Shown here: one piece after another, positions 1 through 64,000 of the stretch
How the letters are laid out: each line of letters begins with the position of its first letter
Position numbering within the stretch: position 1 is the stretch's first letter
IMG/VR virus record: IMGVR_UViG_3300026311_000016
Location: 5,615 to 69,614 of that record
Reading direction: 5' to 3' (one strand)
DNA length: 64,000 nt
Source of the DNA: a virus
Taxonomy: Duplodnaviria; Caudoviricetes
Program-made: the position numbers and the translations under genes
Notes under the pieces: model-generated
The model's input: only the letters and a program-made list of their open reading frames with translations
Database searches by the model: none
Told to the model about the DNA's origin: nothing

Positions 1-378
1 TTACGCTACTGATAATTCACCAGGATTGACAATAATCGTTCCACCTGTGGCCCATACAACAACGTCAAATATCCAATCCGCATTTGACACTCCAACAGTT
101 CCGCGCAACACTTCTGCGCCTGTTCCATCGCGAAATCTGAAGTGTGACACAGTGCCATTTTCTGCAACAGTTGCAGACAAAGCAGGATCTACATCAAGAG
201 CTATTGTTTTATCTGCTGCAGATCCAAAGGCCGGATTATTTAAGGTAATCTCAGCTAACACCGTTGAAAAAGTTGAATCGGTTGCGAACTGTACGCTTCC
301 CGGACCATTTGTGTTTATAGTAGAATCTATCAGATCGAGAAGAGCATTTCCTAATGTTGTGCTTACCACTATACTCAT
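1..378 (-). CDS. probable virion/tail-associated protein
   Basis: 125-aa beta-rich ORF with RBS (GGAGGT) at the distal end of the structural arm; function inferred from position only. Confidence 0.4.
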   Translation of the reverse strand: MSIVVSTTLGNALLDLIDSTINTNGPGSVQFATDSTFSTVLAEITLNNPAFGSAADKTIALDVDPALSATVAENGTVSHFRFRDGTGAEVLRGTVGVSNADWIFDVVVWATGGTIIVNPGELSVA

Positions 379-403
379 AGTAACCTCCTGTTTTTAATTA
401 TCA

Positions 404-802
404 TTAATACCACCATTCTGTTAATTTGTCTCTTTTGGCATCATCTATATGGATGAATGTATTGGCAAATCCCAATCCTTTAAACCCACAAAAGATTGCT
501 TTTTCTACAATAATCTGTCTTTTCTGAAAATCTATTTTTCTATCATTTCTGATATCAAATCCACATCCACCTTTACCTCTAAGGAATCCAGTTCTATCCC
601 ATTCTGGTAAATGAGTAGACCCTTCCTTACCACCAACTTTAGAGTTATAGTTCTTACACCTGGCAGCAGAGTTGATATATAACGGGAATCCACACAGTAA
701 TCTTAACAGGTATAATCTCTCTAAAGACTCATATGGAGGTAGTAACCCACATCCACAACTACAGTTTAACTCTTTGTCTGTAAAATATTCTTTCAGTACC
801 AT
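404..802 (-). CDS. endolysin, peptidase M15A (Zn D-Ala-D-Ala carboxypeptidase-like)
   Basis: CxCGCG, SAARC..YN..VGG, STH, FDI and FIHID motifs; about 11-aa insertion between the His and Asp ligands. Confidence 0.85.
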   Translation of the reverse strand: MVLKEYFTDKELNCSCGCGLLPPYESLERLYLLRLLCGFPLYINSAARCKNYNSKVGGKEGSTHLPEWDRTGFLRGKGGCGFDIRNDRKIDFQKRQIIVEKAIFCGFKGLGFANTFIHIDDAKRDKLTEWWY

Positions 803-1294
803 TTAGTTACTCCAAACGACAAGATCCGATGCTGTACTACCTTGTGATTTAATATCACCTATCATACATGGAAACCATGTGCCGTCTGGTATGTTCTTAT
901 GGTCGGAGAACTCCTTACTCATAATACCTCTCATACTTAGATCCCCACCAGTTCCTACATATAACACCCCACCAACTCTATACACTGGATAAATAACACC
1001 AGCTCCTGCATCTCCAGTAGTTTCTATTGCTATCCCATTCATAGCATCAGTATAAGTAGCTGCGAGTGCTATATGTGTAGCATCTTCAGGTATAGCGAAA
1101 TATTCTACGTTCTGCTTAAACCCCTGAGCGTTACCAGAATCTATTGACAGGAATATGCCCTGTCCTCTTTTGATTGCCGATACATCAACCGGAGCAGTTA
1201 CTGTAACAACTCCATCTTTTCCAGTAGAACTAAATTCGTAAGTTGTCAAGGTTATATTACCATTAACTGTCGGATTTGAATTTACTTGTTTCAT
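803..1294 (-). CDS. hypothetical protein, possibly virion-associated
   Basis: 163-aa ORF translationally coupled to its neighbours. Confidence 0.45.
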   Translation of the reverse strand: MKQVNSNPTVNGNITLTTYEFSSTGKDGVVTVTAPVDVSAIKRGQGIFLSIDSGNAQGFKQNVEYFAIPEDATHIALAATYTDAMNGIAIETTGDAGAGVIYPVYRVGGVLYVGTGGDLSMRGIMSKEFSDHKNIPDGTWFPCMIGDIKSQGSTASDLVVWSN

Positions 1295-1578
1295 TATCTA
1301 ACCCCGTTTCTTTTCTTGTAATCATCTATTAACCAATTAATATTATTATTCATAACTGCAATATCTGTTTTGAGTTCAAATACATGACTCTTTATACCAG
1401 CTATTTCATTTGAAAGATCTTGGTGCATAAGACATGAGTGTCTTGGGGACTTTAACCAATCCCATATTATTTTACCGATTAAACCGGTAATCGTAGTAGA
1501 ACTTAACACAACCGACCAATTTACTCCAGCTATAACAGGAGCAGCATAATTAGCCGTACTGACAATAGTATCTATCAT
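1294..1578 (-). CDS. putative holin or membrane lysis protein
   Basis: N-terminal hydrophobic segment plus coiled coil, two genes upstream of the endolysin. Confidence 0.4.
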   Translation of the reverse strand: MIDTIVSTANYAAPVIAGVNWSVVLSSTTITGLIGKIIWDWLKSPRHSCLMHQDLSNEIAGIKSHVFELKTDIAVMNNNINWLIDDYKKRNGVR

Positions 1579-1584
1579 ACCTTA

Positions 1585-4500
1585 CTACCTCCCCACACCC
1601 CATATCTCAACTAAACCTACAGCGAATTTATATAGTTGTTCTGGTCCACCTATAGGTAAGAACGTTTTTGCTAATTCATATACAGCCACTACAGCCAAAT
1701 TTGCATCTTGATTATCAATAGCTCTAATTAGCTTCCTTGTTGCACCACCTATCCGCTCTGTTAGAGCACCAAAGTTACCTCCACCAACATTACCATACCC
1801 ACCAAAGATACCGCCCAATATGATACCTGGTGCACCAAATAAAGTAGACACATTAGTTGCTAAACTCCTAGCCCAGTATTCTGCTGTCATCCATTCATCA
1901 TCTTCAAACCCTCCACCAACAGCTTTTATACCTACTTTCAGTAACTCAACTGCAACAGATTGAGATAAGATAATACCTAAAGCGTTAAGTCCTGCTTTAG
2001 TTCTATCTTTAACTGATAATTCACCGTCACCTAATTTATACATTTGTTTTCTTAACATCATACCAGACTTTAGAGACTGCGATAAAAATCGTGTTATAAG
2101 TCTACCTAATGTTGTTCTTGCCAGTGGAGGACTATCAAATGGATCAAATGTCTGCTGTGTCATCTGTGTGATGTACTCAGTTCTTCTTGCTACATAATTA
2201 TCAAACTCAGTAGTTCCTCTTTTATATCCTTTAGCAACAGCTTCAACTTCGAGTAATTTCCATATACCCATGATACTTGATGTGTCCATATCCTGTATCC
2301 AGGACATCGCACCACGAGATGACAGAATAAACTTTAGATGATCTCTTTTGAGTTTTTTTCCACCAAGAAACATCTGTGCTGCTGTGGCTCTATTTTGAGT
2401 ACCTCTCATAACAACTTCCATTGAGTTATTAAAACGCTCTTTGAGATATGGTGATAACTTCTCAATGTGTTTTTTAAAACTCATCTTCTCTTTAATTGTA
2501 CTTTTACTAAACCAGTTCCTTACATCAAGAGACGCTTTAGCAAACTCTCTCCATCCGATATCCATCTCAGGGAAGTAAAGAACGGTTGCTATAGGCTGTG
2601 ATAAAGATACTGATGGTTTATATCCAAGAACTCCTATAGTGAACACATTACTGATAATTTTAAGAGCTTGTTCAGATGAATCTTTAACCTTTACAGTCAT
2701 CATGTCTTTAACATCATCATACATAGCTCTAAATTCAGCCTCATATCCATTCTTTATCATCATAGTTCTGAATTTATCATCATTGATAATATTCCAGACC
2801 TTGTTAGTAACCATCACCATATCCATATACTGATTGAATAGTGAGTAAGTTCTAGCTATAGCTATGAAAGGATCTTCGAGTATTATAGGCTGTTTACTAT
2901 CCTGACGTGCTTTAGTAATTGATGGTAGACCTTTAAAGAACGTTTGTCTGAAATCTTCTGGTGTATTAACAACTTGTTTATCAGATGCTAAATAGTCTTT
3001 ATGTACCCATATAGGAAAGTAGTTAGGTTCGTTAAATATTTTCTCGCCAATATCAGCTAAAGATACTTCGTTGCCTATCTCTGCTTGTCTTTCAAAATGA
3101 GACTTGATGACTTTTACAAGTTTTTTCTGTCTGGTATTTAATCTCTTACCGAGTGATAAAATATCATTATCAGTTAATACAAACGGTTCTGTATTTCCAC
3201 CATCGGTTTCAATTAAAAATCCTCCGTTGACAAGGTGATTATACCCAGGTTCGCTTTGTGCTAATAGATAAAGTGAAACTTCTCTTGCTTCACTCATCTC
3301 TACTTCACCATTATCGAACCGAACTTTACGTTTTCTTTTCTTTTTATCACCAGCGAAGAGTCTCTCAACGATACCGACAGATAACTGATCTGACATTATT
3401 CTAATGTCTTTGTATGATAAACCAAACTTTTTGAAGTCTTCCTTGAGTCCATCATCAAGCTTATTTTTGTTCTCATATACTTTAAGCCTATTTTTTGCCA
3501 TAGGATTAGTGATATACTTCTGAAACATCCCATCATCCCTATACCCATCCATCTCTTCAGCTTTATACTTTAAGTTGATATTAGTTAAACTCCTGGGCGA
3601 ACCTACCCATCTCCAAAAAGGATTCTCACTGTAGTTCCAGAAGTTAGCTGATTTACTTTGTTTTGGGGTGCGTTTCTTAGCTGATACCTGTTTACCAATG
3701 TCTTCTACTGCTATTTCTGTCTCAGTTTTTTTCTCTTTTTTGATACTTTTTACTCTATCATTTACAGCTTTAAATTCTTCTTTAATAGCAATGAGTGTAC
3801 TGTTGATCCTCTGAGCATCAAACATTCCATCTGCTGTAGTAAGATCTTTTTTATACTGTGGAAAAGTCTTCTTACCTAAATCTGTAAGAGTATAATATTC
3901 TTCTCCGTCTTTAGTTATAATCTCAGCAAATTTCTGTTCTAAAAGAGAATTATATCTTGCTCCTGGTTTAGTTGAAATTAAATTGCCAGCTTTATCTTTT
4001 CTTTTTGGTTTTAATACTTCACCACGATCATTCAATCTTTTCATTGTAGTATAATCTACAAATTTCTTATAATCTGCTTCTAATGATTCTAATTCAGTTG
4101 CTATTTTCTTATAATCAGGATCAGACTTTTTAAGTAGGTTCTTATGTTTCATCTTAAAAGCTCGAACTCTGACAAAAGCCTGATGAGCTTTCTTATAATC
4201 TATAGCTTCATCAACAAGTTCCATTGCTTTCTTGTAATAAACATCATCAACAGCTTCTACTTTTTCAATAAGAGCAAATATCTGTCTACGATAAGAGTCA
4301 GCACCAACACCATACAAATGCTTATTAACGAAGTCATAAAATCTTATCTTGACGTTTCTATCGGTTAATCTAAGTTTGATCTTATCAGCTACATAAGTCT
4401 CAGCTTTTTGTTTGGCTGTTAACTGTTTAAATGGCTTATGTTTCTTCTTAGGTTTATTTTCAACTTTTGTAGCAGCAACAGATCTACGTGTCTGTCCAGT

Positions 4501-7500
4501 ATATCCACTATCATCAATCTTACCGAATTGTTGAATGATAGACTTAGCCATAGCATCTATCTCTGTTTTTGACGCCTTTTGTTTAAACCACTTCTTAAAT
4601 ATTCTATCAGATAACCCTCTGATGAAGTTATATACTTTCTTCAGTACACTTTCATCAGCTTTATATTTAGCTTCGTTGAAGTTACCATCTTTATCATAAT
4701 ATTCTTTAGCTACGTCTTCAACTCGTTTAGCCAACCATTCATCAAATAAAACTGTAGGATCTTTCTTTATCTGTTTAGCGTATGTATTAGCTATCTTTTT
4801 AGTGAAATCACTGTCAATATCTTTTTGAAATAGATCTCTTGCGTATTGAGCCAGGTCTTTATCAATAGAACTAACTACCTTAGATGCTCCATAGTGACCA
4901 AACAGCTCATGTACTACTGTAGGAACTATCTGGGATTTAGGTATATCAGGGTTGATCATTATAGTCGATCTACCATCTTTACCATTGAATATAGCACCGT
5001 AATCTCTATTTGACAGCTCAATAGTACCAAACTTCTTACCTACGACTATACGGGGTATCTTAGTGCTTCCCTTAAATACTTTGAGGGATTCCTTGACTAC
5101 CTTGCGTACATCAGGTGTAATAGAATTACTGTCGGTTTTAGTAACTGGTTCAGATGTTCTCATCATCCTGACACTGACATCATCTCTGTCAAATATAACA
5201 TCGATGTCTTTAGCGTCAACACTTTGAACGTCTTCACCCTTTAACTCAGCAAACTTCTTAGGGTTCTTTATCAAGAGAGTCTTTCTGCCTGGTAGTTTAT
5301 TAATCTCATCGGTGAGGTATTTGGTTAGTTTCTCGCCTTTAAACCCTTTAGATACGCCTTCTTTATATATTCTATTCTGTTCTTTTTTAGATACATCACC
5401 AGTCACCACTTCAAATATTTTGTCGAAGTTGAAGTCTTTATTACCAGCAAATTCTTTCTTAATCTGCTGTTCTAACTCAGGTGTGTACTCCATCCCATTA
5501 GTGATAGACTCTACAAACTGTCTACGTTTCTGTTTCTTCGTTGTGGAACCAGCACCTTGAGCTTCCAATTCAGTTCCAAGTGCTGCCAGGTCTGCTATCT
5601 CTGCCATTTGCTGACGAGTTTTACCTTTAATAGCATCCTTGAGAGTAACTTCTTCACCGTTAAGTTCTATCGAAAACTCAGGATCATTAGCGATAATTCT
5701 AATTAACCGCTTAAACTTAGGACCGAGTTTAGCTGCTTCAGACTTATTCTGATAAGGAACGCTAAAGTCTATGTTACTAACGATCTCCTTAGCAACCGAT
5801 AGTTTATCTTCTGGTATATCGAGTCTACTAATAAACTTCTTCTGTTCTTTGGATAATACAGGCTCAGTTTTTGCTACTTCATTATCTATGGTAGCACTCG
5901 TGGTTTTACTGGCAAGAGGAGTAGAAGCAGGGGTTTCCTGCTCTACTTCATTTACTGGAACAACCTCTTGAGGTTGAGTCTGTTCCGTAGCTGTTTCTAC
6001 GCTTGGTAGATCAGCATTAGGGCTGGTTTCTGTAGTAGGGATAGGTGTAGTAGCCTCCTGTGATGATTGAGGCTCTACGGCAGGTTCCTGTTCGTTTAAC
6101 AGGGTTTCGGTTTCTTGACTTTCTTCTTCATCTATAACCTCTTCTGTTGTGTTATCAATCTGATCCATCTCTGATAAAAGTCTGGATCTTGTTTCTTCGT
6201 CTATTTTCGGATCTGTAGTAACAGCAGATTTTAATAGATTTCTACCTTCTTTATCATATTCATATCTCGAAAGTAGATCCTCCTCTGTCATATCGAAACT
6301 CTTGATGTAAGGAGATTCGTCTACTTCGCCCTGCTCATTTATTAACTGTTGAGCCGGTTCTGTCATAGTACTGACAGGGTTACCCTGTTCATCAACAGCT
6401 TGTAGTTCCTGCTGTGATTGTTCGGTGTTCTGTTGTTTGGGTTGTATTGCCTTATTAACAGCACTTCCAGCACCACGAGTTAATATCTCGATACCAAACC
6501 CACTCCAGAAGTCTCTACCATAATCCTGTTTAGGTAACTGATCTTCTGGTATATTGGCTTCTTTAGCAGCTTTACCAAGTGTATACTGCATTATTCTACT
6601 CTGTAATGCTTCCTGTGCTCCTCCTACAGTACCAGCACCTAACTCATTTATTACCTTTCCAACGATTTTGTTTTTTACAGACTCAGCCAAATTCTTAACT
6701 ACAGGAACCTTTTTACCGAACATCAGTAAATTATCAACATATTCACTCATACCAGATGGTATAGCATATTGCATTGCGTACTTCTGAGCTATCTCATCTG
6801 GAATACCTAATTTCTTGGCTTCTTCTAAATAACTATCGGTTTCTCTTGCTATAAGTAATGTTGCTGATCCTACATTACCAGCTAATTGTGTCAGTATCTG
6901 CGGTAGATTAGTCGTTGTCATAGTAGCCCAAGTATTGATCACCTGTGGTATATTTTTAGAAATAAGAGGATCACTGGCTACCTTATTTACTTCCTTCTCC
7001 CATATTTCAGGAGTAAAGTTTAATTTTTCTTTTATTTTTTCAACTGTAGTATCATATGACTTATTATCTGTATTTTTTATATCTATACCAGTTACATCTT
7101 TTATCAGTTTGGCTTTATTCTGAGCATCTATTTTATTAATAGAAGCAAGACCACCAAATACTCCACTGACTATATCTTTTAATCCAACCATAGCTCCTTT
7201 GAAAAAGGTAGTCCAATCACCTTCAGGTATTTGTTCCTGTGATCGAGTAACTACTTGTTCGGTGGGTTGTTCGGTTACTTGTTCAATGGGAGTAATTAGA
7301 CCGTACAGATCTTCTCGTTCTTTGATAAATCTATTCTTAACTGATTGTCTTGTCTCGATAGGACTACTCTTAAACCATCTATCAGTATCTAATTTTACAT
7401 CTATTACACTATCAATAAATGTTTTTTCATCCAATTCAGTTTTACCACTAAGAGCTTCATCGAATACTTTCTGTGCTAATTTAGCACCAAACTGGTTAGC

Positions 7501-7977
7501 AGTAGAATATACTAATTCTTTAACTGCCTTAGATTGAGATATGTCTAAACCATATTTAGATCTCAAGTAATTTTCAACTGGTTTGTAATGAGTATTAATA
7601 ATATATTCTTTTTGTTTATTATTAAACTCTTCATCCTGAGATAACTCTTTCCACTTCTTATCAAAGTTAGGAGATCCTATAGTTCCTTGAAACTGATTAG
7701 CGTATCCAGATGTGTTGAGGAAATCTCTCAATGTACCAGTTTCAGTAGATAATTGAAATAAGCCATAAGATTTACCACCAATATCACCTTCACCTGAAGA
7801 TATGATAGAGGGATCATTACCTGATTCATACTTAGAAGCAATAGAACCAAGATCGTTATTATCTATTTCATCGTCAAATAAACCAATCTCAGATCTGCGT
7901 CTCTGAAGAGCTGACTTGATTTGTTCTCGTGTAGCTCCCATACCTACCATTTTTTGTACGAATTCAGTTCTTGTCAT
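1585..7977 (-). CDS. giant internal virion (ejection) protein: N-terminal lysozyme-like domain, acidic linker, HExxH metallopeptidase-like domain
   Basis: 2130 aa; ASKYESG..GD.GGKSYGLFQL (VgrG3-C-like muramidase pattern); E/Q/T-rich linker; TVVHELFGHYG; last gene of the internal-virion cluster. Confidence 0.75.
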   Translation of the reverse strand: MTRTEFVQKMVGMGATREQIKSALQRRRSEIGLFDDEIDNNDLGSIASKYESGNDPSIISSGEGDIGGKSYGLFQLSTETGTLRDFLNTSGYANQFQGTIGSPNFDKKWKELSQDEEFNNKQKEYIINTHYKPVENYLRSKYGLDISQSKAVKELVYSTANQFGAKLAQKVFDEALSGKTELDEKTFIDSVIDVKLDTDRWFKSSPIETRQSVKNRFIKEREDLYGLITPIEQVTEQPTEQVVTRSQEQIPEGDWTTFFKGAMVGLKDIVSGVFGGLASINKIDAQNKAKLIKDVTGIDIKNTDNKSYDTTVEKIKEKLNFTPEIWEKEVNKVASDPLISKNIPQVINTWATMTTTNLPQILTQLAGNVGSATLLIARETDSYLEEAKKLGIPDEIAQKYAMQYAIPSGMSEYVDNLLMFGKKVPVVKNLAESVKNKIVGKVINELGAGTVGGAQEALQSRIMQYTLGKAAKEANIPEDQLPKQDYGRDFWSGFGIEILTRGAGSAVNKAIQPKQQNTEQSQQELQAVDEQGNPVSTMTEPAQQLINEQGEVDESPYIKSFDMTEEDLLSRYEYDKEGRNLLKSAVTTDPKIDEETRSRLLSEMDQIDNTTEEVIDEEESQETETLLNEQEPAVEPQSSQEATTPIPTTETSPNADLPSVETATEQTQPQEVVPVNEVEQETPASTPLASKTTSATIDNEVAKTEPVLSKEQKKFISRLDIPEDKLSVAKEIVSNIDFSVPYQNKSEAAKLGPKFKRLIRIIANDPEFSIELNGEEVTLKDAIKGKTRQQMAEIADLAALGTELEAQGAGSTTKKQKRRQFVESITNGMEYTPELEQQIKKEFAGNKDFNFDKIFEVVTGDVSKKEQNRIYKEGVSKGFKGEKLTKYLTDEINKLPGRKTLLIKNPKKFAELKGEDVQSVDAKDIDVIFDRDDVSVRMMRTSEPVTKTDSNSITPDVRKVVKESLKVFKGSTKIPRIVVGKKFGTIELSNRDYGAIFNGKDGRSTIMINPDIPKSQIVPTVVHELFGHYGASKVVSSIDKDLAQYARDLFQKDIDSDFTKKIANTYAKQIKKDPTVLFDEWLAKRVEDVAKEYYDKDGNFNEAKYKADESVLKKVYNFIRGLSDRIFKKWFKQKASKTEIDAMAKSIIQQFGKIDDSGYTGQTRRSVAATKVENKPKKKHKPFKQLTAKQKAETYVADKIKLRLTDRNVKIRFYDFVNKHLYGVGADSYRRQIFALIEKVEAVDDVYYKKAMELVDEAIDYKKAHQAFVRVRAFKMKHKNLLKKSDPDYKKIATELESLEADYKKFVDYTTMKRLNDRGEVLKPKRKDKAGNLISTKPGARYNSLLEQKFAEIITKDGEEYYTLTDLGKKTFPQYKKDLTTADGMFDAQRINSTLIAIKEEFKAVNDRVKSIKKEKKTETEIAVEDIGKQVSAKKRTPKQSKSANFWNYSENPFWRWVGSPRSLTNINLKYKAEEMDGYRDDGMFQKYITNPMAKNRLKVYENKNKLDDGLKEDFKKFGLSYKDIRIMSDQLSVGIVERLFAGDKKKRKRKVRFDNGEVEMSEAREVSLYLLAQSEPGYNHLVNGGFLIETDGGNTEPFVLTDNDILSLGKRLNTRQKKLVKVIKSHFERQAEIGNEVSLADIGEKIFNEPNYFPIWVHKDYLASDKQVVNTPEDFRQTFFKGLPSITKARQDSKQPIILEDPFIAIARTYSLFNQYMDMVMVTNKVWNIINDDKFRTMMIKNGYEAEFRAMYDDVKDMMTVKVKDSSEQALKIISNVFTIGVLGYKPSVSLSQPIATVLYFPEMDIGWREFAKASLDVRNWFSKSTIKEKMSFKKHIEKLSPYLKERFNNSMEVVMRGTQNRATAAQMFLGGKKLKRDHLKFILSSRGAMSWIQDMDTSSIMGIWKLLEVEAVAKGYKRGTTEFDNYVARRTEYITQMTQQTFDPFDSPPLARTTLGRLITRFLSQSLKSGMMLRKQMYKLGDGELSVKDRTKAGLNALGIILSQSVAVELLKVGIKAVGGGFEDDEWMTAEYWARSLATNVSTLFGAPGIILGGIFGGYGNVGGGNFGALTERIGGATRKLIRAIDNQDANLAVVAVYELAKTFLPIGGPEQLYKFAVGLVEIWGVGR

Positions 7978-9388
7978 AATGTTTTTTAAGTTCTTCGTTG
8001 ATTATATCATCATCTGTTTTCTTGGTTGATGGACTAATTCTCAGATTAATCCCACCACCAGGAGTTATCTGTGTTCCAGTAGACCCACCAAACTGAGGTA
8101 TTGGTTTACCGTCTTTAATAACTGGTGCTACACCAAATCTAGCTTTATAAGCTGATATGAAACGCTCTAAATCATCACCACGACCAAGCCCACCTCCACT
8201 AAATCCACCAAATTTCATATTAACGTTGTTATTAAAGAGATCAATCATCTCTTTTTCTTCTTGAGGCTTAATCTGTGTCTCATAATTAATTTCGGCTTGT
8301 TTGGATGCTTCGTTATAACTCTGTGTTGTAAATTGTCCTTTATCCAAAAAAGTATCACGAGCATCATAAGCTTTTTTCTGTCTAATTTTTAGTTCTTCCA
8401 ACTCACGTTTAATCTTCTCAGTCTGTTGATTATAGATGTTGGGGCTTGCTTTCTTAGCGTCTGTATTCTTCAAATGAGCATCTAATTGAGCACCCTTCTG
8501 ATAGATTTTAGTATCAATAGATGTTATAAGGTCATCAAATACATCAACAGAAACAGGTTTGTTCGTAGATTGCAGCTGTCGAATCTGCTGATCCATTTCT
8601 TTAAGTTCGAGTCTTAGTTCATTAGCTTCTTTAGCTGCCAGTGTTTCATATGCCTTTTCTCTTGCTTTAGGATCGTATTGATCAAGTCCAGGAGAAGTCC
8701 ATACTTCATCTGATCTCTTAACCATACTCGTAATATCATCAACTTGAGCATATATATCAGATGATCTCTGCTGCTCAACATCATACTGTTTCTGATTGAG
8801 ATCCAACTGAGACTGATTCTGCATACCAAGCTCAGTCTCCAACTCACCACCCCGACCAAACCTTCTATTAAACGTCTTCTGATACTGTTCATCTTCCATC
8901 ATGGCTTTACCAGTTGTCGTATAGTTCTTAAACGCCTCTCTGGTAACACCTGACTTGAATCCAGCAAACAGATCACCCTCTGTTAATACTCCGTTAGCTT
9001 TAGCCTTAGCAGCTTCTACAATAGGAGCTATAGAGTCTATAGCTAAACGCTTAACATAATCTTCGTTAGATAGCTTATCGCTTAACTTAGAAGGATCTAA
9101 TATCTGTTGTTTGAGGAGGTTTCTAGCCTGTTGAGGATCATTAGGATCATATTGTAATCCCATCGATGAAGCAATGTTAGTCACCTTAGTATCATCTAAC
9201 CAGTCAATCCATTCCTGTATCTCAGTGTAGGCTTTCTGTTTGAAAAAACGATTCTCTTTAATCTGTTGGTTTAGATCCCACAACTCAGGAAAAGCATTAG
9301 CTGTTTTACTAATAGCAGCACCAATATCACCCAACCATGAAAAATCTGTCCTGAAATCCCCAGGATTATACCCGTAAAAACCACTCAT
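7964..9388 (-). CDS. putative internal virion/ejection protein
   Basis: 474 aa, helical and Q-rich with a Gly-rich C-terminus; lies between the nozzle and the giant virion gene. Confidence 0.55.
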   Translation of the reverse strand: MSGFYGYNPGDFRTDFSWLGDIGAAISKTANAFPELWDLNQQIKENRFFKQKAYTEIQEWIDWLDDTKVTNIASSMGLQYDPNDPQQARNLLKQQILDPSKLSDKLSNEDYVKRLAIDSIAPIVEAAKAKANGVLTEGDLFAGFKSGVTREAFKNYTTTGKAMMEDEQYQKTFNRRFGRGGELETELGMQNQSQLDLNQKQYDVEQQRSSDIYAQVDDITSMVKRSDEVWTSPGLDQYDPKAREKAYETLAAKEANELRLELKEMDQQIRQLQSTNKPVSVDVFDDLITSIDTKIYQKGAQLDAHLKNTDAKKASPNIYNQQTEKIKRELEELKIRQKKAYDARDTFLDKGQFTTQSYNEASKQAEINYETQIKPQEEKEMIDLFNNNVNMKFGGFSGGGLGRGDDLERFISAYKARFGVAPVIKDGKPIPQFGGSTGTQITPGGGINLRISPSTKKTDDDIINEELKKHYDKN

Positions 9389-9810
9389 TATAAGAATCTC
9401 CGTCTGTTAATCTTCAACGGATCAAGGTTCTGATCTGCTGTCTGTTCAAGGATACTCTGGTTAGCTGTATCTTCAATAAACTGTTTCTGTTTATTCTGTT
9501 CATTAATCTGAGTACCTAACAAAGATCTATTAAAATTAATAAAGTTCTGATTGTTCTCCAATTGTCTTTCAGTGAGTTTATTCTGTTCAGCCTGGAACTT
9601 CAAAGTATCACGTCTTTGTATCTCAGCTAATCTACGAGCTTCTTCACGTGCTCTCTCATTCTCACGTTTACTAGCAACACCTTTACCTATAGCTGTTCCT
9701 GCTGTTATTAGTGCGTTTGCTATAACTAATATAGCTTGTACATAAGCTCTACGAGAACCGACCACTACATATCTGTTAGATCCACGATTAACTTTATTCC
9801 TAACAACCAT
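9388..9810 (-). CDS. putative ejection protein, partial paralog of 9810-10442
   Basis: Gly/Ala hydrophobic segment followed by NERAREEARRLAEIQRRDTLK; TAATG overlaps with neighbours. Confidence 0.55.
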   Translation of the reverse strand: MVVRNKVNRGSNRYVVVGSRRAYVQAILVIANALITAGTAIGKGVASKRENERAREEARRLAEIQRRDTLKFQAEQNKLTERQLENNQNFINFNRSLLGTQINEQNKQKQFIEDTANQSILEQTADQNLDPLKINRRRFL

Positions 9811-10442
9811 TAGATCATCCCCCGAACTATCTGCTGTCTTTTCTCTTCGTCCAACTGCATATATTTCTGTTTGAACTCAACGGCAGCTTGTCTGGCTTTA
9901 TTGATATTCTGTAGTTCTCTCTGAAACTTATTCCGCCATATAGAGAATCTCTGATTGATAGTTTCTCTCATCTGCTGCAACTGCATCTGTTGTTCTTCCT
10001 GCTCGATCTGTTTCTTACGAAAAGATAACTCTATATTCTGCTGTTTAAGAGTATCTTCTCTTGTTATATTAGCTAACTCTCTAGCTTCATTACGAGCATT
10101 CTCATTATCTTTTTTCTGTAATATCCCACCAACGATAGCTCCAGTTAATTTTCCTGCTGCATCAGCTGCTGTTGAGATCATTCCAACTTTAGCAGAGTTC
10201 ATCCCATCGACATAATCATCAGGACCATCAATACCCCAGTTCTTAGGATCCATATAAGGACTGTTATTCTCCAACCATCCACCATTAGGATTACTTAGTG
10301 ATGTTGGTCGTGAATCTAAAGGGTTTTTAAATCCTCCCATATACGGACTGTTAGTCTGTAGTAATCCTCTATTAGAACTCAATAATGAATAGTCCTCTTC
10401 AAATGGATTCTTTAAACCAACACCAGATCCTTTATTTGCCAT
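9810..10442 (-). CDS. putative ejection protein
   Basis: Gly/Ala hydrophobic segment followed by NENARNEARELANITREDTLK and a Q-rich coiled coil. Confidence 0.55.
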   Translation of the reverse strand: MANKGSGVGLKNPFEEDYSLLSSNRGLLQTNSPYMGGFKNPLDSRPTSLSNPNGGWLENNSPYMDPKNWGIDGPDDYVDGMNSAKVGMISTAADAAGKLTGAIVGGILQKKDNENARNEARELANITREDTLKQQNIELSFRKKQIEQEEQQMQLQQMRETINQRFSIWRNKFQRELQNINKARQAAVEFKQKYMQLDEEKRQQIVRGMI

Positions 10443-10461
10443 GTTTAATCCTTCTTACTTT

Positions 10462-10490
10462 TAAGATACTGTTTCAAATACAGTATCTTA
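10462..10490. other. intergenic perfect 11-bp inverted repeat (RNA processing or stability hairpin?)
   Basis: TAAGATACTGT-ttcaaat-ACAGTATCTTA; no U-tract on the coding strand. Confidence 0.55.
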
Positions 10491-10564
10491 TATCATCAAT
10501 GACCGACCTCTTGGACGTGTAATAGAACTATTACCCGCATCAGAATCAACAGGATATGTTTTCT

Positions 10565-12628
10565 TTATTTAATTGTCTTAGCTCTTTCCTTAATGTGACC
10601 TATCAGATATTTAAAAACTGGATTATTTTCTTCTGTATCACTTTCAGTTGAAGCTTGTGGTGGAACGCCATCTATTGTAAACACTCCTGCTTTACTATCA
10701 ACCCAAACAACGTTACCAGTATCTAAATCAATAACCTGATAATGCTGATAATCCCATCCCTTACCATGAACTGGTTGATAACCAACATCTCCAACTCTCA
10801 TATAAGTTTTACCATTGTATGTGAATGGTACGTTCTTTTCGGGAACCGAAGTAAATGCTCGTTTGTCATCTGATGTTGGTCTGGTTCCAGTATCAATAGG
10901 GGTAGCTAATTTCTTAGCCAATGACATTTTTTCTGGATCCGATTTTAATTGCTCATAATTATAAGTACCAGCAAGAATTTCTTCCGTTCGTTTACTCATA
11001 ATTTCATCATATATTTTTGTTCCTTCGCCAAGTTCTATGATCGACGTGGCTTCAGTGCCCCATAATTCTGTAGGTGTTGACACCTTAGTAGGAACACCGT
11101 TGTTATTAACATAAACAATATCACCTTCAGTATAGTAAGCACCATTTTGTATTTCCACACCCTTACCATCTTCACCAACTTGATAGAGTTTACCTTCAAG
11201 TGTGTATGTCTTACCTACTTCTGTTGGGATATCAGCACCACCATCATCTTTATTAGCATTTTCGAATATCGGTTTACCATCTTTAAATGTAATTAAAGGT
11301 TTACCGTCAGCTCCAGGTACATACCACGAACCATCCTCATTCTGTATTGCCCCATTCTTTAACTGTGAATAATACTCTGCAAATGCTGTTGCAGTCTCTT
11401 CATCCATCCCACTATTCTTATATGTCTGTATAAGCGCATCAACTGCTTCCTGATCTATCTGAACCTGTGTTTTGGCGAAATCTATACGTGACTGAATATA
11501 ATCATCAACATTACCCTCATACCCACTCATCTCCATCTCTTTCATCAGATATGACATTGTAAGAGGGTCGTTCTTAACCTGATCAAGTGTTATAGTCCCC
11601 CCGTTAGAGTTCTTCATCTCTATAAGTCTATTAACGCTATGTTCAGCCCAAAAATCAAATGCAGCAGTTCTTGCTTCGTCTGCTTTTAATTTAAATTCTT
11701 CACTATCTAATAATAGTGCAATTTTTTCTAATTGTGCTGATCTATTCTTCCACTGATTATCAATACCATCGGTTATTTGTTGATATGCTAATTTAGCTTC
11801 TGTAATACTAAGATCTCCTTGTAATTGGAGAGTTGCTACCCTATTGGCCATTTCTCTCATTGCTAAATCAGCATCAGTTTTAAACTTACCTTCTTCGTAC
11901 TCAGCAGCGTTTATTGATTGTGTAGTAAACTCTTTAGCAGCATCAAACATCCGTTTGTTAATCTGCTCTGTCAGATCTCCTACCAATGCAGCTCTGTTAG
12001 ATTGTGTTACACGATTAAGTTCTGCTCCAGCAACACGCTTAGCACTGTCAGTTAAATAGGGGTTGTTTGCTATTCTCATCGACTGAGACATATTGGTAGC
12101 TGCTGCCGTAGCATCAAATCTATCCAATGGTCTATTAAACATTGTTTTATACACATCAGAATTAGGATCTGTGAACTGTTCAATCATATCTAATCCACGA
12201 CCAGTTGCATCCTCATATTCTTTCTGAGCTTCTGATGTACGCATGTTAGTAAATTTACTTACATCATCAGATTGTATCTGACCACCATTAAGATCTTGTA
12301 GTCCTCGTTTAACAGGATCAAGATATTTATTTATATCGAAGTTCTCTTGATCTGATGTATCTACAGATGTATTTATTTCGTTTATCTGTTTGATAATATC
12401 ATCAACTGAATTATCAGTAAGAGTCCTTGATGTGGATGTGGGTTTTGTATATAATGGTGATGTTGGATCAAGCGAAATACTTAATGGTGCTGGTGCTTCT
12501 GGTGCTTTTTTAGCGGAGGGAGCCTCTAAAGTAACGGAGGGAGCCTCTAAAGTAGTCGTATGAGCAGGATTGCCACTTGTAGTATTCTGTTTAAATCGAT
12601 CAAATATTTTTCTAAATATCGAAGCCAT
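10565..12628 (-). CDS. putative internal virion/ejection protein
   Basis: 687 aa, helical core; first gene after the promoter at 12650-12678. Confidence 0.55.
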   Translation of the reverse strand: MASIFRKIFDRFKQNTTSGNPAHTTTLEAPSVTLEAPSAKKAPEAPAPLSISLDPTSPLYTKPTSTSRTLTDNSVDDIIKQINEINTSVDTSDQENFDINKYLDPVKRGLQDLNGGQIQSDDVSKFTNMRTSEAQKEYEDATGRGLDMIEQFTDPNSDVYKTMFNRPLDRFDATAAATNMSQSMRIANNPYLTDSAKRVAGAELNRVTQSNRAALVGDLTEQINKRMFDAAKEFTTQSINAAEYEEGKFKTDADLAMREMANRVATLQLQGDLSITEAKLAYQQITDGIDNQWKNRSAQLEKIALLLDSEEFKLKADEARTAAFDFWAEHSVNRLIEMKNSNGGTITLDQVKNDPLTMSYLMKEMEMSGYEGNVDDYIQSRIDFAKTQVQIDQEAVDALIQTYKNSGMDEETATAFAEYYSQLKNGAIQNEDGSWYVPGADGKPLITFKDGKPIFENANKDDGGADIPTEVGKTYTLEGKLYQVGEDGKGVEIQNGAYYTEGDIVYVNNNGVPTKVSTPTELWGTEATSIIELGEGTKIYDEIMSKRTEEILAGTYNYEQLKSDPEKMSLAKKLATPIDTGTRPTSDDKRAFTSVPEKNVPFTYNGKTYMRVGDVGYQPVHGKGWDYQHYQVIDLDTGNVVWVDSKAGVFTIDGVPPQASTESDTEENNPVFKYLIGHIKERAKTIK
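12514..12554. repeat. 21-nt period tandem repeat encoding TLEAPS twice
   Basis: CGGAGGGAGCCTCTAAAGTA occurs at 12514 and 12535. Confidence 0.85.
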
Positions 12629-12649
12629 TTTTCCTCACAGTATACATAT

Positions 12650-12678
12650 AATATGTAGAATAAAATTATAGAAGTCAA
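12650..12678 (-). promoter_or_regulatory. sigma70-like promoter, TCTATA-spacer class
   Basis: minus strand TTGACT-tctataattttattcta(17)-CATATT. Confidence 0.7.
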
Positions 12679-12878
12679 GGATTATTTTCTAGATTTGTTA
12701 TTCTTCTTTTCAACAAGATGATCTCATCCATTAATTCTTTTTTTATATCATCATGCTCCTTTTTATTCCACTGTAAAATTCTTATTAATTCGTCCCATAT
12801 TGATGATAAATGGTCTTGTACATTTTTAATAATAGTATCTGGATATATCTTAAAAATAGGTTTGTTCAATTTATACAT
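12675..12878 (-). CDS. small coiled-coil hypothetical protein
   Basis: start reassigned to the ATG at 12878, which overlaps the upstream stop (TAATG). Confidence 0.5.
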   Translation of the reverse strand: MYKLNKPIFKIYPDTIIKNVQDHLSSIWDELIRILQWNKKEHDDIKKELMDEIILLKRRITNLENNP

Positions 12879-14020
12879 TAGAATACCACCGGACAAATGT
12901 TATCAAAGTTGTTTTTACTTCCATCTTTATACATATATTCAAGAACATCGTCTATAGTAGCAACCGTACTCTTTTTAACTAATCTAAAATCAAAGAGTGA
13001 GGTATTTTCGTCTATGTTTATAGTTAATAATTCTCCACTAAAACCGCTATTAAGCTGCCATTCACCATAACACAACACATAACCATTGATCTCATACTCT
13101 GACACAATAACATTTAAATCTGCGTCTGGTGTGGAAAACAAAGCATCTCCACTTAAAGTTGTCTTTTTGATCCATACAAACACATAGTAATCAGTGGTTG
13201 ATGTTATTGATGGGAGTGTGAATAAAGGCACAGACTCTGTTATCGATACAGCAGTATCATTATTGTCAGGCCCAGTAGTTAAAACCCCACCAATAGTATA
13301 TTTAGTTATTTTTTCAATTAGAGGGTTACTACGAGTTATTCTTCTATATACATTAGACAACACCTGTTGACATAAACCTTCATTTAATACTCGTATATCT
13401 GGTGTTTCATTGATATCTTTAACTATATAATCCTGCTGTCTACCAACTAATTTAAAACCAGATTTATTAGCTTTAAAAGCAGTTTGAAGTCTGTGACCCT
13501 CCACTTTCTTATCGTAAACTATTTCACCTGTAACTGGTATCTTTTTAGCAGAGGCTGTGCTGATATCAGGTACTCCATCAGCGTATATTTCTGCTGTGAA
13601 TTCTATATCCTGCGGATATCCATTAGAATCATATCCTATTACATCTCTATTCCTTTCATCGTATGGACGAACGTAAAATCTACTGGTGTCGTGTTCAACT
13701 AAGAATTTCTCGTATTCTCCAGTGTCTTCTTTAAACCTAATTTCTGGTTCTATGTCAAATCCGCCAGTTCCATCGGTTTCAACTTTATCTTTAAATTCGT
13801 TAGTAACATATGAACCACCAGGACCCTCTCTCATAGCAATATCATAGAATCTGCCATCTCTAAAATCCAACACGAGTATTCTAACATTGTTATTATTATC
13901 AAGTATTTTGACTACTCCACCACAAGTCTCAGGCATCGGCCAATATCCAGTATACTCTGTAAAATCTATACCTTGATCATATTTTATTCCCAATTTAATA
14001 CTCCTGTCACTGAGAGCCAT
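12878..14020 (-). CDS. tail nozzle (tubular protein B / P22 gp10-like), C-terminal part
   Basis: GRFYDI...D..G..I.PEIRF pattern resembling the post-propeller region of nozzle proteins; appears to continue 16635-18821. Confidence 0.55.
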   Translation of the reverse strand: MALSDRSIKLGIKYDQGIDFTEYTGYWPMPETCGGVVKILDNNNNVRILVLDFRDGRFYDIAMREGPGGSYVTNEFKDKVETDGTGGFDIEPEIRFKEDTGEYEKFLVEHDTSRFYVRPYDERNRDVIGYDSNGYPQDIEFTAEIYADGVPDISTASAKKIPVTGEIVYDKKVEGHRLQTAFKANKSGFKLVGRQQDYIVKDINETPDIRVLNEGLCQQVLSNVYRRITRSNPLIEKITKYTIGGVLTTGPDNNDTAVSITESVPLFTLPSITSTTDYYVFVWIKKTTLSGDALFSTPDADLNVIVSEYEINGYVLCYGEWQLNSGFSGELLTINIDENTSLFDFRLVKKSTVATIDDVLEYMYKDGSKNNFDNICPVVF

Positions 14021-14263
14021 TTATTCCTCATTTGTTTCAACATTGACAAAAAAACCGAAACATTTATTGGTCTTTCTCGGTATTTGTTCTACAGAATAAA
14101 CATAAATATAAAGTACTTTGGTTATAGGATTTCTTATATCATCAATATCATCCCATACTGTTAATGTAACAGTATACCTGCCAGGATATATATATTCGTG
14201 AGTCGGTACTTCTTCTGTACTCGATGAACCATCACCAAAGTCCCAATGATATCTGATAGCCAT
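14021..14263 (-). CDS. C-terminal half of a PKD (Ig-like) domain
   Basis: WDFGDGSSSTEEVPTHEYIYPGRYTVTLTV; lacks the first PKD strands; RBS GAGG; its TAA is directly followed by an in-frame ATG. Confidence 0.8.
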   Translation of the reverse strand: MAIRYHWDFGDGSSSTEEVPTHEYIYPGRYTVTLTVWDDIDDIRNPITKVLYIYVYSVEQIPRKTNKCFGFFVNVETNEE

Positions 14264-14457
14264 TATTTATCCTCTAATGACTTTTTAAGTTCTTCCAATT
14301 CTTTTTTAATTATTTCTAAATCCTGTTGTGCTTTTATAGCAGCATCATAAAATGGTTTAATTAGACTTAAAATTTCTCTCTGAAATCTGCCAGCAAGAAT
14401 ATCTGTTTCTCCAAGCACCACATCCCAATTAACACTTATGTTTTTTTCTTCGTTCAT
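14263..14457 (-). CDS. small coiled-coil protein, possible fibre chaperone
   Basis: 64 aa with a C-terminal heptad pattern. Confidence 0.45.
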   Translation of the reverse strand: MNEEKNISVNWDVVLGETDILAGRFQREILSLIKPFYDAAIKAQQDLEIIKKELEELKKSLEDK

Positions 14458-14954
14458 TCTCCTAACTCCTTTACGTTTTTTGTTTGATTATGAACATATA
14501 ATCCATTTGAATCTTTTAACCAAGAACGATCAAAATTTACACTTCTGAATGCTTTATAAATAATACCAATTTCATCTTTCCATTCATCTCTGGATTTAGT
14601 TTTTCTTTCAATCATTTTTCTGTATACAGATTTAAATAATTCCGTGTTATTTCCATTATAAATAAACTGATCAAAGAAAGGAAATAATAAAGGATCATCA
14701 CCTAAAATAATCTCATCTTTAATCTCTATTCCCCAATCAACAAAGCACGAATATGGGTTTTCTATTAATAATTCAATTCTCATCCATTCACTCGCTACTA
14801 CCGGAGATAGGCCTTTAAGTTTTTCAGGCTGCTCAATGATCACCTTGTATTCATACCCGTTCTTTTCAGCCCACTTCTGAACTGTTAACATATACCCCCG
14901 AATTGTTTCGGGGATTTCACCGATTGCTATTTGGAAGTTTGTTTTTTTATTCAT
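14454..14954 (-). CDS. degenerate glycosyltransferase-like protein
   Basis: QIAIG.IP, WAEKNGYEY and ASEWMRIELL...SCFVDWG resemble the GT32/GT34 ASD..R..L...GG.Y.D.D pattern but lack an intact DxD. Confidence 0.4.
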   Translation of the reverse strand: MNKKTNFQIAIGEIPETIRGYMLTVQKWAEKNGYEYKVIIEQPEKLKGLSPVVASEWMRIELLIENPYSCFVDWGIEIKDEIILGDDPLLFPFFDQFIYNGNNTELFKSVYRKMIERKTKSRDEWKDEIGIIYKAFRSVNFDRSWLKDSNGLYVHNQTKNVKELGE

Positions 14955-14990
14955 GTTTATTCCGTATAAAAAATGAACCTACCTTTACTA

Positions 14991-16454
14991 TCATGGTTTC
15001 AACTCCGCAGGACCGAGCCAAATGTTTGAAACTACCGCATATACCGGGTAGTCGTCATAATCCACTCCGATGCAGCGCAACATTAAACCCTCCCGCGGAA
15101 ACAGGTTTGGACCCTGTGAACCATACGCCGCCAGTAGCTCAATGGTATAGCTATGTGACTCGTTCACGATAAATATCTCATCACCTTCTCTTGCATTTGA
15201 AAAATATACTTTTGGTGATGAGGTTAAATTCGTATTTAGTCTGAAATTCCAGGTGGTCTCACTATTGAGATTTATAACAGTGTTTGTGGTAGTAATGGAC
15301 TTTCTTACAAACGTTCCTGTGTTGAGTTTGTTGGTAGATGTTTTGCCGTTTACAAGTGTATTTCCTTCAACCTCAAGCCTATTACCGCCGACAAAACTAT
15401 TTTTGCCAAAAGCAGTGTTACCATTTAGGTTGGTAAAGATTGCAGGTGTTAATGTTGCTATTTGATCAGCAATACCACTATCTGCAACCTGTACACTAAA
15501 TTGATTGTAGGCAAGTGTCGTTACAACACCACCTGAATTACTACCTGAGCCATATCTATAGCGCCAATTACTACCATCATGATATAAGTTGTGCATAATG
15601 TTCAATGTGGCTGATGGATGGCTATACAAAGTATTATGCTGATCAAGTGCTAAAGTCCATCGGTGATCATTTGCTGGTCTTGTGCCTAAAACTAATTTTG
15701 CAAAAGTTGGTGTGCTTGTCGTCTTTAAAGCTTGATCAAAATATGTTGACCAATCAGTATGACTTACTAGTGTGTGGCTTACTGCTGCTGCGCCAATATC
15801 ATCGCGCACTTGAGCGGCGGTTCTGGTCTTAATTGTATTTTCTTCGTGAGTAAGAAATACCGATGCTGCCGTTGATTTTTCAGGTATAATATTAACTGTC
15901 AAATCTGTATTCAATATGGTATTTTTAGAATTACTATCAATATTTTGAAATGTAGCTAAATCAACAAAGGTTCCTGGACTATCGGGATCTTCCGCTTGAA
16001 TTTTTATAGGAATACCATATGTAGTTCTAATTACATTATCATCACCAACTATTCCAATAGTCATACCATCGTTATCATCAGAAGAACCTCTACTCGCATT
16101 TGTTATTTGTATTAAACAATTTCCTGTAGATGGTTCATGGAAATGAGCTCTATTTTGTGGTGCTTCTATATTTACACCAAGTTTATTATCATTATATACA
16201 AACGTGGTACTATGTGAAGCACTACCTTCACTATCTGCTATAAACACACAGTTTTTAGGAGTAAGAGATGAACCACTTGCATCAGTTAAACACTTCTTTA
16301 AATTACCAAGAAGATCGCTATAACCAAATTTTTTCTGATCTGTTATCAAACATATTTTAGCTATTCCAATGTTTGTATTAAGATAAGAATAAACATTATT
16401 CTTTAATGTTATTTTAACAGCGGTTGATTCTGGTTCGTTATAAATATTAGCCAT
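14991..16454 (-). CDS. tail fibre / receptor-binding protein
   Basis: 487 aa, beta-rich, G.N repeats (KLGVNIEAP, GNTAFGKN) typical of fibre shafts; RBS AGGAG. Confidence 0.65.
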   Translation of the reverse strand: MANIYNEPESTAVKITLKNNVYSYLNTNIGIAKICLITDQKKFGYSDLLGNLKKCLTDASGSSLTPKNCVFIADSEGSASHSTTFVYNDNKLGVNIEAPQNRAHFHEPSTGNCLIQITNASRGSSDDNDGMTIGIVGDDNVIRTTYGIPIKIQAEDPDSPGTFVDLATFQNIDSNSKNTILNTDLTVNIIPEKSTAASVFLTHEENTIKTRTAAQVRDDIGAAAVSHTLVSHTDWSTYFDQALKTTSTPTFAKLVLGTRPANDHRWTLALDQHNTLYSHPSATLNIMHNLYHDGSNWRYRYGSGSNSGGVVTTLAYNQFSVQVADSGIADQIATLTPAIFTNLNGNTAFGKNSFVGGNRLEVEGNTLVNGKTSTNKLNTGTFVRKSITTTNTVINLNSETTWNFRLNTNLTSSPKVYFSNAREGDEIFIVNESHSYTIELLAAYGSQGPNLFPREGLMLRCIGVDYDDYPVYAVVSNIWLGPAELKP

Positions 16455-16465
16455 CTAATCTGCTC

Positions 16466-16642
16466 CTAATTTATATCCTGATATAATATAGTCGAATCGG
16501 TAGTATCCTGTAACAAAATCATACTATCGGTAGTATCCTGAAGATTATAAAAATCGAAATCTACAACAGGATAAAACGTCACTGATAAAGGTGCTAAACC
16601 TCTTATCTTATTAGCATAAAAATCAACTCCAAAATCAGGCAT
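16466..16642 (-). CDS. 58-aa ORF missed by the track: N-terminal part of a PKD domain plus LQDTTDS repeats
   Basis: MPDFGVDFYANKIRGLAPLSVTFYPVVDFDFYNLQDTTDSMILLQDTTDSTILYQDIN; overlaps the nozzle stop; GGGGG RBS; ATCGGTAGTATCCTG at 16496 and 16526. Confidence 0.7.
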   Translation of the reverse strand: MPDFGVDFYANKIRGLAPLSVTFYPVVDFDFYNLQDTTDSMILLQDTTDSTILYQDIN

Positions 16643-18821
16643 TTAACCCCCAAAATATATATCCTATTATTGGATCGTATATACTTGACATATTTGGCTG
16701 CATTTTCTTTAATTCATTCATCATCTTCTTTGAAGCCAAATTTTCTGAAAAGACATTACCATCAAACACTCTTAGTGCTGGTTCGTTAGTAATCATTATA
16801 TGATCCCCATTTTCAAGAGATCTAATACTACCGTAAGCAACAACGCCTATATTATCATCAACAGAAATATTCTGTGTTAATATAGGAACTACGATACCGA
16901 TATCAGATAAATCCAATTCATCATATGATGACATCAGTATATATCTTGTTGAATTAAACCCATAAATAACAAGTTTATCTCTGAGTAATTTTAAAAAGCG
17001 TATCCCGTCTTTGGTAATAAACTGTTGATAAACTGGATGATAATAACCTGATATATAATCATATTCTTCTGTTAGTTGAGAATAATAAATATTTCTATCA
17101 TCTCTAAGAGCAGTGAAAACAAAGCCGGATGAAATAACTCCTATATTACAATTAGGTAAATTCTCATACAATCTCTGATAACAAGTATAAGAAGTTATTC
17201 TTGATCTTAACAAATCATCTGTTATTGTATCGTTAAATGACCTGGATGTAGGTTTCCAACACCCTGTTATATATGTATCATCAAGTTCTATATCTTCAGC
17301 AAAATAAACGTGGTTGTCTACTATCTCTGAAATGTATACATAGACACCATTATCCAAGAAAACCTTATCACCAACAGAAATATTATTGATGGTAGAATAG
17401 TCTGTGTTTAAAGTGAATCCACCAACAGTGTCATCATAATTAAAATAATTACAGTGGGCGGCTCCTAATGATGCGCACGTTTTCTCTACATAAGGCAGGT
17501 TATCATCTATCTCACAGGTATTATTCTCTTCATCAACAGACACAATCACTGTGTCATATGATGTATCTCCATAGTGGGCGTTTATAGTAGATCCTACATC
17601 ATACTTACTCAAACTACCTCTAATAACAGTACATGCAGTACCATTAAAACTAACTTCTAATGCCTTACATACTGGTACATCAGCTATCCATATATATCTT
17701 GATGGATTAGTAGCAGTACCATCAGTTTTATTTAAGCCAGCTTCACTGACATCTGTAGTTCCCCAAATAGTAAATACATCCCAATGATTTTCTTTAACTT
17801 CACCAGCAGGACCATCGATGTTTGGAATGGTTAAATTACCTATAGTATTTCCATTTGAAGGAGATATAGTCTCCTCCATCCAATATTCTGAGTAGTCTAT
17901 ATAATTACTGTCTGGTGTATTTGTTCCACTATCTATCAATAATCGACATCCATTTGTTAGTCTATCTCTATTTTGACCAACACCGGATATTTTTCCAAGA
18001 CCATAAATATATCTTCTACAATATGTACTCGTATCTGTTTTATCTACTCCCGTTAATTTATCCTGTGGAATCAAAGAGTTTATTTTGTAATAAAAATAAG
18101 TCTCGTTTACATTGATGTTTAAATCAAGTCTATAAATACCGCCCTGATTAAATATCAAAAGATAATCATTATATTCGTCTATTGTAGAAATACTATTTTC
18201 AAGAATCTCTGTTGATTCACATATAGCTTTTTTCCATGATGTAATAAATATATCAGATGATACATAAATATCACTACCCAACTGAATCACTATTTTTTTA
18301 AGTGAATTATGGAAATAAATCCCATTCAACTGCTTTCTTATACTGATAGTACCTATATCAAGTATAGTTTCATCTGTTGATATCTGAGTTACTACATTAT
18401 TTTCATCTATGAAATTTATGATCTTTTCATTTATACCATTCTCATAAACTATAAAATCACCTATATTATCCTCAGACCATACATATCCAGATGTCGTAAC
18501 CGTTCTATTATCAGTATCGGCAACTAAAGACACAATAAGAATATCATCAACAGTTGTGGGTAGTATAGCATGTGGCACTCCTGTAGAATAATCCCCCCAC
18601 CGCTTACTCCCACTTCTACTAACAAGCTCAGACCCTTTATTAATGAAGTTCTTTAACTCAGCAATACCATTATCAGGGATAGACGTTCCTGGAATATCTT
18701 TAAATACACCAGCAGAAAAATCTCTCTGTTCACGAGTGATAAATCTTTCTGCTTCCTGTCTACTCATCGGTCTGAATGATTTGCTACTCACATTAATATC
18801 CTCTATACTTGGTATTAGCAA
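16635..18821 (-). CDS. tail nozzle (tubular protein B / P22 gp10-like), N-terminal part
   Basis: 728 aa, beta-propeller-like, directly after the adaptor gene; ends abruptly at SIYDPIIGYIFWGLNA. Confidence 0.65.
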   Translation of the reverse strand: MLIPSIEDINVSSKSFRPMSRQEAERFITREQRDFSAGVFKDIPGTSIPDNGIAELKNFINKGSELVSRSGSKRWGDYSTGVPHAILPTTVDDILIVSLVADTDNRTVTTSGYVWSEDNIGDFIVYENGINEKIINFIDENNVVTQISTDETILDIGTISIRKQLNGIYFHNSLKKIVIQLGSDIYVSSDIFITSWKKAICESTEILENSISTIDEYNDYLLIFNQGGIYRLDLNINVNETYFYYKINSLIPQDKLTGVDKTDTSTYCRRYIYGLGKISGVGQNRDRLTNGCRLLIDSGTNTPDSNYIDYSEYWMEETISPSNGNTIGNLTIPNIDGPAGEVKENHWDVFTIWGTTDVSEAGLNKTDGTATNPSRYIWIADVPVCKALEVSFNGTACTVIRGSLSKYDVGSTINAHYGDTSYDTVIVSVDEENNTCEIDDNLPYVEKTCASLGAAHCNYFNYDDTVGGFTLNTDYSTINNISVGDKVFLDNGVYVYISEIVDNHVYFAEDIELDDTYITGCWKPTSRSFNDTITDDLLRSRITSYTCYQRLYENLPNCNIGVISSGFVFTALRDDRNIYYSQLTEEYDYISGYYHPVYQQFITKDGIRFLKLLRDKLVIYGFNSTRYILMSSYDELDLSDIGIVVPILTQNISVDDNIGVVAYGSIRSLENGDHIMITNEPALRVFDGNVFSENLASKKMMNELKKMQPNMSSIYDPIIGYIFWGLNA

Positions 18822-19380
18822 CTCTTGTGTGGTTATCGCTCATCTTCTTTAGTAAGTCCGGTAGTAATGTTTGCATGAATGTACCATCATACCTGTCAGA
18901 CTTACCACTACGAAACTTCTCTATTAAACCACACAACCCTTCATATACATGAGATAGATGGTAAGCATCAGGTACTTCCAACTGAATATTCTCAGTAACC
19001 AACTCAACAGGAAATCTATAACATCTGACATAATAATCCTGTGATGCAGGATCTTCTTTAAATATTACTTTAGCAGGTGAAGACGGAGTTGTATCAAGTA
19101 ACATACATTCGATTGGTTCGTCTTCATTGATATATACAGACACAACTCTCCATATTTCAGCATCAAACCCATTGGTAGAATCAATAATATATTCATACTG
19201 ACCAGAAGTAGTTGTCAGTATAGGATCTTTCCCTGTGGATGGATCATACACCTTCATCTGATTGGTAGGACTCTGTGTAAAAATGATACGCTGAAGTTCA
19301 TTCAAGAACTCCAGCAGCATTTCTCTACTCCAATCAGGGAACTGCTTCTTTGCTAAACTAATCAGTGATTGGGTCTGCAT
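18793..19380 (-). CDS. head-tail adaptor (tubular protein A-like)
   Basis: 195 aa; helix-beta-helix layout (LLEFLNELQR...TTTSGQYEY...LEVPDAYH) and position after the capsid gene. Confidence 0.65.
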   Translation of the reverse strand: MQTQSLISLAKKQFPDWSREMLLEFLNELQRIIFTQSPTNQMKVYDPSTGKDPILTTTSGQYEYIIDSTNGFDAEIWRVVSVYINEDEPIECMLLDTTPSSPAKVIFKEDPASQDYYVRCYRFPVELVTENIQLEVPDAYHLSHVYEGLCGLIEKFRSGKSDRYDGTFMQTLLPDLLKKMSDNHTRVANTKYRGY

Positions 19381-20008
19381 CTTCTACATTGTCTCCATTA
19401 AGGATCTGTTCTTTTTTATCTTTAGGAATACGTCCCTTAACACGTTTACCAACATATTCTATTTTCTTTCCTGTCGCTTCAGCAAGAGCTTCTTCCAGTT
19501 CCTTCTTTCGTTTCTCAAGATCTTCCAACTTACGCTCTGTTGCCTTAATCTTATCTTCGGCTTCCTTCTCACGTTTCGTTTTCTTGATAATAAACTGAAC
19601 CTTTTCTGCTGGTTTGGTTGATATTCCTGCTTCCTCAGCTTCTTTCATCAACTCATCCCTGATCTTCTTATCAACAATTCTAAACCAGTTGTTAGAAAAT
19701 GAGTTAAGTAGTTTCTTTCGGTTGTATTCGGTGTCAAACACATATCCCCAACATCTTCCGTTATTGTCAGGGTAGAACTTCAATGGCTTATCTACCCACT
19801 CTACATTGACAGCCTCAGCAAAGAAATCTTCATCATCAATCACTTTAGGATACTTGTATCCATGTACTTCAGGTGCTGTTGCTCTTGGCTGACCGTCTCT
19901 AGGAACCCACATCAGTTCAATCAGGTCAATACCTGTGGATACTGATATATCTACAAACTTGGGGACATCTACATCCCCACCACAAGTTAAATTCTTACTT
20001 GAAATCAT
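19358..20008 (-). CDS. hypothetical protein downstream of the major capsid gene
   Basis: 216 aa with a charged coiled-coil C-terminus. Confidence 0.5.
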   Translation of the reverse strand: MISSKNLTCGGDVDVPKFVDISVSTGIDLIELMWVPRDGQPRATAPEVHGYKYPKVIDDEDFFAEAVNVEWVDKPLKFYPDNNGRCWGYVFDTEYNRKKLLNSFSNNWFRIVDKKIRDELMKEAEEAGISTKPAEKVQFIIKKTKREKEAEDKIKATERKLEDLEKRKKELEEALAEATGKKIEYVGKRVKGRIPKDKKEQILNGDNVEDADPITD

Positions 20009-20041
20009 AATACTTCCTTTCTTACGGAATTTATTAATAAT

Positions 20042-20064
20042 AAAAGGGGAGGATTACCCTCCCC
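20042..20064 (-). terminator. intrinsic terminator after the major capsid gene
   Basis: minus strand GGGGAGG-gtaat-CCTCCCC-TTTT. Confidence 0.75.
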
Positions 20065-20069
20065 ATAAA

Positions 20070-21404
20070 TTAGCTCCGAACTACTAAGCTCGGAGCTGAA
20101 AACAGTAAAGTGATAGAAGAGAAATTCTTCTTGTTAACAGCACTATCAGTATCCCAATATGCTGTCTGAATACCTCTCTCACAGAATACTGCTTTACCAG
20201 ACCTTTTCTTGTAACCATCAGCAGCAGTTTCGAAGTGCTGTGGAGTTACAGTCCAGTCAATGATTGCACCAGCACCCATGAGGAAACCAACGTCCCATGA
20301 CGGATTAGAACCCACATCATACACAGTTTTGTTACGTGAATCCTGATTACCAGGGTTTACATATTCAACGTAGTGTAAATCATCATCATAGTCACATGTA
20401 ATAGTGGGGTATCTCATATCTTCAATAACCACAATGCTACCGATACGACCAATGTATCCAGGGAGATTCATTTCCTCAGATGACTGATTGTAAGTTTTAG
20501 CCCAAAAATCTCCAAGTTTACCATCTGACAGTCTCTTCAGTACGAGATACTGAGAAGAAGGCAGAAGCATAACATATGAAGGCTTTCCTCCGATAGTAAC
20601 AGGAGTGATACGTTTGATCTGTGAAGCATACAGTTCAAGAGCACCGAAGTAGTCAAGATCAATGTTAGCATTCACACCATAAGACCCAGTCGCAGCAGCT
20701 TCCAGAGCATCATTGATACGACCAAGGTAAGTAGCAGCAGTTGTACTGAATTCTGGCTGATCATCCCATTCGGTGTTGGGGATGTAAAAGTTCTTGTTGT
20801 AGTTTTTTCCGAGATTAGTACCAACACCTGTAAGAACGTATCCACATCCTTCAAGGAGTGCTTCATGATACTGACGATCAGCATCTTCTTTGTACCACTT
20901 TGACATTGCAGGCTGAAGTTCGTTGTAGTAACCAAGTGCCTGAAGCTCGTTATAATTCATACCCCAGTGTTCATAAGCAACACCGTATGAGTATTCATTA
21001 TAGTAAATCTTCATGTAGCTCATGGTTGTCTGACGTTCTTTACCTTCCTGTACACTGTTAGTACCATATTCGGCCTGACCAACAAGAGGATGAATCATAG
21101 GCATGATCTGTGTTCTTGCACCTTCAGGTTTACCACCAGAAACACGCATAACACAAGCATCAGGTAAAGCCATCTTTTTACCAGTGAAAACAACATCAGT
21201 TCCTACATCTTCAAATACACTGTCAAGAGTAGACTCGATCTGGAGTTTACGGTTAAGCAGATCATAGGAAAGACCACCTGCAACATCCATATCTGAAAGA
21301 GTGTAAGGACGTGCAGTTGTTGCATTAATTTTATTATTAGTTACTCCACCAGGGAGTACGGAACCTGATAAGGCTAAGGATCCTACCTCAATAACACTAG
21401 ACAT
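20070..21404 (-). CDS. major capsid protein
   Basis: 444 aa; follows portal and scaffold, has its own terminator, C-terminal GAGAIIDW pattern. Confidence 0.75.
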   Translation of the reverse strand: MSSVIEVGSLALSGSVLPGGVTNNKINATTARPYTLSDMDVAGGLSYDLLNRKLQIESTLDSVFEDVGTDVVFTGKKMALPDACVMRVSGGKPEGARTQIMPMIHPLVGQAEYGTNSVQEGKERQTTMSYMKIYYNEYSYGVAYEHWGMNYNELQALGYYNELQPAMSKWYKEDADRQYHEALLEGCGYVLTGVGTNLGKNYNKNFYIPNTEWDDQPEFSTTAATYLGRINDALEAAATGSYGVNANIDLDYFGALELYASQIKRITPVTIGGKPSYVMLLPSSQYLVLKRLSDGKLGDFWAKTYNQSSEEMNLPGYIGRIGSIVVIEDMRYPTITCDYDDDLHYVEYVNPGNQDSRNKTVYDVGSNPSWDVGFLMGAGAIIDWTVTPQHFETAADGYKKRSGKAVFCERGIQTAYWDTDSAVNKKNFSSITLLFSAPSLVVRS

Positions 21405-21422
21405 AATTTACTTCTTTCTTTT

Positions 21423-22724
21423 TTACCAGAGTTTACGTCCCCTATAAACAGGAGCATCGTAACCCATTGCAATAGATAACCGCTTAAATTCATCCAACTT
21501 TACAGGATCATTAATTATTGCTTTAATATCCGTATTTAACAGAGTATTCACCTGATCTTTAGTATACCCCTGCTGTACAACCTGACCATTCATGTTAGAA
21601 GGAAGTTCTACAGCACCACCATTAATCTGAGATATCTTCTTAGCTATTTCCTGAGAAGATTTCCTTCTCATATCAGCAAGTTCTTTCTCACGATTCCTGA
21701 CGTAATATGCTTCTTCAAGTGAACGATAAGTAACTCTCTGACCCTCATCATTCAAAATTGGATTTTCTTTACCGGTTACCGGATCATATTTTACGCCACG
21801 TTTCATATCGTACAAATCAACAATAGCCTGATACTTATCATAATCTGCTGGGGCTTTGATACCTTTTTCATCGGCTATCTTTTTATAATCACCACCAGCA
21901 AAATAATCTGCTATAGCCTGTTCAAGCTCAAATACACTTTTAGCTTTGATAGCCACAGCCATATCATTTCTAAACTGTTGATATTGACGATCGACTTCTT
22001 CGATATCTACAGTTGTTTTTAATTCTGGATACCGATTCTGGAACTCTCTGATTCCACCATACAGCTTGTCTCGTTGACGTTTTTCTTCTTCTTCACGAGC
22101 TTTGCGCTGTCTCTCTTCCATGACGACTTTAAATTCTTCACGAAAGGTTCTGATTTCCTCCTCAAGTTCCTTAACCTTGGGATGATTAGAACCAAACTCA
22201 TTAATGAGTGATTCCAAGCGATCAACTTTCTCCCGTGTACCTTTAGCATAATCAGATACAAACTCCTCTTCGGAATCATCTGTATAACTATCGGTAGTTG
22301 ATTGCTGTTGCGTTTTTGTCTGTTGCAACTCAGATAGCTCTTTTAGTTTCTTTTCCAGTTCTAAGCGAGCTTCTCTTTCTTTCTTTATCTCCTCCTCTTT
22401 CTGTTTAGCGATGAGGAGTTGTTTCTTACGTTCCTCTTCGATCTGCGCAGCTAATTCTTTCTCTTTGAGGAACTGTTCGTATTTACGTTTTCTTTCTTCT
22501 TCCTCAGCATCAAAATCAGGTTCAGTGACAGTTTCACCTTCTGTCGATGTTTCAGTAACAATATTATCAAGTGTTGCTGGTTCCTCATTAGAAACCTCCT
22601 GCTGTTTAACTGATACATTACCTGACAAAAAAGCATTGATCATCTGAAGATCTTTTTCTTTATCACCAGTATATGCTCCCTGTCTGATTTCTTCTGCTGT
22701 CATTTCCATTGGTTCGTAACCCAT
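21423..22724 (-). CDS. scaffolding protein
   Basis: 433 aa, E/K-rich coiled coil, between portal and capsid genes. Confidence 0.65.
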   Translation of the reverse strand: MGYEPMEMTAEEIRQGAYTGDKEKDLQMINAFLSGNVSVKQQEVSNEEPATLDNIVTETSTEGETVTEPDFDAEEEERKRKYEQFLKEKELAAQIEEERKKQLLIAKQKEEEIKKEREARLELEKKLKELSELQQTKTQQQSTTDSYTDDSEEEFVSDYAKGTREKVDRLESLINEFGSNHPKVKELEEEIRTFREEFKVVMEERQRKAREEEEKRQRDKLYGGIREFQNRYPELKTTVDIEEVDRQYQQFRNDMAVAIKAKSVFELEQAIADYFAGGDYKKIADEKGIKAPADYDKYQAIVDLYDMKRGVKYDPVTGKENPILNDEGQRVTYRSLEEAYYVRNREKELADMRRKSSQEIAKKISQINGGAVELPSNMNGQVVQQGYTKDQVNTLLNTDIKAIINDPVKLDEFKRLSIAMGYDAPVYRGRKLW

Positions 22725-22766
22725 AATTCTCTCCTGACTATTGTGTCATTTAAACGGTTAAATAAA

Positions 22767-24857
22767 TTATTGTAATCCCATAGCTGTCATATTATTACCC
22801 TGCATCTGAGCATTAGGATTACCCTCTGCCATAGGAGGTCCACTCTGCTGTTCTCCACCCATCTGAGGAGCACCACTGACAGGTAATTGTGGCTGGCCTA
22901 ACTGCATCATTTGCATCTGCATTTGCATCATCTGAAAATCAAGACCCATAATTTCAGCCATTACTCGTTTTCTAACAAGATCAATTTCAAGCTCTGTATC
23001 TTGTTCAGTAATGACCTTATCTTCTTTGGATTTATTGATTGTATTAACAGCTTTGCCGGCAGCCCTCGCTCTCTGTATAGGACTCTCAGGCCCAAGAACT
23101 CTTAACAGTTCTATATTGGTAGCTCTATCCATAAGTCTATTAGTTTCACCCTCTGGTGACTCAGTAACACATACTTTCATTCTCGGTAATGTTGATATAT
23201 CATTCTCCAACACCTCGCCATTCAGTGTTACTATTGGCTTGTTGATCTCTATAGTTTTACCTGTACTTGGTATAGTTATCATCCTATACACCCCACTATA
23301 GAGTTGTTTAGCCAATAATAAATAAGCCTCACCCTTATCATTCCAGTGCTGTTGTATACGATTCTTCATCAGTGTGAGAGCTGTTTCAGCTTGTAACTGT
23401 CTACGTGCTAACAGAATACCTGATCTATCCTCACTGCCCTCACTTCTACCGTCCATAGCAGCAGGTGTTTTACTGATGAAATCACTCATCTCAAGCATTC
23501 TGGTTATTTCGTTTACAATTTGAAAATCTATCTGATTCTTAGGGAGTTGAGCGAAATAATTTCTACCAGAAGCAAGTTTGTTTGGAGCTGACCAGAATTT
23601 AAAATTGGGTTTGTTCCAGTTCTCTTCTATCTGTTTCTTAGCAAAATCATCATTATCAACTATCTCAGGGTCCATTGCTACCCCACCACTAGCAGATGTG
23701 GCGATCATAAAATCTACCTGAGATTCACGTTTATTATACGTCTCCTGAATAGACTGTAGTAACTCTGGAATACCTCCATTAATACCATTATATCTCCTGC
23801 AAGATCCAGGAAATATGTCAAGTCTACCGATTTGTATTTTTGATTTTTTATCTTCGAGGACTAAGTTTCTGCTAATCTGAGGACATATTGTAGTAACATA
23901 GAGGATATCAACTGGTTCTGTTCTTGTAATTGGATCTAATGAAACATCAACTCCATTTGCTATCATCCATTGCTGGATATATGCTTCATCTTCAATATCA
24001 GGAACTTGTAACATATCTCCGTTAGAATTAAATGCAAACTCAATCTTTTTCTTTTCTCTCTCAATATGCTTAAACTCTATTACTCTATATTGATCACCGA
24101 ACTGTTCCGTTAAGCTGAAATGAGGAATTCCTTTAGTTTCATCCTGTTGCTCATACTCACTATTCTTACCTTCCCTCATTTTCAAATAAAAATCAATCTC
24201 GTCTGAATGAGTTTCATAAGTTTCTTTAATCTGCTTAGGGGTGAGATATGCTACTTTCCATGCTCTTTTTAAATCCCATGTATCATTACTCAACCAGTGA
24301 GGGTCTAATATACAATGACCTCTCATTATGGGTCTGAAACCTATACTACCAAGAGGATCATACCTGTCGGATATATAGATCTCTTCTATGCCAATGTGAA
24401 CAAGAAAGTCAACTAACCACTGTTCATAGGATTGGTTCCAGTTCATCATCTCTTTATCACGCATCATCAGATCTGCCATAGCTCTTGTCAGATCTGAGTG
24501 CACACCGTCAAACGGTTCAAATCCTATATCATAGAAGTTCTTTAAAAACGCTCCGGCAATGGTCTCTACTTTCGGTTGTATGATATTACCCTGAAACGGA
24601 TTACGTCCCTCTTCCTTCATCTTAGAGATAATATCTTCATCCCACTGACCATTGTTAAATCCAGTAAACATCTTCCAAGCCTTGGATTCACGCTCATGTT
24701 CTTTATAAGCGTGGTCTAAAGCTATCTCAAACTCAGTGGAAACATAGTCAACTATTTCAGCGGATTCTTTTACACCAAAGAATTTCTCACTACCATCTTC
24801 TTTAGGACGTTTATTTAAAAAAGGCAGGAAACTGGTTAGCATCTCTGGAAAGGGCAT
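22767..24857 (-). CDS. portal protein (P22-like)
   Basis: 696 aa; GQW, N.I.PKV..IAG, LQ...NKR.SQ and Q/M-rich tail; follows terL. Confidence 0.85.
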   Translation of the reverse strand: MPFPEMLTSFLPFLNKRPKEDGSEKFFGVKESAEIVDYVSTEFEIALDHAYKEHERESKAWKMFTGFNNGQWDEDIISKMKEEGRNPFQGNIIQPKVETIAGAFLKNFYDIGFEPFDGVHSDLTRAMADLMMRDKEMMNWNQSYEQWLVDFLVHIGIEEIYISDRYDPLGSIGFRPIMRGHCILDPHWLSNDTWDLKRAWKVAYLTPKQIKETYETHSDEIDFYLKMREGKNSEYEQQDETKGIPHFSLTEQFGDQYRVIEFKHIEREKKKIEFAFNSNGDMLQVPDIEDEAYIQQWMIANGVDVSLDPITRTEPVDILYVTTICPQISRNLVLEDKKSKIQIGRLDIFPGSCRRYNGINGGIPELLQSIQETYNKRESQVDFMIATSASGGVAMDPEIVDNDDFAKKQIEENWNKPNFKFWSAPNKLASGRNYFAQLPKNQIDFQIVNEITRMLEMSDFISKTPAAMDGRSEGSEDRSGILLARRQLQAETALTLMKNRIQQHWNDKGEAYLLLAKQLYSGVYRMITIPSTGKTIEINKPIVTLNGEVLENDISTLPRMKVCVTESPEGETNRLMDRATNIELLRVLGPESPIQRARAAGKAVNTINKSKEDKVITEQDTELEIDLVRKRVMAEIMGLDFQMMQMQMQMMQLGQPQLPVSGAPQMGGEQQSGPPMAEGNPNAQMQGNNMTAMGLQ

Positions 24858-25093
24858 TATACTACAGCTTTCACTTTATTAACAAGATCAAGCCTCTCAT
24901 TTTTAGGTAGCAGCTCCATCTCAACATTCATATTCTCGTGAATAGCTACCTTATAGTGAGACTTGCAATGAGAGCAATAAATATAAATATATTCTTCGTC
25001 AAATGAAAAAAGTAATCTACCACAATGATCAAATTCACCATGAGGTCTATCACCAGGGCATCTAACAGAAACAATTTCAGATTTACGCTCCAT
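24857..25093 (-). CDS. zinc-ribbon protein (Mu Com-like regulator candidate)
   Basis: VRCP...CGRLLF...IYCSHCK; no RBS, ATG coincides with the predicted TSS. Confidence 0.55.
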   Translation of the reverse strand: MERKSEIVSVRCPGDRPHGEFDHCGRLLFSFDEEYIYIYCSHCKSHYKVAIHENMNVEMELLPKNERLDLVNKVKAVV

Positions 25094-25099
25094 ATTACT

Positions 25100-25128
25100 A
25101 ATATGTGGAAAAAAAGTATAGAAGTCAA
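25100..25128 (-). promoter_or_regulatory. sigma70-like promoter, TCTATA-spacer class (head operon)
   Basis: TTGACT-tctatactttttttcca(17)-CATATT. Confidence 0.7.
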
Positions 25129-25135
25129 GAACTTT

Positions 25136-27130
25136 CTACATTAGCAACCAACTTTTTTCATCTTTGACAGATTTAAACCCTGTAACACCTCTTTTATCAA
25201 CGTATGAACTCATTACCATAGGTAACTCCATATGTGTTATTTTTCTTTTTAAGAATGAGGTTATCAACGTTAGAGCGTAGCATAGTCCGTATTCTCTCTC
25301 CTGTTCAACACGTTTATTGTCTATCTTCCATCCAGATAGTTGCTCTATGGTCTTAACACACCCAGGATTAATGATAAGACGTTTCTGAAGTGTGAGAGTT
25401 ATCAAGGCATCTATTCCACTCATCTCATCGTAGTTATAATTCTCTGTCAGTCTAACACCATATTTACTATACTTGATATCCAAACCATCAGCATTCTTAC
25501 CAAACATCCTGTCGTTGCCTATGATCTTAGTTAATCCCTGATGCTGGATAATATTCATAGCTACACTAACAACTGAATCACCTGACAGGAACTCATCATA
25601 GATATACAACCGTCTACCATCCCATGCTGTGTATGCTACTGATATTGTCATATCCTTACCGTAGTATACAGCCCCGTATCGCTCTTCTCCTACGTAATGG
25701 AGGACTTTAACCGTTTGGGGATCTAATACATCCAGTTTCTTTAGAACTGTCTCTTCAGGTGCTTTTTGTGCGAAACAAAGGACTAATGCGTCTGCTCTGT
25801 CGGGGGAGGATTTGAATTCTTTCTTGTACTCGGATTTGGGTTCCAGCATTATCTTACCAGATGGGGATAAACGCCATCTTCTACTTGATAGTTCTTCTAT
25901 AAGATGCTGATCTTCAGGTAAACCTATTATATTAATTATAGACTTGACGTTACCCCACATAATCGAAGCCTCATTCTGATACTCATTATTACCAGCCCCA
26001 CCAAAGTTACACGGGACGACTTCTATATTATGAGATCTATCAGTTTTTAATATGTCAACTACACCGCCTCCGACACCACTATCATCAACTTTAATTCTGA
26101 TTGTACGTTCATAACCAGTTGCTTTACGTATCTCTTCAACAGTATCTAATGCTAATTGTGCCGTTTCGACAACACTACTTTTTGCGAGTGTTTTTGCAGG
26201 ATATACTTTGTAACCATGTCTCCAGTATAGAACCGTTAGATCATCACCAAAACGAGCTACGTCTAATCCTATCTCTATCTCACCGTTAGGTTGAACCTCT
26301 TCCCATCTATCTACTGCTGCGTGTACACTTGAAAGCTCGATAAAAGCGTCTGGAGAACCTTTTGGGAACTCACCCTTAACCATCACTCTAAACAAGTCAT
26401 GGTGACGGCCATACTTCTCTTCGTAGTATTGAATCTGATCTTTTTTAACAAATGGAGACTGTTCTGCATCAAATGTTAAAGTAACCCATCTCTTTTTTAA
26501 CTTTACATTATTGAACACATCATAAAAAGGACCGGATGTTCTTATGGGGTTTCCGATCATCACAAACTTGTTATTTCTACCAGTCAGTGTTGAGTCGAAC
26601 GCTTCAAATATCTCGTCTTTAACACCGCTGGCTTCATCCATGATAATTAACATATTATCAGCATGGGCGCCCTGAGCAGCATCAGCATCTTTCGCTGTCC
26701 TAAGTAAAGTGAAATGATTCTTAGGAGATTCCTTTAAATACATTGACTTTTCTGTTATCTCATATATCGGTTCAACTAATGATCGAGATAACCATAGAGA
26801 AAGTTCGGCCCAAAGAGCAGTTTTTAGGGTTCCGTAAGTGGGTGCTGTACAAAGAACCTTCGGATTTTCAAAACAGTTCATGAACCATAGGACTGCGTTC
26901 ACCACAAGGGCCGTCTTCCCTGGTCCTTTCCCCGACTTTATAGCAACACGATCGTTGTTTTGTATCGCTAACAAACCTTCTTTCTGTTGATCAGAAAGAA
27001 ACCACTTAGGATCGTTCTTGAATACAATATCCTCTGAATGTGCTATTATATTCTGTTGATAATAAGCAATTGATTCTACAGTAAATAAATTACTGTAGAA
27101 TATATTTTTTCGTTTTTTATTGTTATTCAT
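25136..27130 (-). CDS. terL: terminase large subunit with an extra C-terminal nuclease-like domain
   Basis: Walker A SGKGPGKT, Walker B IMDEASG, nuclease GLDVARFGDD and SPDRADAL, then about 200 extra aa. Confidence 0.92.
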   Translation of the reverse strand: MNNNKKRKNIFYSNLFTVESIAYYQQNIIAHSEDIVFKNDPKWFLSDQQKEGLLAIQNNDRVAIKSGKGPGKTALVVNAVLWFMNCFENPKVLCTAPTYGTLKTALWAELSLWLSRSLVEPIYEITEKSMYLKESPKNHFTLLRTAKDADAAQGAHADNMLIIMDEASGVKDEIFEAFDSTLTGRNNKFVMIGNPIRTSGPFYDVFNNVKLKKRWVTLTFDAEQSPFVKKDQIQYYEEKYGRHHDLFRVMVKGEFPKGSPDAFIELSSVHAAVDRWEEVQPNGEIEIGLDVARFGDDLTVLYWRHGYKVYPAKTLAKSSVVETAQLALDTVEEIRKATGYERTIRIKVDDSGVGGGVVDILKTDRSHNIEVVPCNFGGAGNNEYQNEASIMWGNVKSIINIIGLPEDQHLIEELSSRRWRLSPSGKIMLEPKSEYKKEFKSSPDRADALVLCFAQKAPEETVLKKLDVLDPQTVKVLHYVGEERYGAVYYGKDMTISVAYTAWDGRRLYIYDEFLSGDSVVSVAMNIIQHQGLTKIIGNDRMFGKNADGLDIKYSKYGVRLTENYNYDEMSGIDALITLTLQKRLIINPGCVKTIEQLSGWKIDNKRVEQEREYGLCYALTLITSFLKRKITHMELPMVMSSYVDKRGVTGFKSVKDEKSWLLM

Positions 27131-27147
27131 GCGTTTAACTATTTAAA

Positions 27148-27363
27148 CTACTCTTCACTACCATCCTTCATCCAACTCGGTTTGTAACTGTTAGGGAATA
27201 TCCTATCCCAATCTTCTTCACTAATACTCTCAAATGTAACTGTTGGTTGAAAATTGAATCCTCCATTCATTAATTTTTTACCAGAAGATCTGCCTCCATA
27301 CAGCCCCTTCTTCCCACTACTTCTACCCCCCAAACCACCGTATCCACTTTGTATCTTAGCCAT
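27148..27363 (-). CDS. hypothetical protein with a GGRSSGKK repeat
   Basis: 71 aa; GGRSSGKK twice. Confidence 0.5.
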   Translation of the reverse strand: MAKIQSGYGGLGGRSSGKKGLYGGRSSGKKLMNGGFNFQPTVTFESISEEDWDRIFPNSYKPSWMKDGSEE

Positions 27364-27553
27364 TTAACATATCCTCCTCGAAATCATCAAAGTTACCTTC
27401 GATAGCCCTAGAATCGTCAATATAGAATCCCAGGTTGATATTAATAATCTCAGCAAGGTCCATGATATCCACATCCTCACCACAGTAACCAAACACGTAA
27501 TCTGCTATCTCTTTAGCACAATCCTTAATAAGCCCACTCTTAAACTCTCTCAT
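27356..27553 (-). CDS. acidic hypothetical protein
   Basis: 65 aa, coupled to neighbours. Confidence 0.45.
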   Translation of the reverse strand: MREFKSGLIKDCAKEIADYVFGYCGEDVDIMDLAEIININLGFYIDDSRAIEGNFDDFEEDMLNG

Positions 27554-27556
27554 ATC

Positions 27557-27826
27557 CTACTCCTTAACTAAACCTCTCTCTTTGAGATACTTATACATCT
27601 CAATACACACATCAATAGAAACATAAGTATATTGCCCACCGGAATCTATTTGGAACTTGTTAAAATCTTTATGTTCACCAAAACCAGTTTTAAGATCATC
27701 AATAAAGACTATTTCATACTTAGGACACATATCATTTTCATGCTTTAACTGATAGATTATATCATTTCCAAAACAGTCTTTCTCTCTCATGCTCTCCATC
27801 CTTCTACTTCTACTAAATAAGGACAC
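27557..27826 (-). CDS. hypothetical protein
   Basis: 89-aa ORF in operon. Confidence 0.45.
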   Translation of the reverse strand: MSLFSRSRRMESMREKDCFGNDIIYQLKHENDMCPKYEIVFIDDLKTGFGEHKDFNKFQIDSGGQYTYVSIDVCIEMYKYLKERGLVKE

Positions 27827-28338
27827 TTGTACAGCTCATCTGGTGTAACAAGTTCCCCAAAGCTCGTCCCAATCTCATCCATCCCATCAATCACTAGATT
27901 GTCGAGAACTAGACGAGAACATATTTTATCTTCCTTATTAGTATCTTTAGCCAGCTTGTTAATTATTGGTAGATTAGCAAGAAGCTCTTTGATATCATAC
28001 CCAAACTCCTGTTTCCTATGCCAGTTAAGCATACGTTCTCTGAATATATTTCTCTTGATTTCAGTATCATAAACATGACAATACTTATTCACACGCTTAA
28101 TACTGACAATATTCTTAGATTCGAACGTAACTGGTACGGATATTTTAAAGTCCTCTTTGCCAAAAAAATCCTTTGTCATCTCCACACGATAGAAGCTACC
28201 ATCATTGAAAATATCCATCAACTGTCCACAATGTGACACTTTTGACTTAGTAAAAAACCGAACCAACCAACTCACGATATTCTTTTCAGCAGTGAAGAAT
28301 ATATCACCATTTTGAAGTACCGATTCATTTATTTTCAT
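27787..28338 (-). CDS. permuted papain-like amidase (YaeF/YiiX, permuted NlpC/P60)
   Basis: LQNGDIFF, SHCG (His), GYD and ICSRLV (Cys) in permuted order. Confidence 0.75.
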   Translation of the reverse strand: MKINESVLQNGDIFFTAEKNIVSWLVRFFTKSKVSHCGQLMDIFNDGSFYRVEMTKDFFGKEDFKISVPVTFESKNIVSIKRVNKYCHVYDTEIKRNIFRERMLNWHRKQEFGYDIKELLANLPIINKLAKDTNKEDKICSRLVLDNLVIDGMDEIGTSFGELVTPDELYKCPYLVEVEGWRA

Positions 28339-28946
28339 ACAGCTTCCTCTTTCTTAAACTCAACTACGTTAGGTGATTCCTTAGCCTGTTGTTTACGTCT
28401 CTCAAAAGCCTCTCTTGCTATTTTAGCAGGATCTTCACGTTCATCCACAATAACCTCACGCTTACCAAACATATCCATAGTCTCACCAATCTTAGTCAAT
28501 GCGTTAAGTCTCACATTACCAGCAGTAGCCTCATCCTCAACTAACCGCTTCAGCCATGACAAGACATACAGCTTATCAACTATGAGTTGGTTATTGAGGT
28601 CTTCACGTAGTTTGGTGATTAGTGTGAGAACTTTTGGATTGTCTAGGAGTGTTTTAGCTTGTTGCTTTCTTACCAGTGTCTCGTAATACTCTCTGGTACG
28701 TTCATCGTAGTCATCATAGTTACCAGGACTATAACCAGCCAACTCTACAGCAGCGGGGCCGTTAAGGTTAGTTACGAAGACAAAGAAAAAAGCAAACTTG
28801 GTTTGCATTTCAGTAAGTTTGTATTCTTTCGCTAATTGTTCAAAATCCACAGACTGAACATCTTTTAAATTCGATGGCCTTTTAATAGGCTTCTTTGTTA
28901 GAGAAGCCTTTTTCTTAACTGGAGTTTTACGTTTGTTATTATTCAT
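28335..28946 (-). CDS. terS: terminase small subunit
   Basis: LTEMQTKF...N.N...AVELAGYS...KTLLDNPKV HTH pattern upstream of terL. Confidence 0.8.
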   Translation of the reverse strand: MNNNKRKTPVKKKASLTKKPIKRPSNLKDVQSVDFEQLAKEYKLTEMQTKFAFFFVFVTNLNGPAAVELAGYSPGNYDDYDERTREYYETLVRKQQAKTLLDNPKVLTLITKLREDLNNQLIVDKLYVLSWLKRLVEDEATAGNVRLNALTKIGETMDMFGKREVIVDEREDPAKIAREAFERRKQQAKESPNVVEFKKEEAV

Positions 28947-29125
28947 TTCAAATCATCCACAGTTCCTATCCATCCACACCCTTTAGTAAGACATGTTGCT
29001 TCATTCAGATCTGGTGGCAACAGATAACCACATGCTGTTTGAAAAATATCAACATTACCACACTTAGGGCATTTTCGGTGGTGTTTACTGTATTCATCCC
29101 ATATTTTTTCGTTTTGTTCATTCAT
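28943..29125 (-). CDS. zinc-ribbon protein
   Basis: CPKC ... CLTKGC. Confidence 0.5.
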   Translation of the reverse strand: MNEQNEKIWDEYSKHHRKCPKCGNVDIFQTACGYLLPPDLNEATCLTKGCGWIGTVDDLK

Positions 29126-29879
29126 TGAAGAACGCCTCCCATATACCTTTAGCGTAATCGTCTGGTAATTTGAATGCTGGTATAGACAATTTTCTATTGA
29201 TGTTATTTATCTTTTCGTCATCCCATTTTTTCTGCTCTTCCATCATCTTTCTCTGAGCCTCATCAGCGATTTTTCTAAACCCCTCATAGTCTGGCATCTT
29301 ATCTGGACCTTTAGATACTGCTTTATCAGAAGCAGGTGAGAGTCTGTCTTTCAGCTTCTTAACCTCATTCTCCAGATCAGCAATATTCTCTTTCTGTCCT
29401 TCGATGATTGATTCGAGTTCTTCTATCTGTTCATGCAATTCATCCATGTAGTCGTTTTTTCGATCAATAACATCTTTCCAATACGCAACCTCATCGTCAT
29501 GTTTTTTGTTACCCACAACAACCTCAGCTAATTTGGTTGACAGCTCTTCGATCTTTTTGTCCCTATCTAGCACTTTTCTACATAGTTCCTGTATTGATTT
29601 AACATTAACATCTTTTAACTGACTTAGTATCCTGTTCTTCTCCTGTAACTCCAGATTCTCAGCTCTCTGGTCGTCAATTATCTTAGTACAGGTTGCTTTA
29701 TAGTCTTGATACTGTGACTGGAACAGCTGAAGTTTCTCTGTTAGTTGTTTGATCGTGTTGTTTTTCTCTTCTATTTCTTTATTTTTAACAGCCAATGCTG
29801 CATCTTTGACAGATAGTTCATAATCCTTATAATTATTTATTAATTCCTGTTCTATCATACGCGAATAATTTTCCATCAC
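29118..29879 (-). CDS. coiled-coil protein
   Basis: 253 aa heptad-rich. Confidence 0.55.
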   Translation of the reverse strand: MMENYSRMIEQELINNYKDYELSVKDAALAVKNKEIEEKNNTIKQLTEKLQLFQSQYQDYKATCTKIIDDQRAENLELQEKNRILSQLKDVNVKSIQELCRKVLDRDKKIEELSTKLAEVVVGNKKHDDEVAYWKDVIDRKNDYMDELHEQIEELESIIEGQKENIADLENEVKKLKDRLSPASDKAVSKGPDKMPDYEGFRKIADEAQRKMMEEQKKWDDEKINNINRKLSIPAFKLPDDYAKGIWEAFFNE

Positions 29880-30127
29880 TCATCTCCTGTATTAATGTTT
29901 TCAATGTTAAGTTCAAACTTCATTATTGTATCGTTATATCTACACCCAAACGACTTGCTTAAACACTGATTAGTTTCACTCCATGATTCAAGAGTGTATA
30001 GTTTAGACTTTTCGTTAGTGTTAGCAATATACTCATCACACAAACACTGCCTTAGATATTCGATAACCGCAACCGACATATCTTTAACGTCTTTTTTAAT
30101 TGTTTCTATCTGTTTCTCGTTATACAT
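29876..30127 (-). CDS. hypothetical protein
   Basis: 83-aa ORF in operon. Confidence 0.45.
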   Translation of the reverse strand: MYNEKQIETIKKDVKDMSVAVIEYLRQCLCDEYIANTNEKSKLYTLESWSETNQCLSKSFGCRYNDTIMKFELNIENINTGDE

Positions 30128-30133
30128 ACATCC

Positions 30134-30364
30134 TCAATGTTTAGCTCTGTTCTTACTTCTGTTGATTACTTTCAAATTATCTTCTGAGTTGTCCCTTGGG
30201 TTACCATTTTCATGATCTATCTCAACCGATTTATCACCTTTTTTAACTTTACCCTCACGAAGATACTTCCTTCGTATTTTATTTCTGGATACGCGGTCTT
30301 TCTTAGATTTCTCAGAAGCCTGAAACTTCTCATATTCGTCTTTGTAATTACGTTTTTTTGTCAC
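30134..30364 (-). CDS. small HNH-motif protein
   Basis: EIDH.NGNP.DN..DNL.V..RSKNR. Confidence 0.7.
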   Translation of the reverse strand: MTKKRNYKDEYEKFQASEKSKKDRVSRNKIRRKYLREGKVKKGDKSVEIDHENGNPRDNSEDNLKVINRSKNRAKH

Positions 30365-30783
30365 TTCCTCTTCTCCAACCGTTTAAGTATCTTTGTCGTC
30401 AACCAGGTGTGATAATAAGCAATCGTTTCCTCTGACTCACATACCATCTTAACACCTCTGTTAATAAGAACCTTAGATACTGCATGTAATGACTCATGGG
30501 TAATAGTACCAACATCATTCGGATTGTCAATTCTAAAGTTACCGTTAGCTTCATTAAACCACACTACTATTTCACTACATATACCATTACTTACTTCGAC
30601 TGTCAACCCACTAAAGCTATCATTTATACTATCATCTCTCAGCTTATATCTCTTAAAGAAGATATCACTACACTGTTGACTATCAGCGAAGATGATAAAG
30701 AAAGACCCGAAGAATATCGGGTCCTTTACAGTGAAGCTAAACGGTGGGAGTAATTTCTGTTTCTTTTTCATTAGGTAAACCAT
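30361..30783 (-). CDS. HExxH metallopeptidase-like protein
   Basis: TITHESLH...EETIAY. Confidence 0.55.
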   Translation of the reverse strand: MVYLMKKKQKLLPPFSFTVKDPIFFGSFFIIFADSQQCSDIFFKRYKLRDDSINDSFSGLTVEVSNGICSEIVVWFNEANGNFRIDNPNDVGTITHESLHAVSKVLINRGVKMVCESEETIAYYHTWLTTKILKRLEKRK

Positions 30784-30991
30784 TCTGTATAGATGTGAGT
30801 TTATCCAAAGCTGCCTGATGTTCCTTGATTGCCAAATTAATGTAAATATTTAACAGCTCTCTGATCTTCTCTTTCTCGTCTTTCAAACCATTATCACCAC
30901 AAAACTTATACGCCGGTAACAAACTTTCTAATGTCATCCTACTCTCCCTTTCTTTTACGAAATTCTTTATCAAGTGCAGCAGAGTCTTCAC
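30737..30991 (-). CDS. hypothetical protein
   Basis: 84-aa ORF in operon. Confidence 0.4.
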   Translation of the reverse strand: MKTLLHLIKNFVKERESRMTLESLLPAYKFCGDNGLKDEKEKIRELLNIYINLAIKEHQAALDKLTSIQNGLPNEKETEITPTV

Positions 30992-31127
30992 TTGCTACGT
31001 TATATTGTTCACACTGAGTACCTTTACAACGACTTACATGCTGACAGAATGGGGTCTTGCCGCCGTTCTTACAGTGCCAGACGTAGAATGAAGCTCCACG
31101 TCTATACGTTTTCTTATGGCTGTCCAT
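30939..31127 (-). CDS. Cys-rich hypothetical protein
   Basis: 62 aa with four Cys; TAATG coupling. Confidence 0.4.
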   Translation of the reverse strand: MDSHKKTYRRGASFYVWHCKNGGKTPFCQHVSRCKGTQCEQYNVASEDSAALDKEFRKRKGE

Positions 31128-31384
31128 TATTCCTCCAGAATATCATAAGTTTTAGCAAAAATATCAGGTTTACACGGATAAAACTCACCCTTCACACCTT
31201 TGATAATGTAGTCTCCTTTACTTGCAATGTATTCGCCTTCAAGAGTTTCAATCAATAGATTTCCTCTCCTATTAACGGACCATCCAGTACTATCACCTAT
31301 AAATCTCTCCATTACTTCTATAGAATCATTATCCTCGTACCATACTTCAAAATCAACCACCACTGGTTTCTTACGAGCTTTCAT
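31127..31384 (-). CDS. conserved phage protein (KKPV...TLEG...GD.II.G..GEFYPCKPDIF type)
   Basis: recognisable widespread phage motif; RBS AGGAG. Confidence 0.7.
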   Translation of the reverse strand: MKARKKPVVVDFEVWYEDNDSIEVMERFIGDSTGWSVNRRGNLLIETLEGEYIASKGDYIIKGVKGEFYPCKPDIFAKTYDILEE

Positions 31385-31418
31385 ATCTCTTTCTCCTTAA
31401 ACGCTTAAATGAATAGGT

Positions 31419-31448
31419 AAAAAATAAACGATCCATAATCGAACCGTC
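31419..31448 (-). terminator. terminator-like hairpin starting at the predicted TSS
   Basis: GACGGTTC-gattat-GGATCGTT-TATTTTTT (with G-U pairs). Confidence 0.5.
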
Positions 31449-31454
31449 TATTAT

Positions 31455-31483
31455 AATATGTGGGATTTTTTTATAGAAGTCAA
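31455..31483 (-). promoter_or_regulatory. sigma70-like promoter, TCTATA-spacer class
   Basis: TTGACT-tctataaaaaaatccca(17)-CATATT. Confidence 0.7.
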
Positions 31484-31806
31484 GACTTATTCACCATCTG
31501 ATTGTATCGAGATATTAAGTGCTTAACATCTGTAATTAGCCCTGTTTCTATCGCTTCGTGTATAAGAATCCGTTCTCTTTCTTTCACTTCTTTATACTCA
31601 GTAACCCACTTTATCCAACTGTCACAGTCGAATACTTCTTCCTTGTTGTTGTCATCTGTATCCTCTGTAGTACCCCACTGTTTACCACACCCTTCACACG
31701 GATGAGTGATGTGTGACTTACATCCTGGGTGAGTACAGGGTTCATCCTCTAAATATTTAAACACCCTGTCATCATAGTATAACAGCTCGTCTATATTGTT
31801 ACTCAT
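31480..31806 (-). CDS. Cys/His-motif hypothetical protein
   Basis: EPCTHPGCKSHITHPCEGC. Confidence 0.55.
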   Translation of the reverse strand: MSNNIDELLYYDDRVFKYLEDEPCTHPGCKSHITHPCEGCGKQWGTTEDTDDNNKEEVFDCDSWIKWVTEYKEVKERERILIHEAIETGLITDVKHLISRYNQMVNKS

Positions 31807-32038
31807 CTGTTACCTCAATTCCGTAGATTTCCTTTATCCCTTCAACTGTCAGATACTCAGTTTTCAATATAGCCGAAGTATCTGGTTTGATGTCTTCGTT
31901 ATGTTGATTCTTTCTATCATCTAACTCTTTATCAATTACTTCCTTCAGTGTTAGAAGGAAACTTGTTGAATATTTTTTGTATTCATATCCACATGTACAT
32001 GGTGTATTCCAACATTTTTCACAATCACTTAGACTCAT
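31799..32038 (-). CDS. hypothetical protein
   Basis: MSLSDCEKCWNTPCTCG N-terminus. Confidence 0.55.
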   Translation of the reverse strand: MSLSDCEKCWNTPCTCGYEYKKYSTSFLLTLKEVIDKELDDRKNQHNEDIKPDTSAILKTEYLTVEGIKEIYGIEVTDE

Positions 32039-32047
32039 CTGTTACCT

Positions 32048-32413
32048 CTAATCATCATATTTAGTTAGGTTATCAAATGGACCGTATTCGATTCTGAGAT
32101 TCTCTTCTACCATAGAATCTTCTACCATCTGATCTAATTTTCTGTCAAACTCTATCTTCTCTAAACATTCTCTAGCTTTACGTCTTCTCCACATTTGGAA
32201 CTCTATTGTGTTGGCCATACGTTTAAACGCTTCAACTTTGTTACGATGCTGTTCTCTATAGTTTCTACATTCACCAACAGCACCGGACTCAGGATGTCTA
32301 CATCGTACACCAGATTCTGTTTTATTCTGATGTTGACCACCCTTACCACCCGATCTAAAGGTTTCAAACACACAGTCATCTCTAGTTACCGAGAATAGTA
32401 GTTGTTTACTCAT
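32048..32413 (-). CDS. stand-alone class I release-factor catalytic domain (ArfB/YaeJ/PrfH-like peptidyl-tRNA hydrolase)
   Basis: FRSGGKGGQHQNKTESGVRC.H..SG...C...R.QH.NK; no codon-recognition domain. Confidence 0.88.
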   Translation of the reverse strand: MSKQLLFSVTRDDCVFETFRSGGKGGQHQNKTESGVRCRHPESGAVGECRNYREQHRNKVEAFKRMANTIEFQMWRRRKARECLEKIEFDRKLDQMVEDSMVEENLRIEYGPFDNLTKYDD

Positions 32414-32924
32414 TCACCAGCTCCTCTGTCAGCTGTTCTTTAGCTTTGCTTACTTTGAATCTACCGCCAAGTCTGATGTTACGACCACCACAACCAGGAC
32501 ATACTTTATCCCTGATATCAAACTCAGTCTTACAATCCATACACTTGTTAGGAACCTCTTTGAATTGGTTCTTTCTTTCCATCTCTTCAAGCTCTATCTC
32601 ATAAAGATATTTACCGTTATGAACTATATTGTAGCAAGGTGAAAACATTTTGATATATTGAGCTTCTACTCTATTCAAATCCTTCCTCTTACATGATATG
32701 AATGTGTAACTAGTAAACCCTTTATCAAGGTGATCATATATTCTTCTAAGTCCATTTATCGTCTGACCTACGTATATTATCTTATCATACTTAAACAAAA
32801 AGTATATTCCAGCATTTCTTATTATTCTCTTCTTCCTGCTTAATAACTCTTCATAATTTAACAATTCGTCGGTTATTGGTTTTCTCTCTGATCTACGTCC
32901 TTTTCTGTGATTCTTCGCAGACAT
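32406..32924 (-). CDS. GIY-YIG nuclease-domain protein with a C-terminal zinc ribbon
   Basis: GIYFL...IYVGQT..G.RRI.DH, E..YI...P.YN; CMDC...CPGC. Confidence 0.75.
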   Translation of the reverse strand: MSAKNHRKGRRSERKPITDELLNYEELLSRKKRIIRNAGIYFLFKYDKIIYVGQTINGLRRIYDHLDKGFTSYTFISCKRKDLNRVEAQYIKMFSPCYNIVHNGKYLYEIELEEMERKNQFKEVPNKCMDCKTEFDIRDKVCPGCGGRNIRLGGRFKVSKAKEQLTEELVNE

Positions 32925-32969
32925 CCTGTACCCCTTCTCGAAATTGTTGTTTGTATTGTTGATATATCT

Positions 32970-32998
32970 AATATACGTTTTTATTTTATAGAAGTAAA
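32970..32998 (-). promoter_or_regulatory. sigma70-like promoter, TCTATA-spacer class
   Basis: TTTACT-tctataaaataaaaacg(17)-TATATT. Confidence 0.65.
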
Positions 32999-33144
32999 GG
33001 TAAATCTTAACACATTACTAAAATATATTGATAAAAAATTATTTTTCTATTTCAGGGTTTTGATGTCTGCTTGTCAGACTCAAAAAACCCCTACACCGGT
33101 GGGTCAACTGACAAAAAAAAATAAAATATTTTTTCCTGCACCTC

Positions 33145-33394
33145 TTTCTCTTCATTTTAAACCAAGATTATCTCACTCGGAACGTGTAGCCAGATCGGGG
33201 GAAACCTTCCATAGGAGTGCTGATTGAGAGAAAGACTGACAGACCTATGGGATCGACTCTACACGATTATCCTGTCTATACATGGGTATAAACTAACGAC
33301 CTGGTTTTCCAGCCGGAGAAGATGCTTAACTTGTAGCTGCAATACCTTATACTACGATACGGCTACGGGACTTTCACCTTATCTGCTTCTCAAT
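33145..33394 (-). ncRNA. candidate structured non-coding RNA (about 250 nt)
   Basis: own promoter; GC-richer than flanks; nested stems GAGAAG/CTTCTC, GTAGC/GCTAC, CTGG/CCAG, CAGGAT/ATCTTG, CGTGTAG/CTACACG, CCATAGG/CCTATGG; no credible ORF. Confidence 0.55.
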
Positions 33395-33400
33395 AATAAC

Positions 33401-33429
33401 AATATAACGAATAAAAGTATAGAAGTAAA
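33401..33429 (-). promoter_or_regulatory. sigma70-like promoter driving the candidate ncRNA
   Basis: TTTACT-tctatacttttattcgt(17)-TATATT. Confidence 0.65.
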
Positions 33430-33476
33430 GAAAAATCTTCTATTTTATAAATATTTCTTATTACTGCTAAATTAAT

Positions 33477-33505
33477 TTGACTTCTATAAAGTATTTAACT
33501 ATATT
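33477..33505 (+). promoter_or_regulatory. rightward sigma70-like promoter, back-to-back with 33401-33429
   Basis: TTGACT-tctataaagtatttaac(17)-TATATT. Confidence 0.7.
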
Positions 33506-33617
33506 AGTATAGAGGGGTAAGTAATTTATCTCGATTATGTTACGGGGGTAGTCTTATATACCCTTAGATGTTTAAATAATAAAATACATACCACCAACAC
33601 ACAAAATAGGAGAAATT

Positions 33618-33941
33618 ATGATTAAGTTGCCAGAGCAGTTCAAAAGAAAAGGTATGATGTATGATCTTGAAGCAAGGAATGAGTTTGTGGCGTTGTACAG
33701 AGTCACGTCTATAGAAGCTGACAGAGTAGTTGGATACGAAGTCTGGAAAATAAGAATTGCTAAAGAAAGTGAGATGTTTGGTAGAGTAATTGAAGAACAT
33801 GAGATTAGACCAACTGATGAGGACTTTGGTACATACGCATGGAGTTTCGACAGTTATGATACTGCTGTTGAATGTTATGAGAATAAATATTTTTACTATT
33901 ATTCTAAATCTATGAATGAAAAAACTATTACAACCTGCTAA
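33618..33941 (+). CDS. conserved-looking phage hypothetical protein, monocistronic
   Basis: 107 aa, RBS AGGAG, own promoter and downstream hairpin. Confidence 0.65.
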   Translation: MIKLPEQFKRKGMMYDLEARNEFVALYRVTSIEADRVVGYEVWKIRIAKESEMFGRVIEEHEIRPTDEDFGTYAWSFDSYDTAVECYENKYFYYYSKSMNEKTITTC

Positions 33942-33967
33942 TTATCTTGCTAAAACATATAACAGTG

Positions 33968-33992
33968 GGGAGGGTAAATTACCCTCTCATTT
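33968..33992 (+). terminator. possible terminator hairpin
   Basis: GGGAGGGT-aaatt-ACCCTCTC with a weak U tract. Confidence 0.4.
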
Positions 33993-34150
33993 CCTCAAAC
34001 ATATATCTCATCACCGTCAGATCTTTTAGCAGTATAGGATCATTGGTAGATGCTAAATAAGTATCTATAACATGGATACATGCTGACAGATCTCCCTGTA
34101 TAGAAGTCAGATCCTGGAATAACCTACTAAAAAATTCAATAGATAGCATA

Positions 34151-34180
34151 TTGACAACTCCTGTTAGTTAGTGGTAGGAT
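34151..34180 (+). promoter_or_regulatory. possible sigma70 promoter
   Basis: TTGACA-N18-TAGGAT. Confidence 0.4.
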
Positions 34181-34563
34181 TGGTCGGTAACATATAATCT
34201 GCTATAGTAACACACGATATGTTACTATATAAGAAGATATGTTATCATATTGATAAATATAGGTTTAGGAAGGTGAATTAAGGTAGTGGTTTATAGAAGT
34301 TGTCAGAAAAAATATGGGATATTTCTGACATAGAGTTGGTGTAAAGTGGTAGATGGTAAGAGGATATGTGTTGGAGGGTTGTATAGAAGGTGGTGATTTC
34401 TGGTGGGGATTTGTAAAGTAGGCCTCCCCCCTCGCGGCGCTCGATCGAACGTTCAAATTCACCATCGACCCAGGTCTTCCAATTCCAGCTTTTTCCGCTA
34501 TTAGAAGTCGTCGCAGTGAGACGTTAAACCACTAAAGTAAGCGTAGAGTGACACGATAGTCAC

Positions 34564-34821
34564 GATAGCCAGTTCTCAGATACTGGTAAACTATCCGGTT
34601 CATTGACAATCTTGTATGCCAGAATGGTCAGCACATTAAGTGAGCAATCACTTCCAGACCACAACTTGACAGTGAGCTTAGAGCTTGTAGCGGGTAGTCA
34701 AGGATAGGCTATTAATGACAAGCGATATCGTGTATAGTACGTTAACCTATACTTTGAGTCGTTTGGCGGTTAGCGATAAACCGCTTCTCTAATGCAACTG
34801 TAGTTAAATAACTACAATTGT
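34564..34821 (+). ncRNA. candidate structured RNA or long structured 5' leader of the early operon
   Basis: six consecutive stems including AAGTGA-GCAA-TCACTT (GNRA loop), CTTGAC/GTCAAG, GTATAG/CTATAC, GCGGTT/AACCGC, GCAACTGTAGTT/AACTACAATTGT. Confidence 0.5.
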
Positions 34822-34854
34822 CTAAAGTCAATAAATGCAGATAGGAGAGTAAAA

Positions 34855-35046
34855 ATGAAAACGAAAACAGCTATAGAGAAAATAGCAAAGGTGTTAGAGA
34901 AATCTCCCTATGCAAAGGGAGATAACATTAAGGGAGAGTTTGTTATTACCTCAGATAACAGCATTGAGTTTACACTTGGGTGCGGAACTTATCTTTTTGA
35001 TGAAATGGGTGATCTTCTTATGATGATCACCCCTAGAGAGTCTTAA
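34855..35046 (+). CDS. early hypothetical protein
   Basis: RBS AGGAG; first ORF of the early arm. Confidence 0.6.
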   Translation: MKTKTAIEKIAKVLEKSPYAKGDNIKGEFVITSDNSIEFTLGCGTYLFDEMGDLLMMITPRES

Positions 35047-35117
35047 TCCATTCTACATTAAGGTATCATTGATAAGTGAAATAATAAACAAATAATCAAA
35101 GGAGAAGGAGAGAGAAA

Positions 35118-35426
35118 ATGTGTTGTAATTTGTCGAAACAAAAGATAATCCAAATAGGGTTGACAGCATTGGTTGATGCTTGGCCAATGAAAACTTGGAA
35201 TGATTTGCCCAATGATGCACTATTGGAAATTGGACTTGCTGTAATTGAGTCCAATGAGGAGTGGGGAAAGCTAGTATATTTGTCGAGAAATGTTGACAAG
35301 ATGATAGATGAAAAACTGGAATATGACGAAAGTCTGTATTATACACGTAGCGGTAGAGGTTACGTGTATGATGATGGAGCTCACGCCCAGTATGGGGAAT
35401 TGAGCTCTATTATGACCGTGTCTTAA
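35118..35426 (+). CDS. early hypothetical protein
   Basis: 102 aa, RBS. Confidence 0.55.
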   Translation: MCCNLSKQKIIQIGLTALVDAWPMKTWNDLPNDALLEIGLAVIESNEEWGKLVYLSRNVDKMIDEKLEYDESLYYTRSGRGYVYDDGAHAQYGELSSIMTVS

Positions 35427-35452
35427 TCCTAAACATAAAATAGGAGTTAAGA

Positions 35453-35551
35453 ATGATAATATATCTTAACTGTCTATGTGACTATTGTCACATTGTAAAC
35501 AGAATTCATCAGTTTAATTTGATTGGTGAATATGTTTACGTAGGATACTAA
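35453..35551 (+). CDS. 32-aa micropeptide, copy 1 (not in track)
   Basis: MIIYLNCLCDYCHIVNRIHQFNLIGEYVYVGY; RBS TAGGAGT; paralog at 40110. Confidence 0.7.
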   Translation: MIIYLNCLCDYCHIVNRIHQFNLIGEYVYVGY

Positions 35552-35596
35552 TAGTCTTAAATAATTACTTCACACTTTCAACATGGAAGGAATCTC

Positions 35597-35779
35597 ATGA
35601 AAAGAAGGGTTACTGTCAAGGGTGATAAGGTAAGGGGAAGTAAGGAGTTCGGTATAGTGGATTATAAGAAGTCACTTAGTAGTGAGGTGATAGAGAGAAG
35701 AATTACTAACCATAATCGTAAGGTGGAAAGGGATTATCAGAGATATCAAGTTATGGGAATGAGAAAGGGAACAGTATGA
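35597..35779 (+). CDS. basic early protein
   Basis: 60 aa, RBS AAGGA. Confidence 0.5.
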   Translation: MKRRVTVKGDKVRGSKEFGIVDYKKSLSSEVIERRITNHNRKVERDYQRYQVMGMRKGTV

Positions 35780-35907
35780 TACTTTATTACTACAATAATA
35801 TACTGGTAAATAGAAATAAGATTAATTTTAATATTAGTCTTATTGGTTATGACTTTATGTGGTATAATGGAATTGATAAAGACGGTTATATTTATGTTGG
35901 ATTCTGA
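35776..35907 (+). CDS. 43-aa micropeptide, possible distant paralog of the 32-aa peptides
   Basis: MILY...VNR...FN..LIG...YIYVGF; ATGA overlap with the upstream ORF. Confidence 0.45.
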   Translation: MILYYYNNILVNRNKINFNISLIGYDFMWYNGIDKDGYIYVGF

Positions 35908-35976
35908 AAAGGGAATGTATGAATCCTGATTGTTGGAAGTGAATTAGAAACAAAAGTATTGCAAATATGCAATAAA

Positions 35977-36008
35977 GTGTCTTGAAATACCACTTAATTT
36001 CAAGACAC
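35977..36008. repeat. inverted repeat, copy 1
   Basis: GTGTCTTGAAA-taccacttaa-TTTCAAGACAC followed by ATA..GACTTATCA.TAT. Confidence 0.85.
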
Positions 36009-36081
36009 ATATAGACTTATCAGTATCCGATTATCACCAAAATTCGGGCATTTTGCCCGATTATGTTACAGGAGTAGTCTT

Positions 36082-36330
36082 ATGAAATACTATGTTCAGT
36101 TCTATAGAGCATTAGATTCAAATTCGAAAACCGAAATGCTTGGATCAGATAGCGTGTTTATTCTTGATGGAAGAAATAGTCTTCCAACAATGATTGAAGA
36201 TGCAAAAAGAAGAATACATCAATTAAAAAATATTCATGATGATATTGTTGCGTTCACCATAAATAAAGGTGAACGATTTAGCGAGTCACATATAATATAC
36301 GATTCCAAACCGGAGTTGAAAATATCTTAA
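36082..36330 (+). CDS. early hypothetical protein
   Basis: RBS AGGAGT. Confidence 0.6.
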   Translation: MKYYVQFYRALDSNSKTEMLGSDSVFILDGRNSLPTMIEDAKRRIHQLKNIHDDIVAFTINKGERFSESHIIYDSKPELKIS

Positions 36331-36388
36331 TTCATTATATATCATGGAAACTATTCTGATTTACCACATTGATTAATGGAGGCTATAT

Positions 36389-36652
36389 ATGAAACTCGTC
36401 GAAACACACGAATACAAATTTCCGTCTTATTTATTGCCGGCATTGATCAACAATGATCATGAGTCGGTAATAGATGAAGAAGACAAAGAATATTTTGAAG
36501 AGTTTGTCAATAAATTGGAGCGTTATAAAAAAGAGTATAACGCTACAGATTACAATATAGAATACGGAACAGACAGTTATTTTGCGAAAAACAACTGTTT
36601 ATCTGATGTCGGTTGTAATGTGACAGATATAAAAATTCTATTTTTAAGATAA
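36389..36652 (+). CDS. early hypothetical protein
   Basis: RBS GGAGG. Confidence 0.6.
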   Translation: MKLVETHEYKFPSYLLPALINNDHESVIDEEDKEYFEEFVNKLERYKKEYNATDYNIEYGTDSYFAKNNCLSDVGCNVTDIKILFLR

Positions 36653-36691
36653 TTACAGAAACTATAGAGATAGATTATAAGGGGGTTAATT

Positions 36692-37060
36692 ATGAAAACT
36701 TGGAAATCTTATAAAAACTATACTGGAATTGATGCATCAATTGAAGTATCTCTTTTTGAATATGGTTTGATATGGAAAAAAAATAAATATTGTGGGCAAG
36801 ATGAGTATTATTTCATATATGATACTTACTTGAAAGATGAACATGGTAATAAGCTATTCGGCTCATCATATCTATCAAAACAAGATTTGATAGATATGTT
36901 TGATGACTGGGCAAGTAAAACAGATATTGAATCTTTCACCGGACAATCTTTTGATACTTGGATAGAATCTTTCCCAAATTGCGTATATGATATGGTTCAG
37001 TATTTCGGTACTGATTTCATCTTTGGTACAGATTATAATCCGCAACCAATAAAGGAGTAA
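36692..37060 (+). CDS. early hypothetical protein
   Basis: 122 aa, RBS. Confidence 0.6.
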   Translation: MKTWKSYKNYTGIDASIEVSLFEYGLIWKKNKYCGQDEYYFIYDTYLKDEHGNKLFGSSYLSKQDLIDMFDDWASKTDIESFTGQSFDTWIESFPNCVYDMVQYFGTDFIFGTDYNPQPIKE

Positions 37061-37065
37061 CAACT

Positions 37066-37236
37066 ATGACTCTGTACACTCATCAAATTACTCTTAAACA
37101 TGATAAAGGTACTACCAAACTGACAGTAACAGGCACCAGCAAGAAAGCTAATATCAATAGCATACTGTTAGCAGAAAACTGTCCTATGTGTGCTATAATC
37201 AATATCAAACTGATAAAAAAGGAAGTGATAGAATAA
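37066..37236 (+). CDS. 56-aa early protein (not in track)
   Basis: MTLYTHQITLKHDKG...ENCPMCAI; RBS AAGGAGT. Confidence 0.6.
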   Translation: MTLYTHQITLKHDKGTTKLTVTGTSKKANINSILLAENCPMCAIINIKLIKKEVIE

Positions 37237-37238
37237 TC

Positions 37239-37267
37239 TTGCCTTACCTTTATCAACCAATTATATT
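37239..37267 (+). promoter_or_regulatory. sigma70-like promoter
   Basis: TTGCCT-N17-TATATT. Confidence 0.5.
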
Positions 37268-37304
37268 ACTGCCAGTTATTCACTTTTAATAAGGAGTTAT
37301 TATT

Positions 37305-37886
37305 ATGTATTACTCAATCAATTTCCTCAATGATAATTCAGACCATACACTGGAACAAAAAGGACGTAATAGTCTTGATAATGTTAGAGATAGACTGAAT
37401 ATGTATCTTAACCCTAATAGTCTAACCGTTGAAAAATTACTATCTGATTCAGATATGGATAGTGACATACTGGATCAAATCAAAGAAGAGAAAGAAGAAA
37501 ATAATTTATCAAATGACGATACTTTCGATATGCTTTCCAGTCCCTTACAAGATGATATAAGGGAACAATATATAGAAAGATTCAATCAGTATGGTTTATC
37601 ATTCGATTACGTAGAACTGGACAAAGATACAGAACAAGATTATTTCAGGTATCAACTATCGTATGGAGGTCCATCAGATGAAATACGATTTTATGACAAT
37701 GGTGCTATTGAATACGTATACCTTGATTGGTTTTGTGGAGTAGGGTTTGATGTTACTAATGATGGAGTATTCAAACAGATACAAGACTATCTCAAAGAAC
37801 TAGATATGCTTAACTTCGAACAGAAAAGAAGTGAATACGACTATTACGATATATTAGCAGATAAAGAAGAATCAGAAGAAGAATAA
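37305..37886 (+). CDS. highly acidic early protein
   Basis: 193 aa, D/E-rich; QLSYGGPSDE.R...YLDWF motif. Confidence 0.6.
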   Translation: MYYSINFLNDNSDHTLEQKGRNSLDNVRDRLNMYLNPNSLTVEKLLSDSDMDSDILDQIKEEKEENNLSNDDTFDMLSSPLQDDIREQYIERFNQYGLSFDYVELDKDTEQDYFRYQLSYGGPSDEIRFYDNGAIEYVYLDWFCGVGFDVTNDGVFKQIQDYLKELDMLNFEQKRSEYDYYDILADKEESEEE

Positions 37887-37914
37887 AGAAACATTTAGAA
37901 CAGGAGTAAATAAA

Positions 37915-38460
37915 ATGATAGGATATAAAGAAATAAATGGTACGTATTACCACAAACGTACATATATCATCGGATCAATCTCTCATGGAACTATGAGAGA
38001 TGTTGATTTGTTGGATAGCTTTTCAAATGCTTTGGAATATTTAGCTAAAAAGAATAAGGAGATTGATTATATAACAATATGTGTCGATGCCAGAAGATAC
38101 AGAGATTTTCTGATTGAGTATGAAGATATGCTATGGAAAGATCATCATAAAAAAATAAGAGAATCAATATTTGAAACTGTATCTTATATCATCAATGAAG
38201 ATCTGTTTGATGCTCTTAATAACTTTGCGCCGCCATACTTTTACTTCGGTTCTCATCCTGGCGATGGTTCAGATTATGGATTTTGGTTATCCGAAGATGC
38301 TATTAATTGTAGTTTTGATGGATTAGAAGTATCTGATTTATCAGAAGTACCAAAGGATTATGCGGGGGAAATACTATGGGTTAATGATCACGGTAATACT
38401 TCCCTTTATTACAAATACAGAACAAGCCAGAAACTACATGAAATTTGGAGTATAGTATGA
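37915..38460 (+). CDS. conserved phage early protein
   Basis: GSISHGTMR...FAPPYFYFGSHPGDGSDYGFW. Confidence 0.65.
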   Translation: MIGYKEINGTYYHKRTYIIGSISHGTMRDVDLLDSFSNALEYLAKKNKEIDYITICVDARRYRDFLIEYEDMLWKDHHKKIRESIFETVSYIINEDLFDALNNFAPPYFYFGSHPGDGSDYGFWLSEDAINCSFDGLEVSDLSEVPKDYAGEILWVNDHGNTSLYYKYRTSQKLHEIWSIV

Positions 38461-38655
38461 TGTATTATAATTCATTTCCGATAACAAACTATATAAAGTG
38501 GGATTGTTCCCATTTGACGAACAAATCACCTTATCAGACAAGTTTTTCTCGTCTTAGAAAAAGAAATACTAATAGAATTCAACCTAAACACATTAAAAAG
38601 AATAAACGTAAACAACAACAATTAAGCAGAAAAATCAACAGGAGTAAATAACATC

Positions 38656-38874
38656 ATGAAACAATCAACCATTAATTACTATGATGCTGTACAATGTAAA
38701 GATAAAATAACTGGTAAAATAGGAGATTTTCTTCATAATGGCGATTTTTGTGCAGTCTCACCAATATTTGATAACTTAATAGATTTTTTTGAATGGACAA
38801 AAATTAATTGTGTTATTGTTGGTTATGTAGATGATAATCCATATAAACCAATATATAATCTAACGGGAGTATAA
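38656..38874 (+). CDS. early hypothetical protein
   Basis: RBS AGGAGT. Confidence 0.55.
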   Translation: MKQSTINYYDAVQCKDKITGKIGDFLHNGDFCAVSPIFDNLIDFFEWTKINCVIVGYVDDNPYKPIYNLTGV

Positions 38875-38921
38875 GAAATGAGTAAACAAAAACTCAAAAT
38901 ATATATTGAAAGGGTTGCCAG

Positions 38922-39032
38922 ATGATCTATAAACTATTCTTATCTCTTATTATCTTTCTAATCATACTACTATCCGGTTCACTAATTGGTTGTGGATTAG
39001 GCATCATTTCATTTTTAATGGTAAGGAGTTAA
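38922..39032 (+). CDS. 36-aa membrane peptide (not in track)
   Basis: MIYKLFLSLIIFLIILLSGSLIGCGLGIISFLMVRS. Confidence 0.4.
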   Translation: MIYKLFLSLIIFLIILLSGSLIGCGLGIISFLMVRS

Positions 39033-39036
39033 TACT

Positions 39037-39240
39037 ATGGTATGTCCAGCTTGTTTGAATAGTGATAAAGATGATTTTACTCAAATTAAACAACCATTCA
39101 CAGTTCAAGATAGAGGTAACTATTATTCAGAAACAAAAGAAATATATTTATATGTCTGTAATAAATGTTCGTGTATTATGGCAGATCATTATATGTTTAA
39201 TCAAAAAGAAGATCCAAATGAGAAAGAAGAGGAAATATGA
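39037..39240 (+). CDS. zinc-ribbon early protein
   Basis: CPAC ... CNKC; RBS AAGGAG. Confidence 0.6.
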   Translation: MVCPACLNSDKDDFTQIKQPFTVQDRGNYYSETKEIYLYVCNKCSCIMADHYMFNQKEDPNEKEEEI

Positions 39241-39388
39241 TAGAAATAACTGAGACAGTAAGCAGACTATTACGATCTAATACATACAGTTAAATGTTTG
39301 GTTCATAATCTAAATGATGATCATGGAATACTAAAAGGTTGTGAATGGTTATCCAAATATCAAAACTATATTGTGAGGTGTGGAGAAA

Positions 39389-39688
39389 ATGAAACAGATA
39401 ATAATCACTATCATCATTTTATTGGCAGTGACAGGCTGTAATCCCGTAGCAACAAGATTGCACGTAACAGCATCCCATTCAAATAGAAATGAGATAGAAT
39501 CAACATTATCCAACATATTGTTAAACGCTCAATATGCAGCAAGACAGGGCAAATACACAACTGCATATAGATATAGTTCAGATTCGGATATATCTGATAT
39601 TGTGAAGTTTTTGAAGGGTAAAAATATGCAGTTTAAAGTAACGGTAGATAGTAACGAAATATTCAAAACGATAATACTGGAGTGGTAA
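39389..39688 (+). CDS. putative lipoprotein
   Basis: start reassigned to ATG 39389 (RBS GGAG): MKQIIITIIILLAVTG-C lipobox. Confidence 0.6.
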   Translation: MKQIIITIIILLAVTGCNPVATRLHVTASHSNRNEIESTLSNILLNAQYAARQGKYTTAYRYSSDSDISDIVKFLKGKNMQFKVTVDSNEIFKTIILEW

Positions 39689-39737
39689 AATTAAACTAAA
39701 GAGTAAACAAAACAAATCAAACTCAATTGGAGGATTT

Positions 39738-39908
39738 ATGAACAGAGATATTAAAATAACAAAAGCCGGTTACCTGTACATCAATGGCAAAAAAGCCTCG
39801 CCCAGGCGAATTACACCGCTTTATGTCGGTGCAGATATTCTTGATCCAGATGAGCAAGAAATTACACGTAAATGGGCATTTACCCATTACGAAATGGTTA
39901 ACAACTAA
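39738..39908 (+). CDS. 56-aa early protein (not in track)
   Basis: RBS GGAGG; MNRDIKITKAGYLYINGKK. Confidence 0.6.
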   Translation: MNRDIKITKAGYLYINGKKASPRRITPLYVGADILDPDEQEITRKWAFTHYEMVNN

Positions 39909-39928
39909 CCACACAGATAGGAGAGATT

Positions 39929-40099
39929 ATGAGTTGTTATAGAATTGAAAACATTCAACTCATTAGATTAAATGGAAAGTTATTAAAAATATTTACTGTG
40001 TATGAATATAATCCAGAACAGAATGGATATGTTCACATCGGTCAATATACAGCACCGAAAAATACTAAAGACGAAGATTTAATAAACTATATTGAATAG
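39929..40099 (+). CDS. 56-aa early protein (not in track)
   Basis: RBS AGGAG; MSCYRIENIQLIRLNGK. Confidence 0.6.
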   Translation: MSCYRIENIQLIRLNGKLLKIFTVYEYNPEQNGYVHIGQYTAPKNTKDEDLINYIE

Positions 40100-40109
40100 G
40101 AGTAGATAT

Positions 40110-40208
40110 ATGTTGATCTATCTTAATGCAATGATAGACTGTTATCATGTTGTGAACAAAATTCACTCATTTAACATAGTGGGTGAATACGTTTACGTAA
40201 GTTATTAA
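40110..40208 (+). CDS. 32-aa micropeptide, copy 2 (not in track)
   Basis: MLIYLNAMIDCYHVVNKIHSFNIVGEYVYVSY; RBS TAGGAGT. Confidence 0.7.
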   Translation: MLIYLNAMIDCYHVVNKIHSFNIVGEYVYVSY

Positions 40209-40229
40209 CTGATAAGGAGTAAGTTAAAA

Positions 40230-40252
40230 GTGTCTTGAAAATTTCAAGACAC
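40230..40252. repeat. inverted repeat, copy 2
   Basis: GTGTCTTGAAA-a-TTTCAAGACAC followed by ATA..GACTTATCA.TAT. Confidence 0.85.
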
Positions 40253-40301
40253 ATACCGACTTATCACTATTTAAATCACATCAATATACAGGAGTCATAT
40301 T

Positions 40302-40787
40302 ATGTATATAAAATTATTAGACGAAAAAACATTACAGAAAGTTTATAAAAATTCTACTATATTAGTATACAATGAGAGAACGAGAATTATAACAGATGGG
40401 ATATTCACCATCAAAAACTACTCCACTGTGAAGTTTACAAAAGATATACTTTCGGTTCTATTTCCAAAAATCAGAGAAATAAGAGAGTATAAAAACTTTA
40501 ACACTATTCTCAATAAACCGGAAACGTATGTATACGAAAAGACTTGTATTATAATCGAACATGATAAAAAACAATATCGTATCTACAAAAGGCCAGATTC
40601 AGACAACATAATAGTAATTGATGACAAATACACACAGTATTTTCCCTTATATCTGTATGCTTATAAAGATTTTAAAATCATTTGTTACAATGAAAAAACC
40701 CGCAATGAAAGCAATTTTATAGTAATGGGAGTAAAATACTATGATACGCTTACTGAAGCAATGGAAAACAATTTCTTAATACACTAA
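40302..40787 (+). CDS. early hypothetical protein
   Basis: 161 aa, RBS AGGAGT. Confidence 0.55.
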   Translation: MYIKLLDEKTLQKVYKNSTILVYNERTRIITDGIFTIKNYSTVKFTKDILSVLFPKIREIREYKNFNTILNKPETYVYEKTCIIIEHDKKQYRIYKRPDSDNIIVIDDKYTQYFPLYLYAYKDFKIICYNEKTRNESNFIVMGVKYYDTLTEAMENNFLIH

Positions 40788-40924
40788 TCACTTATAACTT
40801 GTTAATAACTCCAATAACGATTCACTTTTGACTTTGGATATGATACCAAAGTGGAATTATACGAAAACGATAAACGGATAAATTATGTTGAAACTGAATT
40901 TTAATTAAAAGGAGAAAAAGAAAA

Positions 40925-41125
40925 ATGGAAATAATAACAGTCGTTAAAAAGGGTCCGTATGGCGAGTTGGTAACATATGCCTTCTCGACACTCCAAGCAG
41001 CAATAGAAACGTTCCCAATTATTGGGACGTATTCTGAAATATTATTTGAAATAGAGTCGCCATATGGTATGACTATAAACAACAGAGATATTAATATTAA
41101 TGTTAAAAAATGCTTTGTTTATTAA
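40925..41125 (+). CDS. early hypothetical protein
   Basis: RBS AGGAG. Confidence 0.55.
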   Translation: MEIITVVKKGPYGELVTYAFSTLQAAIETFPIIGTYSEILFEIESPYGMTINNRDININVKKCFVY

Positions 41126-41295
41126 TTAACAAAACACAGGGGAAATATGAATATAAAGCATCTTCAAAAAACTATAGGATACCAAAAAGATAAATCGTGT
41201 CCAAATTTAGGTGATGAGTGGTGTGAAATTGAGTGTGGATATTTAAACAATAAAGAACTGATTAAATTTTTGGAGATAGGTAAGGAGAAAACAAA

Positions 41296-41634
41296 ATGAA
41301 AAGGTATTTTTCAGCAGAATCAGCACATGGTAGTAGTACATCATGGGGTTTTTCAAATGATACTATCGTATACGTATTTGCTTCCAAATCCGATAGGAAC
41401 AGGTATGTGAGAGAATCAAGTAATCTATCAGTTAAAGCAATCAAGAAGTCTGAGGTTACAAAACAGGCCACTAATTTTTCTTTAACTCAAAACAAAGATA
41501 ACAAACCAAACCCATTCAAAGGGGAGTTTTGGGGAATCGAAGAAGTAGAGGAGAACGATAAAGGGATTATTGGCCAGGTAACAATATTCAATGATGAAAG
41601 TGTTCCTTGGTTTATTGAACGTCTTTTTAAATAA
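41296..41634 (+). CDS. early hypothetical protein
   Basis: 112 aa, RBS AAGGAG. Confidence 0.6.
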   Translation: MKRYFSAESAHGSSTSWGFSNDTIVYVFASKSDRNRYVRESSNLSVKAIKKSEVTKQATNFSLTQNKDNKPNPFKGEFWGIEEVEENDKGIIGQVTIFNDESVPWFIERLFK

Positions 41635-41639
41635 TCTTC

Positions 41640-41668
41640 TTGCCATTCTATAAATTTAACTGTATATT
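41640..41668 (+). promoter_or_regulatory. sigma70-like promoter with TCTATA in the spacer
   Basis: TTGCCA-ttctataaatttaactg(17)-TATATT. Confidence 0.55.
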
Positions 41669-41845
41669 ATAATAAACGATACGTGTACCAATAGAAAGTG
41701 AGGTGGTAGAGTAATGAGTAGTGTAGATTGTACAATAACAGAAGATCTTTCACTTCATAATTTTTTATCGGATATTATGAGTGGGGATGAAGATGAAGTA
41801 CAGGAACTGATGTTTGATGAACATTTTTATAGAGGAGATGATTAA

Positions 41846-42193
41846 ATGAAAATCGTAGTAAATAAATGTTTTGGCGGTTTTAGTGTTAGTAGAAAAGCTG
41901 TAGAATTTATGGCTGAAAGGGGTAACGAACAGGCAAAGGCTGAATTAGATGAAATCCTATCTGGTAAATATGCTAATGCTGCTTACGATATTTATTTTGG
42001 ATATTCGGAAAAGTTCGAATCTGAATATAATAGGACCGATCCAGATTTAATATTAGCCGTTGAAACTTTGAAAGATGAAGCTAATAGTAGTTGTTCTAAA
42101 TTAAAAGTCGTCGAAATCCCTGACGGAATAGAATGGGAAATTACTGATTATGACGGCGTGGAAACAATCCACGAAAAACATAGGACTTGGTAA
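41846..42193 (+). CDS. conserved phage protein
   Basis: VVNKCFGGFS...RTDPDLI...LKVVEIPD..EW.I.DYDG.E.IHE.HR.W. Confidence 0.7.
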   Translation: MKIVVNKCFGGFSVSRKAVEFMAERGNEQAKAELDEILSGKYANAAYDIYFGYSEKFESEYNRTDPDLILAVETLKDEANSSCSKLKVVEIPDGIEWEITDYDGVETIHEKHRTW

Positions 42194-42260
42194 TGGAAAG
42201 ATATCTATGGATACGAAGGATATTATGGATGGGGATGAGTAAACGAAATGGAGAAAAAAT

Positions 42261-42434
42261 ATGTCATTACTTGATAAAATCTTCCTGATTTCGATGGTTT
42301 TGTTTATTCCGTCTTTTATAATATGTAAAATCAACGAAGACAAAAACGATACTATATTTACTGTAACAGGATATATAACTGTTATAAGCGGATTATCAGT
42401 TATGGTGTGTACTTTCATACACGATTTATTTTAA
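42261..42434 (+). CDS. small two-TM membrane protein (not in track)
   Basis: 57 aa with two hydrophobic segments; RBS GGAG. Confidence 0.55.
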   Translation: MSLLDKIFLISMVLFIPSFIICKINEDKNDTIFTVTGYITVISGLSVMVCTFIHDLF

Positions 42435-42458
42435 CGTAAGATACAAGGAGAGTGAATA

Positions 42459-42674
42459 ATGGAAATAGGATTGTTAGGTAAAATATTTTTAACTGAAGTA
42501 GTGGTGTTTTTAGTTAGTTTGTTCTTGATGAGAGTTGATTTCGATACTGTGGTTAGAGACGAAAGTGATAAAATAATAAGTAGTTCAAAACTGTTTGTTA
42601 TTTCAGGAATCATTACACTTATTAGTTTAATATCGATTGTTGTTACATTACTTATTGGAATATGGAGGATGTAA
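42459..42674 (+). CDS. small two-TM membrane protein
   Basis: two hydrophobic segments; RBS AAGGAG. Confidence 0.6.
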   Translation: MEIGLLGKIFLTEVVVFLVSLFLMRVDFDTVVRDESDKIISSSKLFVISGIITLISLISIVVTLLIGIWRM

Positions 42675-42675
42675 T

Positions 42676-42840
42676 ATGTTGGGACTTTTAATTGGTTCAG
42701 CTATAATTGGTTTTGTAACTGCTATATGTGGTTATCCTATTATTACTGATACAGGATTATTTTCATTCAAAGGATTTATAATTATTTTCACTGTTAATAC
42801 GATTTGGTTTTGTTTATATCATATATTATTTAATAAATAG
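42676..42840 (+). CDS. small two-TM membrane protein
   Basis: start reassigned to ATG 42676 after GGAGG. Confidence 0.55.
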   Translation: MLGLLIGSAIIGFVTAICGYPIITDTGLFSFKGFIIIFTVNTIWFCLYHILFNK

Positions 42841-42850
42841 GAGGTGTGTT

Positions 42851-43627
42851 ATTCCTACACAAGTTTATAAAAATAAATCTGGTAAACGAGTAAGCTCTGT
42901 AACAACCATCATTGGGAATTTGGGTTGGAATAGAGAAATATTAATGAGATGGATTTATAATTCTATGAAACAAGGTATAGATCCATATGAAAAACGGGAT
43001 AAGGCTTGTGATCTTGGTACTTACATTCATCTGTGTATTGAGCATCTTATTTATAACGCTCCAGTACCAGAAGAAGATACAAGTAAGATGTCATTCGAAG
43101 ACGTTCTTATTGCTGAGAAAGCAGTAGATAAGTATAAACAGTTAGAATCGGATCTGGCTTTAACTTGTCTTGAATCCGAGATTGCTTTGGTGTCTGAAGA
43201 GTATCAGTTTGGCGGATGTCCAGATAACATCTATCAGTGTGAGACAAAAAAGATCAAATGTACGGTTGAAAATGAAGTTGTAGCAGCATATTTATGTGGG
43301 CTTGGTATGGAAAAACCAGTATTATTAAATGATACTAAATCATCTAAGGGTATATGGGCTTCTAATATCATCCAGCTTGGTGCTTATGATCATTTGATCA
43401 GAGAAGCTACCAATTATCGACCAGATGGGTATTTGATTGTTAAAGTAAATAAAGATATTGATCAGGTGATTGATGATATTAATCTCGTATCATTAATACC
43501 AGTACCTAAAAAAATGATAGAAACCGGTTGGGAAATATTTAAACATTTATTATATTTACATACAATCAAATCACAATTTGAAAAAGAAGTTAAGCAGTTA
43601 ACAGAAAGGGTAAGTGAAAAAGTATGA
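42851..43627 (+). CDS. PD-(D/E)XK exonuclease, probable ATT start
   Basis: frame open upstream of the track start: PTQVYKNKSGKRVSSVTTII; GT..H, GG.PD, D.KSS and QL.AY motifs; AGGAGGT RBS 5 nt before ATT. Confidence 0.75.
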   Translation: MPTQVYKNKSGKRVSSVTTIIGNLGWNREILMRWIYNSMKQGIDPYEKRDKACDLGTYIHLCIEHLIYNAPVPEEDTSKMSFEDVLIAEKAVDKYKQLESDLALTCLESEIALVSEEYQFGGCPDNIYQCETKKIKCTVENEVVAAYLCGLGMEKPVLLNDTKSSKGIWASNIIQLGAYDHLIREATNYRPDGYLIVKVNKDIDQVIDDINLVSLIPVPKKMIETGWEIFKHLLYLHTIKSQFEKEVKQLTERVSEKV

Positions 43628-43830
43628 AAGTGGAAGTTAAGGAAGTGAAAAAAACATTTAAACCCGTAACTGTAGAGGTTACATTTGAAGACAGAGAAGA
43701 GTTATATGATACAAGAGCAGGTTTTGTAACAAGGATGGATACCTGTTACGGTGAAGGGTGTGGTAATTATATGTCATTAGACCCTACCTGTCAGGCTATC
43801 AGAAAAGCGCTTAAAGAGGCCGGATATTGA
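43624..43830 (+). CDS. hypothetical protein
   Basis: ATGA overlap. Confidence 0.5.
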   Translation: MKVEVKEVKKTFKPVTVEVTFEDREELYDTRAGFVTRMDTCYGEGCGNYMSLDPTCQAIRKALKEAGY

Positions 43831-43897
43831 ACCACCGGTTGTAATTTTGACACTAAGTAACGAACAGTAATTTTAACAATTAATAGGAGGAGTTAGT

Positions 43898-44773
43898 ATG
43901 AGTAAGTTTAAGAAAGCAACGAAAGAACAGGCTAAGGCACGTATAGCTTTATTTGGCCCGTCTGGATCAGGTAAAACAAAATCGGCTTTGCGCATTGCTA
44001 AAGGGCTGGGTAATAAGATAGCATTGATTGACAGTGAAAGAGGATCTGCCAGTAAATATGCTGATGATCATGAGTTCGATACTTGTGATTTAAATAAAAA
44101 GAATATTGATGAATATGTTTCTCTGATTGAGGATGCTGGTAAAGAAGGTTATGATGTGCTTATAATTGACTCGTTATCTCATGCATGGCAGGAATTACTT
44201 GAAGAGATAGATATGGTTGCAAAAGCTAAATACCGTGGTAATACATGGTCTGCATGGAGCGAAGGAACCCCAAAACAACGAAAATTAGTTGATGCTATTC
44301 TCGATTATCCTGGACATGTGATAGCAACAATGCGAAGTAAAACTGAATGGGTGCAAGAAAAGGATGAAAAGTCAGGTAAAACAAAACCGATTCGTGTGGG
44401 TTTATCACCAGAACAAGGGAAAAATATCGAATATGAATTTGATATGCTTTTTGAGATCAATCCAGAACATTACTGTACTATTATCAAAGATCGTACAGGT
44501 AAATTTCAAGACAGGATCATACAATATCCAGATGAATCTTTCGGTGAAGAAATCAAAGCGTGGCTGTGTTCTGGTAAGGTTCCTGAGAAGAAACAACCCA
44601 AAGCATCACAACAATTCCTTGCAGCTATGGAACAGCTTAAAGCTCGAGTAGGTGAAGAGAAGTACAATGACTTTCTGTTATCACACAAGATAACAGAACT
44701 GGAAAGTGTGATTGATAAAGATGTTCAAACTAAATTATACAAAGGACTTAAAGCTCTCGTAGAAAGGAAGTAG
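43898..44773 (+). CDS. AAA-family ATPase (Sak4/AAA_24-like recombination protein)
   Basis: GPSGSGKT, IIDSLSHAW, EYEFD. Confidence 0.85.
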   Translation: MSKFKKATKEQAKARIALFGPSGSGKTKSALRIAKGLGNKIALIDSERGSASKYADDHEFDTCDLNKKNIDEYVSLIEDAGKEGYDVLIIDSLSHAWQELLEEIDMVAKAKYRGNTWSAWSEGTPKQRKLVDAILDYPGHVIATMRSKTEWVQEKDEKSGKTKPIRVGLSPEQGKNIEYEFDMLFEINPEHYCTIIKDRTGKFQDRIIQYPDESFGEEIKAWLCSGKVPEKKQPKASQQFLAAMEQLKARVGEEKYNDFLLSHKITELESVIDKDVQTKLYKGLKALVERK

Positions 44774-44776
44774 TCA

Positions 44777-44998
44777 ATGGCTAAAGCACAGAAAGTACCG
44801 ATAAAACAGTATAAGATTGTTCTTGAGTTAAGTGAGGAAGAGGCTATAGTATTAAAACATATGGTTGGTAATGTTCTTGGTAGTGGGAAAATAAGAGACA
44901 TTACAAATAACATTTATTATTCACTTGAGTGTTGTGGTATTAATGATTTAGATGGTAATTTATTCACTGATGAATTCAGAATAAAAGAAAGGAACTAA
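44777..44998 (+). CDS. hypothetical protein
   Basis: VLELSEEEA motif; RBS. Confidence 0.5.
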   Translation: MAKAQKVPIKQYKIVLELSEEEAIVLKHMVGNVLGSGKIRDITNNIYYSLECCGINDLDGNLFTDEFRIKERN

Positions 44999-45001
44999 GA
45001 A

Positions 45002-45268
45002 ATGTCAGAACGCAATTATGTAGGTAAGGGTAAGGTAGTAGGTAAGTTCGGTAACATCAGAATCGGACTTAAACCAGAGCAGTTACAGCAGTTTGTAAAC
45101 AGTGCTGGGTATGTCAATCTCATCATCAGTGAGATGAGAGAAGAAGATAAGTACGGTAATAAATTCACCGTATATGTTGATGACTTCATACCACAACAGA
45201 GAGAAGGTCAGCAGAGTCAACCAGTAGGTAGTAATACCGAAGGTAACTCCGACGATCTGCCGTTTTAA
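45002..45268 (+). CDS. putative single-stranded DNA-binding protein
   Basis: short beta fold, Q/G linker, acidic DDLPF tail; lies with the exonuclease and ATPase. Confidence 0.6.
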   Translation: MSERNYVGKGKVVGKFGNIRIGLKPEQLQQFVNSAGYVNLIISEMREEDKYGNKFTVYVDDFIPQQREGQQSQPVGSNTEGNSDDLPF

Positions 45269-45283
45269 CTGAAACAACAACCC

Positions 45284-45314
45284 GACACATGGCTATATGC
45301 TGTGTGTCTTTTTT
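45284..45314 (+). terminator. intrinsic terminator
   Basis: GACACATGGC-tatat-GCTGTGTGTC-TTTTTT. Confidence 0.8.
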
Positions 45315-45329
45315 ATTTTGGAGGAATCT

Positions 45330-45506
45330 ATGGAACGTAACGAACTTAAACAACAGTCATCATTCAGACATATCGAATATGCTATTGGCCATCTCAATAA
45401 TATACCAGTAAATGATCCTCATAGGTTTGAGTTATACCAATATTTAGCTGGCCATATAGCTGATGAGATGTTGGAAATGTTTCGTAAAATGGTGGATAAG
45501 AAATAA
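45330..45506 (+). CDS. hypothetical protein
   Basis: start reassigned to ATG 45330 after GGAGG. Confidence 0.5.
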   Translation: MERNELKQQSSFRHIEYAIGHLNNIPVNDPHRFELYQYLAGHIADEMLEMFRKMVDKK

Positions 45507-45535
45507 ACTTAGTCTAAACTAACAACTAACAAGAT

Positions 45536-45572
45536 ACATCCATAGCAATAATGCTGTGGGTGTTCCTTTTTT
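45536..45572 (+). terminator. intrinsic terminator
   Basis: ACATCCATAGCA-ataa-TGCTGTGGGTGT-tcc-TTTTTT. Confidence 0.7.
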
Positions 45573-45615
45573 CATTTGGAGGAATCTTATGTTTGATTTT
45601 GAATGAGGAGGAATC

Positions 45616-45879
45616 GTGCTAGTATATGTAGTTACTATGTATCGTTTTGCTCAAAGATACAATCACAGTTACGTTAGTGGTGTTTATAAGGACGAACTAC
45701 GTGCTTTAAAGGAAGCTGAGAAAGAACAGATGTCTCGTGGAGGTACTAAGTATTATCCTGAGATATGGGAATATGATTTAGATAACGAGAAACAACGAAG
45801 AGTACTGAAGCTAGGTGATGAAGTGAACGCACTAACACTACAAGAACGTCATGACTGGGCTCAGAAATTGTCTGAATAG
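45616..45879 (+). CDS. hypothetical protein
   Basis: GTG start, RBS GAGGAGG. Confidence 0.55.
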   Translation: MLVYVVTMYRFAQRYNHSYVSGVYKDELRALKEAEKEQMSRGGTKYYPEIWEYDLDNEKQRRVLKLGDEVNALTLQERHDWAQKLSE

Positions 45880-45888
45880 GAGATTATC

Positions 45889-47721
45889 ATGGTTGAGATA
45901 AGTGAGAGGTATGTGGTACTTGACATTGAGACGTGGTGTCCTAAAGGTACACCAGATCCAGAAGTGGACGAGTTGAGATATATTGGGTTTAGGAACTTTA
46001 AGGGGAAGAATGTTTGTTATCATTATACTGAACGTGAACAGATACAAAGAGTATTAAATTACTTTCCTTACATTATTGGTCATAACATTAAGGATTATGA
46101 TATACCAGTGTTGGAACGTGCTGGATTCATTATACCAGGAACCACTATCATCATTGATACCTATGTAATCACCGACAACCGATTAAAGTCTATGATGTAT
46201 CTCGATCTCAATCAAGGTGACAGATCACTTAAAAAGCTCTGTGAACGTTTCAATCTGGAACATAAAAAAGGTGAGTTTGATTATTCTTTACTTCAGAAAG
46301 ATAAACTCGAAGGTGAAGAGTATCAGCAATTGGAAGATTACCTGTTTGGTGATTTGATGAGTTGTGACGACCTGTTTAAATATTACTATGATTTTTTCTA
46401 TGGATTCAGAGAATATATGGATGCTAACAACCAGAGAAAGATGAGTTGGTTAGTGTGTCGTCCAGGAGCAACAGCATATAAATGTATCTGTAATATTGCT
46501 GGATTACCTGAAGAATACGATGATTCAGTGGAAGATACAGATGATTTATTTGAGGGTGGTTTTGTAGCTGAACCATACAAAGATTATGATTCTGGTGACA
46601 TATATTTATATGATGCGTCAAGTTTATATCCTCATATGATGATGGGATTTAACTTATATTCTCCAGTAACAAATAGTGATGAAGAATATTGGAAAGGATC
46701 TGAAATTTATCCTACTCATTATGGTAATAGTCATGAAGGACTAAAGGGTAAATATTCGAGAGTGATGGGTAAAGTAGAGAAAGCATTACAGGATCTATAT
46801 GGTAAACGTTTACTGGTAACAGAGAAGATTAAAGATAAAACATTACCACAAGAAGAAAAAAACAAATATGAAAAAGAGAGATTAGCAATTAAAATCTTGA
46901 TAAATACGATTTTTGGCATATCTGGAAGTCCTAAGTTTAAATCTGTTTATAACGAAACAACAGCATCAGACATTACAGCAATGGGTAGAAGAACGATTCT
47001 TCATGCCAGAACCTGTTTAGAACAGAAAGGATATGAGTGTTTATATACTGATACAGATTCTATATTCTTTAAAGATCCTTTTGGTAGTGAATATAAAGTA
47101 AAAGAAACGATGGCTTATATTTCTGAGTGGCAGAGAAAGTCTATGAATATTAGAATAGATACTCATGGTTTTGCTTTTGAATCGAAGATTAAATATATCT
47201 ATTTCTTTAGAGATGATTCAAACAACTTTGTAAAGAAGCAATATATCTATGTTAGTGATGATGGTAAAGTGAAAGCTAAAGGTATCCGTATAGTGCGTGG
47301 AGACTGTTCACCTATTGCTAAAACAGTTTACGAGAAATATATTAAACCGTTGGCTCTTGAAGGTAAATCTCTTAAACTATCAATAGAACAGATAACTAAC
47401 TGGTTGAAGGATGAAATTAAGCTGAATCCTGAACAACTAAAGAAACGGTACAGATTAAAACCGTTAGATCAGTATAAGATAGCTGAGGGTAAAGACGAGG
47501 CAACTGGATTACACGCACAGTTGAGTAAACGGTACGGAGCAGGGGAACATTATTTTGTAGTTAATAAAAGGATCGGACCTGGCAAGGGAAATCATTACTG
47601 TACGTTAGAAGAACTGAAAGAAAAATATGGTGATCAATGGGTAGATCAGATTAAGTTAGATATGTACTTGAATGATCTGAAATGTTTTGTATGTGATGAA
47701 GAAAGGAAAAAGATAAAATGA
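45889..47721 (+). CDS. DNA polymerase, family B
   Basis: Exo LDIET, GHNI..YDIPVL, YL.GD; Pol DASSLYP, KILINTIFG, YTDTDS. Confidence 0.92.
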   Translation: MVEISERYVVLDIETWCPKGTPDPEVDELRYIGFRNFKGKNVCYHYTEREQIQRVLNYFPYIIGHNIKDYDIPVLERAGFIIPGTTIIIDTYVITDNRLKSMMYLDLNQGDRSLKKLCERFNLEHKKGEFDYSLLQKDKLEGEEYQQLEDYLFGDLMSCDDLFKYYYDFFYGFREYMDANNQRKMSWLVCRPGATAYKCICNIAGLPEEYDDSVEDTDDLFEGGFVAEPYKDYDSGDIYLYDASSLYPHMMMGFNLYSPVTNSDEEYWKGSEIYPTHYGNSHEGLKGKYSRVMGKVEKALQDLYGKRLLVTEKIKDKTLPQEEKNKYEKERLAIKILINTIFGISGSPKFKSVYNETTASDITAMGRRTILHARTCLEQKGYECLYTDTDSIFFKDPFGSEYKVKETMAYISEWQRKSMNIRIDTHGFAFESKIKYIYFFRDDSNNFVKKQYIYVSDDGKVKAKGIRIVRGDCSPIAKTVYEKYIKPLALEGKSLKLSIEQITNWLKDEIKLNPEQLKKRYRLKPLDQYKIAEGKDEATGLHAQLSKRYGAGEHYFVVNKRIGPGKGNHYCTLEELKEKYGDQWVDQIKLDMYLNDLKCFVCDEERKKIK

Positions 47722-47864
47722 TCGAAGAAAATACTGTATCAGATATTAGACAGCCTTTTATTAAAAATATAAATGAGGAATTACAAAGATTAACCGTTGA
47801 AGAACTCGATAAAGTATATAAATTCATCAGAACTAACATTATTGCTAATATAAAGGAGTAAACT

Positions 47865-48125
47865 ATGGATGACGAATCATTGGCAGCATTAGATGCAACG
47901 GTCCAGCAGATGAGTGAAGCTGAGTATAATTCTTACATAAAGGGATACAATGATACTCTAACTGAGAGATATAAACACTTCCATCTGAAACATATCATTA
48001 GGAATATGCTACGAGGTAAGATATTCTGTGCCACTTGTAACAAGTTCATGTTCAAGAGTAAGGTACGGGATTTCCGTAAAGGATTCTGTTCAGTTGAATG
48101 TAGAGATAATTATTTACCATTTTAA
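47865..48125 (+). CDS. Cys-motif hypothetical protein
   Basis: CATC ... FCSVEC. Confidence 0.5.
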   Translation: MDDESLAALDATVQQMSEAEYNSYIKGYNDTLTERYKHFHLKHIIRNMLRGKIFCATCNKFMFKSKVRDFRKGFCSVECRDNYLPF

Positions 48126-48139
48126 AAAGGAGCTAACAA

Positions 48140-48616
48140 ATGAGTAAACCAATTAAGATTAACCTAAATGAATACGAACGTGTACCAACCATCGACGACC
48201 TGGAAGGGTATCAGTCAGTGATACTCATACCTATGATGTTAAAGGATGGGACACAACCGCCAACACTATTCTTTCGTAAGGGAAAGAAGAAAGAACCGTT
48301 GGTATCAGATGTAACAGGTCTTGTCTGGAATAAAGACATATGTATTGATAACAAAGTATCAGAGGATCAGTATATTAAGTTAGTAGATTGGTGGTTCAGT
48401 GAAGCTATCAAGGATGTGGAGTACAGAAAACTTATCAATGATACATTTTTTAAGAATGGGTTTGATCCTAAGATCACATGGGACAGTGCTCAGGCGTGGT
48501 TGAAGACATGTACCCCATCAGAACGTAAGACTCATCTACATAAGTTTATTATGACAAAGATGAGGAAGAATTATCAGAAAGTGATTAATGGGATTAACAG
48601 GAGTAAGAGGAAATGA
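48140..48616 (+). CDS. hypothetical protein, possible replication organiser/loader
   Basis: C-terminal AWL...PSERKT...KFI resembles phage replisome-organiser tails; lies between polymerase and helicase. Confidence 0.35.
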   Translation: MSKPIKINLNEYERVPTIDDLEGYQSVILIPMMLKDGTQPPTLFFRKGKKKEPLVSDVTGLVWNKDICIDNKVSEDQYIKLVDWWFSEAIKDVEYRKLINDTFFKNGFDPKITWDSAQAWLKTCTPSERKTHLHKFIMTKMRKNYQKVINGINRSKRK

Positions 48617-48813
48617 GTGAGCTTACACTAAGGGAGGTTTGTGAATTAACTATAAATGATTGTGATGGGTGTGATAATAAAATAGGTACGCCATGTAAGG
48701 TTACGTTTGATTTGTATAAGTGTGCTAAACGTCAACTTGGAGATTTAATAGCTGATGGAAACTATGTGGCAGCAATCGAACTCTACAACCAGATACGGGA
48801 GAAGTTAAAATGA
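48613..48813 (+). CDS. hypothetical protein
   Basis: ATGA overlaps. Confidence 0.45.
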   Translation: MSELTLREVCELTINDCDGCDNKIGTPCKVTFDLYKCAKRQLGDLIADGNYVAAIELYNQIREKLK

Positions 48814-49058
48814 AAGATACTATTGATGTAAATAAAATAGAAGTAGGTGATATGGTCGAGTTTTGTGCAGAGAATGTGTGTGAAGCTGCTATTAAATGGA
48901 ATGGTTCTGACGACCCATCTAAATTATTGATGGATGGTTCCATGTATAAGATTTATAGCATAAGTCTTCACTCATGGAGTTGTACCATTCAACTTGAAGG
49001 TGTTCAAGGTAAGTTTGCGTCAGTGTTTTTTGTGCTACCGGTGGGGGTGGAGAAATGA
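48810..49058 (+). CDS. hypothetical protein
   Basis: ATGA overlaps. Confidence 0.45.
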   Translation: MKDTIDVNKIEVGDMVEFCAENVCEAAIKWNGSDDPSKLLMDGSMYKIYSISLHSWSCTIQLEGVQGKFASVFFVLPVGVEK

Positions 49059-49423
49059 ATCTATTTACATACAGAGGGAAACGTTTAGACAATGGTAAGT
49101 GGACTTATGGTGATAAGGTAGCTATACGAAACAGTAAAGGTGTAGAAACTATCGGTATTAAAGACACTATCTACCATGTAAATGATGGTTATTGTAATGT
49201 AATACCTGATGAAATCGACCCCGCAACTCTCGGCGTGTGCTGGGGGATGAAGGATAACAACGGAAAAGATGTTTATACGAAGCAAGAGGTTTTGTATACG
49301 TTTCACAATTACTGCGCATCTGGATATTTTCAGTTTGTAAAAGATAGTTTTGTTTTGATTGATAAAAACGGCAGTCCATCGCTATTTGACGATGGTTCAA
49401 TTGAAATCATCGAGGAGGAGTGA
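49055..49423 (+). CDS. YopX-family protein
   Basis: YRGKR.DNG.W.YG...IDP.TLG...G.KD.NGK.VY. Confidence 0.75.
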   Translation: MNLFTYRGKRLDNGKWTYGDKVAIRNSKGVETIGIKDTIYHVNDGYCNVIPDEIDPATLGVCWGMKDNNGKDVYTKQEVLYTFHNYCASGYFQFVKDSFVLIDKNGSPSLFDDGSIEIIEEE

Positions 49424-51240
49424 ATGACTATATGAACATCTCAGATTTCCGTAACGTAGAGATAATAAAAAACTCTATCAGTAATCGAGGTAATATAGTT
49501 GAGTTGCCCCCTGGTAAACACATCTATGAACTTGATTACTATAGTAAAGACGTTATCAATGGGTTTAACTCAGTGTTTTATCATCAGGATAGAGTCAAGG
49601 AGTTTTTTAAAGATACCAGTGATAGGAAACCGTCTTACGATGGGTCGGTATATTCCAATTACTTGATATGGGATTTTGACAACAAAGAGAATGTCGGTGC
49701 TGCAAGGTTAGATACTATAGAGCTAATAGAGAGGCTGATGGCATACACACCAACTAACATTTCAGCATATTTCTCTGGTGGTAAAGGATTCCATGTAGTG
49801 TATGTGTGTCCTGAGTTGGATCAGGTGAAAGTAGATACCTATGAGCATGTGGTCAAAAACGTATGTCTGGATTTGGCTAAAGGACTGAAGTCATTAGACT
49901 ATAGGATCTATGATAAGATGAGGGTGATACGTACTCCTAACAGTCGTCATGGCAGTACTAAGCTATTTAAAGTACCTGTCAGTTATAATCAGTTGAAGGA
50001 CATGACTGTTGATGAGATACTGAAGTATGCAGAGAGTCAGCATCAACATAAGATATCACCAGATATGACAATCAATGAGGATCTTCTTAATCTGATCAAG
50101 GACAACTTAGAAGTTAAGGAGGTAAGAAAAGCTAAAACATCATTACCTGAACTAGTAGAGGGGATATACAATGGATTTAGAGAAAATCATAACAGGAATG
50201 ACGGTCTTACTTCTCTGTGTGGTTTATTACATTCTCGTGGTGTTCCTGACGATATTGTACGTGCTCTTGTTTCGATTACCAATGAGCGTAATAAAGTTCC
50301 TCTGCCTGAGTCCGAGGTCAATACTATTTGTAATAGTGTTAGTAGGTATCATAATAGTGATGTTAAGGTAGTACCTGTAGATAAAGATATTGTTACAATG
50401 GAGGATGCTGCTAATGCTTGGTATACTATTCGTACAAATAATAATGAAATATCTTTTGGGAATAGGTTTATCCATTTATCTAAACGGTTAAATATAGCAA
50501 TTCCTGGAGATGTTATTGCAATAGTAGCATCGAGTGGTGTAGGTAAGACTGGATTAGCTTTAGATATATGTAATAATGAAGCTAAAGAAAAAGGGATGTA
50601 TGGATTATTTGCATCGCTTGAAATGAGTAAAGCTGGTTTATTCTTTAGAGCAGCAACAATGGAGTCTCCAGAACTAACAATTGATCATAGGGTTCCGACA
50701 TCTGAAGTTACGAGTGAACTGTTAAAACCTATGTCGTCTTTAAAAGAAAAGGTGTTGCGTGAATGGAACAATTTGCTTATAATAGATAAAGGAGGAATTT
50801 CAATAGAAGCAATAGTAAAATATTTTCATTTAGCTCAAGAAATGACAGAAGGGAAAATAAGTAATCTGGTTATAGATTACACACAAAATCTTGATAAAGC
50901 AGAAGATGTTAAATACTCTATGACTTTAGCAAGAGAATTAAAAGATGTAGCTAAAGAGTTGAATACATTATTGTTTCCTTTAATGCAAACTAATAAGGAA
51001 TATCGCAATGAGTATGCTCGTGTTGAGAAACACCATATTGAGGGTGTGGGGGCTTTCTATCAAGCATGTGATTTTATTTTGACCTTTTGGAAAAGTTCGG
51101 ATGAGATCAATAGATTACATGCTGAATTATTAAAGGATCGTTGGAATGGGACTGGTTATATGTTTGACATTATAAGAACCGGTTTAAAATATCATACTGA
51201 AACATATAAGCCAGATGTAAATAACACAGGAGGACTATGA
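49420..51240 (+). CDS. primase-helicase (AEP primase/PrimPol, PriCT, DnaB-like helicase)
   Basis: WDFD, SGGKGFH, RNDGL...G, ASSGVGKT, SLEM, VIDY, LMQ. Confidence 0.88.
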   Translation: MNDYMNISDFRNVEIIKNSISNRGNIVELPPGKHIYELDYYSKDVINGFNSVFYHQDRVKEFFKDTSDRKPSYDGSVYSNYLIWDFDNKENVGAARLDTIELIERLMAYTPTNISAYFSGGKGFHVVYVCPELDQVKVDTYEHVVKNVCLDLAKGLKSLDYRIYDKMRVIRTPNSRHGSTKLFKVPVSYNQLKDMTVDEILKYAESQHQHKISPDMTINEDLLNLIKDNLEVKEVRKAKTSLPELVEGIYNGFRENHNRNDGLTSLCGLLHSRGVPDDIVRALVSITNERNKVPLPESEVNTICNSVSRYHNSDVKVVPVDKDIVTMEDAANAWYTIRTNNNEISFGNRFIHLSKRLNIAIPGDVIAIVASSGVGKTGLALDICNNEAKEKGMYGLFASLEMSKAGLFFRAATMESPELTIDHRVPTSEVTSELLKPMSSLKEKVLREWNNLLIIDKGGISIEAIVKYFHLAQEMTEGKISNLVIDYTQNLDKAEDVKYSMTLARELKDVAKELNTLLFPLMQTNKEYRNEYARVEKHHIEGVGAFYQACDFILTFWKSSDEINRLHAELLKDRWNGTGYMFDIIRTGLKYHTETYKPDVNNTGGL

Positions 51241-51461
51241 TGGGAAAATACTTAAAAGTTGATAGTGAGCCTGAACTAATAGTTCAAGAAGTAGAAGAAT
51301 TTATGAATGAAAGAAAAGTACAAATAAGCGTTGGAGTCAACGATTCTTTAATTATTTCAATAGACAAAACTGAGGGTTTGTTAGTAGACATTGAAACTGG
51401 AGAAGAAGTTAGAGAATTTCCAAGACATTTTGAATCCGAACGTATAAGGGTGGGTGAATGA
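51237..51461 (+). CDS. hypothetical protein
   Basis: ATGA overlap, RBS. Confidence 0.5.
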   Translation: MMGKYLKVDSEPELIVQEVEEFMNERKVQISVGVNDSLIISIDKTEGLLVDIETGEEVREFPRHFESERIRVGE

Positions 51462-51694
51462 TGCAGCAAATTTATTTAACAAGACGTAACTTAGAAACAC
51501 TGTTATCCAAATTGGATAGAGCTAAAAGAGGAGAATTAACAGGTTGCACCATAACTAAGTTAGATTTCATCCACCCAAAGTATCCTCTATCTATTATAGA
51601 CGGTGTAGCTATAACAGCAGTGGAAGACGAGGACTACTACACTGATAGAGTACCCGGGGAAGTATTTTATAAAGATGAACCGAAGCAACAGTAA
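51458..51694 (+). CDS. hypothetical protein
   Basis: LTRRNLETLLSKLDR motif. Confidence 0.55.
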   Translation: MMQQIYLTRRNLETLLSKLDRAKRGELTGCTITKLDFIHPKYPLSIIDGVAITAVEDEDYYTDRVPGEVFYKDEPKQQ

Positions 51695-51970
51695 AAGTTA
51701 CTAATTACAACAAGGATGAACTCACAACCATTATCAAAGGGTTACATTATGTCTATTAATACGTTCGTATGTAAGAGCTGTCTTATTCCGTGTAAAATAT
51801 TTACATCTTCATCTAACCCTACGTGTCCTTTCGCTCTTCAGACTATCCAACACTGGCAATTGGAGTCAACTGAAGTGGTGGACTCTAACATACGCCAAAT
51901 ATATTAACCAATAATCGTTTCTATCAAATGATAACCAGTGAGGGATTATTGTATTTTTTTTATTTAACGC

Positions 51971-51999
51971 TTAACTTCTATACGGAAATATATTATATT
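51971..51999 (+). promoter_or_regulatory. sigma70-like promoter, TCTATA-spacer class
   Basis: TTAACT-tctatacggaaatatat(17)-TATATT. Confidence 0.6.
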
Positions 52000-52037
52000 A
52001 CATTAACCTCTTTAAAGGAGAATGATTGGAGAATTAA

Positions 52038-52256
52038 ATGACAGTCAAAAAACAATGTGTGACGTGTAAAACTGTTTATGAGGCTGATACTTATGAAGGA
52101 TTAAAACAATACTTCTATGTTAAACAGGATTGGCTTCGTAATGAGTGTATTGAATGTGAGAAGGAGGACCATCGGAAGAAGTATGCCGATGGAAAGTATA
52201 ACTATCGTAAAAGAGATGATGTATATAAAAAGAACTATAGGTTTGGTTGTTTTTGA
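52038..52256 (+). CDS. zinc-finger protein
   Basis: CVTC ... F ... CIEC. Confidence 0.55.
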   Translation: MTVKKQCVTCKTVYEADTYEGLKQYFYVKQDWLRNECIECEKEDHRKKYADGKYNYRKRDDVYKKNYRFGCF

Positions 52257-52459
52257 AAGGAGATAAGATTATGGGTGATATTTTAGTTAGATTGTGGTAT
52301 GGGTGGTTTATGATTGGAGTTGTAGTTACACTATTGATTTTTATGTATGTTGTGGACCCATACAAACAAGGTCAGGTTGATGCACTTACTGGTAACGTTA
52401 AATATGAATTGGTAACACAGGATGATTCAACTAAAGTGTGGAAGGAGATTAAGAAATAA
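52247..52459 (+). CDS. small membrane protein
   Basis: one hydrophobic helix. Confidence 0.5.
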   Translation: MFLKGDKIMGDILVRLWYGWFMIGVVVTLLIFMYVVDPYKQGQVDALTGNVKYELVTQDDSTKVWKEIKK

Positions 52460-53556
52460 TGGATAGACAATATTATAAACATAAGTTATTTAGTTATTTA
52501 GGTGAAGATATGGTAACACATCTAAAAAACAGTAATGCTATTATAGCTGGTGGTGCTATCAGATCTTTAATATGTGACGAAGAGATAAAAGATATTGATA
52601 CATATTTTAGATCTCAATATGATCTAATAAATTTCATGAATGAAGAGAGAATCAAATCAAGTACACATATTAAATCTGTAACTAAACGAAGTATTACTTT
52701 TAGTAAGAATGAATTAACTTGCCAATTAATTTTCTTTAGTTATTATTCTTCACCGGAAGAAATATTTAAAGATTATGATTTTACTGTCTGTATGGGAGCA
52801 TATGATTTTAAAATAAATGATTTTGTTTTTCATGAAGATTTTTTTGTTGATAATGCTACTAAGAAAATAAGTATTAATAAAGGAACAAAATATCCTCTTA
52901 TCAGCATGTTTAGATTGTTTAAATATAAGCAAAAAGGGTATGACTTTCCACAAAAACAGTTACTTGAATTAGCTAAAGCCATAAATAAATTTGATTATAA
53001 TAATGAGGAAATTGTTAAAGATCAGACTCAAGGATTTTATGGTATTGTTGATGATGAGAAACCTCTTAAATGGGAAACTGAAACTCTTGAATATTTTATT
53101 TTAGATAAAATAGAATATTTTGAAAGTGGTAATAAAAAGATAAATTCAATAACTTTGGATGAAATACCAAGTTGTGTATTTGAACAATTTAAAGATAAGA
53201 TGGTAAAAGTAGAATTTAAACCTATTATTGTTTATAAATATGCAAAACGAGAAAGTGAGGGTGTATGGAGTTCTTTTTATAATTCAAATTTTAAATATTT
53301 TGTTAATGAAATAGCAACTCCAAGAAATATTAATAGTTATGGTGCTGGTATCTATTTTACATATATAAAAAATGATAAATATACTACTTATGCAAACCAT
53401 AAAGATGCAGTTCAAATAGCATTAAGAATTGATGATTATAAAGATATTACGGGTACTGATAAAAATCGTAGTAAAAAAGTTTTTGTTTTAGGTGAAGTAG
53501 ATAAAGATGGTAATATTATCACTGTTAATAATGAAGAAATGGAGGAAGTATTTTGA
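52459..53556 (+). CDS. nucleotidyltransferase (CCA/poly(A) polymerase head-like) fused to a C-terminal domain
   Basis: AGGAIRS....IKDIDTY, DFTVCM, RLFKY..KGY. Confidence 0.7.
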   Translation: MDRQYYKHKLFSYLGEDMVTHLKNSNAIIAGGAIRSLICDEEIKDIDTYFRSQYDLINFMNEERIKSSTHIKSVTKRSITFSKNELTCQLIFFSYYSSPEEIFKDYDFTVCMGAYDFKINDFVFHEDFFVDNATKKISINKGTKYPLISMFRLFKYKQKGYDFPQKQLLELAKAINKFDYNNEEIVKDQTQGFYGIVDDEKPLKWETETLEYFILDKIEYFESGNKKINSITLDEIPSCVFEQFKDKMVKVEFKPIIVYKYAKRESEGVWSSFYNSNFKYFVNEIATPRNINSYGAGIYFTYIKNDKYTTYANHKDAVQIALRIDDYKDITGTDKNRSKKVFVLGEVDKDGNIITVNNEEMEEVF

Positions 53557-53978
53557 CAGCAAATACACCACAGTCTCGGAAGCAGAAAGGTAGACTCTTT
53601 CAGCAACAGATAGTTAAAGCTATATTGGATTTCTTCCCTGAATTAACTGAGAATGATGTTAAGTCTACCAGTATGGGTAAACCTGGGTCTGATTTTGAGT
53701 TGAGCGAGAAAGCGTTACGAATGTTAAATATCGAACCTGAATGTAAGTTTCAGGAAAAACTTAATGTTCACAATGCTATGAAACAGGTGATTGACAGATT
53801 GAATAAAAAGAAACCTAAACAATTTAAGAATGTAGATACTATGGTAAAGACAATATTAAAAATACCTGTCTTGTTTTTCAAGAAAAGTTATTCTGAACCT
53901 TATGTATGTATCAGATTGGATGATTTTTTATCTTTACTAAGAAGCAATTACGAACAAACAAAGGACTTTATCGGATGA
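53553..53978 (+). CDS. Holliday junction resolvase (PD-(D/E)XK)
   Basis: SRKQKGRLFQQ, STSMG..GSD, ECKFQE; TTG start. Confidence 0.75.
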   Translation: MTANTPQSRKQKGRLFQQQIVKAILDFFPELTENDVKSTSMGKPGSDFELSEKALRMLNIEPECKFQEKLNVHNAMKQVIDRLNKKKPKQFKNVDTMVKTILKIPVLFFKKSYSEPYVCIRLDDFLSLLRSNYEQTKDFIG

Positions 53979-54754
53979 AATGTTCAAGATGTCAGACGAA
54001 TATGCACAAGAACGGGACCAGGGACGGGAAGCAACGGTGGTTGTGTCCACAGTGTAAGTATGAGATACAGGAGAGAAAGAAATCACTATCATCAAATGTA
54101 CTTTGTATCAGTGATTTACATTTCCCGTATGTTCATCCTAAAGCACTTCGGTTTTGTTCTGATTTATATAAGGAATACAAATGTGATACTGTTGTGTTCC
54201 TTGGAGATCTATTCGATTTCAGTGGAATGTCACTCCATGTTAAAAACCCTAATGGTAAATCTTCCGGTGATGAAGTAAAAGAAGCCAAATGTGTGATAGA
54301 AGAATGGGCGGATGAATTTCCAGAAGCAAAAGTATGCTGGGGTAACCATGAGATGCGCCTTCAGAAAAGGTTTAAAGAGGCAGGAATACCTAATATGTTC
54401 TTACCATCTTTAAATAATGTGTTTAATTTACCTAACGAATGGGAATGGGCTTTTCATCACGAAATAGATAATGTAAGATATATGCACTCTAATAGCAGTG
54501 GAATGTACTTACATGCCAGATTGCCAAAGAATTATATGCAGTCAGTGGTTCATGCTCATACTCATATTACTGGAGCAATTCAGTTTATGTCAACAGATAA
54601 TGATTTGGTGTTTGGTATGAACTGCGGATGTTTGATTGATACTAAGAGCTTTGCGTTTGAATACGCTAAAGATTTCGATACGAGACCAGTATTGGGAACT
54701 GGTGTTGTGTTGGATAATGGTAAAATCCCAATGTTTATTCCGATGGAACTGTGA
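53975..54754 (+). CDS. calcineurin-like metallophosphoesterase with an N-terminal zinc ribbon
   Basis: SDLH, GDLFD, GNHE, HS, HAHTH; CSRC...CPQC. Confidence 0.88.
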   Translation: MKCSRCQTNMHKNGTRDGKQRWLCPQCKYEIQERKKSLSSNVLCISDLHFPYVHPKALRFCSDLYKEYKCDTVVFLGDLFDFSGMSLHVKNPNGKSSGDEVKEAKCVIEEWADEFPEAKVCWGNHEMRLQKRFKEAGIPNMFLPSLNNVFNLPNEWEWAFHHEIDNVRYMHSNSSGMYLHARLPKNYMQSVVHAHTHITGAIQFMSTDNDLVFGMNCGCLIDTKSFAFEYAKDFDTRPVLGTGVVLDNGKIPMFIPMEL

Positions 54755-54855
54755 GATTATAAATTGACAGAATTATTAAAAATATTGGCGGGTATTCACC
54801 TGCACCGGAAAAAGCGAAGCCAATAAATGAAAATAGAACCAGGAAAGAGCCACGC

Positions 54856-56901
54856 ATGAGCTTAGAAAATTTAAAAGAAGAAAAGCAAGACGAATACTGG
54901 CCCGAACCGGAAAAGAAAGCAGTAACCAAACCGGATTACTGGGGGCCGGACAACCCCCATCCGCTTTCAAAAATGCGGACAGAGCTTGTCTGGGAAGGCA
55001 AGTACGATGAATACGGAAACAGAAGAGAAGTCGATATCGCCGGGTGCGCGATGCCGATGCAGAAGATTGAGACTATTGACCAGCCGAGAGCGGAGGCGAT
55101 GCAACAAGGTAAAGCTATTTCGCTCTTTGAAAAATCAACAACCCGGAAAGATGATTTTCGTAATCGACTTATCTGGGGTGACAACAAGCTTGTGATGGCC
55201 AGTCTGTTGAAAGAATTTAAGGGCCAAGTAAATCTGGTTTATATAGACCCTCCATTTGATGTTGGCGCAGATTTTACCATGACTTTGCCGATCGGCGAAG
55301 ATGGTGAGGGTTTAACCAAAGAGCAATCGACCATGGAGATGGTTGCTTATAGGGATATGTGGGGTAAAGGCACTGATTCTTACCTTAATATGATGTACGA
55401 ACGCCTAACTCTTATTTATCAATTATTAGCAGAAAATGGTAGTTTATACCTTCACTGTGATGGGCGAGTTAGTTACTATTTACGGTCATTACTAAATGAG
55501 ATTTTCACGCCGAACCAATTCAAAACTACAGTGGTTTGGTGTTATAAAACTCGCCAATTTTCAAAAAGGCAATGGAACTCAAAACATGACGATATTCTTT
55601 TTATAACGAAAAATGACAACCATACATTCAACTGGGATGTTGATGGTGTAATTGAGCCATACGCTGATGTAACTGTTAAAAAGTATCGTTTACATGATGA
55701 AAATGGATATTACCGACTATGTGGTAGAGGGATACAAGGTAGTCCCATACGTTCGGCAAAAGATGTTGATCCTAAGTGGGAAATATCAAATCCCGAATTA
55801 GTTGTACGTGATTATCTTGGTAAAGGCTATGCACCTAATGATTACTTACTAATTGATATTGAAAACCAAGTATCAAATGATAGAACAGACTATCCAACAC
55901 AAAAACCTACAAAATTAATAGAAAAACTTATTCTTGCCTCTTCCAATGAAGGCGACCTCGTCGCCGACTTCTTCTGCGGCTCTGGCACAACCGGTGCCGT
56001 TGCCGAACGCCTCGGCCGCCGCTGGATAATGGCCGACCTTGGCCGTTTCGCAATTCATACCAGCCGCAAACGCTTAATTGAACTCCAGCGCGAACTCAGT
56101 AGCCAACAAAAGCCCTACCGCGCCTTCGATGTCTACAATCTTGGCCGCTACGAACGCCAATGGTGGCAAAAAGAAACCTTAAAAGGGGCCGACGAGGAAC
56201 ATCGCCGTGTTGTTCTCGAGTTTTTCCGGGCCGAAATCATCAATCCTACCAGCGCACCTTCCCCTCTTCTTCACGGTCGCAAAGGCCCTGCTTTCTGCCA
56301 TGTCGATTCAATAGATTCCATCTTCACCCGTGATGAAGCCCGTGCCGTAGCAGAAGCAACCTCAAAGGCTGGTGGAAGGGAATGTTATTGCTTATCGTGG
56401 GAATTTGAAATGGATTTGACGCTCACAACCGCTGCGCTCGAACGAGAATACGGAGTTAAGCTTAAACTTATTCGGATTCCACGCGAAATAATGGAGAAAA
56501 ACCGTAAATCACCTCCCCCATTCCTGGAAATGGCTGTCCTCGAAGCAGAACCTGTTTTACGGAAAATCAGTGGTGAATCACAGAAGCGGGTTGATATAAA
56601 GCTCACCAAATTCATGCCTTCACTTGCCGAAGTACCGAGCAAAGAACTTGAAGCGCTCAAGGAACGGGCAATAAAGAGCGGCATGGATTTCATTGATTTC
56701 TGGGCGATTGATTTTGACTGGCACCCGGAAAAGCCGTTCAATCACCACTGGCAAGATTACCGGACACGAAAAGACCGCACGCTCAAAACCGTAAGCGATG
56801 CCGGATATCTTTATCCAAAAGCCGGCGCATACACCGCCTGTGTAAAAGTGGTTGATACTTTCGGTTGCGATACGAGCATTACCGTGGAGATAAAAATATG
56901 A
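54856..56901 (+). CDS. orphan type III Mod-like adenine DNA methyltransferase
   Basis: WEGKYDEYG N-terminus, IDPPF, YPTQKP, DFFCGSGTT (beta class); GC-rich relative to the phage; no res gene. Confidence 0.9.
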   Translation: MSLENLKEEKQDEYWPEPEKKAVTKPDYWGPDNPHPLSKMRTELVWEGKYDEYGNRREVDIAGCAMPMQKIETIDQPRAEAMQQGKAISLFEKSTTRKDDFRNRLIWGDNKLVMASLLKEFKGQVNLVYIDPPFDVGADFTMTLPIGEDGEGLTKEQSTMEMVAYRDMWGKGTDSYLNMMYERLTLIYQLLAENGSLYLHCDGRVSYYLRSLLNEIFTPNQFKTTVVWCYKTRQFSKRQWNSKHDDILFITKNDNHTFNWDVDGVIEPYADVTVKKYRLHDENGYYRLCGRGIQGSPIRSAKDVDPKWEISNPELVVRDYLGKGYAPNDYLLIDIENQVSNDRTDYPTQKPTKLIEKLILASSNEGDLVADFFCGSGTTGAVAERLGRRWIMADLGRFAIHTSRKRLIELQRELSSQQKPYRAFDVYNLGRYERQWWQKETLKGADEEHRRVVLEFFRAEIINPTSAPSPLLHGRKGPAFCHVDSIDSIFTRDEARAVAEATSKAGGRECYCLSWEFEMDLTLTTAALEREYGVKLKLIRIPREIMEKNRKSPPPFLEMAVLEAEPVLRKISGESQKRVDIKLTKFMPSLAEVPSKELEALKERAIKSGMDFIDFWAIDFDWHPEKPFNHHWQDYRTRKDRTLKTVSDAGYLYPKAGAYTACVKVVDTFGCDTSITVEIKI

Positions 56902-57003
56902 ACCAGCCGGAAATAGATTTTATTGAATTTATAGGAGAACATATCCATCAATCTTTATGTTGTCATCAATGGAATGAAAGACTGACTGAAAAGGAGATTA
57001 AAG

Positions 57004-57243
57004 ATGAGTGATAATTGTGTTTTAGAACATTATCATCTTGATAGAATGTATGTTAGAAATTATTGTGAGTTGATGTATATCCCAAGTCTTTTTGATCCCG
57101 ATGTATCATTTAAGGATCTTAATGAAGGAATAGAGAAAGCTGAAGAAGAATTTGAGAAAATTGTTAACGATCCAGAAAAAATGAAAGAGGTAATTGGTGT
57201 GTATTATACTTTTTTAAACGAGAAGGAGAGGAGTAAGATATGA
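57004..57243 (+). CDS. hypothetical protein
   Basis: RBS AAGGAG. Confidence 0.5.
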   Translation: MSDNCVLEHYHLDRMYVRNYCELMYIPSLFDPDVSFKDLNEGIEKAEEEFEKIVNDPEKMKEVIGVYYTFLNEKERSKI

Positions 57244-57602
57244 AAACCTTTGACGAAGTAAGACGGATGTGTGCTGATCTATATGATAGAGAACCCTGTG
57301 GTGGCTCGTTACATATAGTTCTTGATGATGGTAATCTGGATGATGAAGATATAGCATATTGTTATGGTTGTGCTAAGGAAGAAGAAGATGAATTAGCTGT
57401 AGAGATATGTGAGTGCTTGCTTTCGTGGAGTGAAGAAATGAGACAGCAGTTGTATGAATCATATCCATACGACAAACCAATATTATTCTCTTATAAAGGC
57501 AAGTCTAATTATGCTTTAGATAGAGATGAACTATATGAGGTAGTTATGTTACTAATAAAAGATTCTATTAAAAACAATAGTGAATTATGGAGGCCTTTAT
57601 GA
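57240..57602 (+). CDS. hypothetical protein
   Basis: GGSLHIVLDDGN motif. Confidence 0.55.
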   Translation: MKTFDEVRRMCADLYDREPCGGSLHIVLDDGNLDDEDIAYCYGCAKEEEDELAVEICECLLSWSEEMRQQLYESYPYDKPILFSYKGKSNYALDRDELYEVVMLLIKDSIKNNSELWRPL

Positions 57603-58708
57603 GTGAACGTAAATTAGCACATATTGAAAGAGTTATCGATCTACAACCTATTCAGGGAGCAGATCGTATTGAAACAGCCACAGTTCTGGGGTGGCAATGT
57701 GTAGTTAAAAAGGGTGAAGTTAAGGTAGGTGATCTCGTTTGCTATATCGAGATCGATTCTATAGTTCCAGATATTCCCTACTTTGATTTTATGAAAGAAA
57801 GAAACTTTAGAGTTCGAACAATTAAGTTGCGTAAACAGATAAGTCAGGGATTAATCGTCCCCTGTAGACAATATAAAGATGGGTGCTTGCTACCTCTCGG
57901 TTTAACTGGTACTCTGGCTGTTTATCGCGAAGGAGATGACGTAACAGAAGCCCTTGGTATTGTTAAATATGAATCACAGTCAGATAAGGAATCTTCTGGT
58001 AATTATTTACCAAAAAAGAAGTATCCGTGGTATATTAGATACTTAACTAGGTATCAATGGTTTAGACAACTGACGGGGATGAAAAGTAAGTCATTTCCAG
58101 ATTGGATTAGTAAAACTGATGAAACCAGATTACAAAATATGCCTGGTGTTTTGAATAATAAATCACAAACTTTTTACATCACTGAAAAACTTGATGGTCA
58201 ATCAGCTACATACTGGTATAAACATCACTGGTTAAATCCTGAGTTTGGTATATGTAGTAGAACTGTTCGTAAATCAGAGAGTGATGGGAGTAATTGGAGT
58301 GTGGTAGCAAAGAAACTACAACTAAAACAGCGTTTAAAAGCATATTATAGTACAACTGAAAAACAAATAGCTATCCAAGGCGAAATTATCGGAGATAAAA
58401 TCCAGGGGAATAAATATAAGATTGACGGATTTGATTTTTATGTGTTTAATGTATTTTTTATTGATGAGAAAAGATACGCTAACATAAGTGAGATTCAGTG
58501 GGTGTGTAGACAATTAGATCTAAAAACTGTCCCATTAATAGAAGATGGATTTGTTTTAAAACCCACAGTACAAGAAATGGTTGAACTATCTAAAGGTAAA
58601 AGTATATTATATCCCATAGATCGAGAAGGTATAGTTGTTAGATCACATGATCAGCAAATTAGTTTTAAAGTTATCAATCCAGATTTCCTATTAAAGAACG
58701 AGGAGTAA
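57599..58708 (+). CDS. ATP-dependent RNA ligase with an N-terminal OB-like domain (DRB0094/Rnl2-like)
   Basis: TEKLDGQS, IQGEIIG, FYVFNV, REGIVVR, FKVIN; start moved to ATG 57599. Confidence 0.9.
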   Translation: MSERKLAHIERVIDLQPIQGADRIETATVLGWQCVVKKGEVKVGDLVCYIEIDSIVPDIPYFDFMKERNFRVRTIKLRKQISQGLIVPCRQYKDGCLLPLGLTGTLAVYREGDDVTEALGIVKYESQSDKESSGNYLPKKKYPWYIRYLTRYQWFRQLTGMKSKSFPDWISKTDETRLQNMPGVLNNKSQTFYITEKLDGQSATYWYKHHWLNPEFGICSRTVRKSESDGSNWSVVAKKLQLKQRLKAYYSTTEKQIAIQGEIIGDKIQGNKYKIDGFDFYVFNVFFIDEKRYANISEIQWVCRQLDLKTVPLIEDGFVLKPTVQEMVELSKGKSILYPIDREGIVVRSHDQQISFKVINPDFLLKNEE

Positions 58709-58858
58709 ACTATGAAAACGGTATCAGTACCTAACTGGTTTTTCGAGCATCCAGACTACTATGATAAAAGAAATGTTAGAAACGTATGGGAAGAAGAATG
58801 TAAAGATCTAACTGAGGAGGATGAAGATGATTCACAAGAAATTGACTGGAGGTAACTA

Positions 58859-59200
58859 ATGAAAGGGAAATATGTAGCATATAACTGTATATATGATGAA
58901 ATCGAAGAGTTTAACACATTCGAAGAAGCCGTTAAATGGTTAGAAGCGATAGATTATGATGAAGGTATACCGTATGAAGTTGTTGATGGTGGGAATTTCA
59001 TAGCTAAAATCACACACAGAAGTAAGTACAAAATAACAGATTCTAAAGACAAATATTGTCAAAAAGTAGAAAGTTATAACGATTGTGTGAATTGTGAAAT
59101 TGGTGAAGACGATTGTGAAACTGAGCCTTGGCCTTATAGCGATGATGTTGAAACTGTCGGAGAAGTTATTTATGAGGAGGTAACTAATGGAACATTGTAA
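58859..59200 (+). CDS. acidic hypothetical protein
   Basis: RBS GGAGGT. Confidence 0.5.
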   Translation: MKGKYVAYNCIYDEIEEFNTFEEAVKWLEAIDYDEGIPYEVVDGGNFIAKITHRSKYKITDSKDKYCQKVESYNDCVNCEIGEDDCETEPWPYSDDVETVGEVIYEEVTNGTL

Positions 59201-59489
59201 TGAAGAGATAGAGGCCACGATGGAAACTCATGGCATAGTAGACTACTTCTATGTTGGAGTGAAGTTAGACGGTACTAGAGTGAGTGGGTTTGTCTGTGGT
59301 AGTGATAAACCTGATACGTCTGTTACTGAACGTATGCAGAATCTTGTTGGGATGATTGAGGCCAATAAGCAGGAGTTGATATTTGGTATAATACAGCAGA
59401 AGTACTGTGAGTGTGGTGAAGAGATTGATGAGGATGATATGTCGGATATTGATGGTATCCTGGGTTTAGATGAGGAAGGGATTGAGTAA
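59187..59489 (+). CDS. acidic hypothetical protein
   Basis: RBS GAGGAGGT. Confidence 0.5.
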   Translation: MEHCNEEIEATMETHGIVDYFYVGVKLDGTRVSGFVCGSDKPDTSVTERMQNLVGMIEANKQELIFGIIQQKYCECGEEIDEDDMSDIDGILGLDEEGIE

Positions 59490-61268
59490 ATGGTTAAACT
59501 TACAGAAGAACAGATAAACGCTAAGATTCAGTTTATGAATCAGTACATGAACGCATCTAACGCAGCATCGGGATCTACTCTCGATGCCAATGCTAATGTT
59601 TCATCTAAAAATATAGCGACACTTACGGCTGAGATGTATAAAGATTTCACTATTCAGATTAATAGAAAACTAATTCAAAATAAGATCGAACAGCGATTTA
59701 CTAAAAAACTAGCAAAGCAATATATAAGAGATATCGAGGATCATCTGATATATGTCCATGATGAGTCAAGCCTTTATCCGTATTGTGTATCTATTTCTAT
59801 TTACCCGTTTCTGATTAACGGTCTAAAATCTTTAGGTGGTGAGTCCGATACACCAAAACACCTGGAATCTTTTTGTGGTTCGTTTGGCAATCTGATATTT
59901 GCTATATCATCACAATTTGCTGGAGCTGTTGCTATTCCTGAATTTTTCTTGGCGTTTGATTATTATGCCAGAAGGGACTACGGTGATAACTATATAAAAG
60001 AACAGAGTTATCTTATCAAACAAAAATTTCAGCATATTGTCTATGTTTTAAATCAACCAGCTGCTGCCAGAGGCTATCAGTCAGTATTTTGGAACCTGTC
60101 CACATTCGATAAATACTTTTATGATGGACTTTTTTCAACATTTGTATTCCCTGATGGGTCTAAACCTAACTGGGAAACCATTAATAGTTTACAAAAGTTC
60201 TTTCATTCGTGGTTTAGAGAAGAAAGAGAAAAAGCTCTATTGACGTTTCCTGTTGTAACCCATTCATTTCTAACTAATGGTAAAGATGATGTTATGGATA
60301 GTGAATGGAAAGAGTTTGTTGCTGACGAATTATCTAAAGGGAACGAGTTTTTTATATATACAAGTCCAACAGTAGATTCACTATCATCGTGTTGTAGACT
60401 GAAAAACTCTTTAGTTGATGAGTTTAGTTATTCATTAGGAGCTGGTGGTGTTCAAACCGGATCTAAAAATGTAATAACTATAAACATAAATCGTGTAACA
60501 CAAGAAGGTGTGGATTTAAATCAACTAATTGATAGGATACATAAATACCAGGTTGCATTCAATGATCTTTACACCGAATATTTTGAAAAAGATATGTTGA
60601 GTGTTTATAAAGCTGGATTTATTGATCTAAAGAAACAATTTTTAACAATCGGTATTAACGGAGTTGTTGAAGCTGCTGAATACCTTGGTTTTGAAATATC
60701 AAACAACGAGGAATACAAGGACTGGTTATCAAACTTATTATCGAATTTTAAAAACAAAAATAAGATAGCATCTGCTAAGTATGGCGTTAAGTTCAATACT
60801 GAGTTTGTACCAGCAGAGAATCTTGGTGTTAAAAACGCAAAGTGGGATATTGCTGATGGTTTAAGAGTTAATCGTAACACATATAATTCATATATGTATA
60901 TTGTTGAGGATGATTCTCTTTCTATATTTGATAAGATGGAACTTCATGGAGGAAAGATAATAGATAATCTCGATGGAGGATCGGCGTTACATTTTAATAA
61001 CAACGAACGATTAACCAAAGAACAATATCTGAGAATATTGGAAGCGTTAGTAAAAACCGGATGTAACTATTTTTGTGAAAATGTACCAAAAACCATTTGT
61101 AACGATTGTGGTTACATACATCCAAATAACTCAGAACGTTGTATCAAGTGTGGTTCTACCAACTTAGATAAAGCAGTTAGGGTTATTGGTTATCTTAAAC
61201 GTATAAAAGATTTCTCACAAGACAGACAACACGAAGCGTCTATGAGGTTTTATCATGCTAAGGTATAA
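59490..61268 (+). CDS. nrdD: anaerobic ribonucleoside-triphosphate reductase (class III)
   Basis: YVHDE, PYC, SSCCRL, EFVPAENLG, CNDC..CIKC, RVIGYL (glycyl radical site). Confidence 0.95.
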   Translation: MVKLTEEQINAKIQFMNQYMNASNAASGSTLDANANVSSKNIATLTAEMYKDFTIQINRKLIQNKIEQRFTKKLAKQYIRDIEDHLIYVHDESSLYPYCVSISIYPFLINGLKSLGGESDTPKHLESFCGSFGNLIFAISSQFAGAVAIPEFFLAFDYYARRDYGDNYIKEQSYLIKQKFQHIVYVLNQPAAARGYQSVFWNLSTFDKYFYDGLFSTFVFPDGSKPNWETINSLQKFFHSWFREEREKALLTFPVVTHSFLTNGKDDVMDSEWKEFVADELSKGNEFFIYTSPTVDSLSSCCRLKNSLVDEFSYSLGAGGVQTGSKNVITININRVTQEGVDLNQLIDRIHKYQVAFNDLYTEYFEKDMLSVYKAGFIDLKKQFLTIGINGVVEAAEYLGFEISNNEEYKDWLSNLLSNFKNKNKIASAKYGVKFNTEFVPAENLGVKNAKWDIADGLRVNRNTYNSYMYIVEDDSLSIFDKMELHGGKIIDNLDGGSALHFNNNERLTKEQYLRILEALVKTGCNYFCENVPKTICNDCGYIHPNNSERCIKCGSTNLDKAVRVIGYLKRIKDFSQDRQHEASMRFYHAKV

Positions 61269-61719
61269 TGATGTTAGAGTAACATTCCAGGAGATACCCA
61301 ATGAGGTATCTCTTACTTTCTCTATTACAGGATGTCCTTATATGTGTGAAGGATGTCATTCTCCAGAATTAAGAGAAAGTTTTGGAGAATGTTTAACAGG
61401 TGAAAAAATGGTAGACTATATAAACAAAAATCCGTTTATTACATGTGTTACTTTTTTAGGAGGTGATAACGATTTTCGTTGGTTTACATATCTCGCATCT
61501 ATAATTAGAAAAAATAACAAAAAAGTAGCTCTGTATACTGGTTCTGATGAAATAGATGTTGACTTCTATAATGTAGTTGATTATCTCAAGATCGGTCACT
61601 ATGATAAACATAGAGGTCCTTTGACATCTAAAACAACCAATCAGTGTCTAATAAACACCAAGACTGGTGAAGATATCACATATCTATTCTGGAAGGAGCA
61701 AACTTATGACACCAAATGA
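61255..61719 (+). CDS. nrdG: NrdD-activating radical SAM enzyme
   Basis: FQEIPNE, GCPYMCEGCHS, FLGGD, SKTTNQ. Confidence 0.93.
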   Translation: MLRYNDVRVTFQEIPNEVSLTFSITGCPYMCEGCHSPELRESFGECLTGEKMVDYINKNPFITCVTFLGGDNDFRWFTYLASIIRKNNKKVALYTGSDEIDVDFYNVVDYLKIGHYDKHRGPLTSKTTNQCLINTKTGEDITYLFWKEQTYDTK

Positions 61720-61891
61720 ACTAATAGAAATCAGTAAACGGAACGATGATTACTGTATCAACAATGATTGTTTCTGTGAACAGTGTCCGTTAGGTAAAAG
61801 AAGATGTCTACGATGGTACAGTGTAGAACTAACATCTGAAACAGCAGAAGAAAGAGCTATCAAAGCAAAGGAGTTTTTTGATGGAAATTAA
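61706..61891 (+). CDS. Cys-rich small protein
   Basis: CINNDCFCEQCPL; start moved to MTPNELI. Confidence 0.45.
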   Translation: MTPNELIEISKRNDDYCINNDCFCEQCPLGKRRCLRWYSVELTSETAEERAIKAKEFFDGN

Positions 61892-62303
61892 GATTAAACT
61901 GTATAGTGAGAACGCTAAAGTTCCCACTTATGCCAATGAACACGACGGCTGTTTTGACCTATACGCAGCAGAGTTGATACACGATCCTGCTAATGGTATA
62001 GTTGAAGCCAAGATAGATGTTGGTTTTGATATACCAGAAGGATATGTGGGTTTGATATTTCAACGTAGCTCTGTGTATAAAACACCACATTTACTTAGAA
62101 ACTGTGTCGGTGTAATTGATCATGGGTTTACTGCTCCTATCACCTGTAAGTTTCTATATGTTACTAACAGTCCAGAGCAGTACAACGTCGGTGATAGAGT
62201 AGCACAAATGATGATTATACCAAGACCTAAGATTGAGTTTACTGTGGTGGAGGATTTCGGTAAAGAATCAAGAGGCGGATGGGGGTCAACAGGAAATGGG
62301 TAA
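61878..62303 (+). CDS. dut: trimeric dUTPase
   Basis: GCFDL, QRSS, GVIDHGF, GDRVAQ, RGGWGSTG. Confidence 0.93.
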   Translation: MMEIKIKLYSENAKVPTYANEHDGCFDLYAAELIHDPANGIVEAKIDVGFDIPEGYVGLIFQRSSVYKTPHLLRNCVGVIDHGFTAPITCKFLYVTNSPEQYNVGDRVAQMMIIPRPKIEFTVVEDFGKESRGGWGSTGNG

Positions 62304-62781
62304 ACGAACAAAGATGGGTAGTTTGATTCATTCTGTGTGGGGATCTTTGAATATTAGATGCTCGAATGGTAAATATAGAAACATAAGAACAAAATCAAAA
62401 TGTAAAGCTTATGATAACATTCTTTTACTTTTAACCAGAGAGGAATTAAAAAATTATATTTTTAATAACTGGGAATATATAGATAAACTAAAAAGACCGT
62501 CGATAGATAGAATTGATTCCACAAAACATTACACTTTAGATAATATTAGATTTATAGAATTGATTGAGAATATTAAAAGAAGAAAGGTAGGAAATAGTTA
62601 TGTTAACGGCCCAAAATCAACAATTAAGAGAGGTATTAAAAAAGCCAGAAATGGAAAATTTTATGCAAGAATCTGTATAAATAGAAAAGAGAGACATATA
62701 GGAACTTTTGAGACAGCAGAGGAGGCTTATGAAGCTTTTAAAACAGCTTACGAAAAATATTATAATACATCTCCTTGGTAA
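62296..62781 (+). CDS. HNH homing endonuclease with an AP2 DNA-binding domain
   Basis: PSIDRIDS.KHY..DNIRF; KFYARI.I....HIGTF.TAEEA..A; start placed at ATG 62296, overlapping the dut stop. Confidence 0.75.
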   Translation: MGKRTKMGSLIHSVWGSLNIRCSNGKYRNIRTKSKCKAYDNILLLLTREELKNYIFNNWEYIDKLKRPSIDRIDSTKHYTLDNIRFIELIENIKRRKVGNSYVNGPKSTIKRGIKKARNGKFYARICINRKERHIGTFETAEEAYEAFKTAYEKYYNTSPW

Positions 62782-62900
62782 GAATGATCCAGTACACAAC
62801 TGTAAGCTCTATAGAGAACAAGGATGTTCTCATGTAGATGGTATGTTATGCGATTTTCCTAACTGTAGTATGAACAATGAATATGTAAAGGAGAAAGATA

Positions 62901-63578
62901 ATGAAGGTAAGAGCAATTGAAACAAGTGGGTTAAACGATATAACAGCAGGTAACATATATGAAGTAATTGATTCGGATGGCGTTTATTATAATATAATTA
63001 ATGATAAGGGCATTGAACGGCGGGTTTTCACACAGCGTTTCGAAGTAGTAGACGAGGAGAAGAAACCAATGAGAGTAAGGTGTATAGATGATACTCAGGC
63101 AGAAATGCTTACATCTGGTAAAGAGTATGATGTTATTGCTGAGGAGTCATTTTCTTATAGAATAAAGAGAGATGATGGAAAGACTGCCAATTTTCTAAAA
63201 GATTGGTTTGAAGTAGTAGAAGATGAAGTCAATAATGTAGATCCAGTACCAACACCCATACCTGAGCAGTGTTATTTGAAAGTAGATAACCCATCTTATT
63301 CATCACTTAAACGTGTACTGGATATGGCATACGATCAGGCGTCGTCTGGTAAAGGTAAGGAACGTCATGCTAACAATGACACATTTGAGAGCCAACCAAT
63401 ATGTCAGATACCTCGTTATCAGGGTAGTATAGACTTCGTTACTGGTCAGGCTATCAAGAAGTGTTTAGAGGTCACTAAACTGCCTACGGTGGACGCTAAG
63501 GTACGTGAACTGTTGGGAGCTATCAACTACATAGCTGCGGGTATTATCGTGCTGCAGGAGGGTTCTGATGGGAAGTAA
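62901..63578 (+). CDS. two tandem SH3-like repeats fused to a conserved helical phage domain
   Basis: repeats VR.I.......T.G..Y.VI......Y.I..D.G......FEVV; AYDQA..GKG.ERHA...ELLGAINY. Confidence 0.6.
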   Translation: MKVRAIETSGLNDITAGNIYEVIDSDGVYYNIINDKGIERRVFTQRFEVVDEEKKPMRVRCIDDTQAEMLTSGKEYDVIAEESFSYRIKRDDGKTANFLKDWFEVVEDEVNNVDPVPTPIPEQCYLKVDNPSYSSLKRVLDMAYDQASSGKGKERHANNDTFESQPICQIPRYQGSIDFVTGQAIKKCLEVTKLPTVDAKVRELLGAINYIAAGIIVLQEGSDGK

Positions 63579-63840
63579 TAATCTATTAGATCATATATCT
63601 TTAAGTCAAAAGATTATCAATGTAAAATTAAGAGAAGAATCTGAACTCCGTAGTATATTTGGAAGTGAACCAGATCCTAATTATGTACCGAGAGAAACAG
63701 AAGTAATAGAATCACCATCTGACATACAACTACTTAAACGTATATGTAAATATAAAGACGATGGGTCTATCGCTTGGGAAGAGTATGTGGATCAGGATGG
63801 TAATGAATGGGTTAAACGTGAAGATGTGGAGGATTATTGA
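63568..63840 (+). CDS. hypothetical protein
   Basis: 90-aa ORF in operon. Confidence 0.45.
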   Translation: MGSNNLLDHISLSQKIINVKLREESELRSIFGSEPDPNYVPRETEVIESPSDIQLLKRICKYKDDGSIAWEEYVDQDGNEWVKREDVEDY

Positions 63841-64000
63841 ATGGAAATTAAACTGATAGAAATAGGGGGCTTCAAAGCCCTCTTTGATAGTCAACGTAAT
63901 CCTAAGAAGTCTGGTCATAAGTCAGATACAGTAGGTGATTTTTTTCTTGATAACGCCAGTTGGAATTTTACAAGGACTCATTATTCACTATCATACGGTA
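63841..64000 (+). CDS. partial ORF, possibly ThyX-like
   Basis: MEIK...GF.A....RNP..S..KSD resembles the N-terminus of phage ThyX-like proteins; truncated by the window end. Confidence 0.3.
   Translation, partial: MEIKLIEIGGFKALFDSQRNPKKSGHKSDTVGDFFLDNASWNFTRTHYSLSYG

Follow-up and report, generated by a model that had tools for sequence, protein, structure and literature searches.

The locus lies on the minus strand of a window of 64,000 nucleotides, which is the whole stretch of DNA analysed, and is the tail-tip module of an uncultured podophage of about 70 kb. Its features are listed in Table 1. The protein encoded upstream of the nozzle gene resembles a 217-aa protein of locus L022 (BLASTP, E 6e-6), which passes the Pfam SU10_adaptor profile (30.7 bits, cut-off 27). 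Five other ORFs separate the 728-aa and the 380-aa ORFs, which are 2.6 kb apart. The ORFs, overlaps, Shine-Dalgarno sites, TAA-ATG junctions and LQDTTDS repeat are all present, and what the first-pass annotation observed is borne out in every detail. The window being part of a metagenomic virus record, an assembly or sequencing artefact might be suspected. The same junctions, however, were found in more than ten independent contigs from different samples and recur in independent metagenomes (L001-L003 and L011-L017), which makes misassembly unlikely; the chance that the arrangement is an artefact is minimal.

Table 1. Features of the tail-tip locus, in positions of the window
Feature	Position	Strand	Basis or remarks
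195-aa adaptor-like protein	18793..19380	-	Directly upstream of nozzle gene; assigned only by position and weak homology
Nozzle N-part, 728 aa, platform and beta-propeller	16635..18821	-	Ends ...SIYDPIIGYIFWGLNA
58-aa ORF, PKD strands A-B (VDFYANKIRGLAPLSVTF) and acidic tail	16466..16642	-	Start overlaps nozzle stop
30-nt tandem repeat, LQDTTDS(M/T)(I/T)L twice	16474..16533	-	Direct repeat
Tail fibre, 487 aa, whole gene	14991..16454	-	ORF list
Fibre N-terminal anchor part, about 223 aa, conserved	15786..16454	-	blastn homology to L001, L002
Fibre distal (receptor-binding) part, variable	14991..15785	-	No homology to several close relatives
166-aa accessory protein	14454..14954	-	Glycosyltransferase-like, lead only
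64-aa small protein, putative coiled-coil	14263..14457	-	ORF list
80-aa ORF, PKD strands C-G (WDFGDG...HEY...YTVTLTV) and junction motif RKTNKCF	14021..14263	-	Pfam PKD_4
Nozzle C-part, 380 aa	12878..14020	-	AF2 model and fused relatives

Neither nozzle part has detectable sequence similarity to any solved nozzle, and AF2 models were compared with solved structures by VIA-align. The 728-aa model (pLDDT 86, pTM 0.85) shows a platform and a seven-bladed beta-propeller, in the gene after the adaptor. It matches the N-parts of the nozzles of Pa223 (Z 20.9), crAss001 (20.5), SU10 (19.0), Sf6 (18.6) and T7 (13.6). Scores against Pa223, crAss001, SU10, Sf6, Pam1, GP4 and VP1 range from 16.6 to 20.9, as against about 14-15 for generic WD40/propeller proteins. 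The natural C-end of the nozzle N-part, GY[IL]FWG, is kept in all relatives. The 380-aa model (pLDDT 92) is predicted to consist of a C-terminal nozzle beta-sandwich (residues 1-204) and of a lectin/CBM-like jelly roll (residues 212-369), the latter matching BoNT Hc-N, CBM22 and CBM6 (Z 7-9). Residues 1-204 fall on the C-terminal ranges of ten solved nozzles (A4, Pa223, SU10, Sf6, LME-1, Carin-1, Kp7, crAss001, Pam1 and T7) with Z 6.9-8.7, values that are middling for one match alone; the case lies in the consistent set and in the fused sequences described below. The regions matched by the 728-aa and 380-aa models abut in Pa223 (7-318 / 323-513), SU10 (6-792 / 797-1005), LME-1 (7-444 / 442-818), Carin-1 (13-504 / 502-830), A4 (21-652 / 655-1010) and T7 (7-519 / 517-791).

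N-part and C-part are fused in one chain in 23 of 160 cluster representatives of the family, all distant from the window. In P0072, for example, residues 2-741 align with the 728-aa ORF (E 2e-59), and the 380-like domain begins at residue 743. Because of the fused relatives and the abutting structural matches, the 380-aa ORF is taken as the C-terminal module of the nozzle, as the first-pass annotation had proposed. Fused and split forms are interleaved on the C-part tree, also in close sister rows, and in L005 one nozzle gene directly follows the other, nothing lying between them. Fibre genes, PKD domains and even a homing endonuclease gene are also found at the site where the nozzle is cut.

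Canonical nozzles (T7 gp12, SU10 gp17, Sf6/P22, Pam1, A4 gp31, crAss001 muzzle) are likewise encoded by the gene after the adaptor, and their platform, propeller and C-terminal regions are those matched by the window models (Z 13.6-20.9 for the N-part, 6.9-8.7 for the C-part). They are, however, single chains, whereas in the window no polypeptide holds all nozzle domains, which are shared by two ORFs; the jelly roll predicted at the C-end of the window C-part is an addition. The region of the SU10 nozzle matched by the C-part contains the short-fibre dock loop with W839, W847 and W857 (PMC9509320). A split nozzle has been described in Pseudomonas phage A1002, in which gp39 (nozzle-rope) and gp42 (nozzle-base) complete each other via beta-strands and the fibre genes gp40 and gp41 lie between (PMC13730344, Nov 2026). 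Both A1002 and the window thus have two nozzle genes flanking fibre genes, but the partition is opposite: in A1002 the upstream gene encodes platform-C and propeller-C pieces and the downstream gene the N-terminal core (PMC13730344), whereas in the window the core is upstream and the C-terminal piece downstream. A1002 has neither a split PKD nor a small ORF with A-B strands. Searches of the 380-aa ORF by tblastn in a phage collection of August 2025, which may or may not include A1002, gave no match.

The second divided unit is a PKD domain. The 80-aa ORF exceeds the gathering cut-offs of Pfam PKD_4 (1.4e-14, 54.3 bits, cut-off 27) and PKD (41.8 bits, cut-off 23.5), and has the WDFGDG...H.Y...Y.V.L.V signature of phage PKD/Ig-like domains (PF18911, PF00801). 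The match covers only PKD_4 positions 35-74 of 85, and an in-frame stop is found two codons upstream of the ATG; a complete, contiguous seven-strand domain is not present. The 58-aa ORF alone has no match in Pfam. An HMM was made solely from the N-halves of 12 full PKDs belonging to the nozzle C-part family, and the six-frame ORFs of the window and of every locus, 5,896 in all, were searched with it. The 58-aa ORF ranked third (E 5.5e-3) and was the top match inside the window, the first unrelated match having an E value of 0.16. The ORF is also colinear, Met included, with the N-termini of full-PKD C-parts (P0053, P0118, P0165, L031), and HMM and colinearity together identify as strands A-B what Pfam alone misses. 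With the halves joined, the Pfam PKD score was 4 bits higher (45.8 as against 41.8), and the match extended to profile positions 14-69. With both pieces kept as ORFs in divergent lineages, these data bear out the earlier claim of a PKD domain divided in two. The domain is genuinely split, the cut falling after strand B and three genes lying between the halves. The overall architecture, that is a nozzle encoded as two genes, a split PKD and an intervening fibre gene, can be regarded as very likely.

L011-L018 encode PKD-C as an ORF of its own; P0012, P0014 and 19 other cluster representatives have it joined to the C-part in one chain. The window, in which PKD-C is detached from the C-part, differs in this from P0012 and P0014. 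A single TAA, with no change of frame, separates the 80-aa from the 380-aa ORF, and it is at this point that these two representatives are naturally fused. The split could accordingly be an artefact of standard translation, the pieces being rejoined by recoding, either through TAA read-through (80-aa/380-aa) or through a frameshift (728-aa/58-aa). Such recoding is very improbable. The ATG of the 380-aa ORF, preceded by the in-frame TAA, has its own Shine-Dalgarno site (GAGGAA), and in L018 a 51-aa ORF lies between the two pieces. The 58-aa ORF, which carries ATGCCTGA overlapping the nozzle stop, has an in-frame TAA immediately 5' of its ATG and a GGGGG Shine-Dalgarno site upstream, and no slippery site is shared with L010, L021 and L024. 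The 80-aa ORF has a GAGGA site of its own, and recoding cannot bypass the 2.2-kb cassette between the PKD halves.

The 58-aa ORF is conserved, as the first-pass reading required. In five divergent lineages (the window, L010, L021, L024 and L029), a small ORF of 54-69 aa with PKD strands A-B and an acidic tail immediately follows the nozzle N-part, and is followed by a fibre gene. In four of the five the contig extends to a C-part starting exactly at WxFGDG. C-parts starting at this motif number 21 among the 160 cluster representatives, while 18 have a full PKD at the same position and 54 have none. The small ORF was found in all four half-PKD loci with the canonical nozzle/fibre arrangement, and in none of the four with full or no PKD on the C-part (L005, L009, L030, L031). 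L031 represents the uncut state, the nozzle N-part being directly followed by full PKD and C-part. Two half-PKD loci with the nozzle in view, L019 and L022, have no small ORF and feature the A-B strands elsewhere. In L019/L020 the upstream protein has PKD-N as its C-end, and 7 nt further on PKD-C begins in a different frame; in L022 a weak match places the strands after PKD-C in the same chain. No PKD-N was in sight at the L025 locus, which has a half-PKD C-part. On the C-part tree half-PKD members lie dispersed, and at least 11 changes are forced, a pattern fitting either a single origin or recurrence.

The PKD pieces may be functionless scars of an insertion, the small ORF acting only as a spacer for translational coupling, by which ribosomes are handed on from the nozzle to the fibre gene, and the half PKD being dispensable. 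L025, the 54 representatives devoid of PKD and the want of a Pfam match for the 58-aa ORF all fit this view. So does the dN/dS of this ORF in close relatives, which ranges from 0.56 to 2.7 on very few sites, so that recent purifying selection on the whole ORF is not shown. Mere scars, however, would hardly keep the strand pattern G..(P)L.V.F invariant in five lineages whose nozzles are only 31-47% identical, nor a strongly acidic tail in all five (5-11 D+E against 0-3 K+R). In the window the tail has 7 D+E and no K+R, and includes the tandem repeat pointed out in the first-pass annotation. Over 18 protein variants the LQDTTDS repeat is invariant and the length is kept, all being of 58 aa except one of 61 aa. 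The small ORF goes together with the half-PKD state, and the A-B strands are retained in other topologies in L019 and L022. The scar explanation is judged unlikely.

Alternatively, the small protein may no longer pair with PKD-C and yet be functional, perhaps as an acidic adaptor or as a chaperone of fibre assembly, and the missing strands of the half PKD may be supplied from elsewhere, for instance by the fibre N-terminus or the nozzle N-part. The conserved acidic tails, often repeated, point to a function of their own, four to five lineages have the fibre N-terminal domain along with the small ORF, and PKD-C is a free 80-aa chain in the window. Yet no part of the small ORFs is better conserved than the residues of strands A and B, which would be difficult to account for if they no longer folded against a PKD-like partner, and in L019 PKD-N lies immediately beside PKD-C. 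The probability assigned to this alternative is about as low as that of scars.

The intervening genes vary to different extents. Homology of the fibre N-terminal part to L001 and L002 extends to window positions 15786-15789 (blastn), and its motif is common to the fibres of L010, L021 and L029. The segment 14977-15786 has no blastn homology to L001, L011, L013, L014, L016 and L017. The L001 allele encodes a fibre of 1091 aa, which matches tail-fibre PHROGs (phrog_9574 at 4.9e-26, for example). Close relatives exchange just this distal fibre segment and optional genes. PKD halves were accordingly rejected as recombination boundaries, and the idea that they form a modular socket for swapping the cassette was abandoned. 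Host-range variation, as read from these alignments, is a swap of the distal fibre part only, and not of everything between the PKD halves. The 166-aa protein has homologues in L004, L011, L013 and L022, and no match in Pfam or PHROG. It had been called glycosyltransferase-like; among its look-alikes in the ESM Atlas, at 0.93, are clusters with Glyco_transf_8 (GT8) or Gb3_synth, and the label is kept as a lead only. The 64-aa protein is identical in L011-L017, where synonymous divergence is low.

The order of events suggested is nozzle fission, acquisition of a PKD at the N-end of the C-part, and fibre insertion. C-parts of the nozzle family often carry such a PKD, uncut in L031, and a tail-fibre gene would have been inserted into the DNA encoding the loop between strands B and C. 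The 5' stump, keeping the old start codon coupled to the nozzle stop, would have become the 58-aa protein, made of strands A-B and a new acidic repeat tail. The 3' stump would have gained its own Shine-Dalgarno site and ATG, and in the window's clade TAA-ATG would have further separated it from the C-part, giving rise to the 80-aa protein. The first-pass annotation had proposed a single nozzle-PKD-nozzle chain as ancestor. No such chain was seen, the junction being free of PKD in all 23 fused representatives, and this part of the proposal was dropped.

The same cuts are kept in related phages, and the nozzle and PKD pieces therefore probably rejoin without a covalent link. For the PKD, the incomplete sandwich would be completed in trans by the A-B hairpin of the small protein, which would create a non-covalent joint at the nozzle C-part; there the acidic tail would be displayed, probably for fibre docking or assembly. 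The odds that the PKD halves reassemble in this way are put at even. More tentatively, a PKD cut after strand B may be a natural two-piece "snap fastener" of phage tails, in which the hairpin, whether carried by a dedicated tiny protein (window, L010, L021, L024, L029), placed at the C-terminus of a different tail protein (L019) or located further along the same chain (L022), completes the C-G half on the nozzle C-part. Architecture, origin and joint in trans, taken together, make up the explanation that is favoured, with a confidence somewhat better than even. The modest gain from joining the halves (only 41.8 to 45.8 bits), the dN/dS of the 58-aa ORF, L025, the scattered half-PKD state and the detachment of PKD-C from the C-part in the window count against it.

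In chaperone-usher pilins the Ig fold lacks one G strand, which is donated by the next subunit. The principle proposed here would resemble this, an Ig-like sandwich being completed from another chain, but two N-terminal strands, A and B, would be supplied by a dedicated 58-aa protein. No naturally split PKD was found reported in the literature searched.

These findings bear on tail-module exchange, on the design of split-domain connectors, and on the annotation of phage tails in metagenomes, where ORFs as short as the 58-aa one are seldom retained. The nozzle C-part family, entirely uncharacterised, is large (598 cluster representatives at E <= 1e-3). The podophage nozzle tolerates cutting at a defined point. 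If reassembly in trans is true, this would be the first natural split PKD/Ig domain found in the literature searched, and a compact docking device where fibres meet the tail. The snap fastener, if real, would provide protein engineers with a new split-domain tag, and phages with a reusable non-covalent connector at the fibre-docking site.

Re-derivation of the minus-strand ORFs returned exactly the map drawn in the first-pass annotation of the window, which is part of a 69.6-kb IMG/VR virus record. The ATG of the 58-aa ORF is immediately preceded, in the same frame, by TAA, with a G-run Shine-Dalgarno site upstream, and its LQDTTDS repeat is a 30-nt tandem. The 80-aa ORF terminates as GAGGAA-TAA-ATG, the ATG being the start of the 380-aa ORF. 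The region from the nozzle N-part (728-aa ORF) to the C-part (380-aa ORF) reads as one late operon; promoter-like sites found by scanning the region do not exceed those of shuffles, and no terminator was detected inside the operon. Flanking repeats of the cassette of fibre, 166-aa and 64-aa genes, att-like or inverted, were sought and not found.

Features of the nozzle region and sites of a shared N-terminal module
Feature	Position	Strand	Remarks
728-aa ORF	16635-18821	-	C-end GYIFWGLNA-TGA
58-aa ORF	16466-16642	-	start within the 728-aa ORF stop (ATGCCTGA)
487-aa, 166-aa and 64-aa ORFs	between 58-aa and 80-aa ORFs	-	from ORF map; 166-aa ORF at 14454-14954
80-aa ORF	14021-14263	-	not extendable 5' because of an in-frame stop two codons 5' of ATG
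380-aa ORF	12878-14020	-	ATG in the same frame as the 80-aa ORF
..P.L.G module	window 12675-12896; L009:8478-; L010:2483-; L018:640-795; L004:4980-5255		L, related metagenomic loci

No match was found by blastn and tblastn against the INPHARED phage collection, and the 728-, 380-, 58-, 487-, 166- and 64-aa ORFs have no match in Pfam or PHROGs. PDB searches with sequence profiles A1, A2 and A3 yielded nothing useful, and the search of IMG/VR for related loci with profile A1 yielded nothing. Sixteen homologues of the 380-aa ORF were made into a profile, and its search of 1.84 billion cluster representatives identified 598 relatives. Some have the two nozzle pieces fused: of the 160 representatives examined, 23 are proteins of 726-1512 aa that end in the 380-like domain and whose remaining part is matched by an HMM trained exclusively on homologues of the 728-aa ORF that stand alone. 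In representative P0072 residues 2-741 align to the 728-aa ORF (E 2e-59) and end in GYMLYGKTA, and the 380-like domain runs from residue 743; P0081 and P0093 have the same layout. P0093 (1483 aa) also hosts a Kelch-repeat insertion at residues 443-657, within the N-part (Pfam 2.9e-19).

AlphaFold models were obtained for the 728-aa ORF (pLDDT 86, pTM 0.85) and the 380-aa ORF (pLDDT 92). Global Foldseek matches of both were uninformative (TM <0.3, tandem jelly rolls and generic propellers), so that VIA-align was needed. In structural alignments all-against-PDB (48,161 chains), the 728-aa model resembles the N-terminal parts of solved podophage nozzles (Z 20.9 for Pa223, 20.5 crAss001, 19.0 SU10, 18.6 Sf6, 17.6 Pam1, 15.4 LME-1, 15.1 Carin-1, 14.2 A4, 13.6 T7). 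Residues 1-204 of the 380-aa model resemble the C-terminal parts of the same chains, with Z only middling in each single case (6.9-8.7). The two match ranges abut in Pa223 (7-318 and 323-513), SU10 (6-792 and 797-1005), LME-1 (7-444 and 442-818), Carin-1 (13-504 and 502-830), A4 (21-652 and 655-1010) and T7 (7-519 and 517-791). The C-part assignment is firm because ten nozzles are among the top 50 of the 48,161 chains and because of the fused sequences. Residues 212-369 make up a jelly roll that resembles lectins and CBMs (BoNT Hc-N, CBM22, CBM6; Z 7-9). The proposal that the nozzle C-terminus is encoded by the 380-aa ORF is thus borne out by fused relatives and abutting matches. Because every solved nozzle is one chain, the split nozzle is a derived state.

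The PKD domain is likewise divided between two ORFs, as had been read from the sequence, and the split is common to divergent lineages. The 80-aa ORF has a PKD_4 match of 1.4e-14, which is confined to profile positions 35-74 of 85. Of the 160 family representatives, 21 have a half PKD and begin within 5-10 residues of WxFGDG; in 18 the N-terminal PKD is full, 19 have PKD and a longer N-extension, and 54 have no PKD. The 58-aa ORF, like its counterparts, aligns colinearly with the N-termini of full-PKD proteins, Met included, and shares with them the pattern M-x(2-6)-[FI]-x-A-...-G-x-x-P-L-x-V-x-F. An HMM built only from the N-halves of 12 full-PKD proteins was searched against 5,896 six-frame ORFs from the window and all loci. 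Its top nine matches are exactly the small ORFs plus one positive control; the 58-aa ORF scores E 5.5e-3, and the first unrelated match 0.16. Joined, the halves give a Pfam PKD match over profile positions 14-69 instead of 30-69, which adds 4 bits. A 712-aa open frame elsewhere in the window contains a PKD_4 match at about 56776-56895 (+) that is weak and below cut-off (18.4 bits).

Frameshifting that would fuse the 728-aa and 58-aa ORFs is out, since the ATG has a TAA in front of it and there is no slippery site in common with other lineages; that recoding of any kind joins the pieces is very improbable. The possibility that the 80-aa ORF tail duplicates the 380-aa ORF head has also been discarded, since aligning the two directly gives no significant score (as high in 1996 of 2000 shuffles). 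It is only by eye that each looks like the one TN[KR]SF.YG junction found in fused forms.

The canonical order, namely nozzle N-part, overlapping small ORF encoding strands A-B and an acidic tail, fibre, and half-PKD C-part, was found in the window clade (small ORF of 58 aa) and in loci L010 (63 aa), L021 (69 aa) and L024 (56 aa). L029 (54 aa) starts in the same way, and its contig stops within the fibre gene. The nozzles of these four lineages are only 31-47% identical to that of the window. Fibres in the canonical arrangement share a related N-terminal domain, and all five small-ORF tails are acidic (5-11 D+E versus 0-3 K+R), that of L024 repeating IEVDSAVDRI twice. In the window and in L011-L017 (94-99% identical over the 380-aa protein) PKD-C has an 80-aa ORF to itself; in L018 (54% identical) its ORF is of 83 aa and is separated from the C-part by a 51-aa ORF. 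The small ORF occurs in 4/4 canonical half-PKD loci with the nozzle in view, and in 0/4 loci whose C-part either bears a full PKD or lacks PKD.

Other arrangements vary. L031 is uncut, with a 475-aa protein comprising full PKD and C-part 3 nt after the N-part, and the fibre downstream. In L005, which lacks PKD, N-part and C-part genes overlap by ATGA. L009 and L030 have a full PKD on a separate protein, and L025 has a half-PKD C-part in a different neighbourhood, where no PKD-N was seen. In L019 (9900-10030), and alike in L020, the PKD is split by a stop, 7 nt and a frame change, with no gene between the halves: strands A-B are the C-end (...ALEVSFSPIETYVAE) of a 272-aa NHL/beta-propeller-like protein, and a 427-aa half-PKD C-part begins 7 nt later. 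This junction is identical in both samples. The C-part of L022 (10001-11614; P0190) opens with strands C-F (residues 2-42), followed by A-B-like strands (VDFYALPAWGQSELAVRFT) at residues 66-93 and IDYIHV. To judge from a weak, 6-bit second HMM match only, this PKD may be circularly permuted. In L030 (9015-9560) an HNH_3 + AP2 homing-endonuclease-like gene (Pfam 1.6e-7, 3.6e-5) lies directly 3' of the nozzle N-part, at the junction holding fibre genes and PKD pieces in other lineages.

A FastTree of the C-part intermingles the fused with the split state and also the half-, full- and no-PKD states; P0131, which is fused, is for example the sister of P0128, which is alone. This implies that genes have often split and fused at the nozzle junction, or have often recombined there. 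A single origin of the half PKD was tested on this tree, which forces at least 11 changes in that state; state counts are upper bounds, because representatives scored as alone may hide separate PKD-C ORFs, as in the window. The single nozzle-PKD-nozzle chain postulated as ancestor was not found.

Nor are the PKD halves boundaries of a swapped cassette, as had been supposed, because only the distal fibre and optional extra genes (L011, L013, L014, L016, L017) are exchanged among close relatives. By blastn, homology extends from the nozzle to 15786, taking in the 58-aa ORF and the fibre's first 223 codons, and restarts at about 14977, just before the 166-aa gene. The L001 fibre allele (1091 aa) matches tail-fibre PHROGs. 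Compared with L015 and L016, dS is 0.04-0.09 for the 64-aa and 80-aa ORFs, 0.20 for the 380-aa ORF and about 0.5 for the next (73-aa) ORF; the right side of the cassette, 14021-14457, looks like a segment recently shared by recombination. Homologues of the 166-aa ORF accompany the fibre in several lineages (L004, 189 aa; L022, 185 aa; L011, 170 aa; L013, 168 aa); Pfam gave nothing for it, and among its ESM Atlas look-alikes are virus clusters carrying Glyco_transf_8 or Gb3_synth. A short N-terminal module, ..P.L.G......I.......LW..I.., heads small ORFs and long fibre-like proteins just 3' of the nozzle C-part, and may be another shared anchor module.

The nozzle and the PKD are both split, both pieces are conserved, and uncut and fused relatives exist. 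Insertion of a fibre gene would have interrupted a PKD-C-part gene in its B-C loop and left a 5' stump that retained its start codon, coupled to the nozzle stop. A 25-residue hairpin is unable to fold alone, yet the A-B hairpin is the best-conserved part of the small ORFs, and L019 and L022 keep its strands in other topologies; for these reasons we infer that it completes the half PKD in trans. The 58-aa ORF has 18 variants (75-100% identity; all of 58 aa except one of 61 aa), among which the core VDFYANKIRGLAPLSVTF and the two QDTTDS motifs hardly vary. Its pairwise dN/dS of 0.56-2.7 (nozzle, 0.13-0.33) is based on about 10 substitutions, so that recent constraint on the whole ORF is not demonstrated, and the case for its putative function rests on deep conservation. 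It is improbable that the PKD pieces are scars or the small ORF a coupling spacer, and also that the small protein acts in a way that does not involve PKD-C; that the split pieces are artefacts is very improbable. The acidic tail may serve fibre docking or assembly at the nozzle C-part; the SU10 nozzle C-part bears a fibre dock loop (PMC9509320). The first-pass interpretation is largely right, reassembly in trans being putative.

Pseudomonas phage A1002 has been described as having a split nozzle whose halves are complemented by beta-strands and flank the fibre genes (Nov 2026; PMC13730344). There, partition and gene order are opposite to those of the window, and the split PKD is missing; no natural split PKD was found in literature searches. 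The system is of a known kind, the recently described split nozzle, and its new element is the conserved split PKD, the first two strands of which are carried by a dedicated small ORF.

Follow-up and report, generated by a model that had tools for sequence, protein, structure and literature searches.

6S RNA forms a long closed rod, and the large bubble at its centre mimics an open promoter. CsrB and RsmZ are sponge RNAs that show many GGA motifs in hairpin loops. sRNAs that are bounded by a terminator share a hallmark, a G+C-rich hairpin with a U-tract immediately 3' of it. The 6S transcript from lambda PR' (Q antitermination), put of HK022 and EAR of Bacillus belong to processive-antitermination systems. 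Phages also carry non-coding RNAs of unknown function, such as the species 1 and 2 (band C/D) RNAs of T4 and the sRNAs found in the transcriptomes of virulent phages. We know of no pRNA outside phi29-like phages. To our knowledge, the ncRNAs of virulent, uncultured phages are almost unexplored, and those that are known come mostly from a few model phages. A 2025 review lists 38 sRNAs of phages for which no function has been described (PMC12197685).

Here, we analyse a candidate non-coding RNA in the genome of a tailed phage, a gene-free stretch of ~260-345 nt behind a promoter of its own. The data point to a functional element on the minus strand that probably acts at the level of RNA. Four observations carry this reading: the conservation of its promoter (P1), the stable borders of the block in which it lies, the contrast in rate between the RNA part and a spacer of the same block, and variation in its hairpin and rod that is biased towards loops and compatible with wobble pairing. 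Judged by sequence searches, the candidate element occurs only within one narrow clade of tailed phages that are uncultured. Their genes encode a large terminase, a portal of the P22 type, an anaerobic ribonucleotide reductase and a DNA polymerase of family B.

Genome setting and promoters

The element was found in an IMG/VR record of 69.6 kb (~81% complete). We analysed 64,000 nt of this record, which we call the window. Minus-strand genes span positions 1-32924 and include a terminase (25136-27130), a P22-like portal, a major head protein and a 2130-aa protein. Plus-strand genes for replication and nucleotide metabolism follow from ~34855 (family B polymerase, primase-helicase, the anaerobic ribonucleotide reductase NrdD and a methylase). 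Together with strong SD sequences, NrdD gives a mere hint of a host that is Gram-positive and anaerobic. The candidate RNA sits in a 690-bp gap between the start of a minus-strand gene at 32924 and the start of a plus-strand gene at 33618. The preliminary description placed it in the hinge of the genome. This is not accurate, since a minus-strand gene of 56 aa (33979-34149) lies farther out than the block. The 56-aa ORF has a good RBS and is intact and 89-92% identical in three relatives (L129, L130 and L006). In these three it lies immediately before the block and points the same way. An inverted gene of 107 aa (33618-33941, plus strand) separates the two in the window, L131 and L136.

The block common to the window and its homologs spans 33437-32943. 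It consists of P1, the candidate RNA, an A/U hairpin with a U-run, two overlapping hairpins, an A/T-rich spacer, a second promoter (P2) and a leader, in this order. The features of the locus are:

33477..33505, plus strand: putative divergent promoter of the P1 class, TTGACT-17-TATATT (10 of 12), back to back with P1, which would drive the 107-aa gene
33401..33430, minus strand: predicted promoter P1 (promoter scan), -35 TTTACT at 33429-33424, -10 TATATT at 33406-33401, spacing 17
33297..33394, minus strand: predicted 5' domain, with GAGAAG/CTTCTC, GTAGC(CG)/(CA)GCTAC, the invariant AGGTGAAAGTCCCGTAGCC and a CTGG-AAAA-CCAG hairpin
33274..33293, minus strand: predicted small hairpin GUUUAUAC-NNNN-GUAUAGAC, 8 bp, -5.4 kcal/mol
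33183..33265, minus strand: predicted irregular rod of ~85 nt, with CGUGUAG/CUACACG, GAUC/GAUC and CCAUAGG/CCUAUGG, found in the MFE, centroid and RNAalifold folds
33136..33174, minus strand: purine-rich 3' tail UUUAAAAUGAAGAGAAAGAGGUGCAGG, almost invariant in 7 sequences
33112..33135, minus strand: all-A/U hairpin, then a U-run (U9), a possible weak 3' end that fails the terminator consensus
33054..33105, minus strand: two overlapping, mutually exclusive predicted hairpins, with energies from all homologs
33047..33005, minus strand: A/T-rich spacer of 43 nt, used as neutral yardstick
32925..32999, minus strand: predicted twin promoter P2 (TTTACTTCTATA...TATATT, 32998-32970), leader and RBS of the next gene, kept in all homologs
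32406..32924, minus strand: gene next to the block, whose product joins a GIY-YIG domain to a zinc ribbon of the CxxC...CxxC type (Pfam, alignment)

A leftward sigma-70-like promoter had been proposed at 33429-33401, and the promoter scan indeed finds TTTACT-17-TATATT there on the minus strand. The -35 element is followed by a conserved extension, TCTATA, and the predicted start is at ~33394. P1 is kept in 7/7 sequences as TT(T/G)ACT and (T/C)ATATT. It belongs to a recurring motif, TT(G/T)ACTTCTATA-N11-(C/T)ATATT(A), or the TTGACTTCTATA...TATATT class. Further minus-strand sites of this class lie at 32998, 31483, 25128 and 12678, each ahead of a block of late-direction genes, and plus-strand sites lie at 33477, 51971 and 61559. 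The divergent site (33477-33505) is found only where the 107-aa gene exists, that is, in the window, L131 and L136. P1 and P2 are joined by a direct repeat, D2 (22 nt, 91% identity). Promoters of this class can drive stable RNAs, since one of the P1 type lies 39 nt upstream of a tRNA-Thr gene in the relative L017.

Homologs, constraint and predicted fold

We found six homologs (L006, L129, L130, L131, L132 and L136), all of them metagenomic and all from close relatives, so that seven sequences including the window could be compared. L006 (L006/L009) came from an exact 17-mer scan of IMG/VR, and the other five were reached in metagenomes through neighbouring proteins used as anchors. Source samples are IMG 3300021603, 3300025638, 3300064362 and 3300076257, ENA ERZ27239170 and ERZ1645011, and SRA SRR36436666 and SRR27686860. 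The remaining four of the five 17-mer matches in IMG/VR fall inside long ORFs of unrelated contigs, which is about the number expected by chance, and were discarded. Searches of IMG/VR and bacterial genomes with a two-anchor pattern and two further conserved patterns returned L006 only, or nothing. A blastn search of the public phage genomes in INPHARED gave no match to the element. A covariance model of the hairpin and rod, run against 307 kb of related loci, matched only the window itself. The hinge regions of more distant relatives show no similarity to the element. L124 and L017 have no such unit between the last hinge promoter and the first late-direction gene. Hence, the element is accessory and not part of the core genome.

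The common block is 88.7-95.7% identical among the seven sequences. Its left border lies ~10-25 nt upstream of the -35 element and stays in place in all four types of upstream context. The seven sequences fall into no more than two haplotype groups: the window, L131, L132 and L136 on one side and L129, L130 and L006 on the other.

The preliminary description called the stretch richer in GC than its surroundings and free of a credible ORF, and both statements hold. GC is 0.40-0.43 over 33100-33399 and 0.24-0.33 in the flanks, and the minus strand has no ORF of at least 30 aa within 33156-33563. The stretch of the candidate RNA is ORF-free from 33394 to ~33136 (minus strand). Substitutions among the homologs have no three-base periodicity. 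Every frame is shifted by indels: 5 nt close to the 5' end, 1 nt in the rod loop, 1 nt close to the 3' end, and changes of run length in the A/U stretch. Coding is thus excluded. A decayed gene was sought by six-frame tblastn against all fetched loci, with no match.

For the same locus to express micropeptides is hardly credible. They would come from a 4-codon ORF after GAGAAG (GTG-AAA-GTC-CCG) or from a 38-aa ORF (33155-33039). The GTG is preceded by an SD-like GAGAAG or GAGGAG, but the distance between the two differs between haplotypes (8 vs 3 nt). The 38-aa ORF is open in the window, but only 10 codons of it are left in L129, L130 and L006, and run-length indels shift its frame.

To compare rates, we used the Jukes-Cantor distance K from the window to L129, L006 and L132, with the 43-nt spacer as a yardstick that is short, A/T-rich and harder to align:

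RNA, 33394-33136: L129 0.075, L006 0.070, L132 0.012
Hairpin and rod: L129 0.060, L006 0.051, L132 0.017
Purine-rich tail: L129 0.027, L006 0.027, L132 0
A/T-rich spacer, 33047-33005: L129 0.278, L006 0.313, L132 0.214

The rate of the RNA part is 4-18-fold lower than that of the spacer. Since the spacer lies in the same block and shares its recombination history, this gap indicates purifying selection on the RNA part. In the neighbouring genes dS ranges from 0.07 to 1.9 and is mostly above the K of the RNA.

Alternatively, the stretch may have no function of its own. It would then be a spacer, or what is left of a lost gene, between duplicated promoters, and its similarity would stem from recent mosaic exchange. 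The relatives are mosaic, all homologs are close, and many segments, several of them coding, are likewise 93-96% identical. Furthermore, the GC of the stretch resembles that of coding DNA, its folding energy equals that of shuffled sequences, and it shows no covariation. However, mosaic exchange does not account for a 4-18-fold difference from a spacer of the same block, and hence of the same age. The six-frame search found no protein similarity, and substitutions are non-random relative to the rod. We therefore regard a functionless stretch as quite improbable.

The fold itself had been described as two domains, a 5' domain and a long irregular rod. All of the stems named are where they were said to be: GAGAAG (33391-86) with CTTCTC (33321-16), CGTGTAG/CTACACG, GATC/GATC and CCATAGG/CCTATGG. 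Most of them occur in the MFE or the centroid fold, but CAGGAT/ATCTTG is absent from the MFE. The rod is capped by a pyrimidine-rich terminal loop of 27 nt (33243-33217, UCUGUCAGUCUUUCUCUCAAUCAGCAC) that is nearly invariant.

Comparison with dinucleotide shuffles, one of the tests proposed for this RNA, gives a chance result: -57.6 vs -57.8 +/- 4.6 kcal/mol for the 250 nt of the minus strand (z = 0.05). The z-score is 0.18 for the plus strand and -0.98 for 365 nt that include the downstream hairpins. Local values are lower (-7.6 for the hairpin at 33293-33274, -2.1 for the rod and -3.45 for the GUCUG/CAGAC hairpin), for segments that were picked post hoc.

Compensatory changes, another of the proposed tests, are found at 0/70 of the pairs predicted by RNAalifold, in a comparison that has little power with two haplotype groups only. 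RNAalifold gives no double change and two one-sided changes that are compatible with pairing, a G-C to G-U change in CGUGUAG/CUACACG (L129, L130) and a G-U to A-U change in L132. Pair counts in the shuffle controls equal the observed values because 35/36 rod pairs never vary, in a set of two haplotype groups only.

More can be learned from where the variable sites fall. We took pairing probabilities from the window sequence alone, which avoids the circularity of alignment-based folding. Over the 250 nt of the minus strand, the mean pairing probability is 0.42 at variable sites vs 0.58 (p = 0.015). The signal comes wholly from the hairpin and rod (RNA positions 99-220). Here, the seven variable sites have a P(paired) of 0.24, compared to 0.61 at invariant sites (permutation p = 0.004), and only one of the seven lies in an MFE pair, which is the G-U change. 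L136 has one more change, in the rod loop. In the small hairpin 16/16 stem bases are invariant, and the 4-nt loop occurs as CCAU, CCAC and CUAA. In the 5' domain variable sites do not avoid predicted pairs (p = 0.23), and its structure is thus unsupported. This domain also has a higher K (0.116 vs L129 and L006) and a 5-nt indel at its 5' end.

Two changes bear on the strand. The A-to-G change in GAGAAG turns an A-U pair into G-U on the minus strand. Both this change and C-to-U in CUACACG leave a G-U pair on the minus strand but would give C-A on the plus strand, which favours the former. Taken together, the variation consistently favours a hairpin-and-rod domain that folds on the minus strand, but it does not amount to proof by covariation.

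If the locus instead acted at the level of DNA, as a cluster of regulator binding sites or an origin-like region, any RNA would be incidental. The octamer CTTCTATA is present in 17 copies (4.7 +/- 1.9 expected), seven of them within 32987-34389. An A/T-rich run adjoins the conserved core, and proteins could bind the DNA of the invariant tail and 27-nt loop. The plus-strand fold shows a similar, though weaker, avoidance of stems by variable sites (p = 0.03). But the copies of CTTCTATA are located in promoters, outside the conserved core, and 33136-33394 has no iterons or repeats. Two wobble-compatible changes and a hairpin that varies in its loop only are what RNA structure predicts, and not DNA binding. 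We consider a DNA-level element improbable.

The reading as an RNA leads to the rod loop and the tail. These could pair over UCUUUCUC/GAGAAAGA (tail segment GAAGAGAAAGAGG), with a duplex energy of -18.3 kcal/mol vs -11.6 +/- 3.0 for shuffled tails (p = 0.025). RNAalifold pairs the tail with GCAxCUUCU and not with the rod loop. The duplex energy hints at a loop-tail pseudoknot, or at other ways of pairing between two purine-rich and two pyrimidine-rich stretches.

Downstream end and neighbouring gene

Three hairpins follow the tail. The A/U hairpin has two sequence versions, AAAAAAUA/UAUUUUUU and AAAAUU/AAUUUU, both of which fold (-2 to -3.6 kcal/mol). A weak hairpin, GACCC/GGGUU with a U-run (33105-33082), has -4.3 to -6.3 kcal/mol in all homologs. 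A strong one, GGGGUUUU..GUCUG-loop-CAGAC..AAAACCC (33092-33054), has -16.1 to -18.4 kcal/mol in all homologs and no adjoining U-tract. The latter two compete for GGGG(U)n, and indels in their loops and U-runs are tolerated. The weak hairpin with its T6 tract had been suggested as the terminator. It does not qualify: it has three G-C pairs, it fails the terminator scan, and its U-run is down to 3-4 in homologs. A scan of 32500-35500 for canonical terminators found 0 sites. The candidate could thus be either a free RNA of ~280-345 nt or a long leader that runs into the next gene.

The next gene in the window encodes the GIY-YIG protein, and a partnership between RNA and nuclease had been suggested. 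Co-occurrence contradicts this. The GIY-YIG domain follows the block in 2/7 genomes only (the window and L131), so a partnership with the nuclease is not supported. In L132, L136, L129, L130 and L006 the gene encodes a zinc ribbon alone, of 54-107 aa (61 aa in L132). The constant neighbour of the block is thus a small zinc-ribbon gene.

This arrangement raises the possibility of a cis-acting leader. Transcripts from P1 would run through the hairpins into the zinc-ribbon and late-direction genes, and the leader would gate polymerase or ribosome, by attenuation, by antitermination of the put/EAR or Q type, or by masking of the RBS by CUUCUCC or CUUUCUCUC. P2 would then supply unregulated basal expression. 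The layout fits in several respects: the RNA and the next gene are not separated by a canonical terminator, the block always includes P2, leader and RBS, and the zinc-ribbon gene is always next. Two mutually exclusive hairpins with GGGG(U)n in common, and purine- and pyrimidine-rich segments with alternative pairings, are also in line with a leader. Moreover, the conserved TCTATA in the promoter spacer sits at the position bound by lambda Q at PR'.

However, a twin promoter directly before the gene makes a leader of 470 nt unnecessary. The downstream RBS varies by haplotype (GAGAAGGGG, AAGAAGAGG or AAAGGAG), whereas the RNA is constant. Among the proteins scanned there is no Q-like protein, nor was an antiterminator gene identified. 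Finally, in the more distant relative L013 the corresponding stretch ends in a terminator-like structure before its own P2. We consider a leader unlikely, but less so than an element without function or one that acts as DNA.

The unit in L013 deserves a description of its own. The TerL of this relative is 56% identical to that of the window. It has a promoter of the P1 class at 5806 and a second promoter at 6239, followed by genes. Between the promoters lie ~340 nt that are ORF-free and fold well beyond chance (z = -3.35), with a long hairpin and a U-rich tail at the end. In sequence, this stretch bears no relation to the window's candidate RNA. By layout, with twin promoters around a non-coding stretch and a terminator-like end, the unit supports the reading as a non-coding transcription unit.

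Possible roles and known RNA systems

That the stretch is an independently transcribed RNA was the main proposal of the preliminary description, and it stands in part. The promoter, purifying selection and stem-avoiding variation speak for it; a folding energy at the level of shuffles, the lack of a terminator and the lack of compensatory changes speak against it. We give a transcribed non-coding RNA that acts through its invariant loop and tail slightly less than an even chance. On the sequence evidence, a novel phage ncRNA or leader is plausible.

We infer transcription of the candidate RNA, its 3' end, its action in trans and any target. P1 would start a minus-strand RNA at ~33394, which would comprise, in this order, a poorly defined 5' domain, the small hairpin, the irregular rod of ~85 nt and the purine-rich tail. 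It would end between the U-run of the A/U hairpin (~33112) and the strong hairpin (~33054), which gives a length of ~280-345 nt. P2 would then start the mRNA of the zinc-ribbon gene and the late-direction genes. The RNA would be made alongside the late-direction genes and act via its invariant single-stranded loop and tail. Loop or tail may bind a partner, either a protein or a purine-rich, SD-like mRNA, or the two may form a loop-tail pseudoknot.

A more specific version is a long shot: a structured RNA of a new family and the zinc-ribbon protein would form a ribonucleoprotein, with the loop-tail pseudoknot, that controls late transcription or translation, and the RNA of L013 would be an analogous one in the same slot.

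A target search, in which the RNA was duplex-folded with 121 translation-start regions, shows no signal: the best energy is -36.1, compared to -36.6 +/- 2.3 for shuffled queries. The rod loop and codons 2-5 of a small gene that starts at 27790 share the longest exact complement, a 13-mer, of which ~0.5 would arise by chance. The site is conserved wherever this gene exists, and L006 has the loop but not the gene. We reject the 27790 gene as evidence for a target on both grounds, chance and L006, and keep it as a lead only.

What makes the candidate worth following is the combination of a conserved promoter, clear borders, measurable purifying selection and a small zinc-ribbon gene next to it, where the late-direction genes begin, together with a second, unrelated RNA-like unit at the equivalent position in a more distant relative. 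If it is transcribed, it adds an RNA family and might uncover a step at which this phage group regulates late gene expression. Otherwise, the locus is a control region conserved as DNA. Either outcome is at present of specialist and not of general significance.

Rfam 15 has no match at the gathering level in the whole window. A search of 32950-33560 with E up to 10 gives three matches at chance level, none of them over the element. Thus the cmscan proposed as a check leaves the element without a match even at E = 10. The L006 homolog matches nothing at E up to 0.1, and the other homologs and relatives yield no family for the element. We also considered a hammerhead or other small ribozyme, an RNase P-like RNA (GGUGAAAGUCC resembles CR-I) and a cobalamin-riboswitch-like RNA, and dropped all three for want of Rfam support.

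Two known RNAs had been named as possible parallels. The candidate resembles 6S RNA in overall size and in a rod helix broken by internal loops. But its unpaired region is a terminal loop of 27 nt, and no bubble lies between two long helices. With this closure of the rod, and without an Rfam match, the 6S-like reading is not supported. Nor is a protein sponge, given only three GGA triplets in 260 nt. These lie in CAGGAUA, AUGGAAGG and GCAGGAAAA, none of them in a predicted hairpin loop.

The pRNA of phi29 is likewise a structured phage-encoded RNA of comparable size with conserved loops, from a phage with a family B polymerase. Unlike pRNA, the candidate has no Rfam match. Furthermore, the large terminase of its phage is complete and the portal is of the P22 type, so an RNA bridge is not needed.

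The antitermination systems (lambda PR', put and EAR) are similar in layout. There, too, a promoter is followed by a structured non-coding transcript of ~200-300 nt that heads a long late or structural block, and lambda PR' shares a conserved element in the promoter spacer. The candidate differs in that it has no recognisable terminator, in that a second full promoter lies just downstream, and in that its promoter class is multicopy.

By sequence comparison, the element falls into no described family; phage ncRNAs that have their own promoters and no assigned function are already known (PMC12197685). The candidate differs from these in that they were detected as transcripts, whereas it is predicted only and has neither sequence nor Rfam kinship with them. 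It is like them in having its own promoter, in being ORF-free and a few hundred nt long, in being restricted to a clade, and in its place between gene modules.

Late-direction genes next to the candidate RNA

Three minus-strand genes matter on the late-direction side of the block, which holds the candidate ncRNA with its promoters, hairpins and leader.

32406-32924, minus: GIY-YIG and zinc-ribbon fusion gene (alignment A9, the zinc-ribbon proteins encoded next to the block)
32048-32413, minus: 121-aa RF-1 domain protein (Pfam E = 2e-18)
27774-27790, minus: start of a small gene (at 27790) with a 13-nt complement of the rod loop

The small CxxC...CxxC zinc-ribbon protein carries an N-terminal GIY-YIG fusion in the window and in the close relative L131. 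In five relatives a homologous zinc ribbon stands alone, with 54-107 aa. This looks like either the gain of a GIY-YIG nuclease domain by a resident zinc-ribbon gene or its loss from that gene.

Counting downstream from the block, the second gene encodes the RF-1 domain protein, an ArfB/ICT1-like peptidyl-tRNA hydrolase that L132 has as well. tRNA genes are absent from the window, and under code 11 its ORFs are intact.

The invariant loop of the candidate RNA's rod (CAGUCUUUCUCUC) is exactly complementary, over 13 nt, to codons 2-5 of the small gene, whose ATG overlaps the stop of a 183-aa gene. The complement is kept in L003, L129 and L130. It is a lead only: about 0.5 such matches are expected by chance, and L006 lacks the small gene.

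The hinge and the stretch beyond it

The hinge is the switch from minus-strand late-direction genes to plus-strand replication and early genes. The following features lie beyond the block.

33618-33941, plus: 107-aa gene, restricted to the window, L131 and L136
33979-34149, minus: 56-aa ORF with AGGAG 8 nt 5' of its ATG
34151-34180, plus: strong promoter-like site
34188-34244: 25-nt inverted repeat

The 56-aa ORF, with the hairpin GAGGGTAAATTACCCTC after it, is uninterrupted in L129, L130 and L006 (89-92% identity). This ORF shows that late-direction genes reach past the supposed hinge. Therefore, the plus-strand 107-aa gene is an inverted insert.

The last three features lie within a GC-richer stretch of about 900 bp (33942-34854, reaching 0.495), which has no convincing plus-strand ORF and no Rfam match below E = 1. 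Its conservation in relatives is partial (75-96%).

The octamer CTTCTATA occurs 17 times genome-wide, compared to 4.7 expected. Seven copies, six of them minus-strand, fall within the 1.4-kb region 32987-34389. In TTGACTTCTATA promoters the octamer makes up the conserved stretch that extends the -35 element, and it may be a site for a phage transcription factor.

Features of two more distant relatives

L017 5606-5797, plus: TTGACTTCTATA...TATAAT promoter, directly followed by a tRNA-Thr and a second tRNA-like gene
L013 4484-4551, minus: type-P5 twister ribozyme (45.2 bits, gathering score 37.6)
L013 5806-6300, plus: unit with a layout like that of the block

The L017 hinge (2112-4260) comprises about 2.1 kb without called genes. 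In L013, whose TerL is 56% identical, the twister falls in non-coding DNA, on the side of the hinge where the early genes lie; the counterpart region in the window, 33942-34854, has no Rfam hit.

The L013 unit runs from a promoter through about 340 nt without an ORF to a terminator-like hairpin and a twin promoter. After the twin promoter, at 6300, comes a Cys-rich ORF (about 60 aa), which none of the gene callers reported. The unit's sequence is unrelated to the window's candidate RNA, and its folding is significant (z = -3.35).
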